NCBI GenBank assembly: GCA_964434055.1
Contig: CAYSSY010000002.1
Span: 16,076 to 69,557, forward strand
Reading direction: 5' to 3'
DNA from: an uncultured Gammaproteobacteria bacterium
GTDB lineage: Bacteria > Patescibacteriota > Patescibacteriia > UBA2196 > CAYSSY01
DNA length: 53,482 bases
In this document: positions 1-53,482 of the stretch, one piece after another
Position numbering within the stretch: position 1 is the stretch's first letter
How the letters are laid out: every line of letters begins with the position of its first letter
Notes under the pieces: model-generated
The model's input: the letters and a program-made list of their open reading frames with translations, nothing else
What the model was told of the DNA's origin: nothing
The model's database searches: none
Made by a program: the position numbers and the translations under genes

Positions 1-69
1 GGCAAGATCTGGCTCAAATCGAAAGAAAATACCGGCTCGACTTTTTCCTTCTACTTACCCGTTATCTAA
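1..69 (+). CDS. 3' end of a sensor histidine kinase (HATPase_c C-terminus), partial
   Basis: Frame 1 reads GKIWLKSKENTGSTFSFYLPVI* (TAA at 67-69). This matches the typical end of HATPase_c domains (G-x-I-W-x-x-S...G-S-T-F-x-F-x-L-P). Truncated by the window edge. Confidence 0.75.
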   Translation, partial: GKIWLKSKENTGSTFSFYLPVI

Positions 70-101
70 AGCTACATTTCTGTTCACTAAAAGATAAACA
101 A

Positions 102-131
102 AAAACCACCCCGTCAATGAGGGGTGGTTTT
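102..131. terminator. Bidirectional intrinsic terminator
   Basis: AAAACCACCCC-gtcaatga-GGGGTGGTTTT hairpin between convergent genes, with A/T tracts on both sides. Confidence 0.85.
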
Positions 132-148
132 ATAAATTCAATAAATAA

Positions 149-1336
149 TTATTCGGCGTCTAAAGTTTGCAAATCTTGCTCTTTAGCTAACTGATCACTA
201 ACTAAAACTAAACTCCGATATATTTCCTGGATTTTTCGCGCCACGGCGTCAATATTATAATTATGATAAACATGCTGATAAGCTGCTTCGCCTCTCTCGA
301 TAACTACTTCTGGCTCCTTGGCCAACTGAACTAACTGATTAGTAAAATCTTTTTTATCTTCAATTTTAAAAACAAAACCCTTAGCTTCGTCTGGCGCATC
401 ATAATCAATTGCTTCTTTGTTTTGAGGAATATCAGAGACAAGTGGTGCTTTTTTAAAACTCATCGCTTCCAAAATAGTATTGCACAAACCTTCTGATGAC
501 GAAGGATGCACATAAAGATAAGCATGAGCATAAAGAGCCGCCAGATTATCACCATACTGCTCGCCGGTAAAAATAATATTTTCATTACCGTTCTTAAGAT
601 CCTGTAAATATTTAGCATAATCATCGGTAAAATAGGCACTGCCGACAATAACCAGCTTATAATCCGGCAGTTGCGCTTCCTTAAAAGCTTCGATCAGCAA
701 ATGAATATTTTTGTGGCGCACTAAACGAGAAACTGTCAAAAAATATTTACCGGTCTGTAAACCAAATTTTTTTATTAAGTCTTCAGATTTAGGGCTGTTG
801 TTTTCAAAATCTAAACCATATGAAATATAATGTGTTTCGCGTTTAAATTTTTGCCAGCACCAATTTTTGAGTTTTTGGGAAACAACAATTGTTTCGTGTG
901 GAAAACGGCAAATTGACCAGGCACCGAGTTTAAGCATGGTTCGAGCCACTAAACCCCATTTTTTATGTTCCCAGTCCGGGGAATGAAAAGTACCGACGAC
1001 TTTAACACGTGGAGATAATATTCTCGGCAACCAACTCAAAAGAGCTGGACCAATGCCGTGAAAGTGAATCAGATCGACCTTCTCTTTAAAAACTGCATCT
1101 AATATCGAAAGAAAAGTATGACTAATGGCATCCAGATTTTTTGTATATAATGATGGCTTAAAGACCAAACGCACACCCTTATAATTCTTTAAATCTTTTG
1201 GCGTATAATGACTGCGCGCATAAGCAATAACCTCATAACCTTCGCGAGCCAAACGCACACTTAAAAGTTCGACGTGACGTTCTACCCCGCCGATTGTGCA
1301 CGGTATGCCTTTTTGCCCGATCATGGCGATTTTCAT
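149..1336 (-). CDS. Glycosyltransferase family 4 (GT-B)
   Basis: MKIAMIG...GGVERHV N-terminus; C-terminal PSSSEGLCNTILEAM is the GT4 E-x7-E motif. Confidence 0.9.
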   Translation of the reverse strand: MKIAMIGQKGIPCTIGGVERHVELLSVRLAREGYEVIAYARSHYTPKDLKNYKGVRLVFKPSLYTKNLDAISHTFLSILDAVFKEKVDLIHFHGIGPALLSWLPRILSPRVKVVGTFHSPDWEHKKWGLVARTMLKLGAWSICRFPHETIVVSQKLKNWCWQKFKRETHYISYGLDFENNSPKSEDLIKKFGLQTGKYFLTVSRLVRHKNIHLLIEAFKEAQLPDYKLVIVGSAYFTDDYAKYLQDLKNGNENIIFTGEQYGDNLAALYAHAYLYVHPSSSEGLCNTILEAMSFKKAPLVSDIPQNKEAIDYDAPDEAKGFVFKIEDKKDFTNQLVQLAKEPEVVIERGEAAYQHVYHNYNIDAVARKIQEIYRSLVLVSDQLAKEQDLQTLDAE

Positions 1337-1641
1337 AGTTTAGGAAATATATAATTTAGATAAACTGTCTAATAAATATTAAAAATATTAAGACCTGATA
1401 ATATAGCACATAATTTTTATTCTGTCAACACTGATTATTAATTAGACAACAAAATAAAGGTTTTTATTAATATTTGTTAATAAAAAAACAGTATTAAGCT
1501 GATACTGCGTTTTTTGATAAATTTTATTCAAATTTATTATTTTATATTTTAAATCAGACATTAACCCATTGTCAAATATGATCATTTCTGTTACACTATG
1601 AATAACTTAATTAATAATAAGCATTTTTTAATTAAAATTTC

Positions 1642-1938
1642 ATGAAGAAAGAAATTCATCCGACTTATTACAAAGAGGCCAAGGTGGTCTGCGCCTGTGG
1701 CAATACTTTTACGACTGGCTCTTCATTGCCAGAAATTAGGGTAGAAATTTGTTCGCAATGCCATCCGTTCTACACCGGTAAACAAAAACTTTTGGATACT
1801 GCCAGACGAGTTGAAAAATATCAGGCCCGAACTGCCAAACAAGAAGATGCTGCCAAAGAGCGTAAGGGTAAAAAGCTTAAAAAAGCTACGCGCAAGCGGA
1901 CTCCGAAAAGTCCTGAGAAAACTGCCGAAAAAAAATAG
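1642..1938 (+). CDS. rpmE: 50S ribosomal protein L31 (zinc-binding type) with basic C-terminal extension
   Basis: [31 protein letters not shown] is the L31 signature. Confidence 0.97.
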
Positions 1939-1951
1939 CTCATCTCTGATC

Positions 1952-2008
1952 CGGGCTTAGTTTTGTTTGAATTAATAAATTTATTCAACTCAAAACTAAC
2001 CCGGTTTT
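1952..2008 (+). terminator. Long hairpin followed by a T-run between rpmE and prfA
   Basis: CCGGG(C)TTAGTTTTG..TTGAAT / ATTCAA..CAAAACTAACCCGG followed by TTTTT. Confidence 0.6.
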
Positions 2009-2044
2009 TAAATTTGATTCAAACTATTTTATTAAATATTTTAT

Positions 2045-3091
2045 ATGACTGAAGAAAAAATTAATCAACTCAAAAAAAAATGCGCCGAGTTGGAGCAGGC
2101 TCTACAAGACCCGGCGGTTTTGTCTGATTCAAAAAAATACGCCACGCTAACCAAAGAATATACAGAAACAAAATATTATTGCGGACAAAGCGAGGAATTA
2201 GAGAAACTAGAAAAACAACTGAACGAAAATCAAAAAATGCTTGAAGATGAAACTGATTCTGAAATGATCAAAGTTGTTCAAGAAGAAATAACTAATTTAA
2301 AATTGAAAATTGATAATTTAAAATTGTCACTTGAAGAATATTTTAGTCCAAAAAATCCACTGGACAAAAAAAATGTAATTATTGAAATTAGAGCCGGCAC
2401 GGGCGGTGACGAATCAGCGCTGTTTGCCGCCGAGATGTTCCGGATGTATTCCCGTTTTGCTGAAAAAAATAGCTGGCAGGTCAAACTTATTTCCTCAAAT
2501 CGCATCGGTATTGGCGGTTTTAAGGAAGTAATTTTTGAAGTCAGCGGACAAAACGTCTATGGACTGATGAAATATGAAAGTGGCACCCACCGCGTTCAGC
2601 GTGTTCCTGAGACAGAAAAAGCCGGCCGTGTTCACACATCTGCCGTAACAGTTGCCGTCATGCCGGAAGCTGAAGAAGTTGATATAAAAATTGAGGCCAA
2701 AGATCTACGCATTGATACTTTTTGCGCCGGCGGTCACGGCGGTCAGTCAGTCAATACTACCTACTCAGCGGTCCGTATTACTCACCTGCCTTCGGGGCTC
2801 GTGGTCTCATGCCAAGATGAACGTTCGCAGTTGCAAAACCGAGAAAAAGCGATGCAAGTTCTGCGTTCGCGATTGCTTGCTCAAATTGAAGAAAAAAGGC
2901 GCCAAGAAATTGCCGCTGACAGAAAATCGCAAATCGGCACCGGTGACCGGAGCGAAAAAATCAGAACTTATAATTTCCCGCAGGACCGCATTACTGATCA
3001 CCGGATCAAAGAGAGCTGGCATAACATTACCTCAATTATGGACGGCGAACTCCAAGCAATTATCGAAGCCCTAAAAAAAGCTGACCAATAA
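2045..3091 (+). CDS. prfA: Peptide chain release factor 1
   Basis: GGQ motif ([11 protein letters not shown]), [10 protein letters not shown], and the RF1-specific PxT motif (QRVPETE); no frameshift. Confidence 0.97.
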
Positions 3092-3111
3092 AAAAATCCC
3101 GAGATTTATTA

Positions 3112-3459
3112 TTAATCAAATCTGGGATCTTGCAAAATTTGTGACAAACCGGTTATAAAAATAATGGCATTAACCACTTTTGATAAACTGTTAGCTGCTG
3201 CCAAAACTTCTAGAGATAGTGCTAAGGCTTTGGCCTGAGAACCCAAAAAATCGTGCACTTCATGTAAATCTGGTCTGATAATCAAAGTATCTAGCTTTTT
3301 ACCAAGATTGACACCAATTTCGTAAAAATAAACTAGTGACCCACAGACCGCTTCTAACGGTTCCTTTAATTTCTCCATCAGAGATGCATCAGCGGCGTCA
3401 GCACCTAATATCAGAACCTCTGTCAGATAAATTTTTAAATCAACACTTGATTGATCCAT
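3112..3459 (-). CDS. Hypothetical protein (orphan, 115 aa)
   Basis: Open frame with strong SD GAGGAGG (3464-3470) upstream of the ATG; no recognisable family. Confidence 0.65.
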   Translation of the reverse strand: MDQSSVDLKIYLTEVLILGADAADASLMEKLKEPLEAVCGSLVYFYEIGVNLGKKLDTLIIRPDLHEVHDFLGSQAKALALSLEVLAAANSLSKVVNAIIFITGLSQILQDPRFD

Positions 3460-3609
3460 AGCGCCTCCTCTTAAGATTAGAAGTGTATTAAAGAATATAT
3501 TATCCTAGCTTAAATTAAAGCTAGAAAAAAGTCAATTTATAATTTGAAAATAAAAAACGCCTGGCAAGCCAAGCGTCTGAGGTGTAATTCTTTTCGATAA
3601 ATCTCCTTC

Positions 3610-3825
3610 TCAAAATATTCTTAATTTTTTTATTAGTCTGTGAATGTGTGTTTTCCCGTCGCTGAGACGACCGTTGGTGAATGCTGAAGACGGCAATGGC
3701 CGATTCTCAGCGCTTTCCATATAAGATACAACATCTGTGTTGCCGCAACTGCATTCGCGGCAAACAGCCCCTTGACGGCTGACTAAATTTTGGGAACAAT
3801 TGCTGCACAAGTATTTACTGCTCAT
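3610..3825 (-). CDS. Small Cys-rich hypothetical protein (possible zinc-binding)
   Basis: SD AAGGGAG (3832-3838); CSNC...CRECSCG pattern; 71 aa. Confidence 0.6.
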   Translation of the reverse strand: MSSKYLCSNCSQNLVSRQGAVCRECSCGNTDVVSYMESAENRPLPSSAFTNGRLSDGKTHIHRLIKKLRIF

Positions 3826-3936
3826 ACCCTACTCCCTTCACACAATTAGTTTTTTGAAAGTGATTAATATTAATTAAGAAAAGAACCCCTTATAACAAGA
3901 ATATACCTTATTTATATCGATAATTCAAGACCAACT

Positions 3937-4863
3937 ATGTTGATAAAAGACTGCCTGAAATTTGGCAATAATTATCTGCAAAAAAATCTGATCAAATCAG
4001 CCTCACTTGATGCAGAAATCCTGCTGTCGTTCAGCCTGAAAAAAAGCAAAGAATTTATCTACACCAACCCAGAAAAAACAGTTAACAACCAACAGTTAAC
4101 GAGATTCAAAAAAATAATTGAGCAAAGGGCTGACGGCGAACCAGTGGCATATATTATTGGTAAAAAAGAGTTTTATGGCTTAGATTTCTATGTAAACAAA
4201 CAAGTTTTGATTCCCCGGCCAGAAACAGAAATGATTGTTGAAGAAATAATCAAACAACCAACAACCAACAACCAACAACCAACAGTGATTATTGATGTCG
4301 GTACGGGTTCAGGGTGTATTCCAATTACTATTTGTAAAACACAAAAAACAAATAACAAAACACAAATTTTAGCTGTTGATGTTTCTAGTAAGGCTTTGGC
4401 TATCGCTAGAAAAAACGCTAAATTCCATCATGTTGCTAATAAAATTAAATTGCTTAAAAGTGACTTATTAAAAAATATACCAACTACCCGCTTCTTGCTA
4501 TCAGCGAACAGTCTAGTCATCACTGCTAATCTGCCTTATCTCACACTTATACAGTATCACGCCAATCCCGAACTTAAATTTGAACCCAAAGAAGCGTTAG
4601 TTGCCGGGCGTGACGGGCTTAAGTATTATCATCAATTATTGAAACAAATTAAAAAACTGATGACCGACCTGCCTTGCCGGCAGGCAGGCGACTTTCAACA
4701 GACGGCTAATAATAGAAAAATAACCGTTATCTTAGAAATTGACCCCGGTCAAAAAAGCTCAATATTCTTTTTAATAAAAAAACTTCTGCCTAGTGCAAAA
4801 GCAGAATTTAAAAAAGATTTAGGTAAACGAACGCGGTTGGTTATCATTAAAATAAATCAGTAA
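3937..4863 (+). CDS. prmC: Release factor glutamine methyltransferase
   Basis: GEPVAYIIGKKEFYG, VLIPRPETE, DVGTGSGCI SAM motif, ANLPY (variant of NPPY), FEPKEALVAG; near prfA. Confidence 0.95.
   Translation: MLIKDCLKFGNNYLQKNLIKSASLDAEILLSFSLKKSKEFIYTNPEKTVNNQQLTRFKKIIEQRADGEPVAYIIGKKEFYGLDFYVNKQVLIPRPETEMIVEEIIKQPTTNNQQPTVIIDVGTGSGCIPITICKTQKTNNKTQILAVDVSSKALAIARKNAKFHHVANKIKLLKSDLLKNIPTTRFLLSANSLVITANLPYLTLIQYHANPELKFEPKEALVAGRDGLKYYHQLLKQIKKLMTDLPCRQAGDFQQTANNRKITVILEIDPGQKSSIFFLIKKLLPSAKAEFKKDLGKRTRLVIIKINQ
4254..4284 (+). repeat. Heptamer tandem repeat (ACAACCA)x4.4 inside prmC
   Basis: ACAACCA at 4254, 4261, 4268, 4275 plus a partial copy; encodes QPTTNNQQPT. Confidence 0.9.
4668..4688. 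repeat. GC-rich palindromic element inserted in frame in prmC
   Basis: CCTGCCTTGCCGGCAGGCAGG (21 nt), a near-perfect palindrome encoding LPCRQAG; degenerate intergenic copy at 4961-4980. Confidence 0.85.
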
Positions 4864-4983
4864 ATCAAATTTCAAACTAAAAAAATCTCTTTCTTCTATA
4901 AGATAAAAAATCGCATACCAGTACACGCATTGGAGGCCTGATCTATAAAATACGCTGATTCCTACCATCCGACAGGCAGGTTG

Positions 4984-5011
4984 GTGCTACCTTTTACAGA
5001 AAAGGTAGCAC
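4984..5011. terminator. Hairpin between convergent prmC and the GT28-like gene
   Basis: GTGCTACCTTTT-acag-AAAAGGTAGCAC perfect inverted repeat. Confidence 0.65.
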
Positions 5012-5044
5012 AATAAATTATTGTCCAAAAGAAGAATTAAAAAC

Positions 5045-6352
5045 TTATTTCTCTCCAAAAATTACTTTCTCAATATTATAAGTGCCAAGCCTTGGCGCGT
5101 CAAAATAGCCCTGAAGAGCGGCTTCTGCCAGCCAGCCAGATTTTATCAGATCAAACAACCATTCGTTAGTATAACGTACGTCCTCCTGATCGGTGCCGCT
5201 GCCCACAGAAAAAATCCAGCGCCGATTGGAATCTTCCTGTGAGCCAATCGGTTCTGACATAATAAGCGGTAAACCTAAACCGCAGTAAAAAGAAAGTTCA
5301 GACGGCTTGGTCCAGAGAATATCTGTTGTTCTTAAATTTTCATTAAAAATTTTAAAATATTTAGTCTTGTCCTCGCCGCAGATAATTTTAATGCCCTTAT
5401 CTAACTCCGGCAGCATATTAAGCTCTTCAATGGCAGTGCGGTAGTAATCTGCAATATCACTGTGCGTTCCAGCAATCAAGTTGACCTGAATTTTTTTATC
5501 CAAAATTTCACTTTTCAGACTGGAAATTATTTTCAGTCCGAGTTCTTTTTGTGCGCCTGCACCACCAACCGCAAAAGCCAAAGTCAAAGGATGATCGGCC
5601 TTAGTCGGTAACTCACCTAATTCTTTGTTGATGGTCTTCTGAAACTTTTTATAATAAACACGCTCAGGATCAAGATTGGCTAGCCTGTTCAAAAGATCTT
5701 TTTTTAGCACATCAAGGTCTTGATTGCCCAAGTTTTCCTTGGGTAAAGGAAAGCCGGTCAGAAAGATATGATCACTCCTAACGCCGTATTGCTTTAGCCT
5801 TTCAACCACGCGCTCGCATGGAGCTAAATATTTAATCCGGCTTTTTTTAGGATCCTTAGCCACCCAAGCCCGGGCCACGTCGGTATCACAAATCAGAAGA
5901 TAAATATCGCCTGGATAATTAAATTCTTCAGCCATATAGGCCGGCACGAAAAAACTGGTTACCAATGGCAAATTATTAGGCTGAAGCGAGCTTATAAAAT
6001 GCTCACCCCAATGTTTTTTGGCTATCAAAGACAACGTGCCCAAAAGCTGCAAAGTCGGACGCGACTGGTTGCGACGAGGATAAAAACCACCAACGCGCTG
6101 ATAATGATCATAAGTTTTAAAAACTAAATTGCCAATAACCGGCACGTTCTTAAAACGGGATATATACTCATAAAATTTGCGACTATCCTGCCAGATTTTT
6201 TTATCTTTTGGTGGAATATCAAGGTAATTATCAGCGTTTATTATTTCGTGACGATAGGCAATAGATTGCAAGGGATAAGTCGCCCGCTGATGACCATAAC
6301 CCATATCAATAGCAACAACATGAGCTTGGTTTTCTGTTTTATTGTCAGGCAT
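5045..6352 (-). CDS. Putative GT-B glycosyltransferase, GT28/MGDG-synthase-like
   Basis: N-terminal DMGYGHQRA and C-terminal LWTKPSELSFY..GLPLIM resemble the GxGH and TKP motifs of GT28-type enzymes; overall divergent. Confidence 0.55.
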   Translation of the reverse strand: MPDNKTENQAHVVAIDMGYGHQRATYPLQSIAYRHEIINADNYLDIPPKDKKIWQDSRKFYEYISRFKNVPVIGNLVFKTYDHYQRVGGFYPRRNQSRPTLQLLGTLSLIAKKHWGEHFISSLQPNNLPLVTSFFVPAYMAEEFNYPGDIYLLICDTDVARAWVAKDPKKSRIKYLAPCERVVERLKQYGVRSDHIFLTGFPLPKENLGNQDLDVLKKDLLNRLANLDPERVYYKKFQKTINKELGELPTKADHPLTLAFAVGGAGAQKELGLKIISSLKSEILDKKIQVNLIAGTHSDIADYYRTAIEELNMLPELDKGIKIICGEDKTKYFKIFNENLRTTDILWTKPSELSFYCGLGLPLIMSEPIGSQEDSNRRWIFSVGSGTDQEDVRYTNEWLFDLIKSGWLAEAALQGYFDAPRLGTYNIEKVIFGEK

Positions 6353-6389
6353 ATTTTTATCAATCTTTATTTATTAAACGATGTAATAA

Positions 6390-7487
6390 TTATACCTTAT
6401 TTTTAAAAATCTTTCCTAGGTAATCAGAAATTTTGTGCTTAAAAATACTTGTGTCAAATTTTAGCGACTCTTGTTTAATCGCCAACGGATTGAAATCGCT
6501 TGATTTAAAATGAATTATACTGTCCGCTAAAGCTTCCCAAGTTTGTTCTTCAAAAAATAAACCACTCATACCCTCTTTAATAATTTCTGTTGCCCCACCG
6601 GCACGATAAGCGATCACCGGCCGGCCAGAAGCCAGTGATTCAACAGCGGTAATGCCAAAATCCTCCTCTTGAGGATTAATAAAAGCCTGCGCGTTGGCAA
6701 AAAGTTCTTTCTTTTTTTCATCGCTGATTTCCCCTAAGAATTCAATGCGCGGTCCAGCTAACTTTTTCAGCAACTTTAATTCAGGCCCGACACCAAAAAC
6801 TTTCAGGGGCAGATTCAATTTACTGAAAGCCTTTACTGCTAAATCATACTTCTTATAGGCGACCAAACGACCGCCAATTAAAAAATATTTTTTTGTTACG
6901 CCCGATGTCAAATAAAAATTATTAACATCAACCGGCGGATAGATTATTTCCGAATCTCGCTGATAATACTTTTTTATTCTACCCTGAACTGTTTGCGAAT
7001 TGGCTATGAATTGATCAACTTTTCTGGCTGCCTGATAGTCCCAGGAACGGATATGATTTAGCACGGGCGGCAAAATACTTTTGACAATTCTTGAATACGG
7101 TAAATGTTCCAAATAGCTTCCAGCATCTGACCACAGATATCTTGTTGGCGTATGACAATAACAAATATGTAGCGACGGAGACTTAACTCTCACGCCTTTA
7201 ATGAGGGCTGAGGCTGAACTTAAGACTAAATCATACTGCGATAAATCAAAAGATTCTGTGGCTTGAGGCATTAAAACTAAATACCATTGATACTTATTTT
7301 TTGAACCCGGTATTTTTTGGAGAAAAGAAGTTTTTATTTCTTGCTCTTTAAAAAATTTTCCTGCCTTTTTTTGGTTATAAATTAAGGTATAAATTGGCGC
7401 TTCAGGCCAAATTTCATGAAAAGCCTGCAAGACTCTTTCTGCGCCTCCATTCTGCGTTAACATGTCGTGAACTAGGGCTATTTTCAT
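6390..7487 (-). CDS. Glycosyltransferase family 4
   Basis: MKIALVHD..GGAERVL; PQEEDFGITAVESLASGRPVIAY. Start taken at the second Met (7487). Confidence 0.92.
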   Translation of the reverse strand: MKIALVHDMLTQNGGAERVLQAFHEIWPEAPIYTLIYNQKKAGKFFKEQEIKTSFLQKIPGSKNKYQWYLVLMPQATESFDLSQYDLVLSSASALIKGVRVKSPSLHICYCHTPTRYLWSDAGSYLEHLPYSRIVKSILPPVLNHIRSWDYQAARKVDQFIANSQTVQGRIKKYYQRDSEIIYPPVDVNNFYLTSGVTKKYFLIGGRLVAYKKYDLAVKAFSKLNLPLKVFGVGPELKLLKKLAGPRIEFLGEISDEKKKELFANAQAFINPQEEDFGITAVESLASGRPVIAYRAGGATEIIKEGMSGLFFEEQTWEALADSIIHFKSSDFNPLAIKQESLKFDTSIFKHKISDYLGKIFKNKV

Positions 7488-7651
7488 AAAAAAATATCTT
7501 TTAAACAAAAGACTTTAAAAAAATAATTAACTACGTTATGACAAGCTTTATGTTTTTATTATACTTAAGTCTAATCTTTTGGACAAGCAATAAATTTACC
7601 CATTAAAAAAGCCCCACTAATCTAAGCGGGACTTATTTTTAAAAAAATAAA

Positions 7652-9571
7652 TTACTTATTAATATTAAAGCTCCTCAATACGGTAAGCGGAGAAAAATTC
7701 TGATAAGTTAATTTGACTTTTAAAGAATACTGACCGGTCTTGACAGGACGATAGCTGAATTTATATTGTCCTGATAAATTAGTACTTGAGTTTCGGCTAT
7801 AAATTCTAACATTATCCGGATCATAAATATTTATTTCCAACCGACCTGATTTTAATGACTGCCCATTAAGAAAAGCATTGATGGTGACATAAACCCGTTC
7901 ACCCAGTTTAAAATTATCGCTGGCTGTTCCCTGAAGATTATTTAAACCGACTTGGAGCGACAGAATATTCTCTTCCACTTGGGGGGCGGTAATAATTATT
8001 TTCTGGGTTGCCTGGCCCTGACCGTCGCGATCATCAAGCACCGTCAGCATCAGAATGTATTCGCCCGGCTGATTATATACATGCTTAACACTTTGACCGC
8101 TGTCAGATTGCCCGTCACCAAAAGACCACTGCCAAGAAACAACTTGGCCATCCGAATCAGTAGAATTTATCGCATTAAACATAAGTTCTTGCCCAGTTTC
8201 TCCTGAAGTTGGACCGCTTATTTTTGCTTGAGGTACTTGGTTAACCTGGGTTTCTGGCAGCAGAGGTGTGTTGTTTTGTAAAGTTTGCAAAGCAGCAGTA
8301 GCATTAATTAAACCATTGCCAAAAATTGAATCGCGACCGCTAGCACCCAGATCTTCAGCGGTTAAATAAAGAACATCTCTGATAAGATCGGGGTCATCGG
8401 CGCCAGCAGAGGCTAAAAGTGCGGCTACACCACTGACGTGAGCAGCGGCCATTGATGTCCCTTGAAAAAAATAATAACTGAAACTCTGGTTGTAAGAAAA
8501 AAAACTCGAAGAGTTAACAAAAGTCTGCTGGAGAATTCCGTCGCCATAATTATCGGCATTCTGATCAACTTTAAGGTCGCCGCCCGGCGCCACCAAGTCG
8601 GTCTCCGCGCCCCAGTTGGAATAATAAGCCAAATTTTTATCAAAGCGCACCGCCCCGACGGCAATGACGCCATTTTCATAAGCCGCTGGATATGCAACTG
8701 AACCCAAACCGCTGTTACCAACCGCGGCCACCACTAAAACTTTATGACTACGGGCATAAGCAATGGCATCGGCCATCACTTGTCCTGGGTAGGCACCACC
8801 CAATGATAAATTAATAACCTTGGCACCGTGATCAACGGCCCAAATTATACCTTCAGCTGTATCAGCATAAGTACCGGAACCGTCTTTGCCCAAAACTCTG
8901 ATCGGCATAATTTTCGCTCGATAAGCAATGCCAGCTGTTCCAAGTGAGTTATTAGTTGTCTGCGCAATCGTCCCAGCAATATGCGTGCCATGACCGTTAG
9001 CATCATTTGGGTGAGCATCGTTATCAACAAAATCATAGCCAGACACAAACTGTGTGCCTTTTAAATCAGGCGCTTGACTATAAGGCCAATAATTTTCATA
9101 GGCGACGCCAGTATCAACCACGGCGACAATGACATCTTGGCCAACTGCTGAAGACCAAGCTTCTGGTATTTTTATTTGTTGAAAATTCCATTGATAAACA
9201 TAATAAGGATCATTGGGCACAGCAAAAGCTTTAACTAAATAATTTGGTTCAGCATAAGTAACAAGATTGTTATTATTTAAACTTTCTATGGTTTCTACTA
9301 AATTTTGATCATCAGCCAAAAGTAAACGAAAAGATCGGCCGCGCGAGAGAGCAGTTAACTTTGTATGACTCAACTGACTGAGAATTTCCAACTGCTGAGC
9401 GTTTGTCGTGCCGGTATTAAATTTAATGATTAATTCTTGAGGAGCATATTCCCCTGTTTTAAGCTTAGTATAAGAAAAATCTTTGGTAGCCAAATTAGCA
9501 CTTTCCAAAGGTGTTAAAGCGCTGCCAATCAAAAGAAAAGCTGTTATTAAAGCTAATTTTTTCTTAATCAT
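7652..9571 (-). CDS. Secreted S8 (subtilisin-like) serine protease with N-terminal prodomain, PKD domain and C-terminal Ig-like region
   Basis: Catalytic triad motifs VAVVDTG, HGTHIAG and GTSMAAAHV; PKD WSFGDG..HVY..PGEY; signal-like N-terminus from Met 9571. Confidence 0.93.
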   Translation of the reverse strand: MIKKKLALITAFLLIGSALTPLESANLATKDFSYTKLKTGEYAPQELIIKFNTGTTNAQQLEILSQLSHTKLTALSRGRSFRLLLADDQNLVETIESLNNNNLVTYAEPNYLVKAFAVPNDPYYVYQWNFQQIKIPEAWSSAVGQDVIVAVVDTGVAYENYWPYSQAPDLKGTQFVSGYDFVDNDAHPNDANGHGTHIAGTIAQTTNNSLGTAGIAYRAKIMPIRVLGKDGSGTYADTAEGIIWAVDHGAKVINLSLGGAYPGQVMADAIAYARSHKVLVVAAVGNSGLGSVAYPAAYENGVIAVGAVRFDKNLAYYSNWGAETDLVAPGGDLKVDQNADNYGDGILQQTFVNSSSFFSYNQSFSYYFFQGTSMAAAHVSGVAALLASAGADDPDLIRDVLYLTAEDLGASGRDSIFGNGLINATAALQTLQNNTPLLPETQVNQVPQAKISGPTSGETGQELMFNAINSTDSDGQVVSWQWSFGDGQSDSGQSVKHVYNQPGEYILMLTVLDDRDGQGQATQKIIITAPQVEENILSLQVGLNNLQGTASDNFKLGERVYVTINAFLNGQSLKSGRLEINIYDPDNVRIYSRNSSTNLSGQYKFSYRPVKTGQYSLKVKLTYQNFSPLTVLRSFNINK

Positions 9572-9606
9572 AATTTTATAAGTTGATTTTAATACTTCTA
9601 GAAAAT

Positions 9607-19123: not shown

Positions 19124-19879
19124 TTATTGTTTTAAGCCGATAAAAGTCCAGTTGGAATCAAAGCGACTTTTGCCAAACAACCCTTCCTTTCTGGCGGAAT
19201 AATAATCCTGATTGCGACAGACGGTACAAACATGAGAAAAATCAATTTTTTCTGGCAAGATGCCACATTTTATAAGTTGAATCTTTAATGATTTTTCTAA
19301 ATCTAAATAAATCTCGCCAGATTTTCTTTTAATTACGCTTCTGCCAAATTTTTTTATAAAAAGTTTCTCAACATTACGACCAATATTATAATGACAGCTT
19401 AAGATAGCTGGTCCGACAAAAATATTAATATCTCTCTTGTTGACTTGAAACTTACTAACCATCATTTTAACAACTCTTTCAGCGACTCCGTTCAAAACAC
19501 CGCGATAACCGGCATGAGCGGCGGCAATGACTTCCCGCTGCGGCGAATAAAATAAAAGCGGCAAACAATCCGCAGTGTAAACAAAAAGATAACTATTTTT
19601 TTGGTTAGTCACCAGAGCATCTGTTCTGGGAAATGCCAATTGTCCTCTTTTTTTTGTTTTGACAAGCGCTACCCGATTAGTGTGCTGCTGTCCTCCATAA
19701 AATATCAAATCTGTTCTTTTGATTGCAAAAAATTTGTTTAGTCCTCTCCTTCTGAAAATTGGCAAAAAATCCTCTTTGACTAATTGATAATCAACTATCT
19801 TATATTTGCGACCAATAACCCCGTGGTTCAAATTTTTATAAGCAGCCAATAATTTGGATCGCATAAAAATCTTCCCCAT
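19124..19879 (-). CDS. pgeF: PgeF/YfiH family purine nucleoside phosphorylase / peptidoglycan editing factor
   Basis: DALVTN..YTADCLPLL..HAGYRG..GPAI..CTVC..YYSARK. Confidence 0.88.
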   Translation of the reverse strand: MGKIFMRSKLLAAYKNLNHGVIGRKYKIVDYQLVKEDFLPIFRRRGLNKFFAIKRTDLIFYGGQQHTNRVALVKTKKRGQLAFPRTDALVTNQKNSYLFVYTADCLPLLFYSPQREVIAAAHAGYRGVLNGVAERVVKMMVSKFQVNKRDINIFVGPAILSCHYNIGRNVEKLFIKKFGRSVIKRKSGEIYLDLEKSLKIQLIKCGILPEKIDFSHVCTVCRNQDYYSARKEGLFGKSRFDSNWTFIGLKQ

Positions 19880-19898
19880 ACTAAAAATAATTTCTTAT

Positions 19899-20825
19899 TT
19901 AATATTTATTATTTTCAAACCATTCAAAAGTAACACGTAAACCTTCTTTAATAGTGACAGTTGGTTGCCATTTTAAACTTTTACTTATTTTACCAGCATT
20001 AAGACAACTTCTCATTTGTTCGCCCTTAATTCTGGGACGATGTTTAATAGAAACAACTAAACCGCTGATCTTTACTAATTCTTTAGCAATAGTTAAGACG
20101 TCAGTTTCCCGACCCGTACCGATATTATAAATTTCTCCTCCCCCCTTTGACAGCATCAATTCGAAGGCTCTGACCACATCACCAACGTAAGTATAATCTC
20201 GAGTTTGCCGTCCATTACCATTAACAAATAAGGTTTCCTTATTTAATAAACGACTGGAAAAAATAGCCACTACCCCCGCCTCACCACGATAATTCTGGCG
20301 CGGTCCATAAATATTAGCCAGTCTCAAGATACTGAAATCCAACCCATAAACTTTATGATAAATATAAAGATATTTTTCAAAAGAAAACTTAGCGGCACCA
20401 TAAGGTGAGAGTGGTTGCTCTTTTTCTGTTTCTGGAGTAGGGATTTTAACGCCATCGCCATAAATAGCTCCGCCTGAAGAAGTAAAGATGAATTTTTTAA
20501 CATGACCAACAATTGCCGCCTGCAACAAATTAAGAGACCCTAAAACATTGACTTCGGTATCAAATAAAGGTTCTTTGAGCGACTTCCTAACATCCATTTG
20601 CGCGGCCAGATGATAGACTACTTGTGGTTTTTCAGCTTTAAAAATCTGAGGAATCTTTAGGGGATTGCGAATATCAATTTTGTAAAATTTTGCTTTTTTA
20701 TTCAAATTTTTTAAACTGCCAGTTGAAAGATTATCAACAACCACAACTTTATGACCTTTTTTTATTAAGGCATCTACTAAATGTGAGCCGATAAACCCTG
20801 CGCCTCCAGTTACTAATATTTTCAT
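19899..20825 (-). CDS. NAD-dependent epimerase/dehydratase (UDP-glucose 4-epimerase-like)
   Basis: GGAGFIGSH, HLAAQ, SSGGAIYG, YGAAK (YxxxK), NIYGPRQ. Confidence 0.92.
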   Translation of the reverse strand: MKILVTGGAGFIGSHLVDALIKKGHKVVVVDNLSTGSLKNLNKKAKFYKIDIRNPLKIPQIFKAEKPQVVYHLAAQMDVRKSLKEPLFDTEVNVLGSLNLLQAAIVGHVKKFIFTSSGGAIYGDGVKIPTPETEKEQPLSPYGAAKFSFEKYLYIYHKVYGLDFSILRLANIYGPRQNYRGEAGVVAIFSSRLLNKETLFVNGNGRQTRDYTYVGDVVRAFELMLSKGGGEIYNIGTGRETDVLTIAKELVKISGLVVSIKHRPRIKGEQMRSCLNAGKISKSLKWQPTVTIKEGLRVTFEWFENNKY

Positions 20826-20923
20826 ATAAATTAATTATTGACAATTATTAAATAAAGATTTTAAATATATTCAGCTCCTTTTTATCAACTAAACAGTGAG
20901 GTTATAACTAAGAAGAGGTTAAC

Positions 20924-21082
20924 ATGAGCACTGAAAACAAGTCACAGAAGTCAAAAAATTCCAGCAAAAAACTGGTCTCTTTACTCGCCGGCACTCTGCT
21001 GGTGGCAGCCACTGTCTATGTCGGCAAAAAAATCTTCGATCTCCTGGACGCACTCGATTTCCAAAACATCGAACTCAGTTAA
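20924..21082 (+). CDS. Small single-pass membrane protein (52 aa), absent from the supplied ORF track
   Basis: MSTENKSQKSKNSSKKLVSLLAGTLLVAATVYVGKKIFDLLDALDFQNIELS*; SD AGAGGT at 20914-20919; terminator downstream. Confidence 0.7.
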   Translation: MSTENKSQKSKNSSKKLVSLLAGTLLVAATVYVGKKIFDLLDALDFQNIELS

Positions 21083-21104
21083 GAACCACAGCATCTTTCA
21101 GTAT

Positions 21105-21135
21105 TGTCTCCCTATTGCAGGGAGACAGTTTTTTT
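21105..21135 (+). terminator. Intrinsic terminator after the 52-aa ORF
   Basis: TGTCTCCCT-attgc-AGGGAGACA followed by G and a T-run. Confidence 0.85.
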
Positions 21136-21220
21136 ATTATAGCCTAATAAATATTGAACATCCTACCATCCCATAATCCCCAATTTTGCATGTAAAAATC
21201 TGAATATTTATCTTAGTATC

Positions 21221-22585
<1,365 letters not shown>

Positions 22586-22606
22586 TTATTATATCTTAAT
22601 TAATAA

Positions 22607-23014
22607 TTATTTATTATTGACGGTTAATAGATTAGTTATTTTCAATGCTGTCTTCTCCATTGCTCCCTCATCGTATCTCTTAGTTGGCCAACCAGTAAAA
22701 TTATCACTAAAATAACGTGGTATTAAGTGAACATGAAAATGAGGCACATCGGTTCCAACCACACTTAAAGCCACAAAATCACAGCTTAAAGACATTTTAA
22801 TAACGATCATTAATTTCTTAACAGTTTTAAAAACTTCGGCAATTAATTCGTCAGGTGTATCAACTATCATTTGATAGTGTTGTTTTGGTATAACCAAAGT
22901 ATGCCCGGGGTTAACTGGGTTAATATCAAGAAAAGCGAAAATTCTATCATCCTCGAAAATTTTTGCTGCCGGGATCTCTCCGGAAATAATTTTACAAAAA
23001 ACACAATCTGACAT
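22607..23014 (-). CDS. HIT family nucleotide hydrolase
   Basis: CVFCKII..FLDINP..GHTLVIPK..HFHVHLIP histidine triad. Confidence 0.94.
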   Translation of the reverse strand: MSDCVFCKIISGEIPAAKIFEDDRIFAFLDINPVNPGHTLVIPKQHYQMIVDTPDELIAEVFKTVKKLMIVIKMSLSCDFVALSVVGTDVPHFHVHLIPRYFSDNFTGWPTKRYDEGAMEKTALKITNLLTVNNK

Positions 23015-23092
23015 AAAAATTAAAGTCTAAAATTTACATATCAAAACTTTCTTATTTATGTAATTTTTAAGTTTTGACTTATAAATTTTATT

Positions 23093-23575
23093 TTACTTAT
23101 ATTTCTCCCAATTGAAACCAATCTTTGAATCATTATAAGGTATGCGCTCCTCATCGGGATTTTCTTTATTATAACATTCAGTCGTATGATAAAAAAGCAT
23201 TACGGGCTCATCGCCCAAGACCTTATAGCCATGAGCAACGCCCGGCGGAATAACCATTAATTTATAATCATCTTTTCCGGCAATTAGCTCCATGGTTTCA
23301 CCATAAGTCGGGGAATCTTTACGGATATCATAAAACACAACCAATGCTCTACCAGAAGCAATAAACCAAATATCAGTCTGTTTTTTATGCCAATGAAAAG
23401 CCTTGATTGTCCCCGGATGAGTGTAGGTAAAAGTCGATTGACCGAATTTGGACAACAGGTTATCATCGGCACGCAAAACTTCCATTAAAAATCCAGGCTT
23501 AACTACTACTTCCTCGCCTTGAGTATGCGTATCCTGATAGACTTTTAAGTTTTTTATTAACACACCATTAATCAT
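23093..23575 (-). CDS. dTDP-4-dehydrorhamnose 3,5-epimerase family (RmlC-like cupin)
   Basis: GTIKAFHWH, DIRKDSPTYG, IPPGVAHGYK. Start at MINGV. Confidence 0.88.
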   Translation of the reverse strand: MINGVLIKNLKVYQDTHTQGEEVVVKPGFLMEVLRADDNLLSKFGQSTFTYTHPGTIKAFHWHKKQTDIWFIASGRALVVFYDIRKDSPTYGETMELIAGKDDYKLMVIPPGVAHGYKVLGDEPVMLFYHTTECYNKENPDEERIPYNDSKIGFNWEKYK

Positions 23576-23978
23576 ATGTTTTTTTGTCAAAAACAAAATA
23601 AATTATTACCCCACCAAAAACTGCAACAAAAAAAGACAAATAGCTGAAAACTTGTAATTTAAAATAGATAACAAGTGCCATTATTATAGCAAAGAAAAAT
23701 TTAACTAACAAATGTATTTCTCGAACAGAATTTCTTTTTTTCTCTTTTGTGTTTATAGGTGAACTAAAAAAAATAAAGAAACCACTGACTAAAACAATTA
23801 TCAGAATAATATTGAGGTCGAAATAATTAGAAATTATTCCCTCAAACATTAATTCGCAACCTAAATAACAAAAAAAAGTAATTAAGGAAACAAAAAAAAC
23901 ATCATTAATTATTCTTTTTATTAACTCCAAAACATCTAAATTTATAATCATTTTGAAATAATTATTAATTTTTTTCAT
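23568..23978 (-). CDS. Small polytopic membrane protein
   Basis: About four hydrophobic segments; overlaps the downstream gene start. Confidence 0.7.
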   Translation of the reverse strand: MKKINNYFKMIINLDVLELIKRIINDVFFVSLITFFCYLGCELMFEGIISNYFDLNIILIIVLVSGFFIFFSSPINTKEKKRNSVREIHLLVKFFFAIIMALVIYFKLQVFSYLSFFVAVFGGVIIYFVFDKKTYD

Positions 23979-23981
23979 GTC

Positions 23982-24578
23982 TTAAAAATAATTCTTTATT
24001 TTTCTCAAAAAAATATCTATAGCGCTAGTGATAGTCAACGGGGGTTTTGAAAATTTTATTTTCAGACTATAAAAAGTTATCTCTTGATTTTTTGTTTCAA
24101 GTCCCGGAGAAGAAATAATGAAACGCAAACGCTTATTTTCTAGAACAGCGCCTTGTAGATCAAAAAAAACCTGAGCGTAAGAACGACCACTTTGATCAAC
24201 ATAACCGACGACATCCTTGACCTGCCACGACCAGGCATCCAGAGAATTTCTAACCCCAAGCATTAATGACTGCTCAGGCGGTTTTTTATATTCCAAAAAA
24301 ATTTCTGCTTGTCGAAATGATTGTGGCAATCTCACATCAAAATAAACTGGATCAATAACCATCTTTTGCTGACAAAATGCCTGTTCTTTTTCTATGGGCA
24401 AAACACGTCCATCGGGAGACAAACGTGAGATAAAAGGCGACTCGTTACAAAAATCATAATTTACTGCCAACTTACCTGATGGAATAAGATACCGATAAAA
24501 CAAAAAAACAAATAGTATAACCGGAGCGGCAATAATTATTAATCTAATAACCTTATAAAATTTATCAGTGTTCCTCAT
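23982..24578 (-). CDS. Single-pass membrane protein with extracellular domain
   Basis: N-terminal TM followed by a soluble domain; overlaps the GT-C gene stop. Confidence 0.7.
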   Translation of the reverse strand: MRNTDKFYKVIRLIIIAAPVILFVFLFYRYLIPSGKLAVNYDFCNESPFISRLSPDGRVLPIEKEQAFCQQKMVIDPVYFDVRLPQSFRQAEIFLEYKKPPEQSLMLGVRNSLDAWSWQVKDVVGYVDQSGRSYAQVFFDLQGAVLENKRLRFIISSPGLETKNQEITFYSLKIKFSKPPLTITSAIDIFLRKIKNYF

Positions 24579-26283
24579 TTATTTTCTCTTCACTATTACC
24601 TTTTATTAGCTCTATTTGGTAGAGCCAATCATTTTGAAATATTTTTCGCCCATTTCTAATAGCTAAATTATAAGGCAAAAAGACATTCTGAGAAGTGTAT
24701 TCAACAGCAGCAGGACTTAAAAAAGTATAATAAAAAACATTATTATTTTTAGCAACCAGCCTCGCCAAGCTAAAATAATCATAAGGCACAACTAAGGCGG
24801 TAATCAACCGACTAGTCACAGGAAAAATAAATTTATCAGCTTGCGGGTAAGTAACCACAATACTATCTGGTCTAAGCAACTGCTTTAAAATAAGAGACTT
24901 CTGTTGGTAGCTAAGAACGTTATTTTTTACCACAGACAAACTTTCATCCGTCTCAAAAATAACCAGATTTAAACTGCTTAAAAAAAGAATAATCATTAAA
25001 ACAGAGAAAAGAGAAGCTTTAAAGAAAAAATATTTAAATAGCCTGATAATTTCGTAAATAAAAATAGCAAGCAACGGTAAGGCCAATAAATAAATTGGTA
25101 GCCAGTATCTTAGATATGAGGTGCCGATTGAAACACTGGCCTGGTCAATCCTGTCTGAAATCTGCCAAGAACCGTAAAAAACTAAAAGATAAATTGACAC
25201 AAAAACCAAAACTATCAGGTAGGCAAAATTCTTTTTTCTATTTTCTGCCTTGAAATAGCGACCTGACAACAAAAAGATAATCAAACCGAATAAAGTCGGT
25301 ACTGACCAAAACCATAAAAATTTAACCAAATAATTATAACCATTTAGAATAATGCTTCTGGGGTTAAACCCGAAAGGAGTGACTAGAATTTGAAATAAAG
25401 CATGGCTGGCGATACCCTGAAAAATTCCTTGCCAGCCAGTGTTGTCGAAAGGTAGACGGTAACTAAAAGAAAAGAAGCTATTATATAAAACCAAATTATG
25501 ATAAAAAAGAGGTATTAAAAAAGTGGTTGCCCCAACAATAACAAAAAAAATGAACGGAACCCAGTTAATTTTTTTGAAATTAAAAAAAAGAATTAACAAG
25601 ACTACAATGGTTAGCCAAACCACTTCAGAGGTTCTGATTAAAACAGCCAAGCCCAAAAACAAACCGGCAAAAATATAGTGAAAATACTGAAAAATTTTTC
25701 TTTGACCAAAATTTTTTTTCTCCAAAGCGCTACACAAAAAATATAAACCAACGATTGCCGTAGAAACAAAAAAAATATTGTGATACATGCCACGCGCAGC
25801 ATAATACCACCAACCTGGAAAAAATAAAAGCAACACTGAACTAATAAAAGCTATCTTTTTGTCAAAAAATAATTTTAATAACAAATAAAAAAATAATACG
25901 GCCAGCGAGGCAAAAAATGGTGTTAGAAAAGGAATTACTTGGAGACCAATAATTTTTGCCAGAGCCCCATAAACCAAAACCATGCCCAAGAATGAACCAG
26001 GCACAATTTTACCCTGAAAACCGTTCATGCTCCTTGGATGAAGCAAACCGTTGCCAATCTCATTATCACTTTCCCAAAAATAAAGAGGCATACCATGAGC
26101 AACTCGGCTAGTCCAAAAATAGTTTGCCGTTTCATCAGGCGAATTGAATACCGGACCAACTGATAAATTCTTATGACTGGCTAAAGGAAACCAGGAATAA
26201 ATGACAAAAAAAACAATTGCCAAAAAGACTAAGATTATTATTTCTTTATTTTTTGAAAGGTAGCTATTAAAGTTAAATTTCAT
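24565..26283 (-). CDS. GT-C fold membrane glycosyltransferase (PMT/ArnT-like, GT39/GT83-like)
   Basis: Many TM segments; SPDETANY acidic pair in the first external loop; AVLIRTSE; RYWLPIY. Confidence 0.75.
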   Translation of the reverse strand: MKFNFNSYLSKNKEIIILVFLAIVFFVIYSWFPLASHKNLSVGPVFNSPDETANYFWTSRVAHGMPLYFWESDNEIGNGLLHPRSMNGFQGKIVPGSFLGMVLVYGALAKIIGLQVIPFLTPFFASLAVLFFYLLLKLFFDKKIAFISSVLLLFFPGWWYYAARGMYHNIFFVSTAIVGLYFLCSALEKKNFGQRKIFQYFHYIFAGLFLGLAVLIRTSEVVWLTIVVLLILFFNFKKINWVPFIFFVIVGATTFLIPLFYHNLVLYNSFFSFSYRLPFDNTGWQGIFQGIASHALFQILVTPFGFNPRSIILNGYNYLVKFLWFWSVPTLFGLIIFLLSGRYFKAENRKKNFAYLIVLVFVSIYLLVFYGSWQISDRIDQASVSIGTSYLRYWLPIYLLALPLLAIFIYEIIRLFKYFFFKASLFSVLMIILFLSSLNLVIFETDESLSVVKNNVLSYQQKSLILKQLLRPDSIVVTYPQADKFIFPVTSRLITALVVPYDYFSLARLVAKNNNVFYYTFLSPAAVEYTSQNVFLPYNLAIRNGRKIFQNDWLYQIELIKGNSEEKINEEH

Positions 26284-26472
26284 AAACTAATTATATCAGC
26301 AACAAAATAATAAAAAAAGTGCCTAACTGAAATAATCTAAAACATAATTGCTTATCTGTTAAGTGATAAATTTTAGCTTTATGCGGTCTTTTTATTTTTT
26401 TCTGATAAAATGTTAAAATTAGTAAAGCAAATCATTAGTTAAGCTCAGTGTTATCAGTTAATATATAAAAAC

Positions 26473-28545
26473 ATGAACCTGTTTTCCACCGGCCGCTATA
26501 TTCTCATATCATCCTTATTACTCTTCGGATTAATTCTGAATATTTTTGTTTTTAACAATCTTATCATAGGTTTAATTGTTGGGACGCTCTATCTTCTTTA
26601 CTATAGTATCGCTCTTGGGTATATATATTTTTCTCATTACTCGCAACCAATTAAATTTTTAGGTGGACTGCAAATGACCTTAATACTGTTTATTGTGCTT
26701 GGTTCACTTGCTTACTACTTCTTTGGCCTGACAAACGTTGTTTGTTCTTTGCTCCTGATATTATTGACCTTTTTAATCTTTGCCTTAGGTCGCAATAATT
26801 TCTTTAGGATTTTTTCTAATATTCAGAATAATTTTTTAATTCCATCGCTCAAAGCCAGGGTTACTAAAATATTTTTTTTACAACATAGTAAAACGATAAT
26901 TTTAACAGGCATATATCTGGCGCTGGCAGCCCTTTCTTTTTTGATAATTTTTCAGCATCAAACTTCTGAAGCTATTCGTTCGCCTTGGGAAATATTACCC
27001 AGTGAATTTTTAGTAATTTATGCCTTATGCGGTCTGTTGTTGCTGTTAATTATTTTTAAAAAAAACAATAGCTGGTTGAAATATGTATGCCTCTCTATTT
27101 TTATTTTTTTGTCTTTATCAATCACCATGATTATTTACAAAATTGGCTATGGTTTTGATCCTTTTATCCATAGAGCAGCGGAAAAAGTAATTTTTAATTA
27201 TGGAGCCATTAATCCAAAAAGCTGGTACTATATCGGCCAATATGCCTTGGTAACCATGCTGGCAAAAATCTTCTACCTTAACTCTTCCCTCTTAGATAAA
27301 ATTTTACTGCCCATTCTATCGGGCTTATTACTACCAATAATTGGCTGGTTGTATTTTTATAAAAATAAATTAGTGCAAAGCGCCTGGTTACTGCCTCTGG
27401 CTATAATCTTTTTACCAATGAATAACTATCTGACCCTGCCTCAAAACCTGGCTAATTTTTTTCTTTTAATCTTTATAGTGTCTACTGGGCAAGATAAAAA
27501 GGTTTTTAATCTTTTATCAATCCTATTTGTTTTGGCAATAATTTTTATTCATCCCTTAAGCGGCTTGGTAGCATTAATCATACTTATTGTTAATTCTGTT
27601 TCTTTGTTAGAGAATATAAAAAAACAGCTTAAGCTAGTAATCTATGCCTTATTGTCATGTCTTGTTCCGCTAGCCTTTTGGCTTGGTTCATTTCTATTAA
27701 AAAATTACACTCTAATTTGGCAAAATGGTTTTAAAAATACCGCCTGGCTGGAACTCAACATTAAATGGGTCAAATTTAATTCAATCTATCATTTTGTTTA
27801 TCTCTATAAATTCAATATTATAATAATTTTCCTTCTCTTGGTGGCTTTTGGCTGGTATTTGAGTAAAAAACATTTATATTTAAAAACTTTTATTATCGTC
27901 CTTATTAATATTATTTTTTTGCAATTATTAAAATTTTCATCATTGATTTCTTACGAACAAAATGATTTTACAAAAAGATTGATTAATATAGCATTAATAG
28001 TGCTGACACCCTATTTTTTAATCAGTCTTGACTTTATCTGGAATAAATTTTTAAATAATAAAAGAACTCTTGCTCTAACCAGCTTAATTATTGTTTGTTT
28101 ACTCTCGATTAACTTATATTTAATGTATCCTCGGGTCGATGCCTTTGAAAAATCACGCGGTTATTCCACTTCCTTAAATGATATCAAAGCTGTTAGAGAA
28201 ATTGCATCCAGACAGTTAAAGAATCAAGATTATATTGTCCTGTCTAATCAGGCGGTCTCGGCTGCAGCGATTCAAGAGTTCGGTTTTAAAAAATACTACT
28301 CTACTCCTGAAGGTCCTCTCTTCTATTATCCAGTCCCGACCGGTTCACCACTTTATAAAATTTACCTAGACATGATTTATTATGGACCAACACTAAATCA
28401 AGTTAAAGAAAAAACCGGTGTTCAAACAGTTTATTTTGTTATCAATGATTATTGGCTCGATGCCGAAAAAAGAATTGTTGAGACTAGGACAATTGCCAAC
28501 GAAGCATTTAATATCAATAAAAAAATTTGGATTTTTAAATTTTAA
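26473..28545 (+). CDS. Large polytopic membrane protein, possible GT-C glycosyltransferase
   Basis: Numerous TM segments, GFDPFIH loop, IHPLSG, and a C-terminal soluble domain. Confidence 0.55.
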   Translation: MNLFSTGRYILISSLLLFGLILNIFVFNNLIIGLIVGTLYLLYYSIALGYIYFSHYSQPIKFLGGLQMTLILFIVLGSLAYYFFGLTNVVCSLLLILLTFLIFALGRNNFFRIFSNIQNNFLIPSLKARVTKIFFLQHSKTIILTGIYLALAALSFLIIFQHQTSEAIRSPWEILPSEFLVIYALCGLLLLLIIFKKNNSWLKYVCLSIFIFLSLSITMIIYKIGYGFDPFIHRAAEKVIFNYGAINPKSWYYIGQYALVTMLAKIFYLNSSLLDKILLPILSGLLLPIIGWLYFYKNKLVQSAWLLPLAIIFLPMNNYLTLPQNLANFFLLIFIVSTGQDKKVFNLLSILFVLAIIFIHPLSGLVALIILIVNSVSLLENIKKQLKLVIYALLSCLVPLAFWLGSFLLKNYTLIWQNGFKNTAWLELNIKWVKFNSIYHFVYLYKFNIIIIFLLLVAFGWYLSKKHLYLKTFIIVLINIIFLQLLKFSSLISYEQNDFTKRLINIALIVLTPYFLISLDFIWNKFLNNKRTLALTSLIIVCLLSINLYLMYPRVDAFEKSRGYSTSLNDIKAVREIASRQLKNQDYIVLSNQAVSAAAIQEFGFKKYYSTPEGPLFYYPVPTGSPLYKIYLDMIYYGPTLNQVKEKTGVQTVYFVINDYWLDAEKRIVETRTIANEAFNINKKIWIFKF

Positions 28546-28567
28546 TAAAAGCTAACTTGCTATTTTT

Positions 28568-29842
28568 ATGTCAAAAAATATTTCTATTATCGGCTTAGGT
28601 TATGTCGGACTGCCGCTAGCCCTGCTTGCTGAAGCTAAAGGCTACCAAGTTCAGGGTATTGATATTGACCAGAATAAGGTTAACAAAATTAACGACCGTA
28701 TCAGTCCGTTTAAAGACGAAGAAATATCTGATGAACTAAAAAAAAGTAATTTAAAAGCTACCACTAATTTTGAAATTTTACAGAATAGTTCAATAGTTGT
28801 TATCTGTGTACCTACACCGGTATATGCTGATTACACACCGAATCTTGAACCAGTTAAATCTGCTGCTCAAAAAATCGGGGAAAATTTAAAATCCGGGCAA
28901 TTGATAATTCTTGAATCTACTGTTAATCCGGGGGTATCTGATGAAATTGTTATTCCTTTGATAGAAAAAGTGTCTGGTTTAAAAGTCGGCGCGGATTTTA
29001 TGTTTGCTCACTGCCCAGAAAGAATTGATCCAGGCAATTCTCAATGGAATGTAAAAAATATTAATCGCGTTGTCGGTGGTTATGACGCCTCAAGTTTACA
29101 AGCTGCCGTTGAATTTTATGAATCATTGATTATTGGAACGGTTAAACAAATGACTTCTTTAAAAGAAGCGGAAGCAGTAAAAATAGTAGAAAATTCTTTT
29201 CGTGATATTAATATTGCTTTTGTTAATGAATTAGCTCGTTCATTTTCTGTTTTAGGGATTGATCTAGTGAATGTTATAAACGGCGCCGCCACCAAACCTT
29301 TTGCTTTTATGGCTCACTATCCTGGTTGTGGTGTCGGAGGACACTGCATTCCTGTTGATCCTTATTATTTGATTGAATATGCCAAAAATCACGGCTTTGA
29401 ACATGATTTTTTATCTCTCGCTAGACGTATTAATAACCAAATGCCAAAGTTTACAGTCGATCAGACCTTGAGGAGTCTTAATGAAATAGAACTGCCGATG
29501 AAAAATACACGCATTGCGGTGTTGGGACTGGCCTATAAACCAGAGGTTGGTGATTTGAGAGAAAGCCCGGCAGTGATTATTATAAAATTACTAAAAGAAT
29601 CAGGAGCACAAGTTACTGCTTTTGACCCTTTTATTCCAGAAATGTCTAATGTAAAGACATTGCCCGAGGCACTGAATAAGGCAGCCGCAGTCGTTATTGT
29701 GACGGCGCACAAAATATTTAAGGAATTAACACCAGACATCTTAAAAAGTCATGGTATTAAGGTCGTCATTGATGGCCGCAATTGTTTAGATAAAGATAAA
29801 TTTCTAGCAGCTGGACTTGTCTACCGTGGCATCGGCCGCTAA
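28568..29842 (+). CDS. Nucleotide-sugar 6-dehydrogenase (UDP-HexNAc dehydrogenase, WecC/WbpA-like)
   Basis: GLGYVGLP, CVPTP, ILESTV, HCPERIDPG, KIVENSFRDINIAFVNEL, GVGGHCIPVDPY, YKPEVGDLRESP. Confidence 0.93.
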   Translation: MSKNISIIGLGYVGLPLALLAEAKGYQVQGIDIDQNKVNKINDRISPFKDEEISDELKKSNLKATTNFEILQNSSIVVICVPTPVYADYTPNLEPVKSAAQKIGENLKSGQLIILESTVNPGVSDEIVIPLIEKVSGLKVGADFMFAHCPERIDPGNSQWNVKNINRVVGGYDASSLQAAVEFYESLIIGTVKQMTSLKEAEAVKIVENSFRDINIAFVNELARSFSVLGIDLVNVINGAATKPFAFMAHYPGCGVGGHCIPVDPYYLIEYAKNHGFEHDFLSLARRINNQMPKFTVDQTLRSLNEIELPMKNTRIAVLGLAYKPEVGDLRESPAVIIIKLLKESGAQVTAFDPFIPEMSNVKTLPEALNKAAAVVIVTAHKIFKELTPDILKSHGIKVVIDGRNCLDKDKFLAAGLVYRGIGR

Positions 29843-29850
29843 AAAATTTC

Positions 29851-29879
29851 AAAAACGGGCTTTGCTCAGCCCGTTTTTT
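29851..29879. terminator. Bidirectional intrinsic terminator
   Basis: AAAAACGGGCT-ttgctc-AGCCCGTTTTT between convergent genes. Confidence 0.85.
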
Positions 29880-29902
29880 TGTTTTAAAAAATTGAAGCAA
29901 TA

Positions 29903-31474
29903 CTATTTCTTCGGTAAAAAAAATTTTTTAAAAACCTCAATCTCCGGTGATTTTAAATAATAAGTTAAAATAACATAGGTTAAAAGACCCAAACCGCCAG
30001 CAAACAACCCTTGTATTAACACACCCCAAAAGGTAGTCATATCAACAAAAAAAGAAAAAAATGGCTTAGCGATCTGAGTTACTAAAGCAGCCACTAAGGT
30101 AGCGAGACTAATCTTAATGACTGAAGCGAGAATTTGTTTCTCATCTAAATAACCAGCTCTCTGTCTTAAAATAATGAAAAGTAGAAGAACGTTAATAATA
30201 CTGGCAATGGAAAAAGCCAAAGCTAAGCCCTCAACACCAAATTTTTTCGTCAAAAAAAGTGATAAAATTAAATTTAAAATTAATGTAATTAGACTGATGA
30301 AAAAAGGAGTCTTGGTATCGTGTCGAGCGTAAAAAGCACGTGTAAAAATCGGCTGCACCCCTTGGGCAAAGAGAGATAAACAAAAAAATCCCAACGAATC
30401 AGCGGTTAAGATGGTGTCAGTCCAATCAAAATTACCAGCACCGAGAGTAACACGTACTATCTGAGCACGTAATAAAATTATTATGGCACTTAAGGGAATA
30501 ATTAGATAAAGCACCCGCCGAGTCGCCACTGAAAACTGAATCATATACCCCTCTTGATCGCCAGCACTATAACTTTCAGAGAAAGCCGGAAAAGCAGCGA
30601 GTGCTATTGAAATTGCAAAAATACCAATAGGAAAACTTTGCAAATTAAAAGCAAAATTAAATATGGCAAGAGAGCCTGCAGCCAAAGTTGAAGCAATAAT
30701 AGTTATAACAATCTGGTTAATCTGATTAATACCTAAAGCTACGGTGCGCGGCAACATTAACTTAATTACTTGTTTAACTTCTGGTAAATGCCAATTAAAG
30801 TGTCGGGACCAAAAAAAACCAGCCGCCATAATTGGTGGCACTTGAATCATCAAATGAAAAAAAGCTCCTAAAACTACCCCCCAAGCCAAACCAATGATCC
30901 CCAAAGGTTTAACCAAAAAAATAATTCCAAAAATTATGCCAAGATTATACATAATCGGTGCCAGGGAAAAAACAGCAAATTTCTTTAAAGAGTTTAAAAC
31001 ACCGCTAAAAACATTGCTAATACCAAAAAAAATAATGCTTAAAAGCATGATCCGTGTCAGTTTAACTGTTAGCTCAATTTTTTCCTGACTAAATCCTGGA
31101 GCAATTATTACCATCAGCTGACTAGCACCAAAAAAACATACCACCCCTAAAATTATTAAAACCAAAGTTAAAATATTTATAATGCCAGAAGCCAATTGCC
31201 AGGCTTTATGTCTTTCAGTCTCTGCTTGCCAAAGTTGAACAAAAACCGGAATAAAAGCCGCTGATAATGCGCCCAAAACAAGAGTGTTGAAAATTAAATC
31301 TGGCAGTTTAAAAGCGGCAAAATAAACATCAAGAATGTCTCCGGCGCCGAAATGCGAGGCCAGTAACCGATCACGAATTAAACCTAAAAAACGGGAAATA
31401 ATACTTAAAGCAGCAATTATGACTGCACCGCCGCCAATTGTCGTTTTTAATTTTTTAGATATTACCTGATACAT
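29903..31474 (-). CDS. murJ: Lipid II flippase MurJ (MviN)
   Basis: SRFLGLIRDRLLASHFG, AAFKLPDLIF, AAFIPVF, QSFPIGIF, RAFYARHDTKTP. Confidence 0.94.
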   Translation of the reverse strand: MYQVISKKLKTTIGGGAVIIAALSIISRFLGLIRDRLLASHFGAGDILDVYFAAFKLPDLIFNTLVLGALSAAFIPVFVQLWQAETERHKAWQLASGIINILTLVLIILGVVCFFGASQLMVIIAPGFSQEKIELTVKLTRIMLLSIIFFGISNVFSGVLNSLKKFAVFSLAPIMYNLGIIFGIIFLVKPLGIIGLAWGVVLGAFFHLMIQVPPIMAAGFFWSRHFNWHLPEVKQVIKLMLPRTVALGINQINQIVITIIASTLAAGSLAIFNFAFNLQSFPIGIFAISIALAAFPAFSESYSAGDQEGYMIQFSVATRRVLYLIIPLSAIIILLRAQIVRVTLGAGNFDWTDTILTADSLGFFCLSLFAQGVQPIFTRAFYARHDTKTPFFISLITLILNLILSLFLTKKFGVEGLALAFSIASIINVLLLFIILRQRAGYLDEKQILASVIKISLATLVAALVTQIAKPFFSFFVDMTTFWGVLIQGLFAGGLGLLTYVILTYYLKSPEIEVFKKFFLPKK

Positions 31475-31512
31475 TAATTTAATTCTATCATTTAACTTAA
31501 AATTTAAAAAGC

Positions 31513-31764
31513 AAAAAAAACCGGTAGGCTGCCGATTCTTGTCACCGAGTCTTAGACCATCACTTTAAATGATAATATAAGTATTGGGCGACTATCCAAA
31601 GTTTAAAGGGATAATGTTTTGAAGAGAAGAGAGATTTTGATTTTTTTACCTGTTATCGATGAAGAAAACAGGATTTGTTTATCTCCTCTAAACTCGTTTA
31701 AACCGGCAGCCTACCGGCTTCTCCTATTTTTAGGCAGAGCGCGCTTGATTGTGGTCTTTGATCT
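31513..31764 (-). ncRNA. Candidate structured non-coding RNA, unit 1 (~250 nt)
   Basis: Consensus promoter upstream; 14-bp closing stem 31521-31534/31704-31717 followed by T8 on the minus strand; internal stems with G-U pairs on the minus strand; no ORF or known family recognised. Confidence 0.6.
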
Positions 31765-31770
31765 TACTTA

Positions 31771-31798
31771 ATTATACTATTTTTTTAAAAATTGTCAA
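31771..31798 (-). promoter_or_regulatory. Sigma70-type promoter for RNA unit 1
   Basis: TTGACA (31793-31798), 16-nt spacer, TATAAT (31771-31776). Confidence 0.75.
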
Positions 31799-31858
31799 TT
31801 CTATTAAGATTTTATACAATATTAATACTGACCAATCAATTAAAACGCTAAACCTTTA

Positions 31859-32289
31859 TTAAGGAAAAATTTGGAGGTTAATCCGAAGTAAATTTAAAAA
31901 AATTTAGCTTCGATCCCCCAAAGACGAATCTTTAGTAGTGTCACTAAAAATTGTGACACGGTATTAAAGAGTTTCGTTGGTTATAAACGCACGGGGTACA
32001 TTATTCCCAACCTTAAGTCGCTTTAAAAAAGCAACGATCGGGAACGAGCACTATTTAGTCAAGAACAGACCAGTAAGGACCGGTCAAGGTGTCTTGATTA
32101 AAAAACAAGCGCCTAACCTCCAAATTTTTCCTTAAAAACACAAAAAGCAGCTTAAAGAGAAATATCTAAAGCCGCTTTTTGTGTTAGGTGTTAAGACAAA
32201 TATCTGTTTTATCTCGACACCTAAAAATTTAAGGCAAATCTCTCTTCGTTGAAATAAATATTTAAATTATTTTTTCAAAATTAATTTAA
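31859..32289 (-). ncRNA. Candidate structured non-coding RNA, unit 2 (~430 nt)
   Basis: Perfect promoter upstream; two 5' hairpins (32137-32185, 32185-32223); perfect 22-bp stem 31859-31880/32114-32135 enclosing a multibranch domain; no ORF. Confidence 0.6.
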
Positions 32290-32295
32290 CTGCTT

Positions 32296-32324
32296 ATTAT
32301 ACTCCTGTTAAACAAACTTGTCAA
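32296..32324 (-). promoter_or_regulatory. Sigma70-type promoter for RNA unit 2
   Basis: TTGACA (32319-32324), 17-nt spacer, TATAAT (32296-32301). Confidence 0.8.
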
Positions 32325-32387
32325 GTCAAATGCTAATTAATTTTATTTATAATTAGCAAAAAAGAGCTAATTTATTTAAAAAAAGCC

Positions 32388-32416
32388 TTGACAAATCCTA
32401 AAAAAAGACTTATAAT
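32388..32416 (+). promoter_or_regulatory. Sigma70-type promoter for the DUF11 adhesin gene
   Basis: TTGACA (32388-32393), 17-nt spacer, TATAAT (32411-32416). Confidence 0.8.
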
Positions 32417-32545
32417 AGCAAGTTAATAATTAAACTTTAATATAGAGAAGAGAGTTTGAGAATTAACTGTAAATTTCAAAAACTCTCATCTTTAAAAAAA
32501 GGGAGTTTTATTTTTTATCAATTTTGATAACTTAAAATTAAATAT

Positions 32546-35509
32546 ATGAAAAAATCTCAAAAAATATTTATTATTCTAGCTTTATCTTTAATTATAGCTA
32601 TTGTGTCTGTAAAAGATGTTTCTGCAACATCCAATCTCTGCGAAATAAACGCAGCTATAAATTATTCAGGGACGGATTATGTGAGTGTCTGCGCTTTTCA
32701 TAGTACCTGTCCTCAAGAAAGACTTAACGCAGCAACTGTTAATGTCTCTACAGCTGGCAACTACGAAGTCGAGGCTTATGTTTGGTACAACAGTGGTGAT
32801 GAACAAAAAAATGAAAGTTATTTTTTAGTTGTCAAAAACGCTAATGGCAATAAATCTTATCCTCTGGACGCTAATGCCGGCAAATATAAAGTAATCGCTG
32901 ATGATCCGGGCGATCCCCATGGTGCCACTCGCAAATCAGGAGTCTTTTATTTTGACCAAGGCATAAATACTATTGAACTTCATCATTATATCCAAATAGC
33001 CAGTCAGTATCCGGCCTATGTTGTGGCAGGACCAATTACCGGGCCAGAAAGTGTAAAAATTAAATCTTTAAAAATTAAATGCACTGTAACAGACCCGTGC
33101 ATAAATAACCACAAACCGGTTGCTAATGCCGGTTCTGATCAAACTGTCTTTTTGGGTGATACCGTTCAATTTGACGGCTCGCTGTCTAGCGATGCTGACG
33201 GTGACCAATTAACTTTTAAGTGGTATCTTGATAACGGTGCGGTTTTAGACGGCGACAAAGCTAGTTATGCAAATTTTGCCTTAGGCACACGTTATGTTAC
33301 CCTAACAGTTAATGATCAATGTAACTTGGTCCAAGACTACGTTTTAGTGCACGTCAATCCGAAAACCATAAATATAGTCAGCGATAAATTAGTTTCCGAC
33401 AATGATGAGATAAAAACTCACAGTAATACTTCTCGGCCAGGTGAGGAAATAATCTACACTTTAAAGATTGAGAATAAAAATTCTACCGCTATAAAAAATA
33501 TTCGACTGGAAGATAATTATGATCAAAACTATCTGATTGTTTTAAATCCAGATGGCGGTAGTGATAATGGTGATAAAATCAGTTGGCAACTTGGCGATCT
33601 TTCTTCTGGCGCTGTTGTCGAAAAAACAGTCAGAATGAAAATAAAAGATTCGATTACCAACAACCTAAACTTTAAAAACTACCTCTCTTGTCAGACAGAT
33701 AACGCTGGTAGCTGCGCTAATGAGGTAACTACTCAAGTGGTCTTACCGAATGTACCAGCTGAACTTTTTATCAGCAAAAGCGTTTCTGATAACAATGAAT
33801 CAAAAGTGGCTAACAATGTTGCTGAACGTAATGAATTATTAACTTATTACTTACGAGCTGAGAATCGAAGCCAGACGACAATAAAAAATTTGAGAATTGA
33901 AGATGATTATGATCAAAATTATACTGAAGTTATCTCATGGGAAACTGGCGGTAGTCATAATGGTGACAAAATTTCCTGGTCATTAGGAGATTTAGCACCC
34001 TATAGTGCTGTGGAAAAAACTATGATTGTGCGCGTTAAAGGTGATGTTGCTGATGAAACAAATTTTAAAAACTTTTTGCGTTCATATGCTGATAATGTCA
34101 GCTCTCAACAAAAAGAAGTCACAACCAGAATTGATGTTGTTAATCAAGATCAAGTTACATTGGCTCTCGATAAGACTGTTTCCGATAGTGATGAAACCAA
34201 TAAAGACTATACAAGTTCTCACAAAAATGAAGTTTTAACTTACCGCTTAGATTATCATGTTAATGGTCGCGGAATTGCCCGCAATGTTGTCCTGCGTGAT
34301 GATTATGACCAGCGCTATGTGCGTATTATTTCCACTGACGGCGGTTCAAACAATGGTAATGAGATTGTTTGGCAGTTGGGCAACCTGGAATCGGGTTACC
34401 ACACCACCCGTTATGTGACTGTCCAGATTGTTAATGATTTTGACAATAGCCTGGAAATAAGTAATTGGGCTTATTTAAGAGCTGATAACGCACCGGCCGT
34501 TGAAGACCGGGTCAGAACAAACATTGAAGGCAATATAGACAATCAAAATGCTTATTTAAATATTGTCAAAACTGTTTTTGACAATGACGAAAACGAAGTT
34601 CATCGCAACTCGGCTAATGTTGGCGAACAGTTGACTTATAAAATAAAAATTTCTAATAACTCCACAATGGTTGCCCAAAACGTCATTTTAACTGATGATT
34701 ATGATCAGAATAAAATTGTCATTATTTCCTTTACTGGCAATGCTAATGACAACGGTGACCAACTATCTTGGTCGATTGGAAATCTCGATCCAGGCAGGAC
34801 CGCTGAACGGTTTATAACCGCCAAAGTGAAAGAAAATCTGAGCGGTAATCCAATAGTCATTAATAACGTGGCTAAAGTTACCGGCAGTAATATTCAGACC
34901 ATGTCAGACCAAACTGTCACTACTGTAATTGCCAAACCAGAACTAAACGTCACCAAGACTGTCAGTGACAATGATGAATTCGATAGCCATAATAATACTG
35001 CTGAACCATTAGAAACATTACTGTATACTATAACTGTTGAAAATACTGGTTTAACAACTTTAGAAAATGTCGTGGTGATTGATAATTATGATGAGCGCTA
35101 TCTTAAAATTATTTCGACTGATAGTGGTACTGACGACGGACATGTTATTCGTTGGCAAATCAACAGTTTAAAAGCAGGTGAACAAACTACTAGAGTTTTA
35201 ACCGTTCAATTGAATGACCAGGTTAGAAATGGCCTAAACGTTCTTAATCGTGTGACAGCTACTGCAAACAATGTTAACCCTGATAATGATAGTACTTTAA
35301 CTTCTGTTTATATTCCCGGTGTTACAATAACCGCAACCTCAACTACTCCATATGCCCCGCGGACTGGTGCTGGTTTAATTTTTCCGGCTTTAGGCGGCCT
35401 GTCAGCTGGTTCACTCGCTGGTTTATCTTCATTCGCTTATCTTAAGAAAAAGAAAAAAGCCAAAAAAAATGATAATATTACAACTTCAATCAGATTTAAC
35501 CCGGCCTAA
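32546..35509 (+). CDS. Large secreted surface protein: PKD domain, five DUF11-like repeats, C-terminal sortase-type sorting signal
   Basis: Signal peptide; PKD (PVANAGSDQTV..FDGSLSSD); five ~130-aa repeats K-x-V-S-D-x-D-E...D-D/N-Y-D; APRTG + hydrophobic segment + KKKKKAKK. Confidence 0.85.
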   Translation: MKKSQKIFIILALSLIIAIVSVKDVSATSNLCEINAAINYSGTDYVSVCAFHSTCPQERLNAATVNVSTAGNYEVEAYVWYNSGDEQKNESYFLVVKNANGNKSYPLDANAGKYKVIADDPGDPHGATRKSGVFYFDQGINTIELHHYIQIASQYPAYVVAGPITGPESVKIKSLKIKCTVTDPCINNHKPVANAGSDQTVFLGDTVQFDGSLSSDADGDQLTFKWYLDNGAVLDGDKASYANFALGTRYVTLTVNDQCNLVQDYVLVHVNPKTINIVSDKLVSDNDEIKTHSNTSRPGEEIIYTLKIENKNSTAIKNIRLEDNYDQNYLIVLNPDGGSDNGDKISWQLGDLSSGAVVEKTVRMKIKDSITNNLNFKNYLSCQTDNAGSCANEVTTQVVLPNVPAELFISKSVSDNNESKVANNVAERNELLTYYLRAENRSQTTIKNLRIEDDYDQNYTEVISWETGGSHNGDKISWSLGDLAPYSAVEKTMIVRVKGDVADETNFKNFLRSYADNVSSQQKEVTTRIDVVNQDQVTLALDKTVSDSDETNKDYTSSHKNEVLTYRLDYHVNGRGIARNVVLRDDYDQRYVRIISTDGGSNNGNEIVWQLGNLESGYHTTRYVTVQIVNDFDNSLEISNWAYLRADNAPAVEDRVRTNIEGNIDNQNAYLNIVKTVFDNDENEVHRNSANVGEQLTYKIKISNNSTMVAQNVILTDDYDQNKIVIISFTGNANDNGDQLSWSIGNLDPGRTAERFITAKVKENLSGNPIVINNVAKVTGSNIQTMSDQTVTTVIAKPELNVTKTVSDNDEFDSHNNTAEPLETLLYTITVENTGLTTLENVVVIDNYDERYLKIISTDSGTDDGHVIRWQINSLKAGEQTTRVLTVQLNDQVRNGLNVLNRVTATANNVNPDNDSTLTSVYIPGVTITATSTTPYAPRTGAGLIFPALGGLSAGSLAGLSSFAYLKKKKKAKKNDNITTSIRFNPA

Positions 35510-35530
35510 AATATTCGTTGATAAAGAAAT

Positions 35531-36361
35531 ATGAACGGTAATCCTTATAATACTAACCAACTTGATGTTAAAAAAAGCAGCAAAAGAGCAATTGTTTTAT
35601 CATTAATAACTTTTGCCATTGTTTCTTTTGGCGCTGGTGTGACCATCTTTGCCTTACAGCAAAAAAACATTCAAGACAATAAATTATTGGCACTAAATTA
35701 TAGTTCTCCCATTAGTGGCATGGTTCTGGGAGCAAAAACAAATGTTAATCAAACTGTAAAAATTGCCGTTTATTCAAAAGAACTTGATCCTGATCAGGAT
35801 GGTTTGAATAATAAAATGGAAGAAATTTTAGGAACTGACCCGAACAATCCTGATACTGACAAAGACGGCAAAAAAGATGGCTATGAAATGAATGTTGGCG
35901 ATGATCCAACATCATTGGGAAAAATAAATACTTCAATTAATATCCCAAAAATAAAAATAACCGCACCGGTTATTTGGTCAGCTTCAACCGACGAAGCCAG
36001 TATTCAAAAAGACCTGCAAAAGGGAGTTATCCATTATCCAGGAACTTCTATGCCTGGTCAAACTGGTAATTCATTTATAACTGGCCATTCTTCTGACTAC
36101 AGTTGGACCAAAGGAAATTACAAAAATATTTTTAGTAATCTCCATAAACTTAATGTGGGTGATTCGGTAAAAATTGAATATAATCTACACAACGGACGAC
36201 GCATCACTTATGAATACAAAATAATTTCAGAAGACATAGTAATGCCGAACGACAGCCGTTTATTTGAAAAAACCAATAAGAAAATCTTGACCTTGGTCAC
36301 TTGTTGGCCGCTCAACTCGAGCTGGAAACGATTAATGTTTAAAGCGGTGCTGGTGGAATAA
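35531..36361 (+). CDS. Sortase with N-terminal TM and DxDxDG calcium-binding repeats
   Basis: GVIHYPGT..PGQTGNSFITGHS (His), LTLVTCWP (Cys), KRLMFKA (Arg); DPDQDG and DTDKDG repeats. Confidence 0.9.
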   Translation: MNGNPYNTNQLDVKKSSKRAIVLSLITFAIVSFGAGVTIFALQQKNIQDNKLLALNYSSPISGMVLGAKTNVNQTVKIAVYSKELDPDQDGLNNKMEEILGTDPNNPDTDKDGKKDGYEMNVGDDPTSLGKINTSINIPKIKITAPVIWSASTDEASIQKDLQKGVIHYPGTSMPGQTGNSFITGHSSDYSWTKGNYKNIFSNLHKLNVGDSVKIEYNLHNGRRITYEYKIISEDIVMPNDSRLFEKTNKKILTLVTCWPLNSSWKRLMFKAVLVE

Positions 36362-36375
36362 AAAAAATAATTAAA

Positions 36376-36405
36376 AAAATACCCTACTAAAAAGTAGGGT
36401 ATTTT
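36376..36405. terminator. Bidirectional intrinsic terminator
   Basis: AAAATACCCTACT-aaaa-AGTAGGGTATTTT between the sortase and L,D-transpeptidase genes. Confidence 0.88.
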
Positions 36406-36415
36406 GATTAATCAA

Positions 36416-37813
36416 TTAATTACTAACGAAAACTGGCGTACCAACAACAACCCAATCATAAAGTTCTTCAGCAGCTACAAGTGATAATCTGACACAGCCG
36501 TGTGAAACACGCTGACCTAAATGATTAGCACCTTCATAAACAATTTTTTTACCATTTTTCCAATAAGGCAGACCGTGAATGCCGGCACCTCCCCAGGTAA
36601 AACCCAACCAGTGAGGCATATAAAGATTATATGCCCGGGAATAAGCAACCTCAATTTTATTTAAAATTTTAAATTCTCCAATTGGAGTCGGCATGCTTTT
36701 TTTACCACTGGAAACAATTTGCTCATTTATCAGATAACCATTCTGATAATAGCGCAATTTCTGTTCTGATATATCAACTGCTATATATTTCTCTATTTTT
36801 TTTTCAGCAGTCTTTATTCTCTCCTGAGCCACAACTAACTCTAACTTTCTGTCGCCGTCAATATCGCCAACAATAGTCTGCAAGCCACCTTGATAATCTT
36901 TTTCAAAAGGCTTAAGTTCCCGCACCACTTTTTTACTGCTCAAATTAACAAATAATAAAAGCGGCTCTGACAGTAAACCACCGGAAACAATTATTTCTTT
37001 ATCCTGACCATTGTTATAAAATGAAAAATTAATTTCTTTGGATTTAAATTGATCAAACGACAATTCCCAAATATTTCTGCCCGAATACTGGTAAGCCTGT
37101 ATAACCGGACGCCCTAATTTAAAACCACTAATAAATATTTCATTTTTTTTGTCAGAATCAAAATCAAAAATTTGAATTTGTTTTATTACTGTTAGCCCAT
37201 CAAGAGATAATTCTTGATTTAACTGTCCGAGCAAATTAAAAATTCTTATCTTGCTCGGTGCACTACGTTGCCAGACAATAATTTCCGGCTTATTATCATT
37301 ATCAACATCACCGGCAGTAACTCTGATCCCGGAAAGGTCTTTCTTGTCTCCACTAAAAAAACCGGGGTTAATTTTCATTTTCCCAAAACCATCTAAAATC
37401 CTAACATGCGGTCCGCCGCCCTCACCTGCCCCGACCACCAACTCGCTTTTCTTATCATTATCAAAATCAGCCGTTGTTAAACTGACTCCACCAAAAAAAT
37501 TCTCATTATAAACTAAATATTCATTAATCAGATTTCCATAACCATCAAAAATTTTTAACCAAGGCTGCCCGCCGGTACCGTTAGTCAAAACTATTTCCTG
37601 TTGTCCGTCACCGCCTAAATCGACTAATGAAAAATTAATCTGACGCGCTTTGTCACCAATATCAGCAACTTTAAAAATTCGTTCTGTTGTTAATTTCTCA
37701 TAATCTAAAACTTTTAACAGATATTGCTGACTACTATCTTGAGCAATAACACTGTCCGCACTGCTTAAAAAAAATAGAGAACTGACAATACTAATAAAAT
37801 AAAAATATTTCAT
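36416..37813 (-). CDS. L,D-transpeptidase (YkuD) with N-terminal FG-GAP/VCBS repeats
   Basis: Signal peptide; DxDxDGxxE repeats with GAGEGGGPHVRI; YIAVDISEQ, TPIGEF, GIHG, SHGCVRL. Confidence 0.9.
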   Translation of the reverse strand: MKYFYFISIVSSLFFLSSADSVIAQDSSQQYLLKVLDYEKLTTERIFKVADIGDKARQINFSLVDLGGDGQQEIVLTNGTGGQPWLKIFDGYGNLINEYLVYNENFFGGVSLTTADFDNDKKSELVVGAGEGGGPHVRILDGFGKMKINPGFFSGDKKDLSGIRVTAGDVDNDNKPEIIVWQRSAPSKIRIFNLLGQLNQELSLDGLTVIKQIQIFDFDSDKKNEIFISGFKLGRPVIQAYQYSGRNIWELSFDQFKSKEINFSFYNNGQDKEIIVSGGLLSEPLLLFVNLSSKKVVRELKPFEKDYQGGLQTIVGDIDGDRKLELVVAQERIKTAEKKIEKYIAVDISEQKLRYYQNGYLINEQIVSSGKKSMPTPIGEFKILNKIEVAYSRAYNLYMPHWLGFTWGGAGIHGLPYWKNGKKIVYEGANHLGQRVSHGCVRLSLVAAEELYDWVVVGTPVFVSN

Positions 37814-37905
37814 GTTTAAATGATAGCAAAAAAATGTCTTTCAAGCAAAAAAATATCACCCCGAGTATGGAAGGGTGACATTTCATTAATAAAATTTTTT
37901 ATTTT

Positions 37906-40269
37906 TTAATTAATTAACATCGGAATTTTTCTCAGATTACTGTTGGTGATTCCCAAACCCAAACGACGCATTAATTGGTAAGCATCTTCGGCAGTGCCCA
38001 GATAATAACGTTTCAAATTTACCGGACTGATATACCATGCTTCGCCCTTACCCTCAACTTGCAAAAGTATTCGTCCGGCTAATCTTTTTCTTAATCTTAA
38101 GTCACCAGAAAAATTTTCTGAGTCAGTAGGAATTTTTTGCAAATCAGAATTTTTAGCACCCAGACCGAACTTGCGCATAAGATTATAGGCATCCTGCGCG
38201 CGCCCTAAATAATAAGCTTTTCTAGTTGTCGGAGAAACATAGAACGCTTCACCCTTACCCTCAACAGCCAATAAAATTCTACCCAGTAATCGATTAACTA
38301 AATTATCATCGCAGTTTCTGCCGGAACCGACCGGATTATAACAACCATTGATTTCCAATAAATCATTATAACCATCAAGATCAGAGTCGCTTTTGTTTTT
38401 ATCGGTGCCATACAAATTTTCAAGAGAATCAGGTAAACCATCGCTATCGGTATCAGTATTAGCTACAGTGCCAACACTTGTTTGTGAATTAGACTGGGTG
38501 TCTTCCTGGTTTTGATTATTAGAATTTTCATCAACTGACGGGGAACTATAAACATAACTATATCCAGTATAATCACCGAGAATTTGATTATCGGTCCGTG
38601 TATAGTTATAAAGCTTAAATTCATCAATGGCTCCATGAGTAAAACCTCTTGCTAAGGTTGTATGATCATTTAAAAGACGAAAATTCGTACACATAATCGA
38701 ACCGGCATAAGAAGTTGTCGCACTCTTCACACCATTAACATAAAGATTGGCCTGACTCAATTCATTACTCCAGGTTAAAGCTAAATGTTTCCACTCAGAA
38801 TTTTTCCAAGCATCACTTGAGGTAGCAGTCTGAAAAACATAGTTTAAATTCTGGCCACCAATCAAGGCTTTAATTTTTTTCTGATTGTCACCCTGACTCT
38901 CATAATCATATTGAAGAGAAAAAAATCCATTATCTGTTTCCCAAAAATGTTGATCAGCACCTTTGATTTGATCAAACTTGAGCCACATTTCTAATGTGCC
39001 GTTGTTATTATCAAAATTACCACTACAACTATAATCCAGATATCCGGCTGAATTATTCAGTCTCAAAGCGGAAGTGGACACGCCATTTTCATAGCTCAGG
39101 GCATTGGTAATATAACTTGAGCTTGGTAAAATTTTGTCCTCACTTTCTAATTTTTTTTCAAATTTTAATTCAAATAATTTTTGTACCGGCGCAGAAGAAA
39201 TTATTTCAACCTCATTACCATTTATAAAACCAGACACCTTAGCGTAAACAGCGCTGCTTTTCCCTTGTAAAATTACATCACCTGAAGTCTCAATGCTAAA
39301 ATATGGCTTAGAACCAAGAGATACCTTGCTTAATTCATTGACATCCGCCTTTAAATAAAATTTATTTTCGGAACCAGCCGACAGCTCAACATTACTGAAA
39401 GTAAAAACTATATTACCAGATTCGACAGTTTGACTGGCTAACTGAGTACCAGATTCGTTGGTTATTTTAACTGTCGTCAAATTGTCGACACTCGAATTCT
39501 TTAGTTTAACTCTTAATTCTCTAAGATAGACATTTTCAGCATCATTCACTAGTAGGTTAAACATCAGAAAAGTTACATCTTTGGATAGAGGTGTTGCTTT
39601 TAAACCTAAAGGTGACAAGCTATTTTTTACTAAGCTAACTTTCGGATACTTTGCTGTCAGCCAAACACCATCAACTTTACTTGGGTTTGGTGTAACAGTA
39701 ACCGGATTGCCTGAATCTTGACCAGAAAAAACTGAACGATTTAAATCCAAGTCAAATTTAATTTTTAAACTGTCATCGACTGCAGAATCAACGTCAGCGA
39801 CTAAACTTAAACTTTTTGTTAACAATGGTCCAACTTGCCAGTTTAAATTTTGAAAATAAACACCATCAACCGAACTGCTAAAGGGTTGAGGCCCGGCGAT
39901 ATTGATTCCGTTTTCATTATCATAAAGATAATAATTCTTCAAACTACTACCATTCAAACTCGAGCTAGCGTCACGGCTAAACCAGATTGTGGTAAAACGC
40001 ACCATTTCCTGACTATTATTATTAAAAACAAAACGCTCTAAATAATTTCCACTAGAGTTCACTAAAATATTCTGAGCACTAGAACTTTGGCCAAGGTTTA
40101 TTGTCATCGGTATTTCTGCTTGAGCCAAAATAAATTGCCATGATGTTATGGAAAGTAATAAAAAAATTGCCAGCCAAAAGTAATAGCGAGCAATTTTGAA
40201 ACGCCTAAAACCTACTTTTAATGAATTTTTAAAATTATACTGCTTTTCAGGTGCAATAAAATTAGCCAT
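37906..40269 (-). CDS. Surface/S-layer-like protein: Ig-like region, LamG domain, DxDxDG repeats, duplicated C-terminal module
   Basis: N-terminal TM; LamG GTLEMW..WKHLALTW..LYVNG..IDEFKLY; DTDSDGLPD; GRILLxVEGKGEAxYxSP..YYLG twice. Confidence 0.75.
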   Translation of the reverse strand: MANFIAPEKQYNFKNSLKVGFRRFKIARYYFWLAIFLLLSITSWQFILAQAEIPMTINLGQSSSAQNILVNSSGNYLERFVFNNNSQEMVRFTTIWFSRDASSSLNGSSLKNYYLYDNENGINIAGPQPFSSSVDGVYFQNLNWQVGPLLTKSLSLVADVDSAVDDSLKIKFDLDLNRSVFSGQDSGNPVTVTPNPSKVDGVWLTAKYPKVSLVKNSLSPLGLKATPLSKDVTFLMFNLLVNDAENVYLRELRVKLKNSSVDNLTTVKITNESGTQLASQTVESGNIVFTFSNVELSAGSENKFYLKADVNELSKVSLGSKPYFSIETSGDVILQGKSSAVYAKVSGFINGNEVEIISSAPVQKLFELKFEKKLESEDKILPSSSYITNALSYENGVSTSALRLNNSAGYLDYSCSGNFDNNNGTLEMWLKFDQIKGADQHFWETDNGFFSLQYDYESQGDNQKKIKALIGGQNLNYVFQTATSSDAWKNSEWKHLALTWSNELSQANLYVNGVKSATTSYAGSIMCTNFRLLNDHTTLARGFTHGAIDEFKLYNYTRTDNQILGDYTGYSYVYSSPSVDENSNNQNQEDTQSNSQTSVGTVANTDTDSDGLPDSLENLYGTDKNKSDSDLDGYNDLLEINGCYNPVGSGRNCDDNLVNRLLGRILLAVEGKGEAFYVSPTTRKAYYLGRAQDAYNLMRKFGLGAKNSDLQKIPTDSENFSGDLRLRKRLAGRILLQVEGKGEAWYISPVNLKRYYLGTAEDAYQLMRRLGLGITNSNLRKIPMLIN

Positions 40270-40404
40270 TTTTTATTTTTTGTTTTTATTTTATTGGTGT
40301 TTTTAAACTTTAATAATTATAACATATTTTTTAAAAAAAAGCAAATAAAAAACACTCTTTTCTTAATTAAATAAGACAAAGAGTGTTTATATTTAAAAAT
40401 ATAT

Positions 40405-40890
40405 TTAACGCTTGCTGAACTGAGGAGCTCGGCGTGCCCTTTTTAAACCAGGTTTTTTGCGTTCCTTAACTCGAGGATCGCGAGTAACATAACCAGCACT
40501 CCTTAAAACTGATTTTAAAGATTCATCCATTACTAGTAAAGCACGGGTAATCGCGTGGCGGACCGCTTCAGCCTGACTTTTAAAACCTCCCCCATAAACT
40601 TTGACTGAAGCGCTTAATGATTCTTTTTTTCCAGTCAGTTCCAAGGGCGCAATTACCATTTGTTTTAATTCAAAATAAGAAAAATATTTTTGCCAGTCTT
40701 GACCATTAACTATAATTTCCCCAGCTTTAGGATAAAGCCTGACTTGAGCGATTGCGGCTTTTCTTTTACCGACACCGTAATAATAATCCTTTTTCTGAAC
40801 TTTAACTTTCGTCGGCTCTTTGACAATATCTTTTTTAATTTCTTTTTTGACAGGTTCTTTTTTAACCTGATCTTTTTTAACTCTTGGCAT
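40405..40890 (-). CDS. rpsI: 30S ribosomal protein S9 with Lys-rich N-terminal extension
   Basis: GKRKAAIAQV, GGGFKSQAEAVRHAITRAL, TRDPRVKERKKPGLKRARRAPQFSKR. Confidence 0.97.
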   Translation of the reverse strand: MPRVKKDQVKKEPVKKEIKKDIVKEPTKVKVQKKDYYYGVGKRKAAIAQVRLYPKAGEIIVNGQDWQKYFSYFELKQMVIAPLELTGKKESLSASVKVYGGGFKSQAEAVRHAITRALLVMDESLKSVLRSAGYVTRDPRVKERKKPGLKRARRAPQFSKR

Positions 40891-41017
40891 ATTTATATAA
40901 TTTATTTTTCCAAGAAATTACTCTTTGGAAAAAACTTTATAATTTTAAGCATTAACTAGTGAAGTGCTATGAAAGCATTCTATTATAAAAAAAATAATAA
41001 GTCAAGGATAATATATA

Positions 41018-42778
41018 TTAATGTATAAAACCACCGGCTTGTATCTGCCAAAGCTTCTGATAAAGACCTCCCTTTTTGGCAACCAGTTCTTCGTGCCGGC
41101 CTTCTTCAACAACAGCACCTTTCCTGACCACAATTATACGATCCATTTTAATAATAGTTGAGAGTCTGTGAGCAATAACGATCGTTGTTTTATCTTGCAT
41201 TAATTTTGTTAACGCATCTTGAATTAAATGTTCTGAGTGAGAATCAAGGCTTGATGTTGCTTCATCTAAAACCAAAATAGGTGCATTCTTAAGTATTGCT
41301 CTGGCTATGGCTACGCGTTGACGCTCTCCACCAGAAAGTTTAATGCCTCGTTCGCCGACAAAAGTCTGATAACCATCCGGTAATCTTTTTATAAATTCAT
41401 CACAATGTGCTAATTTTGCCGCCCTAAGAACCTCTTGATCAGAAGCGTTACGCCGACCATAACGAATATTATCCATTAAACTGCGATGAAATAAAATTGG
41501 GTCCTGAGGAACTAAACTTAAATTTTTCCTCAAGGACTCTTGAGTGACGTCAGCAATATTCTGTCCGTCAATATAAATACCGCCATTTGATAAATCCCAA
41601 AAACGCAGTAATAAAGCAGCTAAGGTTGTTTTACCAGCACCTGAAGGACCAACAATACCAACTTTTTCTCCAGGTAAAACTTTCAAATTAAAGTTATTAA
41701 GAATGTCTCTAGTTTTAGTGTAAGTAAAATTTACATTTCGAAACTCGACCAAACCTTCAGTAACTAATAGCTTTTTGGCCTGTGGTTTATCCTGAACTTC
41801 ATAAGGTGTATTTAATATTTCGACCATCTCCTCAGCATCAGCCAACTGACGATACAAATCTCTAATCACCCGACCAAAACCCCAAAGCTGGTGAAAAATC
41901 TGAAACAAATATGATTGGATAAGAACAAAATCTCCAACGGTTAACAAACCTCTTTTCCAATAACCAATAGCTAGATACATAACATAAAATTCCAATAAAG
42001 CCATAAAAGCGCCTTGAACACCATTAATATAGGCGCTTAAATTCCAAGAAAACCTAGTCACTCGAAACTGCTCTTCGGTTATTTTTTTAAACTGCTTGAT
42101 TTCTTCTTTTTTTGATGTATAAACTTTAATGTTCGTACTGTTGGTTATAGAGTCAGCTAAAAAACCTGTCACCTGTGAATCAATTTCGGCGGCGCGAACG
42201 TCAAATTTTAATTTATATAAAGTGTATAAATAATTTAGTACTAAATAAATAACAACCCAACCAAGTAAAATTAAACTGATAAAAACATTACGCTGAAGTA
42301 AAACAATAAAAATTGCAATAATTCTAATCGCCATTTGCAATAAATCCCAATAAAACTTATCGGTAAAAACTTCAAAAGCCCGAGTTAAACGATTTACTTT
42401 GCGCACAAGAGCACCAACAAACTTATTAATAAAAAAACCAAAAGAATGACCATGTAAATATTCAAAACTGCTATTAGTTAAATCAGCCATTACTCTCGGT
42501 TCAAAATAATTACTGCCAAATTCAGCAACTCGCCAACAAAGCCATTCTAAGCCATTAAGTGCTAAAACAATAAAAATAATCTTTAATAATTCCTCAACTA
42601 ATTGATTATTAACTTCGCTGCCGCTTAAAAGATCAAAAAAATCTTTATAATAAAGAGGAGAAACAATTGAGGCGACAACTGCTAAGGTCGTAGCTACAAA
42701 CATAAAAAACAACAGGCTTTTGTAAGGCCTGGCGTGCCGCCAAAATAACTTGTAGGTTTGTTTCGTTAGCTCTTTCAT
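41018..42778 (-). CDS. ABC exporter, fused permease/ATPase (MsbA-like fold)
   Basis: Six-TM region; Walker A GPSGAGKTT, LSGGERQR, LDEATSSLD, IAHRLST. Confidence 0.94.
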   Translation of the reverse strand: MKELTKQTYKLFWRHARPYKSLLFFMFVATTLAVVASIVSPLYYKDFFDLLSGSEVNNQLVEELLKIIFIVLALNGLEWLCWRVAEFGSNYFEPRVMADLTNSSFEYLHGHSFGFFINKFVGALVRKVNRLTRAFEVFTDKFYWDLLQMAIRIIAIFIVLLQRNVFISLILLGWVVIYLVLNYLYTLYKLKFDVRAAEIDSQVTGFLADSITNSTNIKVYTSKKEEIKQFKKITEEQFRVTRFSWNLSAYINGVQGAFMALLEFYVMYLAIGYWKRGLLTVGDFVLIQSYLFQIFHQLWGFGRVIRDLYRQLADAEEMVEILNTPYEVQDKPQAKKLLVTEGLVEFRNVNFTYTKTRDILNNFNLKVLPGEKVGIVGPSGAGKTTLAALLLRFWDLSNGGIYIDGQNIADVTQESLRKNLSLVPQDPILFHRSLMDNIRYGRRNASDQEVLRAAKLAHCDEFIKRLPDGYQTFVGERGIKLSGGERQRVAIARAILKNAPILVLDEATSSLDSHSEHLIQDALTKLMQDKTTIVIAHRLSTIIKMDRIIVVRKGAVVEEGRHEELVAKKGGLYQKLWQIQAGGFIH

Positions 42779-42854
42779 TGATTAAAAAATAAAAAAAATA
42801 ATATTTTAAAATAATTACATTTTATATTAATGCGTCGCTTAATGATAACTGTTT

Positions 42855-44099
42855 CTACTTTTTTATAAATCTATCCTTACCAACTACTTTTTGTAAAACT
42901 TCTGGAACCATAACACTGCCGTCTGCTTGCTGAAACTGTTCCAATATCGCTGGAATTAATCTTGAGGTTGCCAAGCCTGAGCCATTTAAGGTGTGCAAAA
43001 AATCATTTTTCCCATTTTCATTCTTATAGCGGATGTTAGCTCTTCTCGCTTGATAATCTAAAGCATTAGAAATGGAGCTTACTTCTTTATACGTTGCCAT
43101 TGAGGGAATCCAAACCTCGATATCAATTGTTTTAGCCATCGCGGCCGAAGCATCTTCAGCTGCTAATTGTACGGTTTGATAATGCAAACCTAGACCTTCA
43201 ACTAGTTTTTCCCCATTTTTAACGAGCTCGTCAAAAGCGTGCCATGACTCCTCTGGTTTTGTGAAATGAAACATTTCGATTTTATTAAATTGATGACCCC
43301 GAATCATCCCCCGTTCCTCTTTGCGATAACTGCCGGCTTCCCGCCGAAAGCAAGCTGAATAGGAAAAATATTTTTTAGGTAATTCACTTCCACTTATAAC
43401 ATCATCGCGATGGAAATTATTAATCATCATTTCTGAAGTGGCGTCCAAACACAACCCGTCCTCTACCCAATATAAATCTTCTCTAAACTTTGGCAGATGT
43501 CCTGAGGCATAGGCTGATGTTTCGTTCAATAGATACGGTAAAAGCAAAAACTCATAGCCATTCTTTTTATGAAATTCAATAAAATAATTCAAGAGTGCCC
43601 ATTCTAACAAAGCCCCGTCACCGGTGTAGCACCAAAATCCAGCTCCACTCATTTTGGCAGCGCGCTCATAGTCAATCAACCCCAAACTCGTCGCTAACTC
43701 AATATGATCTTTGGCTTGAAAATCAAATTTTGATTTCTCGCCGAAAGTTTTTAAGACCTGATTATTTTCTTTACCACCGGCCACTACATCGTCCGCTGGA
43801 ATATTTGGCAAAACAGAAAGTCTTTCTGAAATTTCTGTTTCTGTCTGTTTGAGCTTTTCATCAAGCTCGGTAATCTTTAAACCGACCTGTTTCATCTTTT
43901 TTATTGTTTCCGCATCCGGCTTAGTTTTAGAATAGCGGTTACGTTCAGCTTTAAGTTCATCAGCCTTCTGAATTAGGTTGCGACGCAAATCATCTAATTT
44001 AATAATTGTTTCCAAATCTAAATCTTTTTTTGATATTCTTTTCAATAAAGATTTTTTAACTTCTTCAGTTTGATTGCGAATTTTATTAATATCCAACAT
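42855..44099 (-). CDS. serS: Serine--tRNA ligase
   Basis: MLDINKIR coiled coil; CFRREAG, HQFNKIE, YKEVSSISN, HTLNGSGLA. Confidence 0.96.
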   Translation of the reverse strand: MLDINKIRNQTEEVKKSLLKRISKKDLDLETIIKLDDLRRNLIQKADELKAERNRYSKTKPDAETIKKMKQVGLKITELDEKLKQTETEISERLSVLPNIPADDVVAGGKENNQVLKTFGEKSKFDFQAKDHIELATSLGLIDYERAAKMSGAGFWCYTGDGALLEWALLNYFIEFHKKNGYEFLLLPYLLNETSAYASGHLPKFREDLYWVEDGLCLDATSEMMINNFHRDDVISGSELPKKYFSYSACFRREAGSYRKEERGMIRGHQFNKIEMFHFTKPEESWHAFDELVKNGEKLVEGLGLHYQTVQLAAEDASAAMAKTIDIEVWIPSMATYKEVSSISNALDYQARRANIRYKNENGKNDFLHTLNGSGLATSRLIPAILEQFQQADGSVMVPEVLQKVVGKDRFIKK

Positions 44100-44171
44100 A
44101 TAATTTTGTAATAAAATAAAAGACTTTAATTTTTTGTTACTATTATTTTAGCTCTTTTTCTAAAAAAAAGC

Positions 44172-44196
44172 AAAAAAAAACTGCTCTTTAAGCAGT
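44172..44196 (-). terminator. Intrinsic terminator after the orphan ORF
   Basis: ACTGCT-taaag-AGCAGT followed by T8 on the minus strand. Confidence 0.65.
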
Positions 44197-44203
44197 GGCA
44201 ATG

Positions 44204-44437
44204 TTAGTCAAAAAGAGGCAATTCTTCTTCGTGTGGCTGACTGTTAAAAGCGGCTTTACCACCAACGTTTATAATCTCTTCCTGACCCGCGGGTACGTTG
44301 GCTAGTCTAATGCCGTTGAAATGTACGTCTGGTACCTCAACACCCTTTATTCCACTAACCATCACGTTGGGTTTGAGTGTTTCTTTTCTAACAGCTTCAA
44401 CTAGAGCCCTAATTTCCTCAGCTGATAAACTAGACAT
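44204..44437 (-). CDS. Hypothetical protein (orphan, 77 aa)
   Basis: SD GGAGGT (44442-44447) supports a start at MSSLS (44437). Confidence 0.65.
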   Translation of the reverse strand: MSSLSAEEIRALVEAVRKETLKPNVMVSGIKGVEVPDVHFNGIRLANVPAGQEEIINVGGKAAFNSQPHEEELPLFD

Positions 44438-44518
44438 TAAAACCTCCATGTTGTGTTAAGTATAAAAATAAAGAACTGGCTTTTAATAAATAAATATTAA
44501 ATAATTATCAACGAGCTG

Positions 44519-45061
44519 TCAAAGTAACCCGAGTGTATTGAATAAGATTAAACCACTGATCAAAAAAAATAATATTTCCGCGACCACATAATAAGGCTGG
44601 TGAAAATACCACCAGTACCAATTCTGCGGTTCAATATCAGCTCTAACTAAAAGACCAAAATGCTTTTTACTGAATGGCCAGAGCCAGGTAATACCCTCGG
44701 TCTCACCAATACCATCCATCACAAAATGAAAAATTATTAAAAAAAGGGCAATAAAAAAATATGGCCAAAATAAAAAGTCTAACCATATATTTAAGATCGC
44801 GGCAGTTAAAAAAATTCCGATATATAAAATTGGTTTATGAACAATATCCTGCCGGTGACTATAAGGATTGTCTTGATAATCCTGCTTGAGAATAAAATGA
44901 TGATAAATTCTTCTACCGTAACTAATAACACCAGAAAAGTCAGGCACCATACCCAAAAGCCAGCTCGCTACATATAACGGCCAGGTAAACTGTAAGCCAA
45001 CGATCTTAAAAATAATATAGGCCAAGACACTGGAAACACTGCCATGAATAGTGCCATGCAT
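44519..45061 (-). CDS. Membrane-bound metal-dependent hydrolase (YdjM/LexA-binding family-like)
   Basis: HGTIH, GMVPDF, HRQDIVH, HFVMD metal-ligand pattern with TM segments. Confidence 0.75.
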   Translation of the reverse strand: MHGTIHGSVSSVLAYIIFKIVGLQFTWPLYVASWLLGMVPDFSGVISYGRRIYHHFILKQDYQDNPYSHRQDIVHKPILYIGIFLTAAILNIWLDFLFWPYFFIALFLIIFHFVMDGIGETEGITWLWPFSKKHFGLLVRADIEPQNWYWWYFHQPYYVVAEILFFLISGLILFNTLGLL

Positions 45062-45208
45062 AACAAAAATTTTATTTTCTAATTTTAAATTTTAAAAAAT
45101 ATTTAAACACTGCCATGTTATTTTGACAAAAAACATTTTTTGTCATTCCCAACCTGATCTTGAGTCCAAAAAAATATGCTTCAGACAAAATTAATTAATA
45201 AAATATTT

Positions 45209-45826
45209 TTATACATTTTTCATCGCCCCTAACACCAACTCCACAAACTTCTCCCTCGGTATGCCAAGTTCTGTTTCGCAAGTGTAAATATGATCTCGAT
45301 TAACTGCCGCGGCAAAACGCGCTTCTTTAAATCTTTTTAACACTGATTCTACCTTGACTGAAGTTACACTTTTGTCCGGCATTACTTTGGAAACTGCCAC
45401 AATAAAGCCGGTCAATCCATCAACTGCAAATAACGCCTTAGCCAGCTTAGAATCTCTAGGAATATTTTGCACTTCATTGTGTGATTGAATGGCCCGAATT
45501 AAATCATCAGGAAAATCAATTTCTTTCAAAAATTTTTCTGTAAGTTCACCACAATGTTCTTTCATGTGTGCTTCCATATTTTCTTTGCCTGTAATTTTTT
45601 CATAATCAATGTCATGCAGTAATCCGCACATCGCCCAAGTGTGTTCATCTTCCCCGCCCGAGGCGGGTCCGCCTTGGGCGGAACTGTCATTAAAATAACG
45701 AGCCAAAGCTGCCAGCGCCACTTCAGTGTTCAAAAGATGCTCCCTACCCTCCAGTGATACATATTTCTCCACCAACTGCCAGCAAATTTCTCTCGAAATT
45801 TCTAATTTTGTTAATTTATTTTCCAT
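45209..45826 (-). CDS. HD-domain (HDIG-like) phosphohydrolase
   Basis: REHLL..GLLHDIDYE..HCGE..AIQSHN..LFAVDGLTGFI..FAAAVNR. Confidence 0.88.
   Translation of the reverse strand: MENKLTKLEISREICWQLVEKYVSLEGREHLLNTEVALAALARYFNDSSAQGGPASGGEDEHTWAMCGLLHDIDYEKITGKENMEAHMKEHCGELTEKFLKEIDFPDDLIRAIQSHNEVQNIPRDSKLAKALFAVDGLTGFIVAVSKVMPDKSVTSVKVESVLKRFKEARFAAAVNRDHIYTCETELGIPREKFVELVLGAMKNV
45653..45682. repeat. Double-hairpin palindromic element inserted in frame in the HD gene
   Basis: CCCGCC-cga-GGCGGG-TCCGCC-ttg-GGCGGA, exactly 30 nt, encoding SAQGGPASGG. Confidence 0.88.
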
Positions 45827-45846
45827 AATTCATTATTCTTAATTCA

Positions 45847-47331
45847 TTATTCTTTCTCTTGCGGTCGCATCAATGGAAACAAAACCACATCTCTTAAATT
45901 TGTCTGATTAGTTAAAAGCGTAAGCAATCGTTCGACTCCAAGCCCCCAACCGGAAATAGGCGGCATACCATATTCCATGGCCAAAATATAATCATCATCG
46001 CCAACCTGCGCCTCCTCATCGCCTTTTTTGGCCGCCTCCGCTTGTTCTTTAAAACGAGCGGCTTGGTCAGCTGGATCAACTAACTCTGAATATGCCTTAA
46101 CAATTTCCCAACCATTGATCACCAACTGAAATTGTTCCACCTTACTCGGATCAATATCACTTCTTCTGGCAAGCGGCTGCAGTTCTACCGGATAATTATG
46201 CAAAAATACCGGCCCGACAATATTAGGACGAGAAACTTTTTTATACAAAGCATCAACTAAACTGCCATAACCCATCTGTTCCATATCTTCAATCTCTATC
46301 TTTTTCTTTTTGATTTCCTTTTTTAATTCTTTAATGTCTTTTATCTTCTCAATATCAATGCCAGAATCTTTTTTAATCATGGCGACAAAATCAACTCTTT
46401 TCCATGGTGTAGTAAAATTTACTTCCCTGTTTTTACCATCTTTACCTATAACATTAATTTTTTTATCTAATTTTAACTCCTTAAACAAATAATTAAACAT
46501 CTTCTCAGTAAAAGCCATATTGTCTTCAAAATTCCAATAAGCTGCATAGTGTTCTAAACTCATGTGTTCCGGCAAGTGTGATGGATCAAAGCCTTCGTTG
46601 CGAAATACCTTACCCAGTTCAAAAACTTTCTCATAGCCGCCGACAATTAATTCTTTTAATGGTAACTCCAAAGAAATCCGGAGAAACACATCAATATCCA
46701 AACCATTGTTATGAGTTTTATAAGGCTTAGCTGAAGCACCGGTCGGTGAATGCATCAAAGTTTGTGTTTCCACTTCGGTAAAACCCTCGCTCCAATAAAA
46801 TTCGCGTAAAGCTCTAATAAAAGCACTTCTAAATTTAAAACGCGTGCGCGTCTCTTCGTTGGCAATTAAATCTAAATATCGCTGTCGGTAACATGACTCT
46901 TCATCTTTTAAACCATGCCATTTCTCTGGCAAAGGCCGCAAAGCTTTGCCTAAAAATTCAAATTTTTTGATTAAAAGTGTTTTCTCGCCCTTATGAGTGG
47001 TAAACACCTCACCCTCAACGCCAATAAAATCACCGTGATCAAAATAATCAACAAACGCCTTGAATTGTTCCTGACCAACCTCATCTGACTTAATGGCAAT
47101 TTGTGCTTTGCCAGAAAAATCCTGCAGGTGACAAAAAATCAACTTACCCATAATACGTACAGTCATAATCCGACCAGCGGTCTTTATGGTTTTACCATCA
47201 GAAACAGACTTTATTTCCAAAACTGAATTTTTTTTATCAAATTTAGCTGGATATGGATTAATCTGTTTAGTCTTCAGGGTCTGTAATTTTTTTAAACGAA
47301 TTTGATATTCGTTTTTATACTCTTGAGACAT
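45847..47331 (-). CDS. lysS: Lysine--tRNA ligase (class II)
   Basis: KALRPLPEKWHGL, YRQRYLDL, LRISLEL..KELIVGG, FRNEG, NGWEI..YSEL, YGMPP..GLGVERL. Confidence 0.96.
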   Translation of the reverse strand: MSQEYKNEYQIRLKKLQTLKTKQINPYPAKFDKKNSVLEIKSVSDGKTIKTAGRIMTVRIMGKLIFCHLQDFSGKAQIAIKSDEVGQEQFKAFVDYFDHGDFIGVEGEVFTTHKGEKTLLIKKFEFLGKALRPLPEKWHGLKDEESCYRQRYLDLIANEETRTRFKFRSAFIRALREFYWSEGFTEVETQTLMHSPTGASAKPYKTHNNGLDIDVFLRISLELPLKELIVGGYEKVFELGKVFRNEGFDPSHLPEHMSLEHYAAYWNFEDNMAFTEKMFNYLFKELKLDKKINVIGKDGKNREVNFTTPWKRVDFVAMIKKDSGIDIEKIKDIKELKKEIKKKKIEIEDMEQMGYGSLVDALYKKVSRPNIVGPVFLHNYPVELQPLARRSDIDPSKVEQFQLVINGWEIVKAYSELVDPADQAARFKEQAEAAKKGDEEAQVGDDDYILAMEYGMPPISGWGLGVERLLTLLTNQTNLRDVVLFPLMRPQEKE

Positions 47332-47348
47332 ATATAATACTCTTATTG

Positions 47349-48464
47349 TTAATCAATTTTAGAAAATTTTGAAATATTTATAATTAAGCCAATGGCGGCC
47401 ATTGAAATAAACAACGCCGTACCGCCATAACTAATTAAAGGCAAAGGCAAGCCGGTTAATGGTAACAAACCAATCATCGCGCCAATATTGATAAAAGCTT
47501 GCCCGCCAAACCAAACCATAATACCACTAACTACCAAACGACTGAATTCATCTGGCGCTGCCCGAGCGATTCGCATACCCCGATAAAAAAAATAACCAAA
47601 GACACCAATAAAAAACAAAGTTCCTAAAAAACCAAGCTCTTCTGCCATAATCGCAAAAATTGAATCTCCATAAACCTCGGGAAGATATTCATATTTCTGA
47701 CGAGAGCGACCAAAACCTAACCCTAGCCACCCGCCAGAACCAATCGCCAAAAGCGCTTGGGTTATATGATAACCTTTACCTTGGGGATCCAACGAAGGAT
47801 TACGAAATATTAACAGTCTATTCAAACGATAAGGAGCAATTTTTATTAAAGCAAAAATGCCAGCCAATCCCATCAATATTAAACTTAAAAGGTAATGCCA
47901 TTTGGCCCCGCCCAATAAATACATCCCGAAAGCAATCAATGCAACAACGGTCATAGTCCCTACATCAGGCTGTAGTGCGATCAGTATCAAAATTAAAATA
48001 ATAATTATTAAAAAAGGTAAAAAACCATGAACAAGATTTGTCGTTCTTTCTTTTTTTTCTACTAACCAAGCAGCAAGATAAATAATCAAACTCAATTTAA
48101 CAATTTCAGATGGCTGAAACGTATAATTACTTACTTTAATCCAACTGTGGGCATGTGTGCCTGATTTAAAACCAATACCAGGAACAAAAACCAAAATCAA
48201 CAGACAAACAGTTAATAAAAAAAATAAACTTGCCCGTCGGCGCCAAAAATTATAATTAATTCTGGAAAAAATAAACAAAAGAACTAAACCTGGTAAAAAA
48301 CCATATAATATTTGATGGGTCAAATAATAATAACTCGAGCCTTTTCTTTCAAAACCAACAACTGACGACGCAGAGGATAAAATTATTAAACCAAAAACAA
48401 TAAAAACAATAGAAACTGTCAAAAATTTGTAATCAATTTGTCCGTTTTTTTTATTTAACTTCAT
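47349..48464 (-). CDS. ftsW: Cell division SEDS protein FtsW
   Basis: FQPSEIVK, QPDVG, GYHITQALLAIGSGG, YLPEVYGDSIF, TGLPLPLISYGG; in mraY-murD-ftsW order. Confidence 0.92.
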   Translation of the reverse strand: MKLNKKNGQIDYKFLTVSIVFIVFGLIILSSASSVVGFERKGSSYYYLTHQILYGFLPGLVLLFIFSRINYNFWRRRASLFFLLTVCLLILVFVPGIGFKSGTHAHSWIKVSNYTFQPSEIVKLSLIIYLAAWLVEKKERTTNLVHGFLPFLIIIILILILIALQPDVGTMTVVALIAFGMYLLGGAKWHYLLSLILMGLAGIFALIKIAPYRLNRLLIFRNPSLDPQGKGYHITQALLAIGSGGWLGLGFGRSRQKYEYLPEVYGDSIFAIMAEELGFLGTLFFIGVFGYFFYRGMRIARAAPDEFSRLVVSGIMVWFGGQAFINIGAMIGLLPLTGLPLPLISYGGTALFISMAAIGLIINISKFSKID

Positions 48465-49863
48465 TATTGTTTTGTTTCATATTATTAACGGCATTTTTAA
48501 ACTGTTCACCTCGATCACGATAGTTTTTAAAAATTCCAAAAGAAGCACAAGCTGGCGAAAGTAAAACACTTTCTCCGGCTTGAGCAAGCTCAGAAGCTAA
48601 GGTAACGGCTGCAGACATATCCACGACCTGATTAAAATGTTGACCGCTTTTTTCCATTAAAGCAGCAATTCTTGACGACGCAGCACCGGGCAATAAAACT
48701 ACCCCCGTTATATCATCAAGCTTCAATCTCTCTACCAAGGCAGTAAAATCAGAATTTTTTTCCGAACCGCCGAGAATAATAACTTTTCGGTTAGTTAAAC
48801 CATTTAACGATAAAATTGTCGCTGTCGGTACTGTAGCGGCTGAATCATTATAATAACTAACGTCTTTAACAGAACCAACATCTTCTAAATGATGAGGAAG
48901 TCCTGAAAAACTTTTAATTATCTTGATTATTGCTTCCATGCCCGCACCAGCTAAATAACTAGTAATACTAGCAGCGCAGACATTTTCCCAATTATGACGT
49001 CCGAGTAGCGGAATCTCGCTAATTTTTGCTAACAAAAATTCGCCTGCAGGAACTTTAATTTTTATTTGATCCTGATCAATAAAAGCTCCCCGCCCAACTC
49101 TTTCTAGTCCCGAAAAATAATAAACCTGGGCTTGCGATTCTTGAGCTAATTGTTTAGTTAATTTATTAGAAAAATTAGTAATCGTAAAATTTTGTCGGTT
49201 TTGATACTTAATAATGTTTTTTTTAGCATTAATATATTCAGCAAAATTCTTATGGAAATTTGGATTTTTGGGATCTGCCGCTTTTAAATGTTCCTCAAAA
49301 ATGTTAGTAACCACGGCAATTTGTGGACTCTTTTCAAAATCTTCAAGTTGAAAACTGGAAAGTTCTAAAACAATTAATGATGTCGTAGAAAGCTGATTTA
49401 AAAAATCAAAAGGAGCTATGCCAATATTGCCACCTAAGTAAACATCCTTACCAGCTTCTTTCAATATTTGAAAAATTAGCGTCGCCGTAGTTCCCTTTCC
49501 TTTTGAACCAGTCACACCGATTATCTTTCCTGGGCACAGATCAAAAAAAAGACGCATCGCCGAACTAATAATTACTCCAGACTCTTTAGCTTCTTTAAGT
49601 TCCTCGAGATGAAGCGGCACGCCGGGAGAACGAAATAAAATTTGGTATTGATTTAAATCAGCTAAATAATCAACACCACTAACTAAATTCACTTTTTTTA
49701 TTTTATTAAGACTCTCTAACCTATCACTAATACTATCCTTATCACGCTCTAAAATAGTTATCTCTTCTAATCCCTGATTCAATAAAAATCTGGCTAAGGA
49801 GACATTTTCAATCCCTAAGCCCAAAAAAGCAATTTTTTTATCTTTAAAATAATTAAGGTTCAT
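48451..49863 (-). CDS. murD: UDP-N-acetylmuramoyl-L-alanine--D-glutamate ligase
   Basis: FRSPGV, GVTGSKGKGTT, GGNIG, ELSSFQL, YYNDSAAT, LSPACASF..NYRDRG. Confidence 0.95.
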   Translation of the reverse strand: MNLNYFKDKKIAFLGLGIENVSLARFLLNQGLEEITILERDKDSISDRLESLNKIKKVNLVSGVDYLADLNQYQILFRSPGVPLHLEELKEAKESGVIISSAMRLFFDLCPGKIIGVTGSKGKGTTATLIFQILKEAGKDVYLGGNIGIAPFDFLNQLSTTSLIVLELSSFQLEDFEKSPQIAVVTNIFEEHLKAADPKNPNFHKNFAEYINAKKNIIKYQNRQNFTITNFSNKLTKQLAQESQAQVYYFSGLERVGRGAFIDQDQIKIKVPAGEFLLAKISEIPLLGRHNWENVCAASITSYLAGAGMEAIIKIIKSFSGLPHHLEDVGSVKDVSYYNDSAATVPTATILSLNGLTNRKVIILGGSEKNSDFTALVERLKLDDITGVVLLPGAASSRIAALMEKSGQHFNQVVDMSAAVTLASELAQAGESVLLSPACASFGIFKNYRDRGEQFKNAVNNMKQNNNEVK

Positions 49864-49939
49864 AACTTATAGTAGACAAATACCGAGAACCAATAAACAA
49901 AATTAATTTTTATAATTAAATAATCAGTTTTTGAATTTT

Positions 49940-50983
49940 TTAAAGCCCTTTATCGACCAAATAAATGACAAAGCCAACGACTGCGGTTACTCCAGAGATA
50001 ACCCAGAAGCGCATAACAATCTTTGTTTCTGGCCAGCCAATCGCCTGAAAATGATGATGAATCGGCGCAGACAAAAAAACTTTTTTTCCGTGACGTAGTT
50101 TCTTAGACAAAACTTGAATAATAACTGAGAGTGATTCGATCAAAAATAAAAGACCGATAATCGGCAACAATAATGCCGTGTTGGTCAGCATGGCTACCAC
50201 ACCTAAGGTCACTCCTAATGACATGGCACCGGTATCACCCATAAAAAAACGCGCTGGATGAATATTAAACCATAAAAAAGCCAGAAGCGCTCCAATGATT
50301 ACTCCGCAAAACGCTGCCAAATTGTAACGACCTTGAACAAAAGCAATGGCTGCTAAAGCTGAAAAAGAAGCTAGTAAGGTTCCGCCCGCTAAGCCGTCTA
50401 ACCCATCGATCTCATTGACACTAAAAGCTGTCGCCACTATAACAAACAAAAAAACCGGCACATACCACCAGCCAATATTAATCATGCCTAAAAAAGGAAT
50501 ATATAAGGAATTCCAATCTAATTTAAAATAAAACCACCAAGCGCCTATCAAAGCAATCAGTGTATAAACCAAAAGACGGTGTTTAACTTTAAGACCACCC
50601 TTGCCTAAACTACGAATATCAATTACATCGTCAAATAAACCAACTAAAGCTGACGCAACAAGCACGCCTAATGGCAATAATGTTTCCTGACGATTTAAAA
50701 TGTTTAATTTACTAAAAAAGCCATTTGGCCAAATAAGGTCAAATAGATAGACAACACCGATCAAAATCAAAGCCGTGACCCAGATTAATACTCCGCCCAT
50801 AGTGGGCGTACCAGCTTTTTCTTGATGCAAAGCGGTAAAAATTGGGGTATTGCCATTACTTCGGATTTGCTTACCTAACTTATATTTATATAGATAATGA
50901 GTCAGAACGGGTGTCCAAGACATGGCAATTACAAAAGACAGCGTTGTTAAAATAAAAATTTTTGTTATAACAAAGCTTTCCAT
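49940..50983 (-). CDS. mraY: Phospho-N-acetylmuramoyl-pentapeptide transferase
   Basis: KAGTPTMGG, GLFDD, NEIDGLDGL, FMGDTG, APIHHHF. Confidence 0.96.
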   Translation of the reverse strand: MESFVITKIFILTTLSFVIAMSWTPVLTHYLYKYKLGKQIRSNGNTPIFTALHQEKAGTPTMGGVLIWVTALILIGVVYLFDLIWPNGFFSKLNILNRQETLLPLGVLVASALVGLFDDVIDIRSLGKGGLKVKHRLLVYTLIALIGAWWFYFKLDWNSLYIPFLGMINIGWWYVPVFLFVIVATAFSVNEIDGLDGLAGGTLLASFSALAAIAFVQGRYNLAAFCGVIIGALLAFLWFNIHPARFFMGDTGAMSLGVTLGVVAMLTNTALLLPIIGLLFLIESLSVIIQVLSKKLRHGKKVFLSAPIHHHFQAIGWPETKIVMRFWVISGVTAVVGFVIYLVDKGL

Positions 50984-51008
50984 ATTTTTTTACTTAATAA
51001 TAAAGAAA

Positions 51009-51380
51009 TCAAAAACCATTTAATAAAATTAACAAATAAGAACCGACAAAAATAATTATTGAAATCGAACTAGTTGCAGTCATTAAGAAATAACTCAAAA
51101 GACGTGTCTGTCTATATAAAACCTTGGCTAAAAAAATATTAATCAACGCACATAAAAGACTAACTAAGGGCAGATAAAAAACTCGCCACCACTCTCCAAC
51201 CATATCAACGCCGAAATATAAGTTATAATGTAGAGCTAAAAAGTCTGTCGTTGGTTGAACACGCCAATAAAGAAAAAACCAACCTAAAAAATTAAAAGTT
51301 AAAGTCAGTCCGAGATTAATAAAAACTATTTTATCTCTTAAAAATAGCGATTTCCTTAAAGTGGGAAAAAATATTAGCAT
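51009..51380 (-). CDS. Small membrane protein (three TM segments)
   Basis: Hydrophobic profile; LHYNLYFGVD loop. Confidence 0.7.
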   Translation of the reverse strand: MLIFFPTLRKSLFLRDKIVFINLGLTLTFNFLGWFFLYWRVQPTTDFLALHYNLYFGVDMVGEWWRVFYLPLVSLLCALINIFLAKVLYRQTRLLSYFLMTATSSISIIIFVGSYLLILLNGF

Positions 51381-51621
51381 AATTGCACTAAATAATAAAT
51401 GAGCACAAAAATAAATTGGATTAGCTAAACTGGTTCTTTAAGCCAGTTATAAACTTTTATTTTTATTTTTGGCCTTTAATATTAAAAATATACCATTTTT
51501 TTGGTTAAAAAATCAAACAAAAGTAACTAATACACAAAAATTGCTATTTTATTTATTAAAATTAAATTTTGTGTTATAATATAAAGGACAATCAAACGGA
51601 TAACTGAAAACAAAAATTACT

Positions 51622-53358
51622 ATGCTCGACAATAAATTAACTGAAAAAATTATTCTTGCGGCCAATTTGGTGAGTCCCGAAGATTTAAAAACATCACGCG
51701 AAGAAGCAAAAAAAAGCAAACTCGACCTTGAGCAATACTTAATTGACCACAAACTCATGGGTGAAGAAATTTTTTGGAATCAGGTCGCTTTATATAATAA
51801 ATTACCCTTTGTTAACTTAAAAGATAAAACAATACGCAAAGATATTTTAGAAATTATTCCCGAACCGATTGCTCAAACTCATCAAATTGTTGCTTTTGAT
51901 AAAATAAATAATGAATTAAAAATTGCCACTATCAATCCGCTAGATATCCAAACGTTTGAATTCATTCATAAAAAAACCGGCTTAGAGATAAAAATTTACT
52001 TAACAACTCCGTCATCTTTAAAAGAAATCCTAAAACAATATCACACTAGTTTAAAGGCTGAAGTGGAAACGCTTGCTGAAGGTCAAAAAAAAATTGGTCA
52101 AAACATTGATGACCAAAAAAAATTAGAGGAAATTGCTTCTGATTTGCCAGTTATAAAAATAGTCGATACTTTGCTTGATTATGCAATTTTTGAAAATGCT
52201 TCCGATATTCATATTGAACCTGAAGAAAAAGAAGTGGTTGTTCGTTACCGTATAGACGGAATTCTGCGTGAGGTAATGACTCTACCTAAAAAGATAAACT
52301 CTGGCATAGTAGCACGTATTAAAATTTTATCTAATTTAAAACTTGACGAGCATCGCTTACCTCAAGACGGTCGCTTTAAGATAGCCACTCAAGAATATAA
52401 AATATCTTTTCGTGTGTCCATTATTCCTGTTTTTGATGGTGAAAAAATTGTCATGCGTTTATTAAATGAATCAGACAAAATTCTTACTCTGGAACAACTT
52501 GGTTTTACTAATGATGCTTTAGTCAAAGTAGTCAATAATATCAAAAAACCGCATGGCATGATACTGGTCACCGGACCAACCGGCTCTGGTAAAACAACAA
52601 CACTCTATACAGTCCTTAACCTACTTAATAAACCAGGAGTAAATATTACTACTATTGAAGATCCGATTGAATATCACATGAGCGGCGTTAATCAATCTCA
52701 GGTTAATCCAAGAATCGGCTATACTTTTGCTTCTGGGTTACGTGCTTTTTTAAGGCAGGACCCGGATATTATTATGGTTGGAGAAATACGTGATATGGAA
52801 ACCGCCGACATTGCGATTAATGCCGCTATGACCGGCCACTTAGTACTCTCGACTCTGCACACCAACGATGCGGCGACGGCCTTGCCTAGGTTGCAGGATA
52901 TGAATATTCCTTCCTTTTTGATTGCCTCAACGACAAACATTATCATCGCCCAAAGACTAGTTAGAAAGATATGTCAGAACTGTAAAACAAGCTATAAACT
53001 CGACAAAAAAACATTAGCCGAGTTGAAAAACCAATTTAATTTTGAAAAAAATCTTGAGGTTCTTAGAACTAAAGGTTATTTTAAGGAAAAAACCACTGAG
53101 CTTAACAATCTCAATTTTTATCACGGAGCCGGCTGTAAACAATGTTCTCAACAGGGTTACAAAGGAAGAATTGGTATTTACGAAGTCTTACCAATAACAA
53201 CGGAAATTGCTGAATTAATAATGAATAAAGCGACCGCTGACGAAATTGGTCAAAAAGCTATGTCTCAAGGTATGTTGACCATATTACAGGATGGAATTCT
53301 AAAAACACTCCAGGGAATCACAACTTTAGAAGAAGTTATTCGGGTCACTAAAGAATAA
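51622..53358 (+). CDS. pilB: Type IV pilus assembly ATPase, PilB/GspE family
   Basis: N-terminal MshEN/GSPII_E_N-like region; SDIHIEP, RLPQDGR, GPTGSGKTTT, TIEDPIE, LRQDPDIIMVGEIRD, STLHTN, CxxC...CxxC. Confidence 0.9.
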   Translation: MLDNKLTEKIILAANLVSPEDLKTSREEAKKSKLDLEQYLIDHKLMGEEIFWNQVALYNKLPFVNLKDKTIRKDILEIIPEPIAQTHQIVAFDKINNELKIATINPLDIQTFEFIHKKTGLEIKIYLTTPSSLKEILKQYHTSLKAEVETLAEGQKKIGQNIDDQKKLEEIASDLPVIKIVDTLLDYAIFENASDIHIEPEEKEVVVRYRIDGILREVMTLPKKINSGIVARIKILSNLKLDEHRLPQDGRFKIATQEYKISFRVSIIPVFDGEKIVMRLLNESDKILTLEQLGFTNDALVKVVNNIKKPHGMILVTGPTGSGKTTTLYTVLNLLNKPGVNITTIEDPIEYHMSGVNQSQVNPRIGYTFASGLRAFLRQDPDIIMVGEIRDMETADIAINAAMTGHLVLSTLHTNDAATALPRLQDMNIPSFLIASTTNIIIAQRLVRKICQNCKTSYKLDKKTLAELKNQFNFEKNLEVLRTKGYFKEKTTELNNLNFYHGAGCKQCSQQGYKGRIGIYEVLPITTEIAELIMNKATADEIGQKAMSQGMLTILQDGILKTLQGITTLEEVIRVTKE

Positions 53359-53375
53359 TTCTAAAGTAAAAAACC

Positions 53376-53482
53376 ATGCTCAATACCACGAACCAAGAAC
53401 AGCCGGCTGATATGAAAATTAAGAAAAAAAATAATTTCAGCCCAAAAAAATTCTGGCAAAAAATACAACCAATATCAATTAG
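53376..53482 (+). CDS. 5' end of a downstream ORF (partial; possibly PilC by context)
   Basis: ATG at 53376, open to the window end (MLNTTNQEQPADMKIKKK...). Identity is inferred only from its position after pilB. Confidence 0.35.
   Translation, partial: MLNTTNQEQPADMKIKKKNNFSPKKFWQKIQPISI

What the first reader, a model, noticed from the sequence alone, without database searches (positions are those of the whole stretch)
31513..32324. Two tandem, promoter-driven, highly folded non-coding RNA candidates between murJ and the adhesin-sortase locus
Seen in sequence: this gap has no ORF of 60 aa or more, yet it holds two minus-strand units with the same layout. Each starts at a consensus promoter (TTGACA-N17-TATAAT at 32296-32324; TTGACA-N16-TATAAT at 31771-31798). 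Each has a long-range closing stem around a multibranched interior. Non-Watson-Crick positions in about eight stems read as G-U on the minus strand and A-C on the plus strand; I saw one terminal exception. That agrees with the promoter orientation. I do not recognise tmRNA, SRP, 6S, T-box or common riboswitch cores. Inference: an undescribed large structured RNA system, either two RNAs or one ~780-nt transcript, divergent from a sortase-anchored adhesin gene.
Basis: partly seen in the sequence, partly recalled or inferred. Interest (0 to 1): 0.88.

Follow-up and report, generated by a model that had tools for sequence, protein, structure and literature searches.

The report
Structured RNA locus upstream of murJ
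The 1-kb gene-free gap very probably encodes two or three strongly promoted, tightly folded non-coding RNAs that match no catalogued RNA family, and they resemble a previously undescribed structured RNA that sits upstream of murJ in a few related Patescibacteria.

Summary
Gap 31475-32545 has no ATG reading frame of 20 aa or more. It carries three of the window's four perfect TTGACA-N16-18-TATAAT promoters; the fourth drives RNase P RNA. It also folds more stably against shuffles (z -6.9 to -8.6) than RNase P RNA itself (z -5.8). Rfam, ARAGORN, and the phage and plasmid searches found nothing.

New points:
- Both minus-strand units are co-directional with murJ. Unit 2 ends in a long-stem/U8 terminator about 31 nt before the murJ ATG.
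- The first unit splits into a 5' two-hairpin module and a core closed by a 22-25 bp helix.
- A GA-rich element (5' module and adhesin leader) is complementary to an exposed CU-rich element in unit 2.
- Five murJ loci of a Patescibacteria clade (MurJ 57% identical in L050) carry a homologous 400-700 nt RNA behind a consensus promoter upstream of murJ. It has covariation support and an invariant unpaired AAAAUCUCUCUCCUC.
- The window has that 15-mer once, with one mismatch, in the most accessible part of unit 2.

Covariance models of that family do not detect the window's units, so kinship rests on motif, topology and context. No close homologue of the window's own RNAs was found. Function is inferred: a base-pairing regulatory RNA.

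The parts
32296..32324 (-). Promoter P1, TTGACA-N17-TATAAT (12/12); predicted start near 32289
   Evidence: One of 4 perfect sites in 53 kb; another drives RNase P RNA.
32133..32289 (-). 5' module ('unit 0'): AU-rich 5' end, the GA element, then two hairpins (32224-32184 and 32185-32137). The second hairpin is followed by U5 and is terminator-like.
   Evidence: Fold z -7.2. Inverted repeats I6 and I19. The two hairpin tops share AGAUAUUUNUCUU (D8). The best hit of family model R2 in the gap is this second hairpin (16.4 bits).
32235..32247 (-). GA element GAAGAGAGAUUUG in the 5' module. Its first 12 nt (GAAGAGAGAUUU) are exactly complementary to AAAUCUCUCUUC in unit 2.
   Evidence: Unpaired probability 0.58 against 0.29 for the whole RNA.
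31856..32138 (-). Unit 1 core: five hairpin arms around a junction, closed by a 22-25 bp helix. The helix contains UUUGGAGG / CCUCCAAA.
   Evidence: MFE -109.8 kcal/mol, z -8.6; interior alone z -6.3. Model R1 built.
31771..31798 (-). Promoter P2, TTGACA-N16-TATAAT (12/12); predicted start near 31764
31506..31764 (-). Unit 2: four-way junction closed by a 17-bp perfect helix. G-U and A-U pairs extend it to 27-32 bp, running into a U8 tract (31520-31513). This forms an intrinsic-terminator-like 3' end about 31 nt before the murJ ATG.
   Evidence: MFE -84.3 kcal/mol, z -6.9; interior z -4.3 on minus vs -1.6 on plus.
31624..31643 (-). Single-stranded A-rich/CU-rich element AAAUCAAAAUCUCUCUUCUC, the most accessible segment of unit 2. 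It matches 14 of 15 positions of the invariant motif of the murJ-upstream RNA family.
   Evidence: unpaired probability 0.80 vs 0.42; only match in the window; 0 of 100 shuffles.
32388..32416 (+). Promoter P3, TTGACA-N17-TATAAT (12/12), for the adhesin-sortase operon; predicted start near 32423
32423..32545 (+). Adhesin 5' leader. The GA element (32443-32460) forms the 5' arm of a hairpin with 32475-32494. The alternative pairing AAAACUCUC (32479-32487) with GGGAGUUUU (32501-32509), followed by U6, is terminator-like.
   Evidence: (I8)
29903..31474 (-). murJ (lipid II flippase), immediately downstream of unit 2 on the same strand. A possible own extended -10 (TGATAGAAT) lies at 31491-31483.
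   Evidence: Pfam MurJ E 1e-102. Sequence read. The -10 is my reading, not a scan hit.
32546..36361 (+). Divergent operon: a 987-aa PKD/DUF11 surface protein and a sortase. The surface protein has a C-terminal YAPRTG motif, a hydrophobic stretch and a K-rich tail.

Best explanation
The gap encodes strongly transcribed, stable, highly structured non-coding RNAs on the minus strand.

Layout:
- A 5' RNA of about 430 nt starts at P1. It comprises a two-hairpin module carrying a GA-rich element, then a five-arm core closed by a 22-25 bp helix.
- A 3' RNA of about 255 nt starts at P2 (unit 2). It ends at a long-stem/U8 terminator just before murJ.
- P1 transcripts may read through to give about 780 nt.

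I take the locus to be a divergent counterpart of an undescribed RNA family. That family lies behind a consensus promoter upstream of murJ in a clade of Patescibacteria. Its 3' domain displays an invariant single-stranded AAAAUCUCUCUCCUC.

Inferred mechanism: the exposed CU-rich element of unit 2 is a base-pairing seed for GA-rich elements.
- It is complementary to the 5' module over 12 nt. That module could act as an intramolecular partner or a competitor.
- It is complementary to the leader of the divergent adhesin-sortase operon over 11 nt, with further pairs beyond a 1-nt bulge. Capture of that arm opens the leader hairpin and lets a terminator-like hairpin form.
- On this reading the RNA tunes surface-protein expression, much as RNAIII or FasX do.

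Shown: sequence features, folding statistics, motif sharing, and covariation in the sister family. Inferred: transcription, RNA ends, homology of the window's copy, pairing in vivo, and the regulatory outcome.
For: - Promoters: 3 of the 4 perfect sites in 53 kb are in the gap, and the fourth drives RNase P RNA.
- Folding: z -6.9 to -8.6, and -13.6 for 786 nt. This exceeds RNase P RNA (-5.8) and all other intergenic regions.
- Interiors fold significantly without the closing stems, and better on the minus strand.
- There is no ATG ORF of 20 aa or more.
- Unit 2 ends in a terminator-like site, with a 17-bp core stem read from the sequence.
- Between strains, the only differences inside the units are one substitution in an unpaired run and two 1-nt indels in hairpin loops.
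- GAAGAGAG or its complement occurs 3 times in the gap and once elsewhere in the window; 6 of 1000 shuffles match this.
- The CU element is the most accessible part of unit 2.
- The adhesin leader is the best of 43 5' regions for duplex formation with the CU element, at -21.8 kcal/mol. Cofolding produces the terminator-like alternative.
- Sister family: L050, L051, L052, L053/L054 and L119 are homologous to one another. In the four loci where that end is present (L050-L053) the RNA lies behind an 11-12/12 promoter. The L050 copy folds at z -8.0.
- Sister-family covariation: 89-91% of cells paired, 18-19 pairs with double changes, 0 of 500 shuffles, and slid controls at 33-54%.
- The family's invariant 15-mer is found once in the window, in unit 2, with 0 of 100 shuffles.
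- The GA/CU partners differ between the family (GGAGAGAG/CUCUCUCC) and the window (GAAGAGAG/CUCUCUUC) by one compensatory G-C to A-U change.
Against: - There is no transcript evidence.
- No homologue of the window's own RNAs was found beyond near-identical same-species contigs. Their structures therefore rest on single-sequence folding.
- Family models R2 and R3 do not detect unit 2 or unit 1. The best hit is 16.4 bits, for a bare hairpin.
- When unit 2 is aligned to the family's inner 3' domain, only 11 of 24 consensus pairs form. This is within the shuffled range.
- The leader duplex (-21.8) is only slightly better than the next 5' region (-20.6), and about seven non-self 60-nt windows of the 53 kb score as well or better.
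- The leader's terminator-like hairpin is weak: -8.2 kcal/mol with a 13-nt loop.
- The family loci have no adjacent adhesin, so adhesin control cannot be the conserved role.
- The RNA is absent from other MurJ relatives of similar distance (L048, L049, L122, L001-L022).
Confidence: 0.45

Rival explanations
1. The RNAs are real, but they are not base-pairing regulators. They would be structural or RNP-forming RNAs, or self-assembling ones in the manner of raiA, OLE, ROOL or GOLLD. The GA and CU elements would then be intramolecular or intermolecular tertiary contacts within the RNA itself.
For: - The RNAs are long and ornate, with multi-arm junctions closed by long helices.
- In the sister family the GA and CU motifs lie on one RNA and are both invariant.
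- The family loci have no neighbouring adhesin.
- The promoters are of the same grade as the one for RNase P RNA.
Against: - The CU element is left unpaired in both the consensus and the single-sequence folds.
- The adhesin leader carries an exact 11-nt complement at a structurally meaningful place.
- There is no positive evidence for a protein partner or for multimerisation.
Confidence: 0.25
2. Unit 2, or the whole 780 nt, is a cis-acting leader or attenuator of murJ. Transcription from P2 or P1 would be stopped or allowed through at the U8 terminator in response to a ligand, a protein or an RNA.
For: - It has the same strand and immediate adjacency: the terminator lies about 31 nt before the murJ ATG.
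- The scan lists no promoter between the terminator and murJ.
- The murJ-upstream position recurs in the sister family.
Against: - In the family, murJ has its own 10-11/12 promoter and a conserved leader hairpin downstream of the RNA.
- In L052 and L053 a whole gene lies between the RNA and murJ.
- Most MurJ relatives have no long upstream gap.
- In the window both alternative foldings of the 3' arm still give a stem followed by U8, so there is no obvious antiterminator.
- A TGATAGAAT extended -10 sits 7 nt before the ATG (my reading).
Confidence: 0.12
3. The plus strand is the transcribed one. A distal promoter at 31792-31820 would give a long structured 5' leader for the adhesin operon.
For: - A 10/12 promoter-like site lies on the + strand.
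- The plus strand also folds well: z -8.7 with the closing stem and -4.7 for the interior.
Against: - The + site is largely the mirror image of P2's TTGACAA.
- The three 12/12 sites already account for both directions.
- Interior z-scores and MFEs favour the minus strand, especially for unit 2 (-4.3 vs -1.6).
- Family RNAs are on the murJ strand. Reverse-strand scores of their models are much lower.
Confidence: 0.05
4. The units are DNA-level elements rather than RNA genes. They would be inverted-repeat mobile elements (MITE-like) or relics inserted next to strong promoters.
For: Each unit is bounded by long inverted repeats and is 215-285 bp long, which is a typical MITE size.
Against: - Neither unit is flanked by a direct repeat (sequence).
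- There is no second copy in 53 kb.
- The one JGI metagenome pattern scan, using a unit 1 pattern, recovered only the same locus.
- The interiors are significantly structured on their own.
- No transposase lies nearby.
Confidence: 0.05
5. One unit is a highly divergent housekeeping RNA (6S, SRP RNA or tmRNA) that the Rfam models miss in this lineage.
For: - The promoter grade equals that of RNase P RNA.
- None of these RNAs is found elsewhere in the window.
- 6S RNAs diverge quickly (own knowledge).
Against: - No such family appears even at E<=10 on the 1.2-kb stretch.
- ARAGORN is negative.
- The predicted shapes are multi-arm junctions, not a rod with a central bubble or an SRP helix 8.
- The window covers only 53 kb of the genome, so those genes can lie elsewhere.
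Confidence: 0.04

Closest known systems
murJ-upstream structured RNA of a Patescibacteria clade
   Same: - It lies upstream of murJ on the same strand.
- It sits behind a consensus sigma-70 promoter.
- Three of the five members have an internal promoter-like site before the 3' domain.
- The 3' domain is closed by a long helix running into a U-run.
- Inside that domain come a helix, a hairpin, and then a single-stranded A-rich/CU-rich element (14 of 15 identical).
- One domain is closed by UUGGAGG/CCUCCAA.
- GA-rich partners are present.
- The L050 copy folds at z -8.
   Different: - There is no significant covariance-model or nhmmer hit between the family and the window's units.
- Helices do not align.
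- Motif order differs.
- Unit 2 has two extra arms.
- The window's murJ lacks the family's own promoter and CCUCA...UGAGG leader hairpin.
- The window has a divergent adhesin operon that the family loci lack.
Staphylococcus aureus RNAIII (own knowledge)
   Same: - It is a long, multi-hairpin regulatory RNA.
- Long-range helices close separate domains.
- It has its own strong promoter, divergent from a neighbouring operon.
- Exposed pyrimidine-rich segments pair with purine-rich 5' regions of mRNAs for surface proteins.
   Different: - There is no sequence or model similarity.
- No encoded peptide is present here.
- No quorum-sensing genes lie nearby.
- The complementary site in the adhesin leader lies about 90 nt upstream of the start codon, not at a ribosome-binding site.
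Streptococcal pilus-regulating small RNAs: FasX (PMC7900414) and srn135 (PMC8465756)
   Same: They are small RNAs that control sortase-dependent surface structures through the 5' regions of pilus or adhesin mRNAs.
   Different: - FasX is much shorter and pairs with ribosome-binding sites.
- srn135 is processed from the rrgA 5' UTR.
- Neither shows homology to this locus, and the proposed mode here (leader refolding or termination) differs.
Large ornate bacterial RNAs of unknown function (OLE, ROOL, GOLLD, raiA; 10.1101/2024.12.08.627333, PMC10861870)
   Same: - They are hundreds of nucleotides long, with many-armed structures.
- They are probably abundantly expressed.
- Their function is unknown.
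- They are restricted to particular lineages.
   Different: - None of their Rfam models scores here at E<=10.
- The window's locus has separately promoted modules.
- Its own structure has no covariation support.
Riboswitch or attenuator leaders
   Same: A structured RNA lies between a promoter and a downstream gene and ends in a terminator-like stem followed by a U-run.
   Different: - No known aptamer core was found.
- The 'terminator' is the helix joining the RNA's own ends.
- No mutually exclusive antiterminator was found.
- In related loci the downstream gene has its own promoter or is separated by another gene.

Membership tests
Any Rfam 15 family | Covariance-model score at or above the family's gathering score | tested here: not met
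   Only RNase P (11017-11450) passes in the window. In 31400-32600 the best match is 26.5 bits against a cut-off of 70, and all matches are hairpin-level.
6S RNA | About 150-210 nt rod made of a closing stem, a large central bubble and a terminal stem; a hit to an Rfam 6S model | tested here: not met
   No 6S hit at E<=10. Unit 2 folds as a four-way junction with an 83-nt two-hairpin 3' side.
tmRNA / SRP RNA | For tmRNA, a tRNA-like end plus a tag reading frame. For SRP RNA, the helix 8 motif with a GNAR loop. | tested here: not met
   ARAGORN finds none. No Rfam hit at E<=10.
MITE / inverted-repeat mobile element | Terminal inverted repeats | tested here: met
   25-nt and 17-31-nt inverted repeats bound units 1 and 2.
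MITE / inverted-repeat mobile element | Target-site duplication and multiple dispersed copies | tested here: not met
   No flanking direct repeats. No other copy in 53 kb. The JGI pattern scan returned only the same locus. The complete genome was not available.
cis-regulatory leader of murJ | Lies between a promoter and the regulated gene on the same strand | tested here: met
   P2 at 31798-31771, terminator at 31540-31513, murJ ATG at 31474.
cis-regulatory leader of murJ | Mutually exclusive terminator and antiterminator; the gene depends on read-through | tested here: inconclusive
   Both the long-range and the local pairings of the 3' arm precede U8. A possible own -10 exists for murJ. In related loci murJ has its own promoter or is separated from the RNA by another gene.
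murJ-upstream RNA family (L050 type, defined here) | Position upstream of murJ on the same strand, behind an 11-12/12 sigma-70 promoter | tested here: met
   Window. Family.
murJ-upstream RNA family (L050 type, defined here) | Invariant AAAAUCUCUCUCCUC, unpaired, after a hairpin inside a 3' domain closed by a long helix plus U-run | tested here: met
   14 of 15 identical at 31624-31638 (-), the only match in the window, 0 of 100 shuffles. Unpaired probability 0.80. The topology appears in the centroid fold. Family consensus.
murJ-upstream RNA family (L050 type, defined here) | Significant hit by covariance models of the family's two conserved domains | tested here: not met
   R2 and R3 score family members at 81-162 bits. 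In the gap they give at most 16.4 and 13.9 bits, on bare hairpins. The unit 2 row forms 11 of 24 consensus pairs, within shuffled controls.
trans-acting base-pairing sRNA (RNAIII/FasX-like) | Own promoter and terminator, an accessible seed, and complementarity to a target 5' region | tested here: met
   All are predictions from sequence.
trans-acting base-pairing sRNA (RNAIII/FasX-like) | Demonstrated expression and target regulation | not testable with these tools

The most novel reading that the evidence does not exclude
The window's RNAs and the L050-type RNAs together form a new, Patescibacteria-specific class of large structured RNA. The class is genomically tied to the lipid II flippase gene. 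It would use an invariant exposed CU-rich element to pair with GA-rich elements, and so couple cell-envelope or surface-protein expression (here a sortase-anchored adhesin) to an RNA switch. As far as I know, that would be the first regulatory RNA system proposed for these ultra-small episymbionts.
Probability: 0.3. Interest if true: 0.75.

Novelty: new variant of a known kind. Interest (0 to 1): 0.6.

Why it matters
To my knowledge, almost no non-coding RNA biology beyond the universal RNAs has been described for Patescibacteria (CPR), which have tiny genomes and live attached to host cells.

A 0.4-0.8 kb RNA locus kept in such a compact genome is unlikely to be idle. It sits behind promoters as good as the RNase P RNA promoter, and a sister family shows covariation.

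Its position is suggestive. It lies between the lipid II flippase gene and a sortase-anchored adhesin operon, and it is complementary to the adhesin leader. That gives a concrete, testable link between an RNA and the cell surface, which mediates attachment.

The sister family defined here (five loci, two covarying domains, one invariant 15-mer) is a ready seed for a proper family search.

Tried and rejected
- Rfam at gathering score and at E<=10: nothing relevant. ARAGORN: nothing.
- blastn against phage and plasmid collections: only AT-rich noise.
- MurJ-anchored loci from GTDB genomes (L001-L028): no similar sequence, mostly no long upstream gap, and no hit with R1. The one structured gap there (L006 7424-7943) is a small ORF plus terminators.
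- Same-species contigs (L029-L031, L037) differ at only 4 positions in the gap, so they are useless for covariation.
- The 73%-identical MurJ relative (L032) has only 76 nt upstream, and that stretch is unrelated.
- The single metagenome scan used a loop/junction pattern of unit 1. It returned the same locus plus five chance hits.
- Viral-contig scans with four patterns gave only chance hits.
- A search with the adhesin N-terminus found only PKD-domain matches and no orthologue.
- Attempts to extend beyond the window failed: only short contigs were found, or the protein was not on record.
- Whole-RNA duplexfold comparisons were uninformative for long RNAs.
- I considered and rejected the following: small protein genes; a tandem or TIGR-like array; retron, intron or guide-RNA readings, because no RT, Cas, TnpB or IscB gene lies nearby; lysine, cobalamin and other riboswitch cores.
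- A possible CCCC/GGGGG pseudoknot in unit 1 remains untested. Both runs are predicted to be mostly unpaired.
Full report
**Context**

The window is AT-rich (about 35% G+C). Its MurJ is at most 51% identical to MurJ of species-representative genomes, all of them Patescibacteria/Moranbacteria-type MAGs. The gap 31475-32545 lies between two genes:
- murJ (29903-31474, minus strand; Pfam MurJ E 1e-102).
- A plus-strand operon for a 987-aa PKD/DUF11 surface protein and a sortase. The surface protein ends in YAPRTG, a hydrophobic stretch and a lysine-rich tail.

Neighbouring genes are cell-envelope functions: UDP-glucose dehydrogenase, a glycosyltransferase-like protein, an L,D-transpeptidase and a lectin-like protein. 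No transposase, reverse transcriptase or Cas gene is nearby.

**Observation check**

The gap has no ORF of 60 aa or more. It also has no ATG-initiated ORF of 20 aa or more. The TTG/GTG frames of 21-52 aa match no Pfam family.

The two minus-strand promoters are exact consensus matches at the stated coordinates. The pattern TTGACA-N16-18-TATAAT occurs only four times in the 53 kb, against 0.04 expected:
- One site (11486-11459, minus) sits 9 nt upstream of the RNase P RNA found by Rfam (11450-11017).
- The other three are in this gap. The third is on the plus strand (32388-32416) and serves the adhesin operon.

In this genome, therefore, a perfect promoter marks at least one known stable RNA gene.

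The long-range stems are real, and folding is exceptional:

| Region | Result |
|---|---|
| Unit 1 | -109.8 kcal/mol, z -8.6 |
| Unit 2 | -84.3 kcal/mol, z -6.9 |
| 157-nt 5' module | z -7.2 |
| Whole 786 nt | z -13.6 |
| Unit 1 interior, closing stem removed | z -6.3 |
| Unit 2 interior, closing stem removed | z -4.3 |
| RNase P RNA (control) | z -5.8 |
| Eleven other intergenic stretches | z +0.8 to -4.6 |

Three of the other longer, G+C-richer gaps contain plausible small protein genes.

G-U pairs in minus versus plus MFE structures are 6/1, 10/4 and 12/10, and the RNase P control shows no asymmetry (13/15). The minus strand is better supported by the promoters and by the interior z-scores (-6.3 vs -4.7 and -4.3 vs -1.6).

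**Anatomy**

Reading the minus strand, the locus has the following parts.
- P1 predicts a start near 32289.
- A 157-nt 5' module follows. It has an AU-rich start, the element GAAGAGAGAUUUG (32247-32235) and two hairpins.
  - The hairpin tops share AGAUAUUUNUCUU.
  - The second hairpin (17 bp) is followed by U5, so some transcripts may end near 32133.
- The core (32138-31856) is a junction of five hairpin arms closed by a 22-25 bp helix containing UUUGGAGG/CCUCCAAA.
- No terminator follows the core. P1 transcripts probably continue across P2.
- P2 predicts a start near 31764.
- Unit 2 is a four-way junction.
  - Its 5' and 3' ends pair in a 17-bp perfect helix.
  - G-U and A-U pairs extend this helix into a U8 tract (31520-31513), giving an intrinsic-terminator-like end about 31 nt before the murJ ATG.
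- On the plus strand, P3 predicts a 123-nt adhesin leader.
  - Its main hairpin pairs UAGAGAAGAGAGUUUGAGAA (32443-32462) with UUCAAAAACUCUCAUCUUUA (32475-32494).

**GA/CU elements**

GAAGAGAG or its complement occurs four times in the whole window, three of them in the gap:
- In sense in the 5' module.
- In sense in the adhesin leader.
- As the complement in unit 2.

Only 6 of 1000 dinucleotide shuffles of the gap give any comparable triple.

In unit 2 the complement lies in AAAUCAAAAUCUCUCUUCUC. This is the most accessible stretch of that RNA, with unpaired probability 0.80 against 0.42 overall.

Pairing potential of this element:
- Its best duplex among 43 5' regions of the window is with the adhesin leader (-21.8 kcal/mol). 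The runner-up is close (-20.6), and about seven non-self 60-nt windows in the 53 kb score as well or better.
- Cofolding shows that capture of the leader's GA arm frees AAAACUCUC (32479-32487). That segment then pairs with GGGAGUUUU (32501-32509) ahead of U6, forming a weak terminator-like hairpin.
- The element also matches the 5' module over 12 nt (-19.2 kcal/mol).

**Search for relatives of the window's own RNAs**

None was found beyond the same species.
- Three other contigs with an identical MurJ differ from the window at four positions of the gap. These are one substitution in an unpaired U-run, two 1-nt indels in hairpin loops and one change in the P2 spacer. The flanking genes diverge by 0.3-0.4%.
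- The only closer MurJ relative (73% identical) sits on a contig that ends 76 nt upstream of the gene.
- A covariance model of unit 1 (R1) found nothing in 22 MurJ-anchored loci, in the loci from the pattern scans, or in the 57-58% relatives.
- The single metagenome scan returned only the same locus.
- The adhesin has no orthologue in the protein collection.

**A related family upstream of murJ**

One MurJ relative at 57% identity (L050) has an 898-nt gene-free stretch upstream of murJ on the same strand.
- It starts with a perfect TTGACA-N17-TATAAT promoter that has a TG extension.
- It folds at z -8.0.

Its MurJ clade was then sampled.
- L051, L052, L053/L054 and L119 carry homologous sequence. 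Examples are 72% identity over 506 nt and 84% over 127 nt, with nhmmer E-values down to 1e-53.
- In L051-L053 this sequence lies behind 11-12/12 promoters. The L119 contig is cut at that end.
- The RNA is 400-700 nt long.
- In L052 and L053 another gene lies between the RNA and murJ.
- In these loci murJ has its own 10-11/12 promoter. In L050, L051, L053 and L119 it also has a conserved CCUCA...UGAGG leader hairpin.
- The RNA is absent from L048, L049 and L122 and from the GTDB loci.
- It is not in Rfam.

Two domains of this RNA align well.

| Domain | Alignment | Defining features | % of cells paired | Pairs with changes on both sides | Shuffles reaching this | Slid controls |
|---|---|---|---|---|---|---|
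| Middle domain | A5 | Closed by UUAUUGGAGGG/CCCUCCAAUAAUUG; invariant GGAGGGAGAGAG | 88.8% | 18 of 61 | 0/500 | 41-54% |
| 3' domain | A4 | Closed by AAAAAGCUGCG/CGCAGCUUUUU running into a U-run; inner helix, a hairpin in which all six pairs covary, then an invariant unpaired AAAAUCUCUCUCCUCA | 91.2% | 19 of 51 | 0/500 | 33-51% |

**Is the window's locus a member of this family?**

For membership:
- It has the same position and strand relative to murJ.
- It has the same promoter grade.
- An internal promoter-like site precedes the 3' domain in three of the five family members (L050 9693-9720, L051 2720-2748, L052 2244-2273), as P2 does in the window.
- The 3' domain has the same topology: a long closing helix into a U-run, an inner helix, a hairpin, and then a single-stranded A-rich/CU-rich element.
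- The family's invariant 15-mer occurs once in the window, with one mismatch. It lies on the minus strand at 31624-31638, inside unit 2's accessible segment (0 of 100 shuffles).
- Among the 54 loci held at that point, the degenerate motif occurred only in these RNAs, apart from one hit inside a coding region.
- Both have a domain closed by UUGGAGG/CCUCCAA.
- The CU and GA partners differ between family and window by one compensatory change: CUCUCUCC/GGAGAGAG against CUCUCUUC/GAAGAGAG.

Against membership:
- nhmmer profiles and the covariance models R2 and R3 score family members at 81-162 bits. In the gap they give at most 16.4 bits, matching only the stem of the 5' module's second hairpin.
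- A forced alignment of unit 2 to the family's inner 3' domain forms 11 of 24 consensus pairs, no better than shuffled controls.
- The order of the shared short motifs differs.

I therefore treat the window's locus as a probable distant or analogous counterpart, not a demonstrated member.

**Mechanism**

Shown by tool results:
- The sequence features.
- The folding statistics.
- The motif statistics.
- Covariation in the sister family.

Inferred:
- The minus-strand RNAs are made and are stable.
- The exposed CU element is the functional site.
- It pairs with GA-rich partners. The partner within the locus is the 5' module. In this species there is a second partner, the adhesin leader, where pairing would refold the leader towards a terminator-like hairpin or otherwise change its fate.

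This logic resembles RNAIII (own knowledge) and the streptococcal pilus regulators FasX and srn135.

The family loci lack an adjacent adhesin. The ancestral role therefore cannot be adhesin control, and the adhesin leader may be a lineage-specific target.

The main rival reading is that the GA and CU elements are contacts within a structural or self-assembling RNA. A murJ attenuator role is less likely. In related loci murJ has its own promoter or is separated from the RNA by another gene. In the window, both foldings of the 3' arm precede the U-tract.

**Novelty and verdict**

The feature is real and ordinary explanations fail:
- Coding sequence.
- A known RNA family.
- A MITE.
- A repeat array.

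The kind of thing, a promoter-driven structured bacterial RNA with a pyrimidine-rich seed, is known. The sequence family and its murJ association in Patescibacteria appear to be undescribed in Rfam 15 and in the papers I searched.

Confidence by claim:
- About 0.8 that at least one minus-strand structured RNA is made here.
- About 0.5 that it is related to the L050-type family.
- About 0.3 for the adhesin-leader pairing mechanism.

Noticed in passing
window 11017-11486 (-): RNase P RNA (class A, 149 bits) has a perfect TTGACA-N16-TATAAT promoter ending 9 nt upstream. Its 3' end (11017) overlaps the mechanical start (11034) of ORF 9607-11034, so that ORF probably starts further downstream.
   Followed up: partly
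window 32332-32373: A palindrome, GCTAATTA-N10-TAATTAGC (32332-32357), plus a third GCTAATTT (32366-32373), lies between the back-to-back -35 boxes of P1 and P3. It could be an operator or a relic terminator. A similar GCTAAT...ATTAGC hairpin precedes the RNA promoter in L050 and L051 (weak 61% alignment over 108 nt).
   Followed up: partly
window 32155-32167 and 32193-32205: The two hairpins of the 5' module carry nearly the same 13-nt top (AGAUAUUUCUCUU / AGAUAUUUGUCUU on the RNA strand). This suggests a duplication or a shared binding site.
   Followed up: no
window 31792-31820 (+): A 10/12 promoter-like site lies on the plus strand. Its -35 is the mirror image of P2's TTGACAA, so it may be a divergent promoter or a by-product of the near-palindromic -35.
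   Followed up: partly
window 31912-31921 and 31990-31999 (-): In unit 1, a GGGGG run in a junction and a CCC(C) hairpin loop are both predicted to be mostly unpaired. They could form a pseudoknot. A search pattern built on them found no relatives.
   Followed up: partly
window 32055-32141 (-): The 5' strand of the unit 1 closing helix reads as a perfect Shine-Dalgarno sequence (GGAGGU). It is followed 7 nt later by UUG and a 17-codon frame, and the 3' strand reads ACCUCC like the 16S 3' end. This is probably coincidental, and the site is buried in the helix.
   Followed up: no
window 3610-3825 (-), 20924-21082 (+), 44204-44449 (-): The other long, G+C-richer intergenic gaps contain plausible small protein genes with purine-rich ribosome-binding sites. 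They encode a 71-aa Cys-rich protein, a 52-aa protein with a hydrophobic stretch, and an 81-aa protein.
   Followed up: partly
window 28397: The same-species contig L029 has a 9-nt (3-codon) insertion relative to the window, inside the 690-aa protein of unknown function (26473-28545). That protein has no Pfam or NCBIfam match.
   Followed up: no
L050 9968-9987; L051 2969-2986; L053 2966-2985; L119 640-657: A conserved hairpin, CCUCA-N8-10-UGAGG, lies in the murJ 5' leader of the related clade, just after murJ's own 10-11/12 promoter. It could sequester a GAGG ribosome-binding site. The window's murJ lacks it.
   Followed up: no
L050 9566-9700: The L050 copy of the family RNA carries a G+C-rich insertion of about 130 nt between its two conserved domains. 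The insertion has repeated CGCGAACCGC and GTCAGCG motifs and is absent from the other members.
   Followed up: no
L006 7424-7943: A Moranbacteria relative has a structured 520-nt gap (z about -6) downstream of murJ. It holds a small ORF with a strong ribosome-binding site and several terminator-like hairpins. It is unrelated to the finding.
   Followed up: partly
L042 770-1000: An IMG/VR contig hit by chance contains a dense array of CTGCCGGT-type short repeats.
   Followed up: no

What the first reader, a model, noticed from the sequence alone, without database searches (positions are those of the whole stretch)
31513..31764. RNA unit 1: self-terminating ~250-nt folded RNA directly upstream of murJ
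On the minus strand CCGGTAGGCTGCCG(GTT) pairs with (AAT)CGGCAGCCTACCGG about 170 nt away and is followed at once by T8, so the closing stem could double as an intrinsic terminator. Internal stems are CCTGTT/AACAGG, ATTATCC/GGATAGT, GTCGCC/GGTGAC and ATCA/TGAT. murJ starts about 40 nt after the T-run on the same strand. The element could be a stand-alone sRNA or an attenuator controlling read-through into the lipid II flippase.
Basis: partly seen in the sequence, partly recalled or inferred. Interest (0 to 1): 0.72.

Follow-up and report, generated by a model that had tools for sequence, protein, structure and literature searches.

The report
Orphan structured small RNA gene beside murJ
A Patescibacteria (CPR) genome carries what looks like a stand-alone, strongly folded 252-nt non-coding RNA gene with its own consensus promoter and terminator just upstream of murJ, but it has no detectable relatives and no sign of being a conserved murJ regulator, so it is a plausible but ordinary orphan sRNA candidate.

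Summary
On the minus strand, a 14-nt perfect arm (17 with its extension), CCGGTAGGCTGCCG(GTT) at 31717-31701, pairs with (AAT)CGGCAGCCTACCGG at 31537-21. The arms lie 169 nt apart and T8 (31520-13) follows at once. All four internal stems exist.

The fold z-score is -5.9 to -6.9. That ranks third of 426 windows, behind RNase P RNA and a neighbouring RNA I call unit 2.

A perfect TTGACA-N16-TATAAT promoter sits 7 nt upstream of 31764. Only four such promoters occur in 53 kb. One drives RNase P RNA and the other three lie in this 1,071-nt gap. The transcribed strand has no ORF.

I read unit 1 as a stand-alone, end-clamped sRNA gene, in tandem with a second, larger one (about 32289-31856).

The attenuator version is not supported:
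- murJ has its own extended -10 box (TGATAGAAT) 7 nt before the ATG.
- In 75 other Patescibacteria the gap upstream of murJ has a median of 32 nt.
- blastn, nhmmer, a covariance model and a structural descriptor scan found no homolog in about 1 Mb.

Rfam has no match. The only other copies are 100% identical, from the same species. So there is no covariation evidence, and the function remains inferred.

The parts
31793..31798 (-). -35 hexamer TTGACA of the unit 1 promoter
   Evidence: 12/12 consensus match with a 16-nt spacer. It is one of only 4 perfect TTGACA-N16-18-TATAAT sites in 53 kb.
31771..31776 (-). -10 hexamer TATAAT of the unit 1 promoter
   Evidence: The equivalent perfect promoter at 11486-11459 ends 8 nt before the Rfam RNase P RNA match. 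That serves as an internal control that such sites mark RNA genes in this genome.
31718..31764 (-). 5' tail of about 47 nt, C/A-rich and largely unpaired (AGAUCAAAGACCACAAUCAAGCGCGCUCUGCCUAAAAAUAGGAGAAG). The start at 31764/31763 is inferred from promoter spacing.
   Evidence: The MFE leaves it mostly single-stranded. The start site is inferred, not mapped.
31701..31717 (-). 5' arm of closing helix P1 (CCGGUAGGCUGCCGGUU). It is itself a near-palindrome that can form a local hairpin.
   Evidence: The local hairpin AAGCCGGUA-GGC-UGCCGGUUU has -11.2 kcal/mol.
31616..31693 (-). P2 domain: GUUU.GAGGAGA / UCUCUUC.AAAC enclosing hairpin CCUGUU...AACAGG (31672-31649), an A-run and a pyrimidine tract (31637-31617)
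   Evidence: the inner hairpin has P=0.95 and the outer P2 only P=0.4.
31593..31613 (-). P3 hairpin UAUCC-CUUUAAACUUU-GGAUA
   Evidence: P=0.48. Its loop UUUAAAC could pair with GUUUAAA at 31703-31697 (seen by eye, not significant).
31541..31592 (-). P4 three-tier hairpin (GUCGCC/GGUGAC, CUUA/UAAG, AUUAUCAUU/AGUGAUGGU)
   Evidence: P=0.94-0.99. It contains G-U pairs on the minus-strand reading.
31521..31537 (-). 3' arm of closing helix P1 (AAUCGGCAGCCUACCGG)
   Evidence: On its own it forms only a -2.3 kcal/mol hairpin.
31513..31520 (-). U8 tract directly after P1: the intrinsic-terminator tail
   Evidence: Ordinary GC-stem plus T-run terminators are common in this genome.
31482..31490 (-). 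Extended -10 box TGATAGAAT of murJ, 7 nt before the ATG (probably a leaderless mRNA)
   Evidence: The same TGnTAnnAT box lies 6-7 nt before the ATG at ORFs 24565-26283 and 36416-37813. The genome almost never uses Shine-Dalgarno sequences. Inferred.
29903..31474 (-). murJ (lipid II flippase), the downstream neighbour. I do not consider it controlled by unit 1.
   Evidence: PF03023 MurJ; best named homologs are from Patescibacteria.
31856..32324 (-). Unit 2, the tandem upstream RNA gene. Perfect promoter at 32324-32296, two 5' hairpins, then a 25-bp closing stem (32138-32114 / 31880-31856) around a 233-nt multi-hairpin core.
   Evidence: (z=-10.1).

Best explanation
Unit 1 is an independent gene for a stable, structured non-coding RNA of about 252 nt. 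It is one of two tandem RNA genes in a 1.07-kb 'RNA island' of a Patescibacteria chromosome.

Proposed mechanism:
1. RNA polymerase starts at about 31764 from a perfect sigma-70 promoter.
2. The 5' arm first folds locally. The interior then folds into three hairpin domains (P2/P2a, P3, P4).
3. When the 3' arm emerges, it displaces the local hairpin and forms a 17-bp GC-rich helix with the 5' arm. Pairing of AGGAGAAG with U8 could extend this to 26 bp.
4. Because that helix abuts U8, it acts as the hairpin of an intrinsic terminator and releases the RNA 38 nt before murJ.
5. The same helix clamps the two ends, as in other stable RNAs. A 47-nt C/A-rich 5' tail and internal A-rich and pyrimidine-rich loops stay free for base-pairing or protein binding.
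6. murJ is then transcribed from its own extended -10 promoter, probably as a leaderless mRNA.

Shown by sequence analysis: the promoter, helices, T-run, absence of an ORF, exceptional fold stability and absence from other murJ loci. Inferred: transcription itself, the 5' and 3' ends, the folding order, RNA stability and any trans-acting function.
For: - Promoter: perfect TTGACA-N16-TATAAT at 31798-31771. There are only 4 perfect sites in 53 kb (about 0.1 expected, my estimate). One sits 8 nt upstream of RNase P RNA and three lie in this gap.
- Stability: closing helix plus U8. Fold z is -6.9. It ranks 3rd of 426 windows, next to RNase P RNA and unit 2.
- Long-range stems: the two strongest long-range inverted repeats in the whole window are the closing stems of units 2 and 1.
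- Coding: no ORF of 20 aa or more on the transcribed strand.
- Composition: GC is 31-36% in units 1 and 2, against 20-23% in the true spacer at 32150-32600.
- murJ promoter: murJ has its own TGATAGAAT box 7 nt before the ATG, a pattern shared with two other genes.
- murJ elsewhere: the upstream gap has a median of 32 nt in 75 species. pyrG-murJ-lepA synteny has short spacers in relatives at about 57% identity.
- Presence in the species: the whole gap is present in three further same-species contigs from independent sources.
Against: - No expression data.
- No homolog in any other species, so there is no covariation. The same-species copies are 100% identical in unit 1, but genome-wide divergence is only 0.27%, so that identity says nothing.
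- The plus strand folds nearly as well (z=-5.1).
- A terminator hairpin with a 169-nt structured 'loop' is atypical and may be kinetically slow. The 5' arm is pre-occupied by a -11.2 kcal/mol local hairpin.
- The arms are exact reverse complements, which a recent inverted duplication would also produce without any selection.
- Target predictions are not significant. The 15-nt match to ftsW/rodA mRNA has p about 0.1, and 11-12-nt matches are common.
Confidence: 0.55

Rival explanations
1. Unit 1 is a cis-acting leader or attenuator, possibly riboswitch-like, for murJ. The strong promoter would really be murJ's promoter. Formation of the closing helix (P1 doubling as the terminator) versus the competing local hairpin of the 5' arm would set the read-through into the lipid II flippase gene, perhaps in response to a ligand or a cell-envelope signal.
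For: - It lies on the same strand, 38 nt upstream of murJ.
- The 5' arm is a near-palindrome (6 of 7 positions, p about 1e-3 by my estimate). It forms a -11.2 kcal/mol local hairpin, mutually exclusive with the terminator helix, while the 3' arm alone gives only -2.3 kcal/mol.
- The neighbourhood is rich in cell-envelope genes: UDP-glucose dehydrogenase, sortase and an L,D-transpeptidase.
Against: - No riboswitch or leader family matches at E<=10.
- No such element lies upstream of murJ in 75 Patescibacteria (median gap 32 nt). No homolog was found by blastn/nhmmer, descriptor scan or covariance model.
- murJ has its own extended -10 at leaderless distance.
- The closed form is 20 kcal/mol more stable than the alternative, so the default state is strong termination.
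- The interior loops are AU-rich and low in information.
- No murJ riboswitch is reported in the literature searched.
Confidence: 0.15
2. Units 2 and 1 are domains of one long precursor that starts at about 32289 and ends at the U8 of unit 1 (about 775 nt). The long perfect closing duplexes (25 bp and 17-26 bp) would be RNase III processing stems, like those flanking rRNAs, that release the structured cores.
For: - Unit 2 has no convincing terminator after its closing stem and runs straight into the unit 1 promoter.
- Both units share the same architecture of a long closing duplex around a multi-hairpin core.
- Duplexes of 20 bp or more are classic RNase III substrates (established knowledge).
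Against: - Unit 1 has its own perfect promoter, which a mere downstream domain would not need.
- No RNase III gene or cleavage data are available here.
- This reading is compatible with the main explanation rather than exclusive of it.
Confidence: 0.12
3. There is no dedicated function. The arms would come from a recent inverted duplication of a palindromic terminator-like sequence, or act as DNA-level palindromic protein-binding sites 170 bp apart. Any RNA made would be incidental.
For: - The arms are exact reverse complements and each is nearly palindromic (sequence).
- There is no conservation outside the species.
- The plus strand folds almost as well.
Against: - This does not explain the perfect promoter placed 47 nt upstream of the 5' arm, nor the three independent internal hairpins with P of 0.94 or more.
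- It does not explain the coding-like GC content inside a gap whose true spacer is 20% GC.
- It does not explain the neighbouring second RNA with the same architecture.
Confidence: 0.1
4. Unit 1 is a miniature inverted-repeat transposable element or another repeated mobile element, with the arms as terminal inverted repeats.
For: Formally, inverted repeats of 14-31 nt flank a 163-169-nt core.
Against: - There is no second copy of the arm in the 53-kb window.
- The 3' arm plus T-run occurs in the JGI metagenome collection only on the same-species contig; the other two hits are unrelated GC-rich coding sequence.
- Five viral-contig hits to the arm 17-mer show no similarity to the window.
- No target-site duplication is visible next to the arms.
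- There are no hits in phage or plasmid collections.
Confidence: 0.02

Closest known systems
End-clamped stable bacterial RNAs expressed from their own strong promoters (6S RNA/SsrS, RNase P RNA, bacterial Y RNA/YrlA)
   Same: - It has its own consensus promoter, as the RNase P RNA gene of this same genome does.
- The 5' and 3' regions pair in a long terminal helix.
- It is highly structured, has no ORF and is 200-400 nt long.
   Different: - No Rfam model matches, including 6S, even at E<=10.
- The interior is a multi-hairpin junction, not the central-bubble rod of 6S.
- A 47-nt 5' tail lies outside the clamp.
- There is no Ro/Rsr gene nearby.
Transcription-terminating riboswitches and attenuators (for example the ydaO/c-di-AMP riboswitch upstream of cell-wall genes)
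   Same: - A structured leader-sized RNA lies on the same strand just upstream of a cell-envelope gene.
- A terminator helix competes with an alternative hairpin.
   Different: - The terminator hairpin is the closing helix of the whole fold, not a separate expression platform.
- There is no match to any riboswitch family.
- It is not linked to murJ in other Patescibacteria.
- The downstream gene has its own promoter.
Orphan structured ncRNAs of unknown function found by genomics (raiA, OLE, ROOL, GOLLD and similar)
   Same: It is a well-folded non-coding RNA with no assigned biochemical role, found in an uncultivated or poorly studied lineage.
   Different: Those classes are defined by covariation across many genomes. 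Unit 1 is known from one species only and matches none of them in Rfam.
hok-type type I toxin mRNAs with 5'-3' fold-back pairing
   Same: Long-range pairing between the 5' and 3' regions closes a compact, stable transcript made from a strong promoter.
   Different: There is no small ORF on the transcribed strand, and no antisense RNA gene is evident.

Membership tests
Stand-alone bacterial sRNA gene | Own promoter upstream of a non-coding region | tested here: met
   12/12 TTGACA-N16-TATAAT at 31798-31771. It is one of 4 in 53 kb, and another drives RNase P RNA.
Stand-alone bacterial sRNA gene | Own Rho-independent terminator before the next gene | tested here: met
   A 17-bp GC-rich helix is directly followed by U8, 38 nt before murJ. 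The helix is long-range, which is atypical.
Stand-alone bacterial sRNA gene | No protein-coding potential on the transcribed strand | tested here: met
   No minus-strand ORF of 20 aa or more lies within 31513-31764.
Stand-alone bacterial sRNA gene | A discrete transcript is detected | not testable with these tools
   No transcriptome data were available.
Canonical intrinsic terminator | GC-rich stem immediately followed by a U-tract | tested here: met
   CGGCAGCCUACCGG followed by U8.
Canonical intrinsic terminator | Short loop (about 3-8 nt), so the hairpin forms locally | tested here: not met
   169 nt lie between the arms. The only local hairpin of the 3' arm has -2.3 kcal/mol.
Riboswitch / cis attenuator of murJ | Match to a described aptamer or leader family | tested here: not met
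   Rfam 15 gave nothing relevant at the gathering threshold or at E<=10.
Riboswitch / cis attenuator of murJ | Conserved linkage to the regulated gene across taxa | tested here: not met
   In 75 Patescibacteria murJ loci the median upstream gap is 32 nt. There were no blastn, nhmmer, covariance-model or descriptor hits.
Riboswitch / cis attenuator of murJ | Mutually exclusive terminator and anti-terminator structures | tested here: inconclusive
   The local hairpin of the 5' arm (-11.2 kcal/mol) competes with P1. The closed form is nevertheless 20 kcal/mol more stable overall.
6S RNA | Rfam RF00013 match, and a rod-like fold with a central bubble | tested here: not met
   No 6S hit at E<=10. 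The predicted interior is a 3-4-way junction.
MITE / repeated mobile element | Several copies per genome or across genomes | tested here: not met
   The arm is unique in the window. In JGI it is found only on the same-species contig. There is nothing in phages or plasmids.
Type I toxin-antitoxin mRNA | Small hydrophobic ORF within the folded transcript | tested here: not met

The most novel reading that the evidence does not exclude
Units 1 and 2 could be founding members of new, lineage-specific classes of abundant end-clamped structured RNAs in Patescibacteria, expressed at housekeeping level like RNase P RNA. Unit 1 would act either in the peptidoglycan pathway (murJ next door; a 15-nt match to ftsW/rodA mRNA) or as a new kind of switch in which the aptamer's closing helix is itself the terminator hairpin.
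Probability: 0.12. Interest if true: 0.6.

Novelty: new member of a known kind. Interest (0 to 1): 0.33.

Why it matters
CPR/Patescibacteria have tiny genomes and almost no described regulatory RNAs. A 1-kb non-coding island there, carrying two RNA genes with promoters as strong as that of RNase P RNA, implies abundant RNAs with a real cellular role. If transcription is confirmed, these would be among the first lineage-specific sRNAs of this group. They would also be a natural example of a terminator whose hairpin is closed over a 169-nt folded insert.

As it stands, the element is known from one species only and has no covariation or expression evidence. It is a good but ordinary sRNA candidate, and the idea that it controls the lipid II flippase gene is not supported.

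Tried and rejected
- Rfam 15, at the gathering threshold on the whole window and at E<=10 on 31300-32700: only RNase P RNA at 11017-11450, nothing for the gap.
- ARAGORN: no tRNA or tmRNA.
- The closest murJ relative (73% identity, L001) has only 76 nt upstream. Its local alignment to unit 1 scores 31, against 23 +/- 3.7 for shuffles, which is not significant.
- Homolog search with the DUF11/PKD surface protein was swamped by PKD-domain hits. Its N-terminal 187 aa found nothing.
- blastn and nhmmer of units 1 and 2 against 0.94 Mb of Patescibacteria loci: nothing.
- Descriptor scan (12-bp long-range stem plus T6): the only other hit was L021 2149-2339, upstream of murJ in a GC-rich genome. I rejected it because its 3' arm is an ordinary local terminator hairpin and the fold z is only -1.9.
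- Single-sequence covariance model R1: the best full-length hit, L088 5786-5982 (16.6 bits, E about 0.1), overlaps the 3' end of a 1074-aa ORF and has a mismatched closing stem. I rejected it.
- JGI scan for the 3' arm plus T6: the same-species contig plus two chance hits in GC-rich coding DNA.
- Viral scan of the arm: chance hits only.
- Phage and plasmid blastn: nothing meaningful.
- Target prediction with long-sequence duplexfold gave meaningless long duplexes.
- Exact-complement analysis: 11-12-nt matches are common. The 15-nt match to ftsW/rodA mRNA has p about 0.10.
- Three TTTAAA motifs in loops have p about 0.04.
- Strain comparison is uninformative, because divergence is only 0.27%.
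- The structured window at 11765-12014 turned out to hold an ordinary small SD-bearing ORF and its terminator.
- Literature searches found no description of such RNAs in Patescibacteria and no murJ riboswitch.

Full report
**1. What is in the sequence**

I read the region on the minus strand. The non-coding gap between murJ (29903-31474, minus) and a 987-aa ORF (32546-35509, plus) is 1,071 nt. That is very long for this genome.

- 5' arm CCGGTAGGCTGCCG(GTT) at 31717-31701.
- 3' arm (AAT)CGGCAGCCTACCGG at 31537-31521.
- 169 nt between the 14-nt perfect arms.
- T8 at 31520-31513.
- murJ ATG 38 nt further on.

The 14-mer occurs nowhere else in the window. The MFE and partition function give these helices:
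- A closing helix of 17 bp (P=0.91), extensible to 26 bp through AGGAGAAG/U8 pairs.
- P2 (GAGGAGA/UCUCUUC, P about 0.4), enclosing a firm hairpin CCUGUU/AACAGG (P=0.95).
- P3 (UAUCC/GGAUA, P about 0.5).
- A three-tier P4 (GUCGCC/GGUGAC, CUUA/UAAG, AUUAUCAUU/AGUGAUGGU; P=0.94-0.99).

**2. Is it more than chance?**

The 261-nt stretch 31505-31765 folds at -84.3 kcal/mol, z=-6.9, and none of 200 dinucleotide shuffles is as stable. As a control within the genome, I scored 426 windows of 250 nt across the whole 53 kb on both strands. The three most extreme are RNase P RNA (z=-7.4), a neighbouring element I call unit 2 (-6.5) and unit 1 (-5.9).

Among long-range inverted repeats (more than 100 nt apart) in the whole window, the two strongest are the closing stems of unit 2 and unit 1. 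GC is 31-36% across units 1 and 2. It drops to 20-23% in the true spacer at 32150-32600.

**3. Promoter evidence**

A perfect TTGACA-N16-TATAAT lies at 31798-31771.

The whole window has only four perfect TTGACA-N16-18-TATAAT sites. From base composition I estimate about 0.1 expected. One ends 8 nt upstream of the Rfam RNase P RNA match. That is a built-in control showing that such sites mark strongly expressed RNA genes here.

The other three are all in this gap:
- One for unit 1.
- One at 32324-32296 for unit 2 (minus strand).
- One at 32388-32416 for the plus-strand 987-aa gene.

That gene encodes a DUF11 x5 + PKD surface protein and is followed by a sortase gene.

Unit 1 has no ORF of 20 aa or more on its transcribed strand. 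The plus strand folds nearly as well (z=-5.1), so the strand call rests on the promoter and the U8, not on the fold.

**4. Unit 2**

From about 32289 the minus strand encodes two hairpins. The second is a 17-bp stem followed by U5. A 25-bp, 96% complementary closing stem follows (32138-32114 / 31880-31856), around a 233-nt multi-hairpin core. The fold z for 31800-32295 is -10.1.

Unit 1 is therefore the downstream member of a tandem pair with a shared architecture: a long closing duplex around a folded core.

**5. Relation to murJ**

The ORF is a bona fide MurJ (PF03023), and its named homologs are Patescibacteria. Four observations argue against a murJ leader or attenuator.

(a) The 38-nt spacer contains TGATAGAAT, an extended -10 box ending 7 nt before the ATG. 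The same TGnTAnnAT box sits 6-7 nt before the ATG of two other genes, 24565-26283 and 36416-37813. The genome almost never uses Shine-Dalgarno sequences. murJ is therefore plausibly a leaderless mRNA with its own promoter. This is an inference.

(b) In relatives with about 57% MurJ identity, the context is pyrG-murJ-lepA with spacers of 108-190 nt and no similar element.

(c) A GTDB scan with a MurJ alignment returned 80 Patescibacteria loci. In 75 of them the non-coding gap upstream of murJ could be measured. Its median is 32 nt, and only five gaps exceed 350 nt. None of those five holds an Rfam family.

(d) No homolog of unit 1 was found in about 1 Mb of these loci by any method:
- blastn and nhmmer found nothing.
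- A structural descriptor scan gave one other hit, L021. It is an ordinary local terminator with a chance upstream repeat, fold z -1.9.
- A covariance model built from unit 1 gave 275.7 bits against itself. Its best other full-length hit was L088, 16.6 bits, overlapping a coding region with a mismatched closing stem.

**6. Distribution**

The organism is sparsely sampled.
- Three contigs from other sources (Logan, ENA, JGI) carry the whole gap at 99.6% identity, with unit 1 identical. Overall divergence is only 0.27%, so this says nothing about selection.
- The next relative (73% MurJ identity) is a 2.4-kb contig with only 76 nt upstream of murJ and no significant similarity.
- The 3' arm plus T6 occurs in the JGI metagenome collection only on the same-species contig. 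The other two hits are unrelated GC-rich coding sequences.
- Phage, plasmid and viral-contig searches gave nothing meaningful.

Unit 1 is therefore not a repeated or mobile element. It also has no comparative support.

**7. Alternative structure**

The 5' arm is itself a near-palindrome, complementary at 6 of 7 positions. I estimate p about 1e-3 for a random 15-mer.
- It can form a local hairpin of -11.2 kcal/mol. Prefix folds show it is occupied in this or a leader-paired form until the 3' arm is made.
- The 3' arm alone forms only a -2.3 kcal/mol hairpin.
- The full-length RNA with the local 5' hairpin forced has -61.5 kcal/mol, against -81.5 for the closed form.

So termination needs long-range strand displacement. 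This is the one feature that keeps a switch-like reading alive. From general knowledge, supplying the upstream arm of a terminator hairpin in trans can trigger transcript release (Yarnell and Roberts 1999, recalled from memory and not checked here). A long-range arm is therefore mechanistically acceptable.

**8. Possible targets (weak leads only)**

- The 8-mer GAAGAGAG occurs four times in the window, and three of those are in the gap. Unit 1 carries its complement. The motif itself is in the 5' part of unit 2 and in the leader of the surface-protein mRNA.
- Complements of 11-12 nt to unit 1 are common in this AT-rich window.
- The longest match, 15 nt, is to the sense strand of the FtsW/RodA-family gene (13425-13439; gene identified). 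It has p about 0.10 against shuffles.
- Three TTTAAA motifs in the junction and loops have p about 0.04.

**9. Comparison with known systems**

Unit 1 works like an end-clamped stable sRNA with its own promoter and terminator. Its layout resembles 6S RNA, RNase P RNA or Y RNA only in having a terminal helix.

It matches no Rfam family. It lacks the 6S rod-and-bubble shape, it has no small ORF as type I toxin mRNAs do, and it fails the conservation test for a riboswitch. It differs from a textbook intrinsic terminator in having a 169-nt folded insert in place of a loop. Literature searches found no description of such RNAs in Patescibacteria and no murJ riboswitch.

**10. Verdict**

The stand-alone RNA gene is the best reading (confidence about 0.55). 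The rival readings are:
- murJ attenuator, about 0.15.
- Domain of a unit 2-unit 1 precursor processed at the long duplexes, about 0.12.
- Incidental or DNA-level inverted duplication, about 0.10.
- MITE, about 0.02.

Without expression or covariation data the function remains inferred. I rate it as a good but ordinary orphan sRNA candidate (interest 0.33): a new member of a known kind.

Noticed in passing
window 31856-32324 (minus strand): Unit 2 is a second, larger RNA gene candidate in tandem upstream of unit 1. It has a perfect promoter at 32324-32296, two 5' hairpins (the second a 17-bp stem plus U5 at 32185-32132), then a 25-bp, 96% closing stem around a 233-nt multi-hairpin core. Fold z is -10.1. 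It has no Rfam match and no clear terminator of its own.
   Followed up: partly
window 11017-11486 (minus strand): RNase P RNA, bacterial class A (149 bits), is driven by the only perfect sigma-70 consensus promoter outside the murJ gap. I used it as an internal control.
   Followed up: yes
window 31482-31490, about 26287-26295 and about 37820-37828 (minus strand): Three genes (murJ, a PMT_2 glycosyltransferase and an L,D-transpeptidase) have an extended -10 box TGnTAnnAT ending 6-7 nt before the ATG. Almost no gene in the window has a Shine-Dalgarno sequence. This suggests widespread leaderless or SD-independent translation in this organism.
   Followed up: partly
window 32388-36361 (plus strand): A 987-aa DUF11 x5 + PKD surface protein has a perfect promoter and a leader of about 125 nt containing a hairpin (GAGAGUUU...AAACUCUC). 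A sortase gene follows. The protein has no ortholog in the 5.8-billion-protein database beyond PKD-domain hits, and its N-terminal 187 aa are unique.
   Followed up: partly
window 31626-31633 (+), 32240-32247 (-), 32447-32454 (+): GAGAAGAGAG-type purine motif: three of the four GAAGAGAG 8-mers in the window lie in the gap. The pyrimidine tract of unit 1 is complementary to the copies in the 5' part of unit 2 and in the surface-protein leader. Matches of 11-12 nt are not rare here, so this is only a lead.
   Followed up: partly
window 13425-13439 (minus strand, inside the FtsW/RodA-family gene 12776-13879): A 15-nt perfect complement to unit 1 (31642-31656) lies on the sense strand of a SEDS peptidoglycan polymerase gene. 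That gene belongs to the same pathway as murJ. p is about 0.10 against shuffles.
   Followed up: yes
window 11563-11997 (plus strand): A strongly folding window (z=-5.7) turned out to hold a small ORF (ATG at 11655, about 91 aa) with a rare GGAGGTGA Shine-Dalgarno sequence, an 11/12 promoter at 11563-11592 and a 12-bp terminator at 11967-11997.
   Followed up: partly
L021 1925-2463: A GC-rich Patescibacteria genome has a 538-nt non-coding stretch upstream of murJ. It ends in a terminator (CGCACGG-GAUA-CCGUGCG plus U6) whose 5' arm is repeated 170 nt upstream. It has no Rfam match and a fold z of only -1.9. It is probably unrelated to unit 1.
   Followed up: partly

What the first reader, a model, noticed from the sequence alone, without database searches (positions are those of the whole stretch)
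31859..32289. RNA unit 2: perfect 22-bp closing stem enclosing a multibranch domain, preceded by two long hairpins
TTAAGGAAAAATTTGGAGGTTA (31859-31880) is the exact reverse complement of 32114-32135. Inside, on the minus strand: TCAAGA/TCTTGA around GACC/GGTC; GTTCCC/GGGAAT around GTTGCT/AGCGAC; CCCC/GGGG around an arm ending in GTGTCAC/GTGACAC; and CGAAG(C)TAAATTT/AAATTTACTTCG. Upstream lie AACACAAAAAGCGGC/GCTGCTTTTTGTGTT (32137-32185) and TAGGTGT/ACACCTA (32185-32223). The closing stem buries an SD-like GGAGGT, but no credible ORF follows. The layout of long terminal inverted repeats around stem-loops recalls retron a1/a2 arms or a MITE, but no reverse transcriptase or transposase is in the window.
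Basis: partly seen in the sequence, partly recalled or inferred. Interest (0 to 1): 0.8.

Follow-up and report, generated by a model that had tools for sequence, protein, structure and literature searches.

The report
Orphan structured RNA gene candidate
A non-coding stretch in an uncultured Patescibacteria genome, closed by a perfect 22-bp stem and sitting behind a textbook promoter, most likely encodes a highly folded RNA of unknown function that matches no known RNA family and has no detectable relatives, so it is a plausible but unproven new RNA gene.

Summary
Bases 31859-31880 are the exact reverse complement of 32114-32135. This is the longest perfect inverted repeat in the window (next longest 14 bp; simulated windows reach 12-15 bp).

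Several results favour a minus-strand RNA. A 12/12 sigma-70 consensus promoter (32324->32296) lies upstream. Only four such promoters exist in 53 kb, and one starts exactly at the RNase P RNA. Folding is better on the minus strand (z -11.1 against -8.6). There are 13 G·U pairs against 3-5 A·C positions. The interior is 39% G+C, like RNase P RNA, while the flanks are 16-27%. No ORF is present.

The element is not in Rfam. No reverse transcriptase, transposase or integrase gene is in the window. The stem sequence occurs as a pair only at this same locus among 241 million metagenome records, so the retron and MITE ideas get no support.

No diverged homologue could be found (closest relative: MurJ 73% identical, on a 2.4-kb contig). 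There is therefore no covariation test and no clue to function. My best guess is a stable RNA cut out at the 22-bp duplex by RNase III. Interest is moderate.

The parts
32296..32324 (-). Sigma-70 promoter TTGACA-17 nt-TATAAT (12/12 consensus). The inferred transcription start is about 32290.
   Evidence: Only four 12/12 promoters occur in the window. One of them (11486->11459) ends 7-9 nt before the 5' end of the RNase P RNA.
32224..32290 (-). AU-rich 5' leader (16% G+C). It contains GAAGAGAGAUUUG and only weak local pairing.
32186..32222 (-). Hairpin A: AGGUGU/ACACCU plus GAGAUAAA/UUUGUCUU. Its two G·U pairs would be A·C mismatches on the plus strand.
   Evidence: P 0.96-0.99.
32137..32185 (-). 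Hairpin B: 17-bp stem (one G·U), 15-nt loop, followed by UUUUUGUGUUUUU. It has the layout of an intrinsic, bidirectional terminator.
   Evidence: Compare the genome's compact terminators at 36376-36405 and 29855-29880.
32114..32135 (-). 5' arm of closing stem P1 (UUAAGGAAAAAUUUGGAGGUUA).
   Evidence: P 0.98; 22 Watson-Crick pairs, no G·U.
32047..32113 (-). Branch P2: GGCGCU/AGUGCU base, UCAAGA/UCUUGA, and GACCGGU-CCUU-ACUGGUC tip.
32003..32045 (-). Branch P3: a 10-bp stem plus an 8-bp stem with 4 G·U pairs. On the plus strand only 5 contiguous pairs of the outer stem survive.
31986..32002 (-). Small hairpin P4 (AAUGUAC/GUGCGUU, P 0.78).
31918..31980 (-). Branch P5: CCA.ACGAA / UUCGU..UGG, UCUUUA/UAAAGA, and GUGUCAC-loop-GUGACAC. 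The loop length differs by 1 nt between haplotypes.
31884..31912 (-). Branch P6: CGAAG(C)UAAAUUU / AAAUUUACUUCG. The loop length differs by 1 nt between haplotypes.
31859..31880 (-). 3' arm of closing stem P1 (UAACCUCCAAAUUUUUCCUUAA).
31847..31854 (-). Possible pairing partner (GGUUUAGC) of the transcript's first 8 nt (32290-32283). It would pair the termini of a roughly 444-nt RNA. This is tentative: 3 of the 8 pairs are G·U.
   Evidence: P 0.94. Significance was only roughly estimated.

Best explanation
The region is a single-copy, lineage-specific gene for a highly structured non-coding RNA, transcribed from the minus strand of a Patescibacteria (CPR) chromosome.

Transcription starts near 32290 from a perfect sigma-70 promoter. 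It passes a short AU-rich leader, hairpin A and the terminator-like hairpin B. It then produces a 277-nt domain in which a 22-bp fully Watson-Crick duplex (P1) closes a five-way junction (P2-P6).

I infer that the long perfect duplex is recognised as double-stranded RNA. The most likely reader is RNase III, which would release and/or clamp a stable multibranch RNA of about 230-260 nt that acts in trans, probably bound to protein. No terminator follows P1, so read-through would continue into the neighbouring RNA gene (unit 1) and murJ. The RNase P RNA gene of the same window is likewise followed directly by the next gene.

Shown here: the sequence features, the strand preference, the promoter, the absence of coding capacity, single-copy status, and absence from known families. 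Inferred: that it is transcribed, the RNase III processing, and trans action. The biological role is unknown.
For: 1. The 22-bp perfect inverted repeat is real and far beyond chance.
2. The domain is strongly structured even without P1: z = -6.3 on the minus strand.
3. A 12/12 consensus promoter lies upstream on the minus strand. Only four exist in 53 kb. One is placed exactly at the 5' end of the RNase P RNA, which shows that such promoters drive stable-RNA genes in this organism.
4. Strand asymmetry favours the minus strand. MFE is -146.4 (minus) against -126.5 kcal/mol (plus) over 31859-32223. There are 13 G·U pairs on the minus strand, against 3 A·C juxtapositions in the same helices, or 5 G·U pairs in the plus strand's own fold (binomial p about 0.01-0.05). 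P3, P2b, hairpin A and hairpin B all lose pairs on the plus strand.
5. The interior is 39.1% G+C, close to RNase P RNA (40.6%), while adjacent spacers are 16-27%. Long G+C-rich intergenic regions are an established predictor of structured RNAs (PMC8723152, PMC6429828).
6. There is no ORF, and SD sequences are almost unused in this genome.
7. Two haplotypes from four assemblies differ within the unit-2 transcript only in two hairpin loops and one unpaired position.
8. The context is ordinary chromosomal housekeeping genes, with no mobile-element genes.
Against: - There is no covariation evidence. The only other copies are nearly identical. Relatives with MurJ 42-58% identical have a different, short intergenic region and no match by BLAST, nhmmer or covariance model.
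- No expression data were available.
- Hairpin B looks like a terminator placed before the domain, and no terminator follows the domain.
- The hairpin loops are low-complexity U/A runs that vary in length, unlike the conserved tertiary-contact loops of many functional RNAs.
- P1 has no G·U pair, although the other helices are about 11% G·U (13 G·U among the 119 non-P1 pairs; my own estimate gives P about 0.08 for none in 22 pairs). That would also fit a DNA-level terminal inverted repeat.
- The minus strand is generally G+T rich, which explains a small part of the G·U excess.
Confidence: 0.55

Rival explanations
1. The 277-bp element is a non-autonomous foldback or MITE-like insertion, with a 22-bp (or 18-bp plus TTAA) terminal inverted repeat. 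It landed in a TTAA just after the terminator (hairpin B) of a small RNA gene. Its RNA structure would be incidental or only secondarily used.
For: - The terminal inverted repeat is perfect, with no G·U pairs, and has TTAA at both ends. Its size is typical for a MITE.
- Removing the element and keeping one TTAA leaves hairpin B followed by a continuous U-rich tail, i.e. a normal terminator.
- Relatives with MurJ 42-58% identical do not have this intergenic region.
- From my own knowledge: IS5-family elements duplicate YTAR targets and often begin with GG.
Against: - There is one copy in 53 kb.
- A scan of 241 million metagenome records for the 18-nt arm core found both arms only at this same locus. 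The 76 other hits are single, unrelated sequences without a partner arm. Viral contigs gave nothing.
- No transposase is in the window.
- TTAA is palindromic, so it cannot be told apart from the repeat itself.
- The interior consists of several independent local hairpins with a G·U bias on one strand and an RNase-P-like G+C content. It is not a whole-length palindrome, which is not what a decaying DNA element predicts.
Confidence: 0.17
2. Units 2 and 1 together form a long structured 5' leader of murJ, about 815 nt from the upstream promoter. In this cis-regulatory view, hairpin B and the unit-1 stem plus U8 act as regulated terminators.
For: - Both promoters, both units and murJ lie on the same strand with no gene between them.
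- Unit 1 ends in a strong stem plus U8 terminator about 40 nt before the murJ ATG.
- No terminator follows unit 2.
Against: - No riboswitch, T-box or leader family matches even at E<10.
- No antiterminator alternative to hairpin B was evident on inspection.
- murJ in relatives has a short upstream region behind CTP synthase and no such leader.
- murJ has its own -10-like TAGAAT 7 nt before the ATG.
Confidence: 0.12
3. The domain is read from the plus strand. Transcription would start from TTGTCA-17-TACAAT (31792-31820) and stop at hairpin B acting in the plus direction. The perfect minus-strand promoter would then make only a roughly 155-nt small RNA ending at the same bidirectional terminator.
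For: - This gives a tidy promoter-domain-terminator layout on the plus strand.
- The plus-strand fold is also significant: z = -8.6 overall and -4.7 for the interior.
Against: - The promoter scores only 10/12, and its -35 element is the mirror image of the minus-strand TTGACAA.
- P3, P2b, hairpin A and hairpin B all acquire A·C mismatches on the plus strand. MFE is 13-20 kcal/mol worse and the z-scores are weaker.
Confidence: 0.08
4. The region is a retron-type msr/msd template whose a1/a2 arms are the 22-bp repeat.
For: Only the superficial layout supports this: long inverted repeats flanking stem-loops.
Against: - No reverse transcriptase is present anywhere in the 53-kb window. The flanking genes are murJ and a DUF11/PKD surface protein with a sortase.
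- No Rfam retron or group II intron model matches.
Confidence: 0.01

Closest known systems
Stable housekeeping RNA genes with a terminal closing helix (RNase P RNA of this same window, 11017-11450)
   Same: - Both have a perfect TTGACA/TATAAT promoter.
- Both form a G+C island of about 40% in an AT-rich genome.
- In both, the ends pair in a closing helix around a multibranch core.
- Neither has a terminator of its own before the next gene.
   Different: - Unit 2 matches no RNase P model or any other Rfam model.
- Its closing helix is 22 perfect pairs, against about 13 in RNase P RNA.
- Two hairpins lie between the promoter and the domain.
- No homologues are known, whereas RNase P RNA is universal.
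RNase III-matured stable RNAs (16S/23S rRNA precursor stems; Bacillus subtilis scRNA precursor). This comparison rests on my own knowledge.
   Same: A long, fully paired duplex formed by sequences flanking a structured RNA. At 20 bp or more it is long enough to be an RNase III substrate.
   Different: Cleavage was not tested here. No rnc gene was seen, because only 53 kb of the genome is available. The enclosed RNA is not rRNA or SRP RNA.
Bacterial MITEs and foldback elements (e.g. Correia elements, IS5-derived MITEs). This comparison rests on my own knowledge.
   Same: Size of 100-400 bp, terminal inverted repeats of about 20-26 bp, TA/TTAA ends, intergenic location, and a stable RNA fold when transcribed.
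   Different: - Single copy here, with no second copy in the metagenome collection.
- No parent IS was found.
- The interior is a set of local hairpins biased to one strand, not a whole-length palindrome.
Retron msr/msd non-coding RNA
   Same: Inverted repeats (a1/a2) bracketing stem-loops.
   Different: No RT gene is adjacent or anywhere in the window. The arms here directly close the domain, rather than flanking separate msr and msd parts.
Y RNA / YrlA-type RNAs
   Same: The 5' and 3' ends form a long stem that closes a branched module.
   Different: No Rfam Y_RNA match at E<10. No Ro60 (TROVE) or RtcB gene is in the window. Unit 2 is more than twice as long, and no T-loop-like motif was seen on inspection.

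Membership tests
Any Rfam 15 family (4227 covariance models) | Score at or above the family's gathering threshold, or at least a credible sub-threshold match. | tested here: not met
   At gathering thresholds, only RNase P is found in the whole window. At E<=10, on 1.4-kb and 296-nt slices, only noise hits appear (miRNA, snoRNA, CRISPR direct repeats; 27 bits or less against thresholds of 33-82).
Retron | A reverse transcriptase gene adjacent to the non-coding RNA. | tested here: not met
   Pfam scans of all 41 ORFs of 100 aa or more found no RVT domain. The neighbours are murJ and a DUF11/PKD protein.
Retron | a1/a2 inverted repeats flanking msr and msd, with a branching G. | tested here: inconclusive
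   An inverted repeat is present. It closes one domain, however, and no msr/msd partition or priming G can be assigned without an RT or homologues.
MITE / non-autonomous IS derivative | Terminal inverted repeats. | tested here: met
   A 22-bp perfect repeat at the ends of a 277-bp unit.
MITE / non-autonomous IS derivative | Multiple copies in the genome or population. | tested here: not met
   One copy in the window. The metagenome scan found both arms only at the same locus. Caveat: the whole genome of the organism was not available.
MITE / non-autonomous IS derivative | Target-site duplication and an empty site in a relative. | tested here: inconclusive
   TTAA at both ends is palindromic and is part of the repeat. 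The closest relative's contig stops 76 nt upstream of murJ. More distant relatives have a different gene order.
MITE / non-autonomous IS derivative | A related autonomous element with the same ends. | tested here: not met
   No transposase is in the window. None of the 76 other arm-core hits has a partner arm or any interior similarity.
Structured non-coding RNA gene (generic) | Promoter, strand-specific structure and no coding potential. | tested here: met
   promoter; structure and strand; no ORF.
Structured non-coding RNA gene (generic) | Compensatory base changes among homologues. | not testable with these tools
   Only near-identical copies exist: 4 differences in 1071 nt, none in a stem of unit 2. 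No diverged homologue was found.
RNase III substrate | An uninterrupted duplex of about 20 bp or more. | tested here: met
   22 contiguous Watson-Crick pairs, P 0.98.
RNase III substrate | Actual cleavage, and presence of rnc in the genome. | not testable with these tools
   This needs transcript-end mapping or an in vitro assay. Only 53 kb of the genome was seen.
Riboswitch / cis-regulatory leader | A conserved aptamer with a competing terminator/antiterminator upstream of a regulated gene. | tested here: not met
   No aptamer family matches. murJ in relatives lacks the leader. No antiterminator for hairpin B was seen on inspection.

The most novel reading that the evidence does not exclude
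Unit 2, possibly together with neighbouring unit 1, is a previously undescribed family of abundant, RNase III-excised structured RNAs. It would be specific to a sparsely sampled Patescibacteria lineage, driven by the same class of perfect promoter as RNase P RNA, and would act in trans (for example as a protein scaffold) in an organism with a minimal genome.
Probability: 0.3. Interest if true: 0.6.

Novelty: new member of a known kind. Interest (0 to 1): 0.4.

Why it matters
CPR/Patescibacteria genomes are tiny and densely packed. A 1-kb intergenic region that carries three of the window's four perfect promoters and two large structured domains is therefore unlikely to be idle. If unit 2 is a real stable RNA, it would add a lineage-specific RNA gene to organisms whose non-coding repertoire is almost unknown. 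Its 22-bp perfect terminal duplex would make it a clean case for studying RNase III-type maturation outside rRNA. If it turns out to be a solitary MITE-like insertion, it is ordinary. The finding is only as strong as single-sequence evidence allows.

Tried and rejected
1. Rfam at gathering and permissive thresholds on three slices: nothing relevant.
2. tRNA/tmRNA scan: none. Manual checks for a tmRNA tag or T-arm, the SRP helix-8 motif, the 6S rod shape and the hammerhead core: none seen.
3. Orthologous loci through MurJ:
   - 28 GTDB loci and a 5.8-billion-protein search.
   - The closest relative is 73% identical, on a 2.4-kb contig that ends 76 nt upstream of murJ.
   - Relatives at 42-58% identity carry CTP synthase upstream and no element.
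4. DUF11 protein as an anchor: the full-length search was swamped by PKD repeats, and the N-terminal 187 aa returned nothing.
5. Attempt to extend the source contig through its end genes: only short contigs exist.
6. DNA pattern scans:
   - Arm core in viral contigs (1 chance hit) and in metagenomes (self plus 76 unrelated single hits).
   - Two interior patterns in viral contigs: none.
   - Phage BLAST: only AT-rich noise.
7. Covariance model R1 of unit 2 against the window and 27 CPR loci: it finds only itself, so unit 1 is not a detectable paralogue.
8. Six-frame translation for pseudogene remnants: none.
9. RNA-RNA duplex prediction between units 1 and 2 and the DUF11 leader: not better than shuffles, so the idea of a base-pairing network was dropped.
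10. A 20-bp inverted repeat in locus L011: an unrelated GC-rich element.
11. Origin or terminus of replication: the cumulative GC skew is monotonic across the window.

Full report
**What is there**

The window is a chromosomal segment of an uncultured Patescibacteria (CPR) bacterium with about 35% G+C.
- MurJ finds its best GTDB relatives (up to 51% identity) among Patescibacteria and Moranbacteria MAGs.
- All 41 ORFs of 100 aa or more that have a Pfam match (33 of the 41) are housekeeping genes for the cell envelope, translation or pili. Examples are MraY, MurD, FtsW, MurJ, RF-1, SerRS, S9, L25 and a type IV pilus ATPase.
- None of them is a reverse transcriptase, transposase or integrase.

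The finding lies in the longest intergenic region of the window, 31475-32545 (1071 nt). This region separates murJ (29903-31474, minus strand) from a DUF11/PKD surface-protein gene with a sortase (32546-36361, plus strand).

**Checking the observation**

The 22-mer at 31859-31880 is the exact reverse complement of 32114-32135.
- It is the longest perfect inverted repeat with a gap of 500 nt or less in the window.
- The next longest is 14 bp, and 40 Markov-simulated windows reached only 12-15 bp.

The CCCC/GGGG pair is replaced in the MFE structure by a small hairpin plus CCA/UGG, and remains an alternative.

The result is a five-way junction (P2-P6) closed by P1. Two hairpins precede it: A at 32222-32186 and B at 32185-32137.

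The fold is far better than that of shuffled sequence:

| Segment | Minus strand z | Plus strand z |
|---|---|---|
| Whole domain | -11.1 | -8.6 |
| Interior without P1 | -6.3 | -4.7 |

**Which strand, and is it a gene?**

Four independent observations point to a minus-strand RNA.

1. Promoter. A scan for near-perfect sigma-70 promoters finds only four 12/12 matches in 53 kb.
   - One (11486->11459, minus) ends 7-9 nt before the 5' end of the RNase P RNA that Rfam detects at 11450-11017. In this organism, then, such promoters mark stable-RNA genes.
   - The other three all lie in this one intergenic region: 32324->32296 (minus, upstream of unit 2), 31798->31771 (minus, upstream of unit 1) and 32388-32416 (plus, upstream of the DUF11 gene).
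2. Wobble pairs. Over 31859-32223 the minus-strand fold has 13 G·U pairs. Only 3 juxtaposed A·C positions in the same helices would be G·U on the plus strand. The plus strand's own fold has 5 G·U pairs and is 20 kcal/mol weaker. P3, the tip of P2, hairpin A and hairpin B each lose pairs on the plus strand. The minus strand is slightly G+T rich throughout the window, but that bias is too small to give 13:3.
3. Composition. The domain interior is 39.1% G+C, like RNase P RNA (40.6%). The leader, the spacers and the DUF11 leader are 16-27%. Long G+C-rich intergenic regions are the criterion used in published searches for structured RNAs (PMC8723152, PMC6429828).
4. No coding potential. All six frames are broken by stop codons. 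The 'SD-like' GGAGG in P1 is unlikely to be a ribosome-binding site, because only 1 of 41 genes here has an SD sequence.

**Comparative evidence, and why it is missing**

Three other assemblies (Logan, ENA, JGI) carry an identical MurJ and the same intergenic region.
- They differ from the window at four positions.
- Within the unit-2 transcript these are two 1-nt length changes in the loops of P5 and P6, and one unpaired base 5' of hairpin A.
- This is compatible with the structure but too little to test it.

The next relative has MurJ 73% identical, and its contig ends 76 nt upstream of murJ.

At 42-58% identity murJ sits behind CTP synthase with a short spacer. BLAST, nhmmer and a covariance model built from unit 2 all find nothing in those loci.

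The model does not hit unit 1 either, so the two units are not detectable paralogues.

Retron: there is no RT in the window, and no retron or group II intron model matches. I regard this as excluded.

MITE: the element does have terminal inverted repeats and TTAA ends. However:
- It is single-copy in the window.
- An exact scan of 241 million metagenome records for the 18-nt arm core returned 77 loci. Only one, the JGI contig of this same locus, has both arms. The other 76 have no partner arm (15 or fewer of 22 matches within 600 nt) and no interior similarity. They are mostly ribosome-binding-site-like or coding sequences of unrelated bacteria.
- Viral contigs and phage genomes gave nothing.

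The MITE idea is therefore unsupported, but not excluded, for three reasons. The organism's complete genome was not available. P1 has no G·U pair, although the other helices are about 11% G·U (my estimate: P about 0.08 for none in 22 pairs). And deleting the element while keeping one TTAA would leave hairpin B followed by an uninterrupted U-rich tail.

**How it probably works**

Hairpin B has the A-tract/stem/T-tract design of this genome's bidirectional terminators (36376-36405 and 29855-29880), but with a 15-nt loop. Its only non-Watson-Crick pair is G·U on the minus strand. No terminator follows P1.

The RNase P RNA gene also lacks a terminator and runs straight into the next gene.

My best reading is that transcription from about 32290 partly reads through hairpin B, makes the domain, and continues towards unit 1 and murJ. 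The 22-bp perfect duplex would then serve as a double-strand-specific processing or clamping site. RNase III is the obvious candidate, as in rRNA and B. subtilis scRNA precursors (my own knowledge). Cleavage there would release a stable branched RNA.

The first 8 nt of the transcript can also pair with 31854-31847, which would bring together the termini of a roughly 444-nt species. This is weak evidence. The function of the RNA cannot be inferred, and nothing in the loops suggests a known protein- or ligand-binding motif.

**Verdict**

The RNA interpretation is the best-supported reading (about 0.55). The rivals are a solitary MITE-like insertion (about 0.17), a long murJ leader (about 0.12) and a plus-strand RNA (about 0.08).

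The element belongs to no described family. Without homologues or expression data it remains an orphan candidate of moderate interest. The decisive tests are read mapping from the source metatranscriptomes and a structure-aware search of much larger sequence collections.

Noticed in passing
window 31505-31798 (minus strand): 'Unit 1' is a second structured domain with its own 12/12 promoter (31798->31771). A closing stem of about 33 bp (core CCGGUAGGCUGCCGG, 7 G·U pairs in its extensions) encloses a multi-helix junction (three inner helices in the MFE fold). It ends in U8, a strong terminator about 40 nt before the murJ ATG. z = -7.8 on the minus strand. It has no Rfam match and is not hit by the unit-2 covariance model.
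   Followed up: partly
window 32388-32545 (plus strand): A third 12/12 promoter (32388-32416) drives a roughly 123-nt leader of the DUF11/PKD surface-protein gene. The leader has a long hairpin (32443-32494) that overlaps an alternative stem (AAAACUCUC/GGGAGUUUU) followed by a U-run. This looks like an attenuator, or a separate small RNA of about 95 nt.
   Followed up: partly
window 11004-11486 (minus strand): The RNase P RNA (class A, 149 bits) starts right at a perfect promoter and has no terminator. The mechanically listed ORF 9607-11034 overlaps its 3' end, so the real start codon is probably the ATG at 11004, only about 13 nt after the P1 helix of RNase P RNA. This suggests co-transcription of rnpB with a sugar-transferase gene.
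   Followed up: partly
whole window, 45 nt upstream of 41 ORFs: Only one gene (3112-3459) has a Shine-Dalgarno sequence. Several genes carry a -10-like hexamer 5-8 nt before the ATG: murJ, the DUF11 gene, and the ORFs at 24565-26283, 36416-37813 and 48451-49863. This hints at widespread leaderless mRNAs in this lineage. It was not tested against chance in AT-rich sequence.
   Followed up: no
window 31623-31643 (+), 32444-32464 (+), 32249-32236 (-): The purine motif GAAGAGAG(A)UUUG occurs three times in the intergenic region. Unit 1 RNA contains its complement (AAAUCUCUCUUCUCU), so unit 1 could pair with the unit-2 leader (12 nt) and the DUF11 leader (11 nt). Duplex energies were not better than those of shuffled controls.
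   Followed up: partly
window 32155-32167 and 32193-32205: The loop of hairpin B and the inner arm of hairpin A share a 13-nt direct repeat (AAGAGAAATATCT / AAGACAAATATCT). This suggests either a local duplication or an alternative pairing between the two hairpins.
   Followed up: no
L011 5656-5799: A MAG related at 42% MurJ identity has a 20-bp perfect inverted repeat (CGCATGTAACCCCTCACACC) that closes a 104-nt GC-rich interior just downstream of murJ. It is unrelated in sequence to unit 2 and is probably a repeat element of that genome.
   Followed up: no

What the first reader, a model, noticed from the sequence alone, without database searches (positions are those of the whole stretch)
32417..32520. 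Attenuator-like leader of the adhesin gene, with a purine motif complementary to RNA unit 1
The ~125-nt leader can form two mutually exclusive stems sharing AAACTCTC (32480-32487). One pairs with GAGAGTTT (32450-32457), an anti-terminator. The other pairs with GGGAGTTT (32501-32508) and is followed by TATTTTTT, a terminator. The anti-terminator 5' arm sits in AGAGAAGAGAG-TTTGA (32444-32459). This nearly matches plus-strand AGAGAAGAGAGATTTTGA (31623-31640), so the minus-strand unit-1 RNA carries its complement. A third copy, GAAGAGAGATTT, lies in the unit-2 transcript (plus strand 32236-32247). Inference: unit 1 could pair with the leader, free the terminator and switch off the adhesin-sortase operon.
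Basis: inference. Interest (0 to 1): 0.68.

Follow-up and report, generated by a model that had tools for sequence, protein, structure and literature searches.

The report
Surface-protein mRNA leader with possible small-RNA switch
The untranslated start of a highly expressed surface-protein gene in an uncultured ultra-small (CPR) bacterium folds into a strong hairpin whose first arm can pair with a neighbouring, expressed small RNA, so an RNA-controlled off-switch is plausible; the proposed stop signal is weak and the switch is unproven.

Summary
A 12/12 consensus promoter (32388-32416) gives a ~123-nt leader. It holds a strong 14-bp hairpin (32443-32494, -16.7 kcal/mol, z -3.9). The hairpin's 3' arm can instead pair with GGGAGTTTT (32501-32509), followed by a T-run.

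That second hairpin is a poor terminator: 13-nt loop, -7 to -8 kcal/mol, and the standard scan does not call it. Metatranscriptome contigs from two samples run straight through it into the gene.

The purine motif is real. GAAGAGAG occurs 4 times in 107 kb of both strands, 3 of them here. Unit 1 is a minus-strand, highly structured RNA seen in three metatranscriptomes. Its complementary CU stretch is predicted to be single-stranded, and the leader is its best predicted target in the whole window (-20.2 kcal/mol).

Unit 1 was undetected in the samples where the adhesin-sortase operon is expressed. However, pairing barely beats the folded hairpin (-3.8 kcal/mol), statistical support is modest (p about 0.001-0.05, post hoc), and no related genome carries the region, so covariation cannot be tested.

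Verdict: a plausible but unproven small-RNA-responsive leader, resembling countertranscript-driven attenuation with a trans-encoded regulator. The organism is a Patescibacteria (CPR) bacterium from sludge and wastewater.

The parts
32388..32416 (+). Promoter of the adhesin-sortase operon (TTGACA-17-TATAAT, 12/12). Predicted start of transcription about 32423.
   Evidence: Only four 12/12 promoters exist in the 53 kb: the three in this intergenic region and the RNase P RNA promoter, whose -10 ends 9 nt before the Rfam match.
32423..32545 (+). 5' leader (about 123 nt) of the surface-protein mRNA.
   Evidence: MFE -23.2 kcal/mol, z -2.86. RNA contigs cover it from 32456 or 32469 onwards. No Rfam family matches.
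32443..32494 (+). Hairpin A, the default structure (anti-terminator in the switch model): 6+8 bp around a 1x1 loop.
   Evidence: dG -16.7, z -3.9, 1 of 1000 shuffles. It forms as soon as 32494 leaves the polymerase.
32444..32459 (+). Purine motif AGAGAAGAGAGTTTGA: the 5' arm of hairpin A and the proposed docking site for unit 1.
   Evidence: Duplex with the unit-1 seed is -20.2 kcal/mol. Opening the site in the folded leader costs 12.4.
32479..32509 (+). Alternative, terminator-like hairpin AAAACTCTC / GGGAGTTTT with a 13-nt loop. It shares 32479-32487 with hairpin A.
   Evidence: dG -7.2 to -8.2. Not called by the standard scan. It forms only when 32444-32459 is blocked.
32510..32516 (+). T-run (ATTTTTT) after the alternative hairpin.
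32546..35509 (+). 987-aa secreted surface protein (PKD plus five DUF11 repeats) ending in APRTG, a hydrophobic segment and a KKKKKAKK tail.
   Evidence: Expressed in X9, X44, X20 and X45. No close homologue exists.
35531..36361 (+). Sortase (TLVTC motif), co-transcribed with the surface protein.
   Evidence: RNA contig 35343-35682 spans the gene junction.
31771..31798 (-). Promoter of unit 1 (12/12).
31507..31731 (-). Unit 1: a structured RNA closed by a 31-bp helix, with its terminator at 31540-31516.
   Evidence: z -7.45. Strand asymmetry favours the minus strand. RNA contigs in X19, X23 and X28.
31623..31640 (-). Unit-1 seed UCAAAAUCUCUCUUCUCU, complementary to the leader and unit-2 motifs.
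   Evidence: Predicted unpaired; opening cost 1.3-1.9 kcal/mol. Best non-self target in the window is the leader.
32296..32324 (-). Promoter of unit 2 (12/12), divergent from the adhesin promoter.
32128..32289 (-). Unit 2, 5' part, ending in terminator hairpin 32181-32141.
   Evidence: hairpin -15.1; G-U on the minus strand where the plus strand has A-C. RNA contig 31963-32201.
32236..32247 (-). Third motif copy, GAAGAGAGAUUU, in unit 2: a possible decoy for unit 1.
   Evidence: 12 bp, -17.6; opening cost 1.8. Cofold gain -8.5 kcal/mol.
31856..32138 (-). Structured element 'M' downstream in unit 2, closed by a 25-bp helix.
   Evidence: RNA contig 31871-32073.
32332..32357 (.). Palindrome GCTAATTA-N10-TAATTAGC between the two divergent promoters: a candidate operator.
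   Evidence: read from the sequence only; not tested.

Best explanation
The stretch is the 5' leader of a very strongly promoted operon encoding a sortase-anchored surface protein and its sortase, in a Patescibacteria (CPR) bacterium.

On its own the leader folds into hairpin A (32443-32494). Transcription then runs on into the gene. This is the default state and the state seen in the RNA data.

I think the most likely function is that the leader responds to unit 1. Unit 1 is a neighbouring, abundant, structured small RNA read from the minus strand. Its exposed CU-rich stretch (31640-31623) pairs with the purine 5' arm of hairpin A while the leader is being made.

That pairing leaves AAACUCUC free to pair with GGGAGUUUU in front of the U-run. 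This lowers read-through, and/or it exposes the mRNA to cleavage and decay.

Unit 2 is transcribed divergently from the adhesin promoter and carries the same purine motif. It would act as a decoy for unit 1.

Shown: the sequences, the promoters, the stability of hairpin A, expression of unit 1 and of the operon, and read-through.

Inferred: the strand of unit 1, the pairing itself, and any effect on the operon. Within this explanation I put termination against processing/decay at roughly 60:40.
For: - Hairpin A is far more stable than chance (z -3.9). It shares its 3' arm with a U-run-followed hairpin.
- In-silico co-transcriptional folding switches from hairpin A to the terminator hairpin only when 32444-32459 is blocked.
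- Motif statistics: exact 11-mer at only two sites in 53 kb; 3 of 4 GAAGAGAG copies lie within 830 bp; composition-weighted shared word reached in 5 of 300 shuffles.
- The unit-1 seed is predicted single-stranded. Its best non-self duplex in 107 kb of strand sequence is the leader site, and the unit-2 site ranks about 9th.
- Unit 1 is expressed. Its level is condition-dependent relative to RNase P RNA: 2 against 5.5 in X19, but undetected against 828 in X9.
- In X9, X44 and X20 the operon is expressed and unit 1 is not detected. Unit 2/M contigs are present in X9 and X20.
- 12/12 promoters mark only these three units and RNase P RNA.
- Precedents exist: Anti-Q favours a factor-independent terminator in nascent prgQ transcripts (PMC3181467), and RnaG promotes premature termination of icsA (PMC2879508).
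Against: - The terminator hairpin is weak: 13-nt loop, -7 to -8 kcal/mol. The genome's gene-end terminators are -12 to -18 with 3-9-nt loops.
- Contigs from two RNA samples read through it. No short leader transcript was observed.
- The sRNA-bound state is only -3.8 kcal/mol better than the folded hairpin. The window for co-transcriptional capture is about 35 nt.
- The switch architecture turns up in 7% of shuffles. The alignment-based significance of the leader/unit-1 match is only about 0.05. All statistics are post hoc.
- The expression anticorrelation rests on 7 low-depth contig sets. It is informative in one direction only, because in X19, X23 and X28 the organism is too rare to judge the adhesin.
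- No covariation test is possible.
Confidence: 0.42

Rival explanations
1. Constitutive leader. Hairpin A is simply a stable structural, mRNA-protecting element in the 5' UTR of a very highly expressed surface-protein mRNA. The weak downstream hairpin plus T-run is incidental in 35% G+C DNA. The shared purine motif is a remnant of local (inverted) duplication among the three transcription units and has no regulatory pairing.
For: - The 12/12 promoter and full-length expression with read-through.
- A weak, atypical terminator.
- The switch architecture is common in shuffles and genomic tiles.
- Unit 1 (+) and unit 2 (-) share about 62 nt of similarity, reached in 4 of 500 shuffles, which points to duplication.
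- Thermodynamics favour hairpin A once it has formed.
Against: - It does not explain why the only three neighbouring GAAGAGAG copies sit in three adjacent RNAs, in orientations that make one RNA complementary to the other two.
- It does not explain why the copy in unit 1 lies in an open, A-flanked single-stranded stretch.
- Hairpin A begins about 21 nt from the predicted 5' end. Classical 5' stabilisers sit at the very end (own knowledge).
Confidence: 0.36
2. Shared protein site. The purine motif (RNA or DNA) is a binding site for one regulator, an RNA-binding protein or a transcription factor, that acts on all three units. RNA-RNA pairing is irrelevant.
For: - Three copies lie in three adjacent, strongly promoted units.
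- A separate palindrome between the divergent promoters hints at protein control of the locus.
Against: - The unit-1 copy is on the opposite strand of the RNA, so a single RNA-binding protein would not see the same sequence.
- As DNA sites they lie 20-130 bp inside the transcribed regions.
- No candidate regulator gene is adjacent.
Confidence: 0.08
3. Leader-peptide attenuation. The 23-codon TTG ORF (32456-32527) is translated. Ribosome position, not an sRNA, decides between hairpin A and the terminator hairpin.
For: The ORF spans both the 3' arm of hairpin A and the terminator hairpin, and it stops 19 nt before the ATG.
Against: - The TTG start is buried in the stem of hairpin A.
- The peptide has no run of regulatory codons.
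- ORFs of this size are expected by chance.
- The genome shows no SD use, so there is no positive signal for initiation.
Confidence: 0.03

Closest known systems
Anti-Q / prgQ leader (IRS1) of Enterococcus faecalis plasmid pCF10
   Same: A small RNA interacts with nascent leader transcripts to favour a factor-independent terminator. Excess target transcription titrates the sRNA, and the controlled operon includes a surface adhesin, PrgB (PMC3181467, PMC8265641). The logic is the same as unit 1, the leader and the unit-2 decoy.
   Different: Anti-Q is encoded in cis, antisense to its target, with long complementarity. It is plasmid-borne and experimentally proven. Here the regulator lies 800 bp away, pairs through 11+5 nt only, and nothing has been tested.
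RnaG / icsA of Shigella flexneri; countertranscript attenuation in pT181 and pIP501
   Same: An antisense RNA promotes premature termination in the leader of a surface/virulence protein gene by changing the fold of the nascent RNA (PMC2879508; pT181 and pIP501 from own knowledge and the reference list of PMC3181467).
   Different: All are cis-antisense RNAs with loop-loop kissing and strong terminators. The present terminator is weak, and the proposed contact is a linear seed against a stem arm.
Trans-encoded seed-type sRNAs with sponge/decoy RNAs (for example ChiX and the chb decoy; own knowledge)
   Same: A short exposed seed in a structured, terminator-ended sRNA; a second transcript carrying the same target motif could titrate it.
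   Different: Those sRNAs act mostly on translation or decay at ribosome-binding sites with Hfq. This genome shows no SD use, and the site is 100 nt upstream of the start codon.
5'-UTR-derived sRNAs such as Listeria Rli51
   Same: Unit 1 sits directly upstream of murJ and ends in a terminator, like a leader that accumulates as a stable RNA and also acts in trans (title of PMC11394854).
   Different: There is no evidence that unit 1 controls murJ. Relatives have only 108-190 nt upstream of murJ and no similar RNA.
5' stabiliser hairpins of highly expressed envelope or secreted-protein mRNAs (ompA, aprE; own knowledge)
   Same: A stable hairpin in the long 5' UTR of a very highly expressed envelope protein gene.
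   Different: Such stabilisers sit at the extreme 5' end. Hairpin A starts at about +21 of the predicted transcript, and the 5' end has not been mapped.

Membership tests
Intrinsic (Rho-independent) terminator | G+C-rich stem with a short loop (about 3-8 nt) | tested here: not met
   9 pairs, only 3 of them G-C, with a 13-nt loop and dG -7.2 to -8.2. Not listed by the consensus scan. It lies at the weak end of a relaxed scan in which gene-end terminators score -12 to -18.
Intrinsic (Rho-independent) terminator | U-run directly 3' of the stem | tested here: met
   AUUUUUU at 32510-32516 follows the stem.
Intrinsic (Rho-independent) terminator | RNA 3' ends at the U-run | tested here: inconclusive
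   Only assembled contigs were available. Two of them (32456-32771, 32469-32994) read through. Contigs cannot show a minority of terminated ends.
Antisense / countertranscript-driven transcription attenuation (pT181, pIP501, pCF10 Anti-Q, RnaG) | Leader with mutually exclusive anti-terminator and terminator folds | tested here: met
   Met in silico only. Hairpin A (-16.7) and the terminator hairpin (-8.2) share 32479-32487.
Antisense / countertranscript-driven transcription attenuation (pT181, pIP501, pCF10 Anti-Q, RnaG) | Regulator RNA complementary to the leader upstream of the terminator, and expressed | tested here: met
   11 perfect bp plus 5 more after a 2-nt bulge, -20.2 kcal/mol. Unit-1 RNA appears in three metatranscriptomes. 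Its strand is inferred, not measured.
Antisense / countertranscript-driven transcription attenuation (pT181, pIP501, pCF10 Anti-Q, RnaG) | Regulator encoded in cis on the opposite strand, with extended complementarity | tested here: not met
   Unit 1 lies 800 bp away. Similarity to the leader is limited to the 18-nt motif.
Antisense / countertranscript-driven transcription attenuation (pT181, pIP501, pCF10 Anti-Q, RnaG) | Regulator-dependent increase in terminated transcripts | not testable with these tools
   Needs in vitro transcription or read-level 3'-end data.
Curated cis-regulatory RNA families (riboswitches, T-box, protein-binding leaders; Rfam 15) | Covariance-model match | tested here: not met
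   No match at gathering score in the window except RNase P RNA. At E up to 10 in 31300-32700 there are only chance-level hits, at best E 0.12.
Ribosome-mediated (leader-peptide) attenuation | Translated leader ORF overlapping the alternative stems | tested here: inconclusive
   A 23-codon TTG ORF at 32456-32527 exists. Its start lies in the stem of hairpin A, and there is no initiation signal to judge by in this SD-less genome.
6S RNA (considered for unit 1) | Match to the 6S covariance models / rod with a central bubble | tested here: not met
   No 6S-type hit at E up to 10. The predicted fold is a 31-bp closing helix around a multi-branch core.
5'-terminal stabiliser hairpin | Hairpin within a few nt of the mRNA 5' end | tested here: inconclusive
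   Hairpin A begins about 21 nt after the predicted start. The real 5' end is unmapped; RNA contigs start at 32456 and 32469.

The most novel reading that the evidence does not exclude
A three-RNA circuit in an ultra-small CPR bacterium.
- Unit 1 is an abundant structured small RNA. Through a short exposed CU seed, it captures the nascent leader of the cell's major sortase-anchored surface protein and flips it into a terminator.
- Unit 2 is a divergently transcribed decoy RNA carrying the same purine motif, and it titrates unit 1.

This would be the first riboregulator described in Patescibacteria, and a natural trans-encoded, seed-type version of countertranscript attenuation controlling a likely host-attachment protein.
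Probability: 0.2. Interest if true: 0.72.

Novelty: new variant of a known kind. Interest (0 to 1): 0.5.

Why it matters
To my knowledge, almost nothing is known about RNA-based regulation in CPR/Patescibacteria; a full-text literature search found no paper on Patescibacteria small RNAs. These are tiny, mostly episymbiotic bacteria whose surface proteins probably mediate attachment to hosts. Here, three of the four perfect-consensus promoters in 53 kb sit within about 600 bp. Together they drive two unclassified, expressed, highly structured RNAs and an orphan sortase-substrate surface protein.

If the leader really senses unit 1, it would show that attenuation by a trans-encoded short-seed sRNA exists in nature outside plasmid antisense systems. 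It would also give a handle on how these organisms switch a major surface protein on and off.

If it does not, the locus still yields two new abundant ncRNAs worth describing.

Tried and rejected
- Known families: Rfam at gathering and permissive thresholds, and tRNA/tmRNA search, found nothing in the region.
- Relatives through MurJ: GTDB genomes, JGI metagenomes and the 5.8-billion-protein set. Beyond near-identical strains, the next relatives are 73% identical (L077, only 76 nt upstream) and 58% or less with different synteny.
- BLASTN of the four RNA segments against all loci found nothing. The motif is absent from all 81 loci and the unit-1 seed from IMG/VR.
- Adhesin homologues: only PKD-domain hits for the full length and none for the N-terminal 190 aa.
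- Strain-level variation: too little to test pairing. There is one +T after 32490 in the leader; the other SNPs and indels fall in predicted loops or a promoter spacer.
- Whole-RNA duplexfold against 125-nt tiles was meaningless because it allows huge loops. It was replaced by a 32-nt seed against 40-nt tiles.
- The length-only longest-common-word test was uninformative in this A+T-rich DNA. It was replaced by a composition-weighted test.
- MITE or mobile-element origin of the long-helix RNAs: no other copy in the window, and a similar number of DNA runs hold unit 1 and a murJ control (17 against 13).
- SD-sequestration models were rejected because this genome shows no SD use.
- Unit 1 as a conserved murJ leader was rejected because relatives lack it.

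Full report
**1. What is there**

The window (about 35% G+C) comes from a Patescibacteria (CPR) bacterium found in activated sludge, wastewater and digesters. Its MurJ is closest to Moranbacteria- and Kuenenbacteria-type genomes.

The finding lies in a 1.07-kb non-coding stretch. On one side is murJ (minus strand, 29903-31474). On the other is a 987-aa secreted protein (32546-35509) with one PKD and five DUF11 repeats. That protein ends in APRTG, a hydrophobic segment and a lysine-rich tail, and a sortase with the TLVTC motif follows it (35531-36361). 'Adhesin-sortase operon' is therefore a fair label. RNA contig 35343-35682 bridges the two genes.

The spacer holds three perfect TTGACA-N16/17-TATAAT promoters:
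- plus strand 32388-32416, for the adhesin;
- minus strand 32324-32296, for 'unit 2';
- minus strand 31798-31771, for 'unit 1'.

In the whole 53 kb only one other 12/12 promoter exists, and it drives RNase P RNA. Perfect promoters in this genome therefore mark very strongly expressed RNAs.

**2. The observation**

With the start of transcription predicted at about 32423, the leader is 123 nt. The prediction assumes the same -10-to-start distance as at RNase P RNA.

UAGAGA-A-GAGAGUUU (32443-32457) pairs with AAACUCUC-A-UCUUUA (32480-32494), giving 14 bp at -16.7 kcal/mol. This hairpin is clearly non-random: z -3.9, 1 of 1000 shuffles, and the top 1.4% of all 58-nt tiles of the window.

The alternative hairpin, AAAACUCUC (32479-32487) with GGGAGUUUU (32501-32509), is followed by AUUUUUU. 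It is weak: 3 G-C, 1 G-U and 5 A-U pairs, a 13-nt loop, and -7.2 to -8.2 kcal/mol. The consensus terminator scan does not report it. In a relaxed scan it sits at the bottom of a list whose gene-end members score -12 to -18 with loops of 3-9 nt.

As pure combinatorics, 'two exclusive stems of at least 8 bp plus a T-rich tail' occurs in 6.9% of shuffles of the leader and 1.8% of genomic tiles.

**3. The motif**

- AGAGAAGAGAG occurs exactly only at 31623 and 32444 in the window.
- GAAGAGAGATTT occurs exactly only at 31626 (+) and 32247-32236 (-).
- GAAGAGAG occurs four times on both strands of 53 kb, and three of those lie within 830 bp here.
- A length-only test is uninformative, because A+T-rich words of 11-12 nt are shared by chance in half of shuffles.
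- Weighted by composition, the shared word is reached in 5 of 300 shuffles.
- Local alignment gives about 0.05 for leader against unit 1, and 0.008 for unit 1 (+) against unit 2 (-). In the latter pair, similarity runs for about 62 nt (31626-31687 against 32247-32186), which suggests an inverted duplication.

The recurrence is therefore more than chance, but only moderately so, and it was noticed post hoc.

**4. Are the partner RNAs real, and on which strand?**

Unit 1 (31507-31731) folds into a 31-bp closing helix around a branched core (z -7.45). Unit 2 contains a terminator-ended 5' part (32289-32128) and a 283-nt element, 'M' (31856-32138), closed by a 25-bp helix (z about -11). Neither matches any Rfam family.

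Both fold better on the minus strand, with more G-U pairs: -81.8 against -67.9 for unit 1, and -106.9 against -93.7 for M. This agrees with the minus-strand promoters and T-run terminators.

Public metatranscriptomes contain the following:
- Unit-1 contigs 31531-31698 (X19), 31546-31696 (X23) and 31587-31678 (X28). Nothing else from 29.8-36.5 kb appears in those runs.
- Unit 2/M contigs 31871-32073 (X20) and 31963-32201 (X9).
- A murJ control segment is found in 13 runs, none of them RNA. Unit 1 is found in 20 runs, three of them RNA.

In X19, unit 1 (depth 2) is in the same class as RNase P RNA (5.5). In X9, RNase P RNA reaches 828 and mRNAs 4-12, while unit 1 is undetected. Unit 1 is therefore an abundant but condition-dependent RNA. 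Strand was not measured, because contigs carry no direction.

**5. Does the leader terminate?**

In X9, X44, X20 and X45 the operon is covered from 32456 or 32469 to 36190, while murJ has no coverage. This is RNA, not contaminating DNA.

Contigs 32456-32771 and 32469-32994 cross the proposed terminator. Read-through is therefore the observed state in these samples, which are also the ones where unit 1 is undetected.

In the three runs with unit 1, the organism is too rare for absence of the adhesin mRNA to mean anything. Contigs also cannot reveal a fraction of terminated ends.

**6. Energetics and kinetics**

- The unit-1 stretch AAAAAAAUCAAAAUCUCUCUUCUCUUCAAAAC is predicted to be open (1.3-1.9 kcal/mol to unpair).
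- Its duplex with the leader is 11 perfect pairs plus UUUGA/UCAAA after a 2-nt bulge, -20.2 kcal/mol. This is the best non-self hit among all 40-nt tiles of both strands of the window. The next hits (-19.4, -19.0 and so on) lie in coding sequence. The unit-2 site (12 bp, -17.6) ranks about ninth.
- Folding growing transcripts shows that hairpin A closes as soon as its 3' arm emerges. The terminator hairpin then never forms. With 32444-32459 blocked, the terminator hairpin is the only structure present when the polymerase is on the U-run.
- Opening the site in the finished leader costs 12.4 kcal/mol.
- Cofolding favours 'sRNA bound plus terminator hairpin' over 'hairpin A plus free sRNA' by only -3.8 kcal/mol. 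The gain is -7.3 before the 3' arm exists, and -8.5 for unit 1 with unit 2.

Regulation would therefore have to be kinetic, with capture of the nascent purine arm within about 35 nt of synthesis. That needs a very abundant sRNA. A perfect promoter and the very small cell volume of CPR bacteria (own knowledge) make this conceivable, but it is inference.

**7. Other readings**

- This genome shows essentially no Shine-Dalgarno use: 1 of 36 ORFs has a GGAG-type word within 30 nt of the start. Neither the purine motif nor GGGAG is therefore a ribosome-binding site, and SD-masking models do not apply.
- A 23-codon TTG ORF (32456-32527) spans both alternative stems, but its start is buried in hairpin A.
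- The palindrome GCTAATTA-N10-TAATTAGC (32332-32357) lies between the divergent unit-2 and adhesin promoters. It could be a protein operator, so transcription initiation may be the main control point.
- The plain alternative is that hairpin A is a constitutive structural or protective element of a very highly expressed mRNA, and that the motif copies are duplication remnants.

**8. Comparative test not possible**

Near-identical strains show almost no variation: a SNP at 31788 in a promoter spacer, a SNP at 32227, one-base indels at 31896 and 31945 in predicted loops, and +T after 32490 in X44. The last changes hairpin A from -16.7 to -15.1 and leaves the terminator hairpin unchanged.

The next MurJ relatives are 73% identical (contig too short) and 58% or less. 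In the latter, pyrG or an unrelated gene sits 108-190 nt upstream and there is no similar RNA. The adhesin has no homologue beyond its repeat domains.

**9. Comparison with known systems**

The logic matches countertranscript-driven attenuation.
[quoted passage not shown] The operon it controls includes the adhesin PrgB (PMC8265641).
- RnaG promotes premature termination of icsA (PMC2879508).

The defining cis-antisense arrangement with long complementarity is not met here. The regulator is trans-encoded with an 11+5-nt seed, and a decoy-like third RNA is present. I therefore say it may work like these systems, but I do not file it as a member of that family.

**10. Verdict**

Unit 1 is real, accessible and best matched to this leader, and expression patterns are compatible. 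But the terminator is weak, read-through is what is seen, thermodynamics are marginal, statistics are modest, and no covariation or 3'-end evidence exists.
- I put about 0.42 on a functional unit-1/leader interaction that lowers operon expression, split roughly 60:40 between termination and decay. I put about 0.36 on a constitutive leader with incidental motif sharing. The rest goes to protein-site and leader-peptide models.

Noticed in passing
window 31507-31731 (minus strand): Unit 1 is an unclassified 225-nt RNA with a 31-bp closing helix (z -7.45). RNA contigs from two independent runs end at 31698 and 31696, the inner edge of that helix. This suggests processing, perhaps RNase III-like, to a core of about 168 nt. 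The RNA sits directly upstream of murJ, which has no strong promoter of its own.
   Followed up: partly
window 31856-32138 (minus strand): A second unclassified structured RNA ('M'), 283 nt with a 25-bp, 96% complementary closing helix (z about -11). It is expressed in two digester metatranscriptomes. Strain indels at 31896 and 31945 fall in predicted hairpin loops. No other copy exists in the window, so it is not obviously a MITE.
   Followed up: partly
window 31626-31687 (+) versus 32247-32186 (-): About 62 nt of similarity between the plus strand of unit 1 and the minus strand of unit 2 (4 of 500 shuffles), consistent with an inverted duplication. It makes the two minus-strand RNAs partly complementary; cofold gain is -8.5 kcal/mol.
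   Followed up: partly
window 32332-32357: Perfect 8-bp inverted repeat GCTAATTA-N10-TAATTAGC between the divergent unit-2 and adhesin promoters, with a third half-site, GCTAATTT, at 32366-32373. It is a candidate operator for a shared transcription factor.
   Followed up: no
whole window (36 ORFs of at least 150 aa): Only one ORF has a GGAG/GAGG/AGGA/GGGA word within 30 nt upstream of its start. This organism appears not to use Shine-Dalgarno sequences.
   Followed up: partly
window 11459-11486 (minus strand) and 11017-11450: RNase P RNA (class A, 149 bits) has the only other 12/12 promoter in the window. Contigs in two RNA runs skip 11048-11342. These are probably chimeric with, or derived from, other organisms' RNase P RNA.
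   Followed up: no
window 11614-11970 (plus strand): A stretch with an 11/12 promoter (11563-11592) and a bidirectional terminator (11968-11996) is highly expressed in X9 (depth 45, against 4-12 for mRNAs). It holds a 94-aa ORF (11645-11929) and has no Rfam match.
   Followed up: partly
window 35300-35509 and 35531-36361: The surface protein's sorting signal is APRTG rather than LPXTG. The sortase carries a TSP3-type calcium-binding repeat ahead of its catalytic domain. The protein's N-terminal 190 aa have no detectable homologue in 5.8 billion proteins.
   Followed up: partly
window 31603-31611 (minus-strand RNA) versus 32498-32504: A second short complementarity: UCCCUUU in unit 1 against AAAGGGA in the leader, which is part of the terminator's 3' arm. 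It is the intermolecular contact in the cofold MFE with the full leader. It is 7 bp and probably chance; if real, it would oppose termination.
   Followed up: no
window 31788: A three-allele site (A, C, T) in the spacer of the unit-1 promoter across sludge, sediment and soil metagenomes. It is the most variable position seen in the 1.5 kb examined.
   Followed up: no

What the first reader, a model, noticed from the sequence alone, without database searches (positions are those of the whole stretch)
32546..36361. Dedicated sortase-substrate pair with a non-canonical APRTG sorting signal
The 987-aa protein ends in APRTG (35354-35368), a Gly-rich hydrophobic segment and KKKKKAKK. That is the three-part layout of sortase substrates, with A in place of the L of LPxTG. 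The next gene, 21 nt downstream, is a sortase with intact His, Cys and Arg residues and unusual DxDxDG calcium-binding repeats before the catalytic domain. Sortase anchoring to peptidoglycan is established in monoderm bacteria. A cognate pair in a CPR-like organism suggests a covalently anchored adhesin relevant to host attachment.
Basis: partly seen in the sequence, partly recalled or inferred. Interest (0 to 1): 0.7.

Follow-up and report, generated by a model that had tools for sequence, protein, structure and literature searches.

The report
Sortase and APRTG-tailed surface protein operon
A Patescibacteria (CPR) genome fragment carries a transcribed two-gene operon for a large repeat-rich surface protein and the sortase enzyme that most likely fastens it to the cell wall, using an Ala-Pro-Arg-Thr-Gly tag in place of the textbook Leu-Pro-x-Thr-Gly: a new variant of a well-known system, not a new kind of system.

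Summary
ORF 32546-35509 encodes a 987-aa protein with a signal peptide, a PKD domain and five DUF11 repeats. It carries APRTG (35354-35368), a 25-residue hydrophobic segment and KKKKKAKK. A 276-aa sortase starts 21 nt downstream, with H186, C258, R267, an N-terminal membrane helix and two DxDxDG (TSP3-type) repeats.

The sortase passes the generic sortase models but no class A-F or GN model. It belongs to a large Patescibacteria (mostly Moraniibacteriota) family. Of 132 non-redundant related loci, 74 have an adjacent [L/V]PxTG protein, 14 an adjacent [A/S]PxTG protein and 44 have none. The motif type follows the sortase tree. The window's clade pairs DUF11-repeat proteins with AP(R/K)TG in 4 of 4 loci.

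A perfect promoter, a terminator hairpin and metatranscriptome contigs that bridge the two genes support an operon. Peptidoglycan and lipid II genes lie in the window.

Cleavage, strict Ala specificity and any role in host attachment are untested. Sortases in CPR and (S/P)PxTG motifs in C. difficile were already known. In the literature searched, APxTG appears only as an engineered specificity. Verdict: real cognate pair, new variant of a known kind, moderate interest.

The parts
32388..32416 (+). Sigma-70-type promoter (TTGACA-17-TATAAT, 12 of 12 matches), 130 nt upstream of the substrate ATG
   Evidence: Metatranscriptome contigs begin at 32456 and 32469, just downstream, and there is essentially no RNA coverage at 32184-32404.
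32546..35509 (+). Substrate gene: 987-aa secreted surface protein with a C-terminal cell-wall sorting signal
   Evidence: ORF. Pfam finds PKD_4 and five DUF11 stretches. RNA contigs cover it almost continuously in three runs.
32546..32626 (+). Sec-type signal peptide (MKKSQK, a hydrophobic core, then VSA|TS)
   Evidence: Read directly from the translation. This is an inference from sequence; no predictor was run.
32627..33100 (+). N-terminal domain of about 160 residues with no detectable relatives; the presumed distal 'tip' domain
   Evidence: No Pfam or NCBIfam hit, no homolog and no PDB hit. The single-sequence AF2 model failed, with pLDDT 32.
33107..33331 (+). PKD domain (residues 188-262)
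   Evidence: Pfam PKD_4 scores 47.5 bits. PDB collagenase PKD domains match at E = 1.7e-5.
33377..35350 (+). Five DUF11 repeats of about 130 residues, each opening with K(T/S)VSD(N/S)(D/N)E; the presumed Ig-like stalk
   Evidence: Pfam DUF11 scores 134 bits over 5 stretches, and TIGR01451 also matches. Repeat starts were located.
35354..35368 (+). APRTG pentapeptide; predicted sortase cleavage between T940 and G941
   Evidence: AP(R/K)TGxG is conserved in L007, L048 and L082.
35369..35443 (+). Hydrophobic, Gly-rich membrane-spanning segment of the sorting signal (residues 942-966)
   Evidence: Translation. It forms part of the TIGR01167 match.
35444..35467 (+). Basic stop-transfer patch KKKKKAKK (residues 967-974)
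35468..35506 (+). Extra C-terminal extension NDNITTSIRFNPA, containing a T-x-I-R-F motif
   Evidence: A similar T(I/S)I(I/R/T)F ending occurs in L003, L017, L052 and L114, with a variant in L007. Its function is unknown.
35531..36361 (+). Sortase gene (276 aa), 21 nt after the substrate gene
   Evidence: RNA contig 35343-35682 bridges the two genes.
35591..35659 (+). N-terminal membrane anchor of the sortase (about residues 21-43), preceded by the basic KKSSKR segment
   Evidence: Sequence. AF2 predicts a helix at 18-55.
35786..35902 (+). Two thrombospondin-type-3-like DxDxDG repeats (D86-G91 and D108-G113) between the anchor and the catalytic domain
   Evidence: Pfam TSP3_bac scores 19.3 bits, below threshold. 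The repeats are family-wide. AF2 pLDDT is 73-95 here.
35924..36358 (+). Sortase catalytic beta-barrel, with H186 (36086-36088), C258 (36302-36304) and R267 (36329-36331)
   Evidence: Pfam match over residues 136-275. AF2 pLDDT is mostly above 90. The top Foldseek hits are all sortases.
36376..36405 (.). Symmetric 13-bp hairpin flanked by A and T runs; a bidirectional terminator shared with the convergent L,D-transpeptidase gene
   Evidence: RNA coverage stops before it, at about 36190.

Best explanation
The region is a two-gene operon: promoter 32388-32416, substrate gene, sortase gene, terminator 36376-36405.

The 987-aa protein is exported through Sec. Its C-terminal hydrophobic segment and basic patch hold it in the membrane. 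The sortase is itself membrane-anchored, with its catalytic domain facing outward on a short TSP3-type linker that probably binds calcium.

The sortase recognises A-P-R-T-G(-x-G) and cleaves between Thr940 and Gly941. Cys258 forms a thioacyl intermediate with the substrate. The intermediate is resolved by the amine of a lipid II or peptidoglycan stem peptide. The result is a PKD and 5xDUF11 stalk, with an orphan N-terminal domain at its tip, fixed covalently to the cell wall.

The enzyme belongs to a Patescibacteria-specific sortase family outside classes A-F. In this family each enzyme usually sits beside its own substrate, and the first residue of the pentapeptide (L, V, A or S) changes along with the sortase lineage.

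Shown here: gene anatomy, family membership, catalytic residues, fold, conserved pairing, motif conservation and co-transcription. Inferred: the cleavage site, the peptidoglycan acceptor, calcium binding, and how strongly the enzyme prefers Ala over Leu.
For: - Anatomy and motif.
- Sortase domain above the curated cut-offs, triad invariant, confident AF2 model, and sortase fold matches with Foldseek E down to 6e-12.
- The isolated tail passes the TIGR01167 LPXTG_anchor cut-off.
- Only one sortase and only one sorting-signal tail in 53 kb, and they are adjacent.
- Of 132 non-redundant related loci, 88 carry an adjacent xPxTG protein (74 [L/V]PxTG, 14 [A/S]PxTG).
- The window's clade (WIN, L007, L048, L082) always pairs DUF11-repeat homologs ending in AP(R/K)TGxG.
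- The motif class is phylogenetically coherent. It needs 4 Fitch steps, against a mean of 13.65 and a minimum of 10 in 2000 label permutations.
- Operon signals: a 12/12 promoter, no terminator between the genes, and a hairpin after the sortase. RNA contigs from three metatranscriptomes start at 32456/32469 and cover the substrate gene. One spans 35343-35682. None cover murJ or the L,D-transpeptidase (YkuD) gene, so DNA carry-over is unlikely.
- Peptidoglycan and lipid II machinery in the window: MurJ, two FtsW/RodA (the second identified only by its conserved SEDS motif), MurD, MraY and a YkuD L,D-transpeptidase.
Against: - There is no biochemical evidence that APRTG is cleaved, or that peptidoglycan is the acceptor.
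- The closest sortase homolog (69% identity, L161) has no substrate gene immediately upstream. Pairing is therefore not universal even among near relatives, and 44 of 132 loci lack an adjacent substrate.
- Position 1 can switch between closely related sortases. L123 (LPRTG) is 61% identical to SPRTG-paired enzymes. The Ala may therefore reflect tolerance, not dedicated specificity.
- The trees are neighbour-joining only.
- The rest of this genome was not available, so other substrates could not be searched for.
Confidence: 0.75

Rival explanations
1. Relaxed rather than dedicated specificity. Sortases of this family recognise x-P-x-T-G-x-G and tolerate any small or aliphatic residue (L, V, A, S) at position 1. 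On this view APRTG is neutral drift within a permissive signal. The enzyme would process LPRTG equally well, so the 'non-canonical' motif carries no functional meaning.
For: V replaces L in 5 of 91 distinct tails within otherwise L-type clades. The L123/L125 sortase is 61% identical to SPRTG-paired sortases and shares their residues at H-2, C-2 and R+2, yet its adjacent DUF11 homolog carries LPRTG. P, T and G are far more conserved than position 1.
Against: The character needs only 4 changes on the tree, against at least 10 in all 2000 permutations. L is kept in 72 of 77 tails in the L/V group. A is kept in 4 of 4 loci of the window's clade, although the sortases there are only about 45-49% identical. 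Two alignment columns (147 and C-2 = 256) differ from the L-type consensus in every non-L clade.
Confidence: 0.3
2. Pilus-type (class C-like) sortase. The enzyme would polymerise the DUF11 protein, or join it to another subunit through a lysine isopeptide bond, and would not anchor it to peptidoglycan.
For: The best sequence and fold matches in the PDB include many class C pilin sortases. The class D and class C NCBIfam models give the highest, though sub-threshold, scores.
Against: The class C model scores 65 bits against a cut-off of 160. Class A, D and E structures match about as well. There is one substrate gene, with no pilin cluster or second subunit in the operon. The DP(T/S) stretch before the catalytic domain belongs to the TSP3 repeat consensus and is not a class C lid. 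A YPKN-type pilin motif was not seen on reading the sequence; this is my own reading, not a formal test.
Confidence: 0.07
3. The tail is only a membrane anchor. APRTG is not processed, the protein stays anchored by its C-terminal helix, and the sortase serves other substrates encoded elsewhere.
For: The extra 13-residue cytoplasmic extension is atypical for sorting signals. 44 of 132 family members clearly act on non-adjacent substrates.
Against: AP(R/K)TGxG is conserved at the same position in four divergent DUF11 homologs whose flanking sequence is not conserved. The isolated tail passes the LPXTG_anchor model. The genes are co-transcribed with 21-nt spacing.
Confidence: 0.07
4. A different acceptor. 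The sortase, held on a TSP3 stalk, would ligate the protein to an S-layer or other surface protein, or even to the host cell's wall, and not to the bacterium's own lipid II.
For: The stalk of TSP3 repeats (1 to about 8 copies among homologs) would place the active site away from the membrane. Cultivated Patescibacteria are episymbionts (PMC11623550 abstract).
Against: There is no direct evidence. The window's enzyme has the shortest stalk in the family. Lipid II synthesis and flipping genes are present. Every characterised anchoring sortase uses lipid II or peptidoglycan; this last point rests on established knowledge, not on a test made here.
Confidence: 0.04

Closest known systems
Housekeeping and anchoring sortases of monoderm bacteria (classes A, D, E) with LPXTG-type cell-wall sorting signals
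   Same: Same fold and His-Cys-Arg triad. The enzyme has an N-terminal membrane anchor. The substrate has a tripartite signal (pentapeptide, hydrophobic segment, basic tail), and that tail passes TIGR01167.
   Different: No class-specific NCBIfam model is reached (54-66 bits against cut-offs of 140-166). PDB identities are only 20-31%. There is a TSP3 repeat linker, Ala in place of Leu at position 1, and 13 extra residues after the basic patch.
Clostridioides difficile SrtB, which recognises (S/P)PxTG
   Same: A naturally non-Leu first residue with P, T and G retained. The S-type variants of the present family (SPKTG, SPQTG, SPRTG, SPDTG) have the same form (PMC4155245, PMC5118464).
   Different: The C. 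difficile enzyme is a class B sortase in a Firmicute and serves several dispersed substrates. No class B model was among the NCBIfam hits for the window's enzyme, and that enzyme is paired with one adjacent gene. Ala at position 1 is not among the C. difficile motifs named in the titles and abstracts seen.
Class GN ('marine') sortase, TIGR03784, with a single dedicated adjacent target
   Same: A dedicated one-enzyme, one-adjacent-substrate arrangement outside the classical Gram-positive phyla. The arrangement of that system is from my own knowledge of the NCBIfam family.
   Different: TIGR03784 scores 37.7 bits against a cut-off of 158. The lineage, the substrate family and the motif all differ.
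Engineered S. aureus SrtA variants F40 and A1-22 (APxTG specificity)
   Same: They accept APxTG, including the APATG of histone H3 (PMC8248031). The family described here includes natural substrates ending in APRTG, APKTG and APATG.
   Different: Those are laboratory mutants of the beta6/beta7 loop with reduced activity. The enzymes here are natural, only about 21-26% identical to SrtA structures, and their activity is untested.
CPR sortase family fam000526 (Meheust et al. 2019)
   Same: That study reports a sortase family in more than half of CPR genomes (PMC6744442). The window's enzyme is a CPR sortase of this general kind.
   Different: In the passages read, the paper does not describe sorting motifs, adjacent substrates or the TSP3 linker. 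Whether fam000526 is this exact family was not tested.

Membership tests
Sortase superfamily (Pfam PF04203 / TIGR01076) | Profile HMM score above the curated cut-off | tested here: met
   PF04203 scores 88.5 bits against 26.6. TIGR01076 scores 63.9 against 39.35.
Sortase superfamily (Pfam PF04203 / TIGR01076) | Catalytic His, Cys (TLxTC) and Arg | tested here: met
   H186 (ITGHSS), C258 (LTLVTC) and R267. H and R are invariant and C is present in at least 90% of 22 aligned homologs.
Sortase superfamily (Pfam PF04203 / TIGR01076) | Eight-stranded beta-barrel fold | tested here: met
   In the AF2 model most of the catalytic domain has pLDDT above 90. All 50 top Foldseek PDB hits are sortases, with E down to 6e-12.
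Sortase superfamily (Pfam PF04203 / TIGR01076) | Transpeptidase activity on a sorting signal | not testable with these tools
   Needs enzyme assays.
Sortase classes A-F and GN (NCBIfam class models) | Class-specific HMM above its cut-off | tested here: not met
   Scores against cut-offs: SrtD-LPxTATN 66.4/140, class C 65.1/160, class D 61.8/165, class E 53.9/160, class F 37.2/166, class GN 37.7/158. No class A or class B model was listed.
Class C (pilin) sortases | Lid with a DP(F/W/Y) motif over the active site, and a pilin gene cluster | tested here: inconclusive
   No pilin cluster is present. The DPT/DPS before the catalytic domain is part of the TSP3 consensus. Model coordinates could not be inspected to check for occlusion of the active site.
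LPXTG cell-wall sorting signal (TIGR01167) | Profile score above the cut-off | tested here: met
   The isolated 71-residue tail scores 19.3 bits against 15.9, matching profile positions 3-34, which leaves out the first two profile positions. The model was not reported in the full-length scan.
LPXTG cell-wall sorting signal (TIGR01167) | Leu at the first position of the pentapeptide | tested here: not met
   Ala937. Ala is conserved in L007, L048 and L082.
LPXTG cell-wall sorting signal (TIGR01167) | A hydrophobic segment followed by a basic tail at the extreme C-terminus | tested here: met
   25 uncharged residues followed by KKKKKAKK. However, 13 further residues follow.
Patescibacteria TSP3-linker sortase family (defined here from 132 loci) | Membrane anchor, TSP3 repeats, and a catalytic domain with the GHSS and TCWP signatures | tested here: met
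   Alignment A1. 331 GTDB-species loci and 406 metagenome loci encode relatives.
Patescibacteria TSP3-linker sortase family (defined here from 132 loci) | Adjacent same-strand gene ending in xPxTG(x)G + hydrophobic segment + basic tail | tested here: met
   88 of 132 loci, including the window.

The most novel reading that the evidence does not exclude
The family would be a natural 'specificity series' of sortases. Lineages would have retuned the first position of the recognition motif from Leu to Ala or Ser through a few changes lining the substrate groove. The candidates are residue 147 and the residue two before the catalytic Cys: Ser in LPxTG-paired enzymes, and Val, Thr or Ala in [A/S]PxTG-paired ones. 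The window's enzyme would then be a genuinely APxTG-selective sortase, orthogonal to LPxTG enzymes. Its relatives paired with APATG tails (L062, L066, L076) would be natural counterparts of the engineered sortases used for traceless ligation at the APATG site of histone H3.
Probability: 0.3. Interest if true: 0.55.

Novelty: new variant of a known kind. Interest (0 to 1): 0.4.

Why it matters
It gives a concrete, expressed example of how an uncultivated Patescibacterium fixes a large surface protein to its wall. This is relevant to the poorly understood cell envelopes of these bacteria and to their contacts with other cells.

The comparative set is the more useful result: 88 sortase-substrate pairs in which the first motif residue tracks the enzyme lineage. 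It is a ready-made natural experiment on sortase specificity. It also points to possible natural APxTG- and SPxTG-accepting enzymes for orthogonal protein ligation. In the searched literature, APxTG specificity is reported only for engineered, low-activity SrtA mutants.

It does not change the known picture of sortase biology.

Tried and rejected
- A whole-substrate homolog search was swamped by multi-PKD proteins. Only the self hit covered the full length.
- A full-HMMER search with the last DUF11 repeat plus the tail was swamped by giant DUF11 proteins. Their tails carry LPxTG, LAxTG, NPxTG, TPxTG and VPKTN, but none carries APxTG. This shows that position-1 variants are common in DUF11 proteins, but it says nothing about close homologs.
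- A search with the N-terminal 190 residues found nothing. The single-sequence AF2 model of residues 28-270 was unusable, with pLDDT 32, so the tip domain stays unassigned.
- The closest sortase relative, P0001 (69% identity), sits on a 1.97-kb contig. It has no ORF tail upstream, and its downstream gene is truncated. That locus is uninformative about motif conservation at short evolutionary distance.
- The gene upstream of P0002 (a CBM9 protein) has no sorting signal.
- I looked for a riboswitch or other known RNA in the 1-kb gap upstream, by analogy with c-di-GMP control of sortase substrates in C. difficile. No Rfam family matched.
- A weak blastn match of the gap's structured element to L013 turned out to be chance.
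- Alignment columns that separate L-type from A/S-type sortases are confounded by phylogeny. Only columns 147 and 256 differ in every non-L clade. I treat them as candidates, not findings.


Full report
**1. The observation**

ORF 32546-35509 (+) encodes 987 residues.
- It opens with a Sec-type signal peptide (MKKSQK, a hydrophobic core, then VSA|TS).
- A stretch of about 160 residues follows that matches no family.
- Next come a PKD domain (residues 188-262) and five DUF11 repeats of about 130 residues.
- APRTG occupies residues 937-941, encoded at 35354-35368 exactly as reported.
- It is followed by 25 uncharged, Gly-rich residues and then KKKKKAKK.

The next ORF, 35531-36361, begins 21 nt after the stop codon and encodes a 276-residue sortase.
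- Pfam PF04203 scores 88.5 bits and TIGR01076 scores 63.9 bits, both above their cut-offs.
- The catalytic residues are H186, C258 and R267.
- An N-terminal hydrophobic helix follows a basic segment.
- Two DxDxDG units lie at residues 86-91 and 108-113.

A six-frame scan of the whole window found no other genuine xPxTG + hydrophobic + basic tail. An HMM built from the family found no other sortase. The isolated tail passes the NCBIfam LPXTG_anchor model at 19.3 bits against a cut-off of 15.9, aligned from the Pro onwards.

**2. What the sortase is**

No class-specific NCBIfam model (C, D, E, F, GN or SrtD-LPxTATN) comes near its cut-off, and no class A or B model was listed. The nearest solved structures are class C, D and E sortases at E of about 1e-9 by sequence. 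An AF2 model built on 22 homologs is confident over the catalytic barrel. It matches class A, C, D and E sortase structures about equally well, at 20-31% identity.

Homologs are almost all from Patescibacteria, mostly labelled Moraniibacteriota (Moranbacteria). Most carry PF18884 TSP3 repeats between the anchor and the catalytic domain. The enzyme is therefore a member of the sortase superfamily, in a CPR-specific family outside the curated classes. The 'unusual' DxDxDG repeats are the family norm. Among the homologs aligned, the window's enzyme has the shortest linker.

**3. Is it a cognate pair?**

I fetched 160 related loci from GTDB species representatives and from metagenomes. For each, I looked for neighbouring genes that end in a tripartite signal.

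Among 132 non-redundant sortases:

| Adjacent same-strand protein | Loci | Typical form |
|---|---|---|
| [L/V]PxTG | 74 | Protein of 160-250 residues ending in LPATG(S/A)G |
| [A/S]PxTG | 14 | Larger multidomain protein |
| None adjacent | 44 | - |

On a neighbour-joining tree, the first residue of the motif follows the sortase lineage. The three-state character (L/V, A, S) needs 4 Fitch steps. In 2000 label permutations the mean was 13.65 steps and the minimum was 10.

The window's enzyme groups with L007, L048 and L082. Their adjacent proteins end in APRTGFG, APKTGAG and APKTGRG. All are DUF11-repeat proteins homologous to the window's substrate. In L082 the substrate gene lies downstream of the sortase. 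Sequence flanking the motif is not conserved, but A-P-(R/K)-T-G-x-G is.

The other non-Leu groups are:
- SPRTG with DUF11 proteins: L005, L026, L109.
- SP(Q/D/K)TG with SdrD_B + DUF4215 proteins: L003, L017, L052, L114.
- APATG with SdrD_B + DUF4215 proteins: L062, L066, L076.

**4. Limits on 'dedicated specificity'**

- The L123/L125 sortase is 61% identical to the SPRTG-paired enzymes. It shares their residues two before His, two before Cys and two after Arg. Yet its adjacent DUF11 homolog ends in LPRTG.
- V replaces L sporadically.
- The closest relative of the window's sortase (69% identity) has no substrate gene directly upstream.

The data therefore show that Ala is accepted and conserved in this lineage. 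They do not show that Leu is rejected.

Two alignment columns differ from the L-type consensus in all four non-Leu lineages:
- Residue 147 is Met in 70 of 74 L-type enzymes and Ile or Val in the others.
- Residue 256, two before the catalytic Cys, is Ser in 63 of 74 L-type enzymes and Val, Thr or Ala in the others.

From memory of S. aureus SrtA-substrate structures, the equivalent strand positions line the groove that holds the Leu-Pro part of the signal. That would make a bulkier residue opposite a smaller Ala or Ser plausible. This is an inference and is confounded by phylogeny.

**5. Expression and context**

- A perfect TTGACA-17-TATAAT promoter lies at 32388-32416.
- No terminator-like site separates the two genes.
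- A symmetric 13-bp hairpin at 36376-36405 follows the sortase gene and faces the convergent L,D-transpeptidase gene.
- Three metatranscriptomes from anaerobic digesters contain contigs at 99% or higher identity. These begin at 32456 and 32469 and cover the substrate gene almost continuously.
- In one run a contig spans 35343-35682, across the gene junction, and coverage continues to 36190.
- The same runs give nothing on murJ or on the L,D-transpeptidase gene.
- Elsewhere in the window the RNA coverage is patchy. Depth over the substrate gene is similar to that over ribosomal protein S9.
- Contig depth is a crude measure, but DNA contamination would not give this pattern.

The window also encodes MurJ, MraY, MurD, two FtsW/RodA paralogs (one confirmed by Pfam, the other recognised only by its SEDS motif) and a YkuD-type L,D-transpeptidase. 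The usual acceptor for sortase, lipid II or peptidoglycan, is therefore made by this organism.

**6. Mechanism**

The best-supported reading is classical sortase-mediated cell-wall anchoring of one dedicated, co-transcribed surface protein.
- Cleavage would occur between T940 and G941.
- The intermediate would be a C258 thioester.
- Transfer would be to a stem-peptide amine.

The PKD + DUF11 array would form a stalk that presents the orphan N-terminal domain. The claim that this protein is an adhesin for host attachment is reasonable for an episymbiotic lineage. Nothing I could compute supports it: there is no homolog, no domain match and no usable model for the tip domain.

**7. Comparison with what is known**

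- A sortase family in more than half of CPR genomes has been reported (PMC6744442).
- Natural sorting signals without Leu at position 1 are known. One example is (S/P)PxTG for C. difficile SrtB.
- NCBIfam curates NPXTG and LAVTG variants.
- Distant DUF11 proteins carry NPxTG, TPxTG, LAxTG and VPKTN tails.
- In the searchable literature, APxTG, APKTG and APATG appear only as the specificity of engineered SrtA mutants (F40, A1-22). These are used for traceless ligation at the APATG of histone H3.

I found no description of the TSP3-linker sortase family, of its adjacent substrates, or of natural APxTG signals. That is absence from the library searched, not proof that no such description exists.

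**8. Verdict**

The finding is real and the core interpretation stands. It is a new variant of a well-known system, and not a new kind of system. Its value lies mainly in the comparative series of sortase-motif pairs and in the possible use of natural APxTG-accepting enzymes. Interest is moderate (0.4).

Noticed in passing
window 31859-32135 (within the 1.07-kb ORF-free gap 31475-32545): A strongly structured element of about 275 nt, closed by a helix of about 22 bp (ggaaaaatttggaggtta ... taacctccaaatttttcc). The MFE z-score is -11.1 on the minus strand and -8.6 on the plus strand. It has no Rfam, tRNA or tmRNA match. Perfect 12/12 promoters on the minus strand flank it at 32324-32296 and 31798-31771. 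Metatranscriptome contigs cover it (X4 31871-32073, and X3 depth 2.3 at 31963-32183). It may be an undescribed small RNA.
   Followed up: partly
window 35468-35506; also the tails of L003, L017, L052, L114 and L007: After the basic patch of the sorting signal, several [A/S]PxTG substrates carry an extra short ending with a shared T-(I/S)-I-(I/R/T)-F motif: TSIRF, TIISF, TIIRF, SVIRF and TIITF. L007 has the variant TIPTSF. The small LPATG proteins lack it. This conserved cytoplasmic add-on has no known function.
   Followed up: partly
L062:4220-5368, L066:4177-5403, L076:4211-5371: Three SdrD_B + DUF4215 proteins beside one sortase subclade end in APATG(PG). This is the same pentapeptide as histone H3 residues 29-33, for which SrtA had to be engineered.
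   Followed up: no
L123:4845-6467 and L125:3079-4701: A 540-aa PKD/DUF11 homolog of the window's substrate ends in LPRTG. Its adjacent sortase is 61% identical to SPRTG-paired sortases. This is a recent L-to-S or S-to-L switch within one sortase lineage.
   Followed up: partly
Most of L009-L160, for example L058:4793-5937 and L040:4803-5933: The commonest partner of this sortase family is a small protein of 160-250 residues with no Pfam domain. It has a Lys/His-rich stretch just before LPATG(S/A)G. It is sometimes duplicated in tandem, and some genomes have two sortase paralogs, each with its own partner (L035/L044, L074/L077). Its function is unknown.
   Followed up: no
window 36416-37813 (-) and 37906-40269 (-): Two further envelope proteins lie downstream of the operon. 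One is an L,D-transpeptidase (YkuD) fused to FG-GAP repeats. The other is a 787-aa LamG-domain protein that also carries TSP3-type DxDxDG repeats and two C-terminal copies of a motif of about 50 residues (RILLxVEGKGEAxYxSP...YYLG). Together with the operon they form a small cell-surface gene cluster.
   Followed up: no
P0039 (Candidatus Doudnabacteria), alignment A1 columns around window residue 258: This sortase homolog has Ser in place of the catalytic Cys (LTLQTSYP). It may be an inactive or mechanistically altered paralog.
   Followed up: no
Record titles of L002, L004, L007, L009, L011, L020, L022, L048, L067 and others: Many contigs carrying this Patescibacteria-type sortase and its neighbourhood are titled Bdellovibrionales, Micavibrio, Gammaproteobacteria or even Bathyarchaeia in the public records. 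The taxon labels of these assembled genomes are probably wrong.
   Followed up: no
window 11017-11450 (-): Bacterial class A RNase P RNA, at 149 bits.
   Followed up: no
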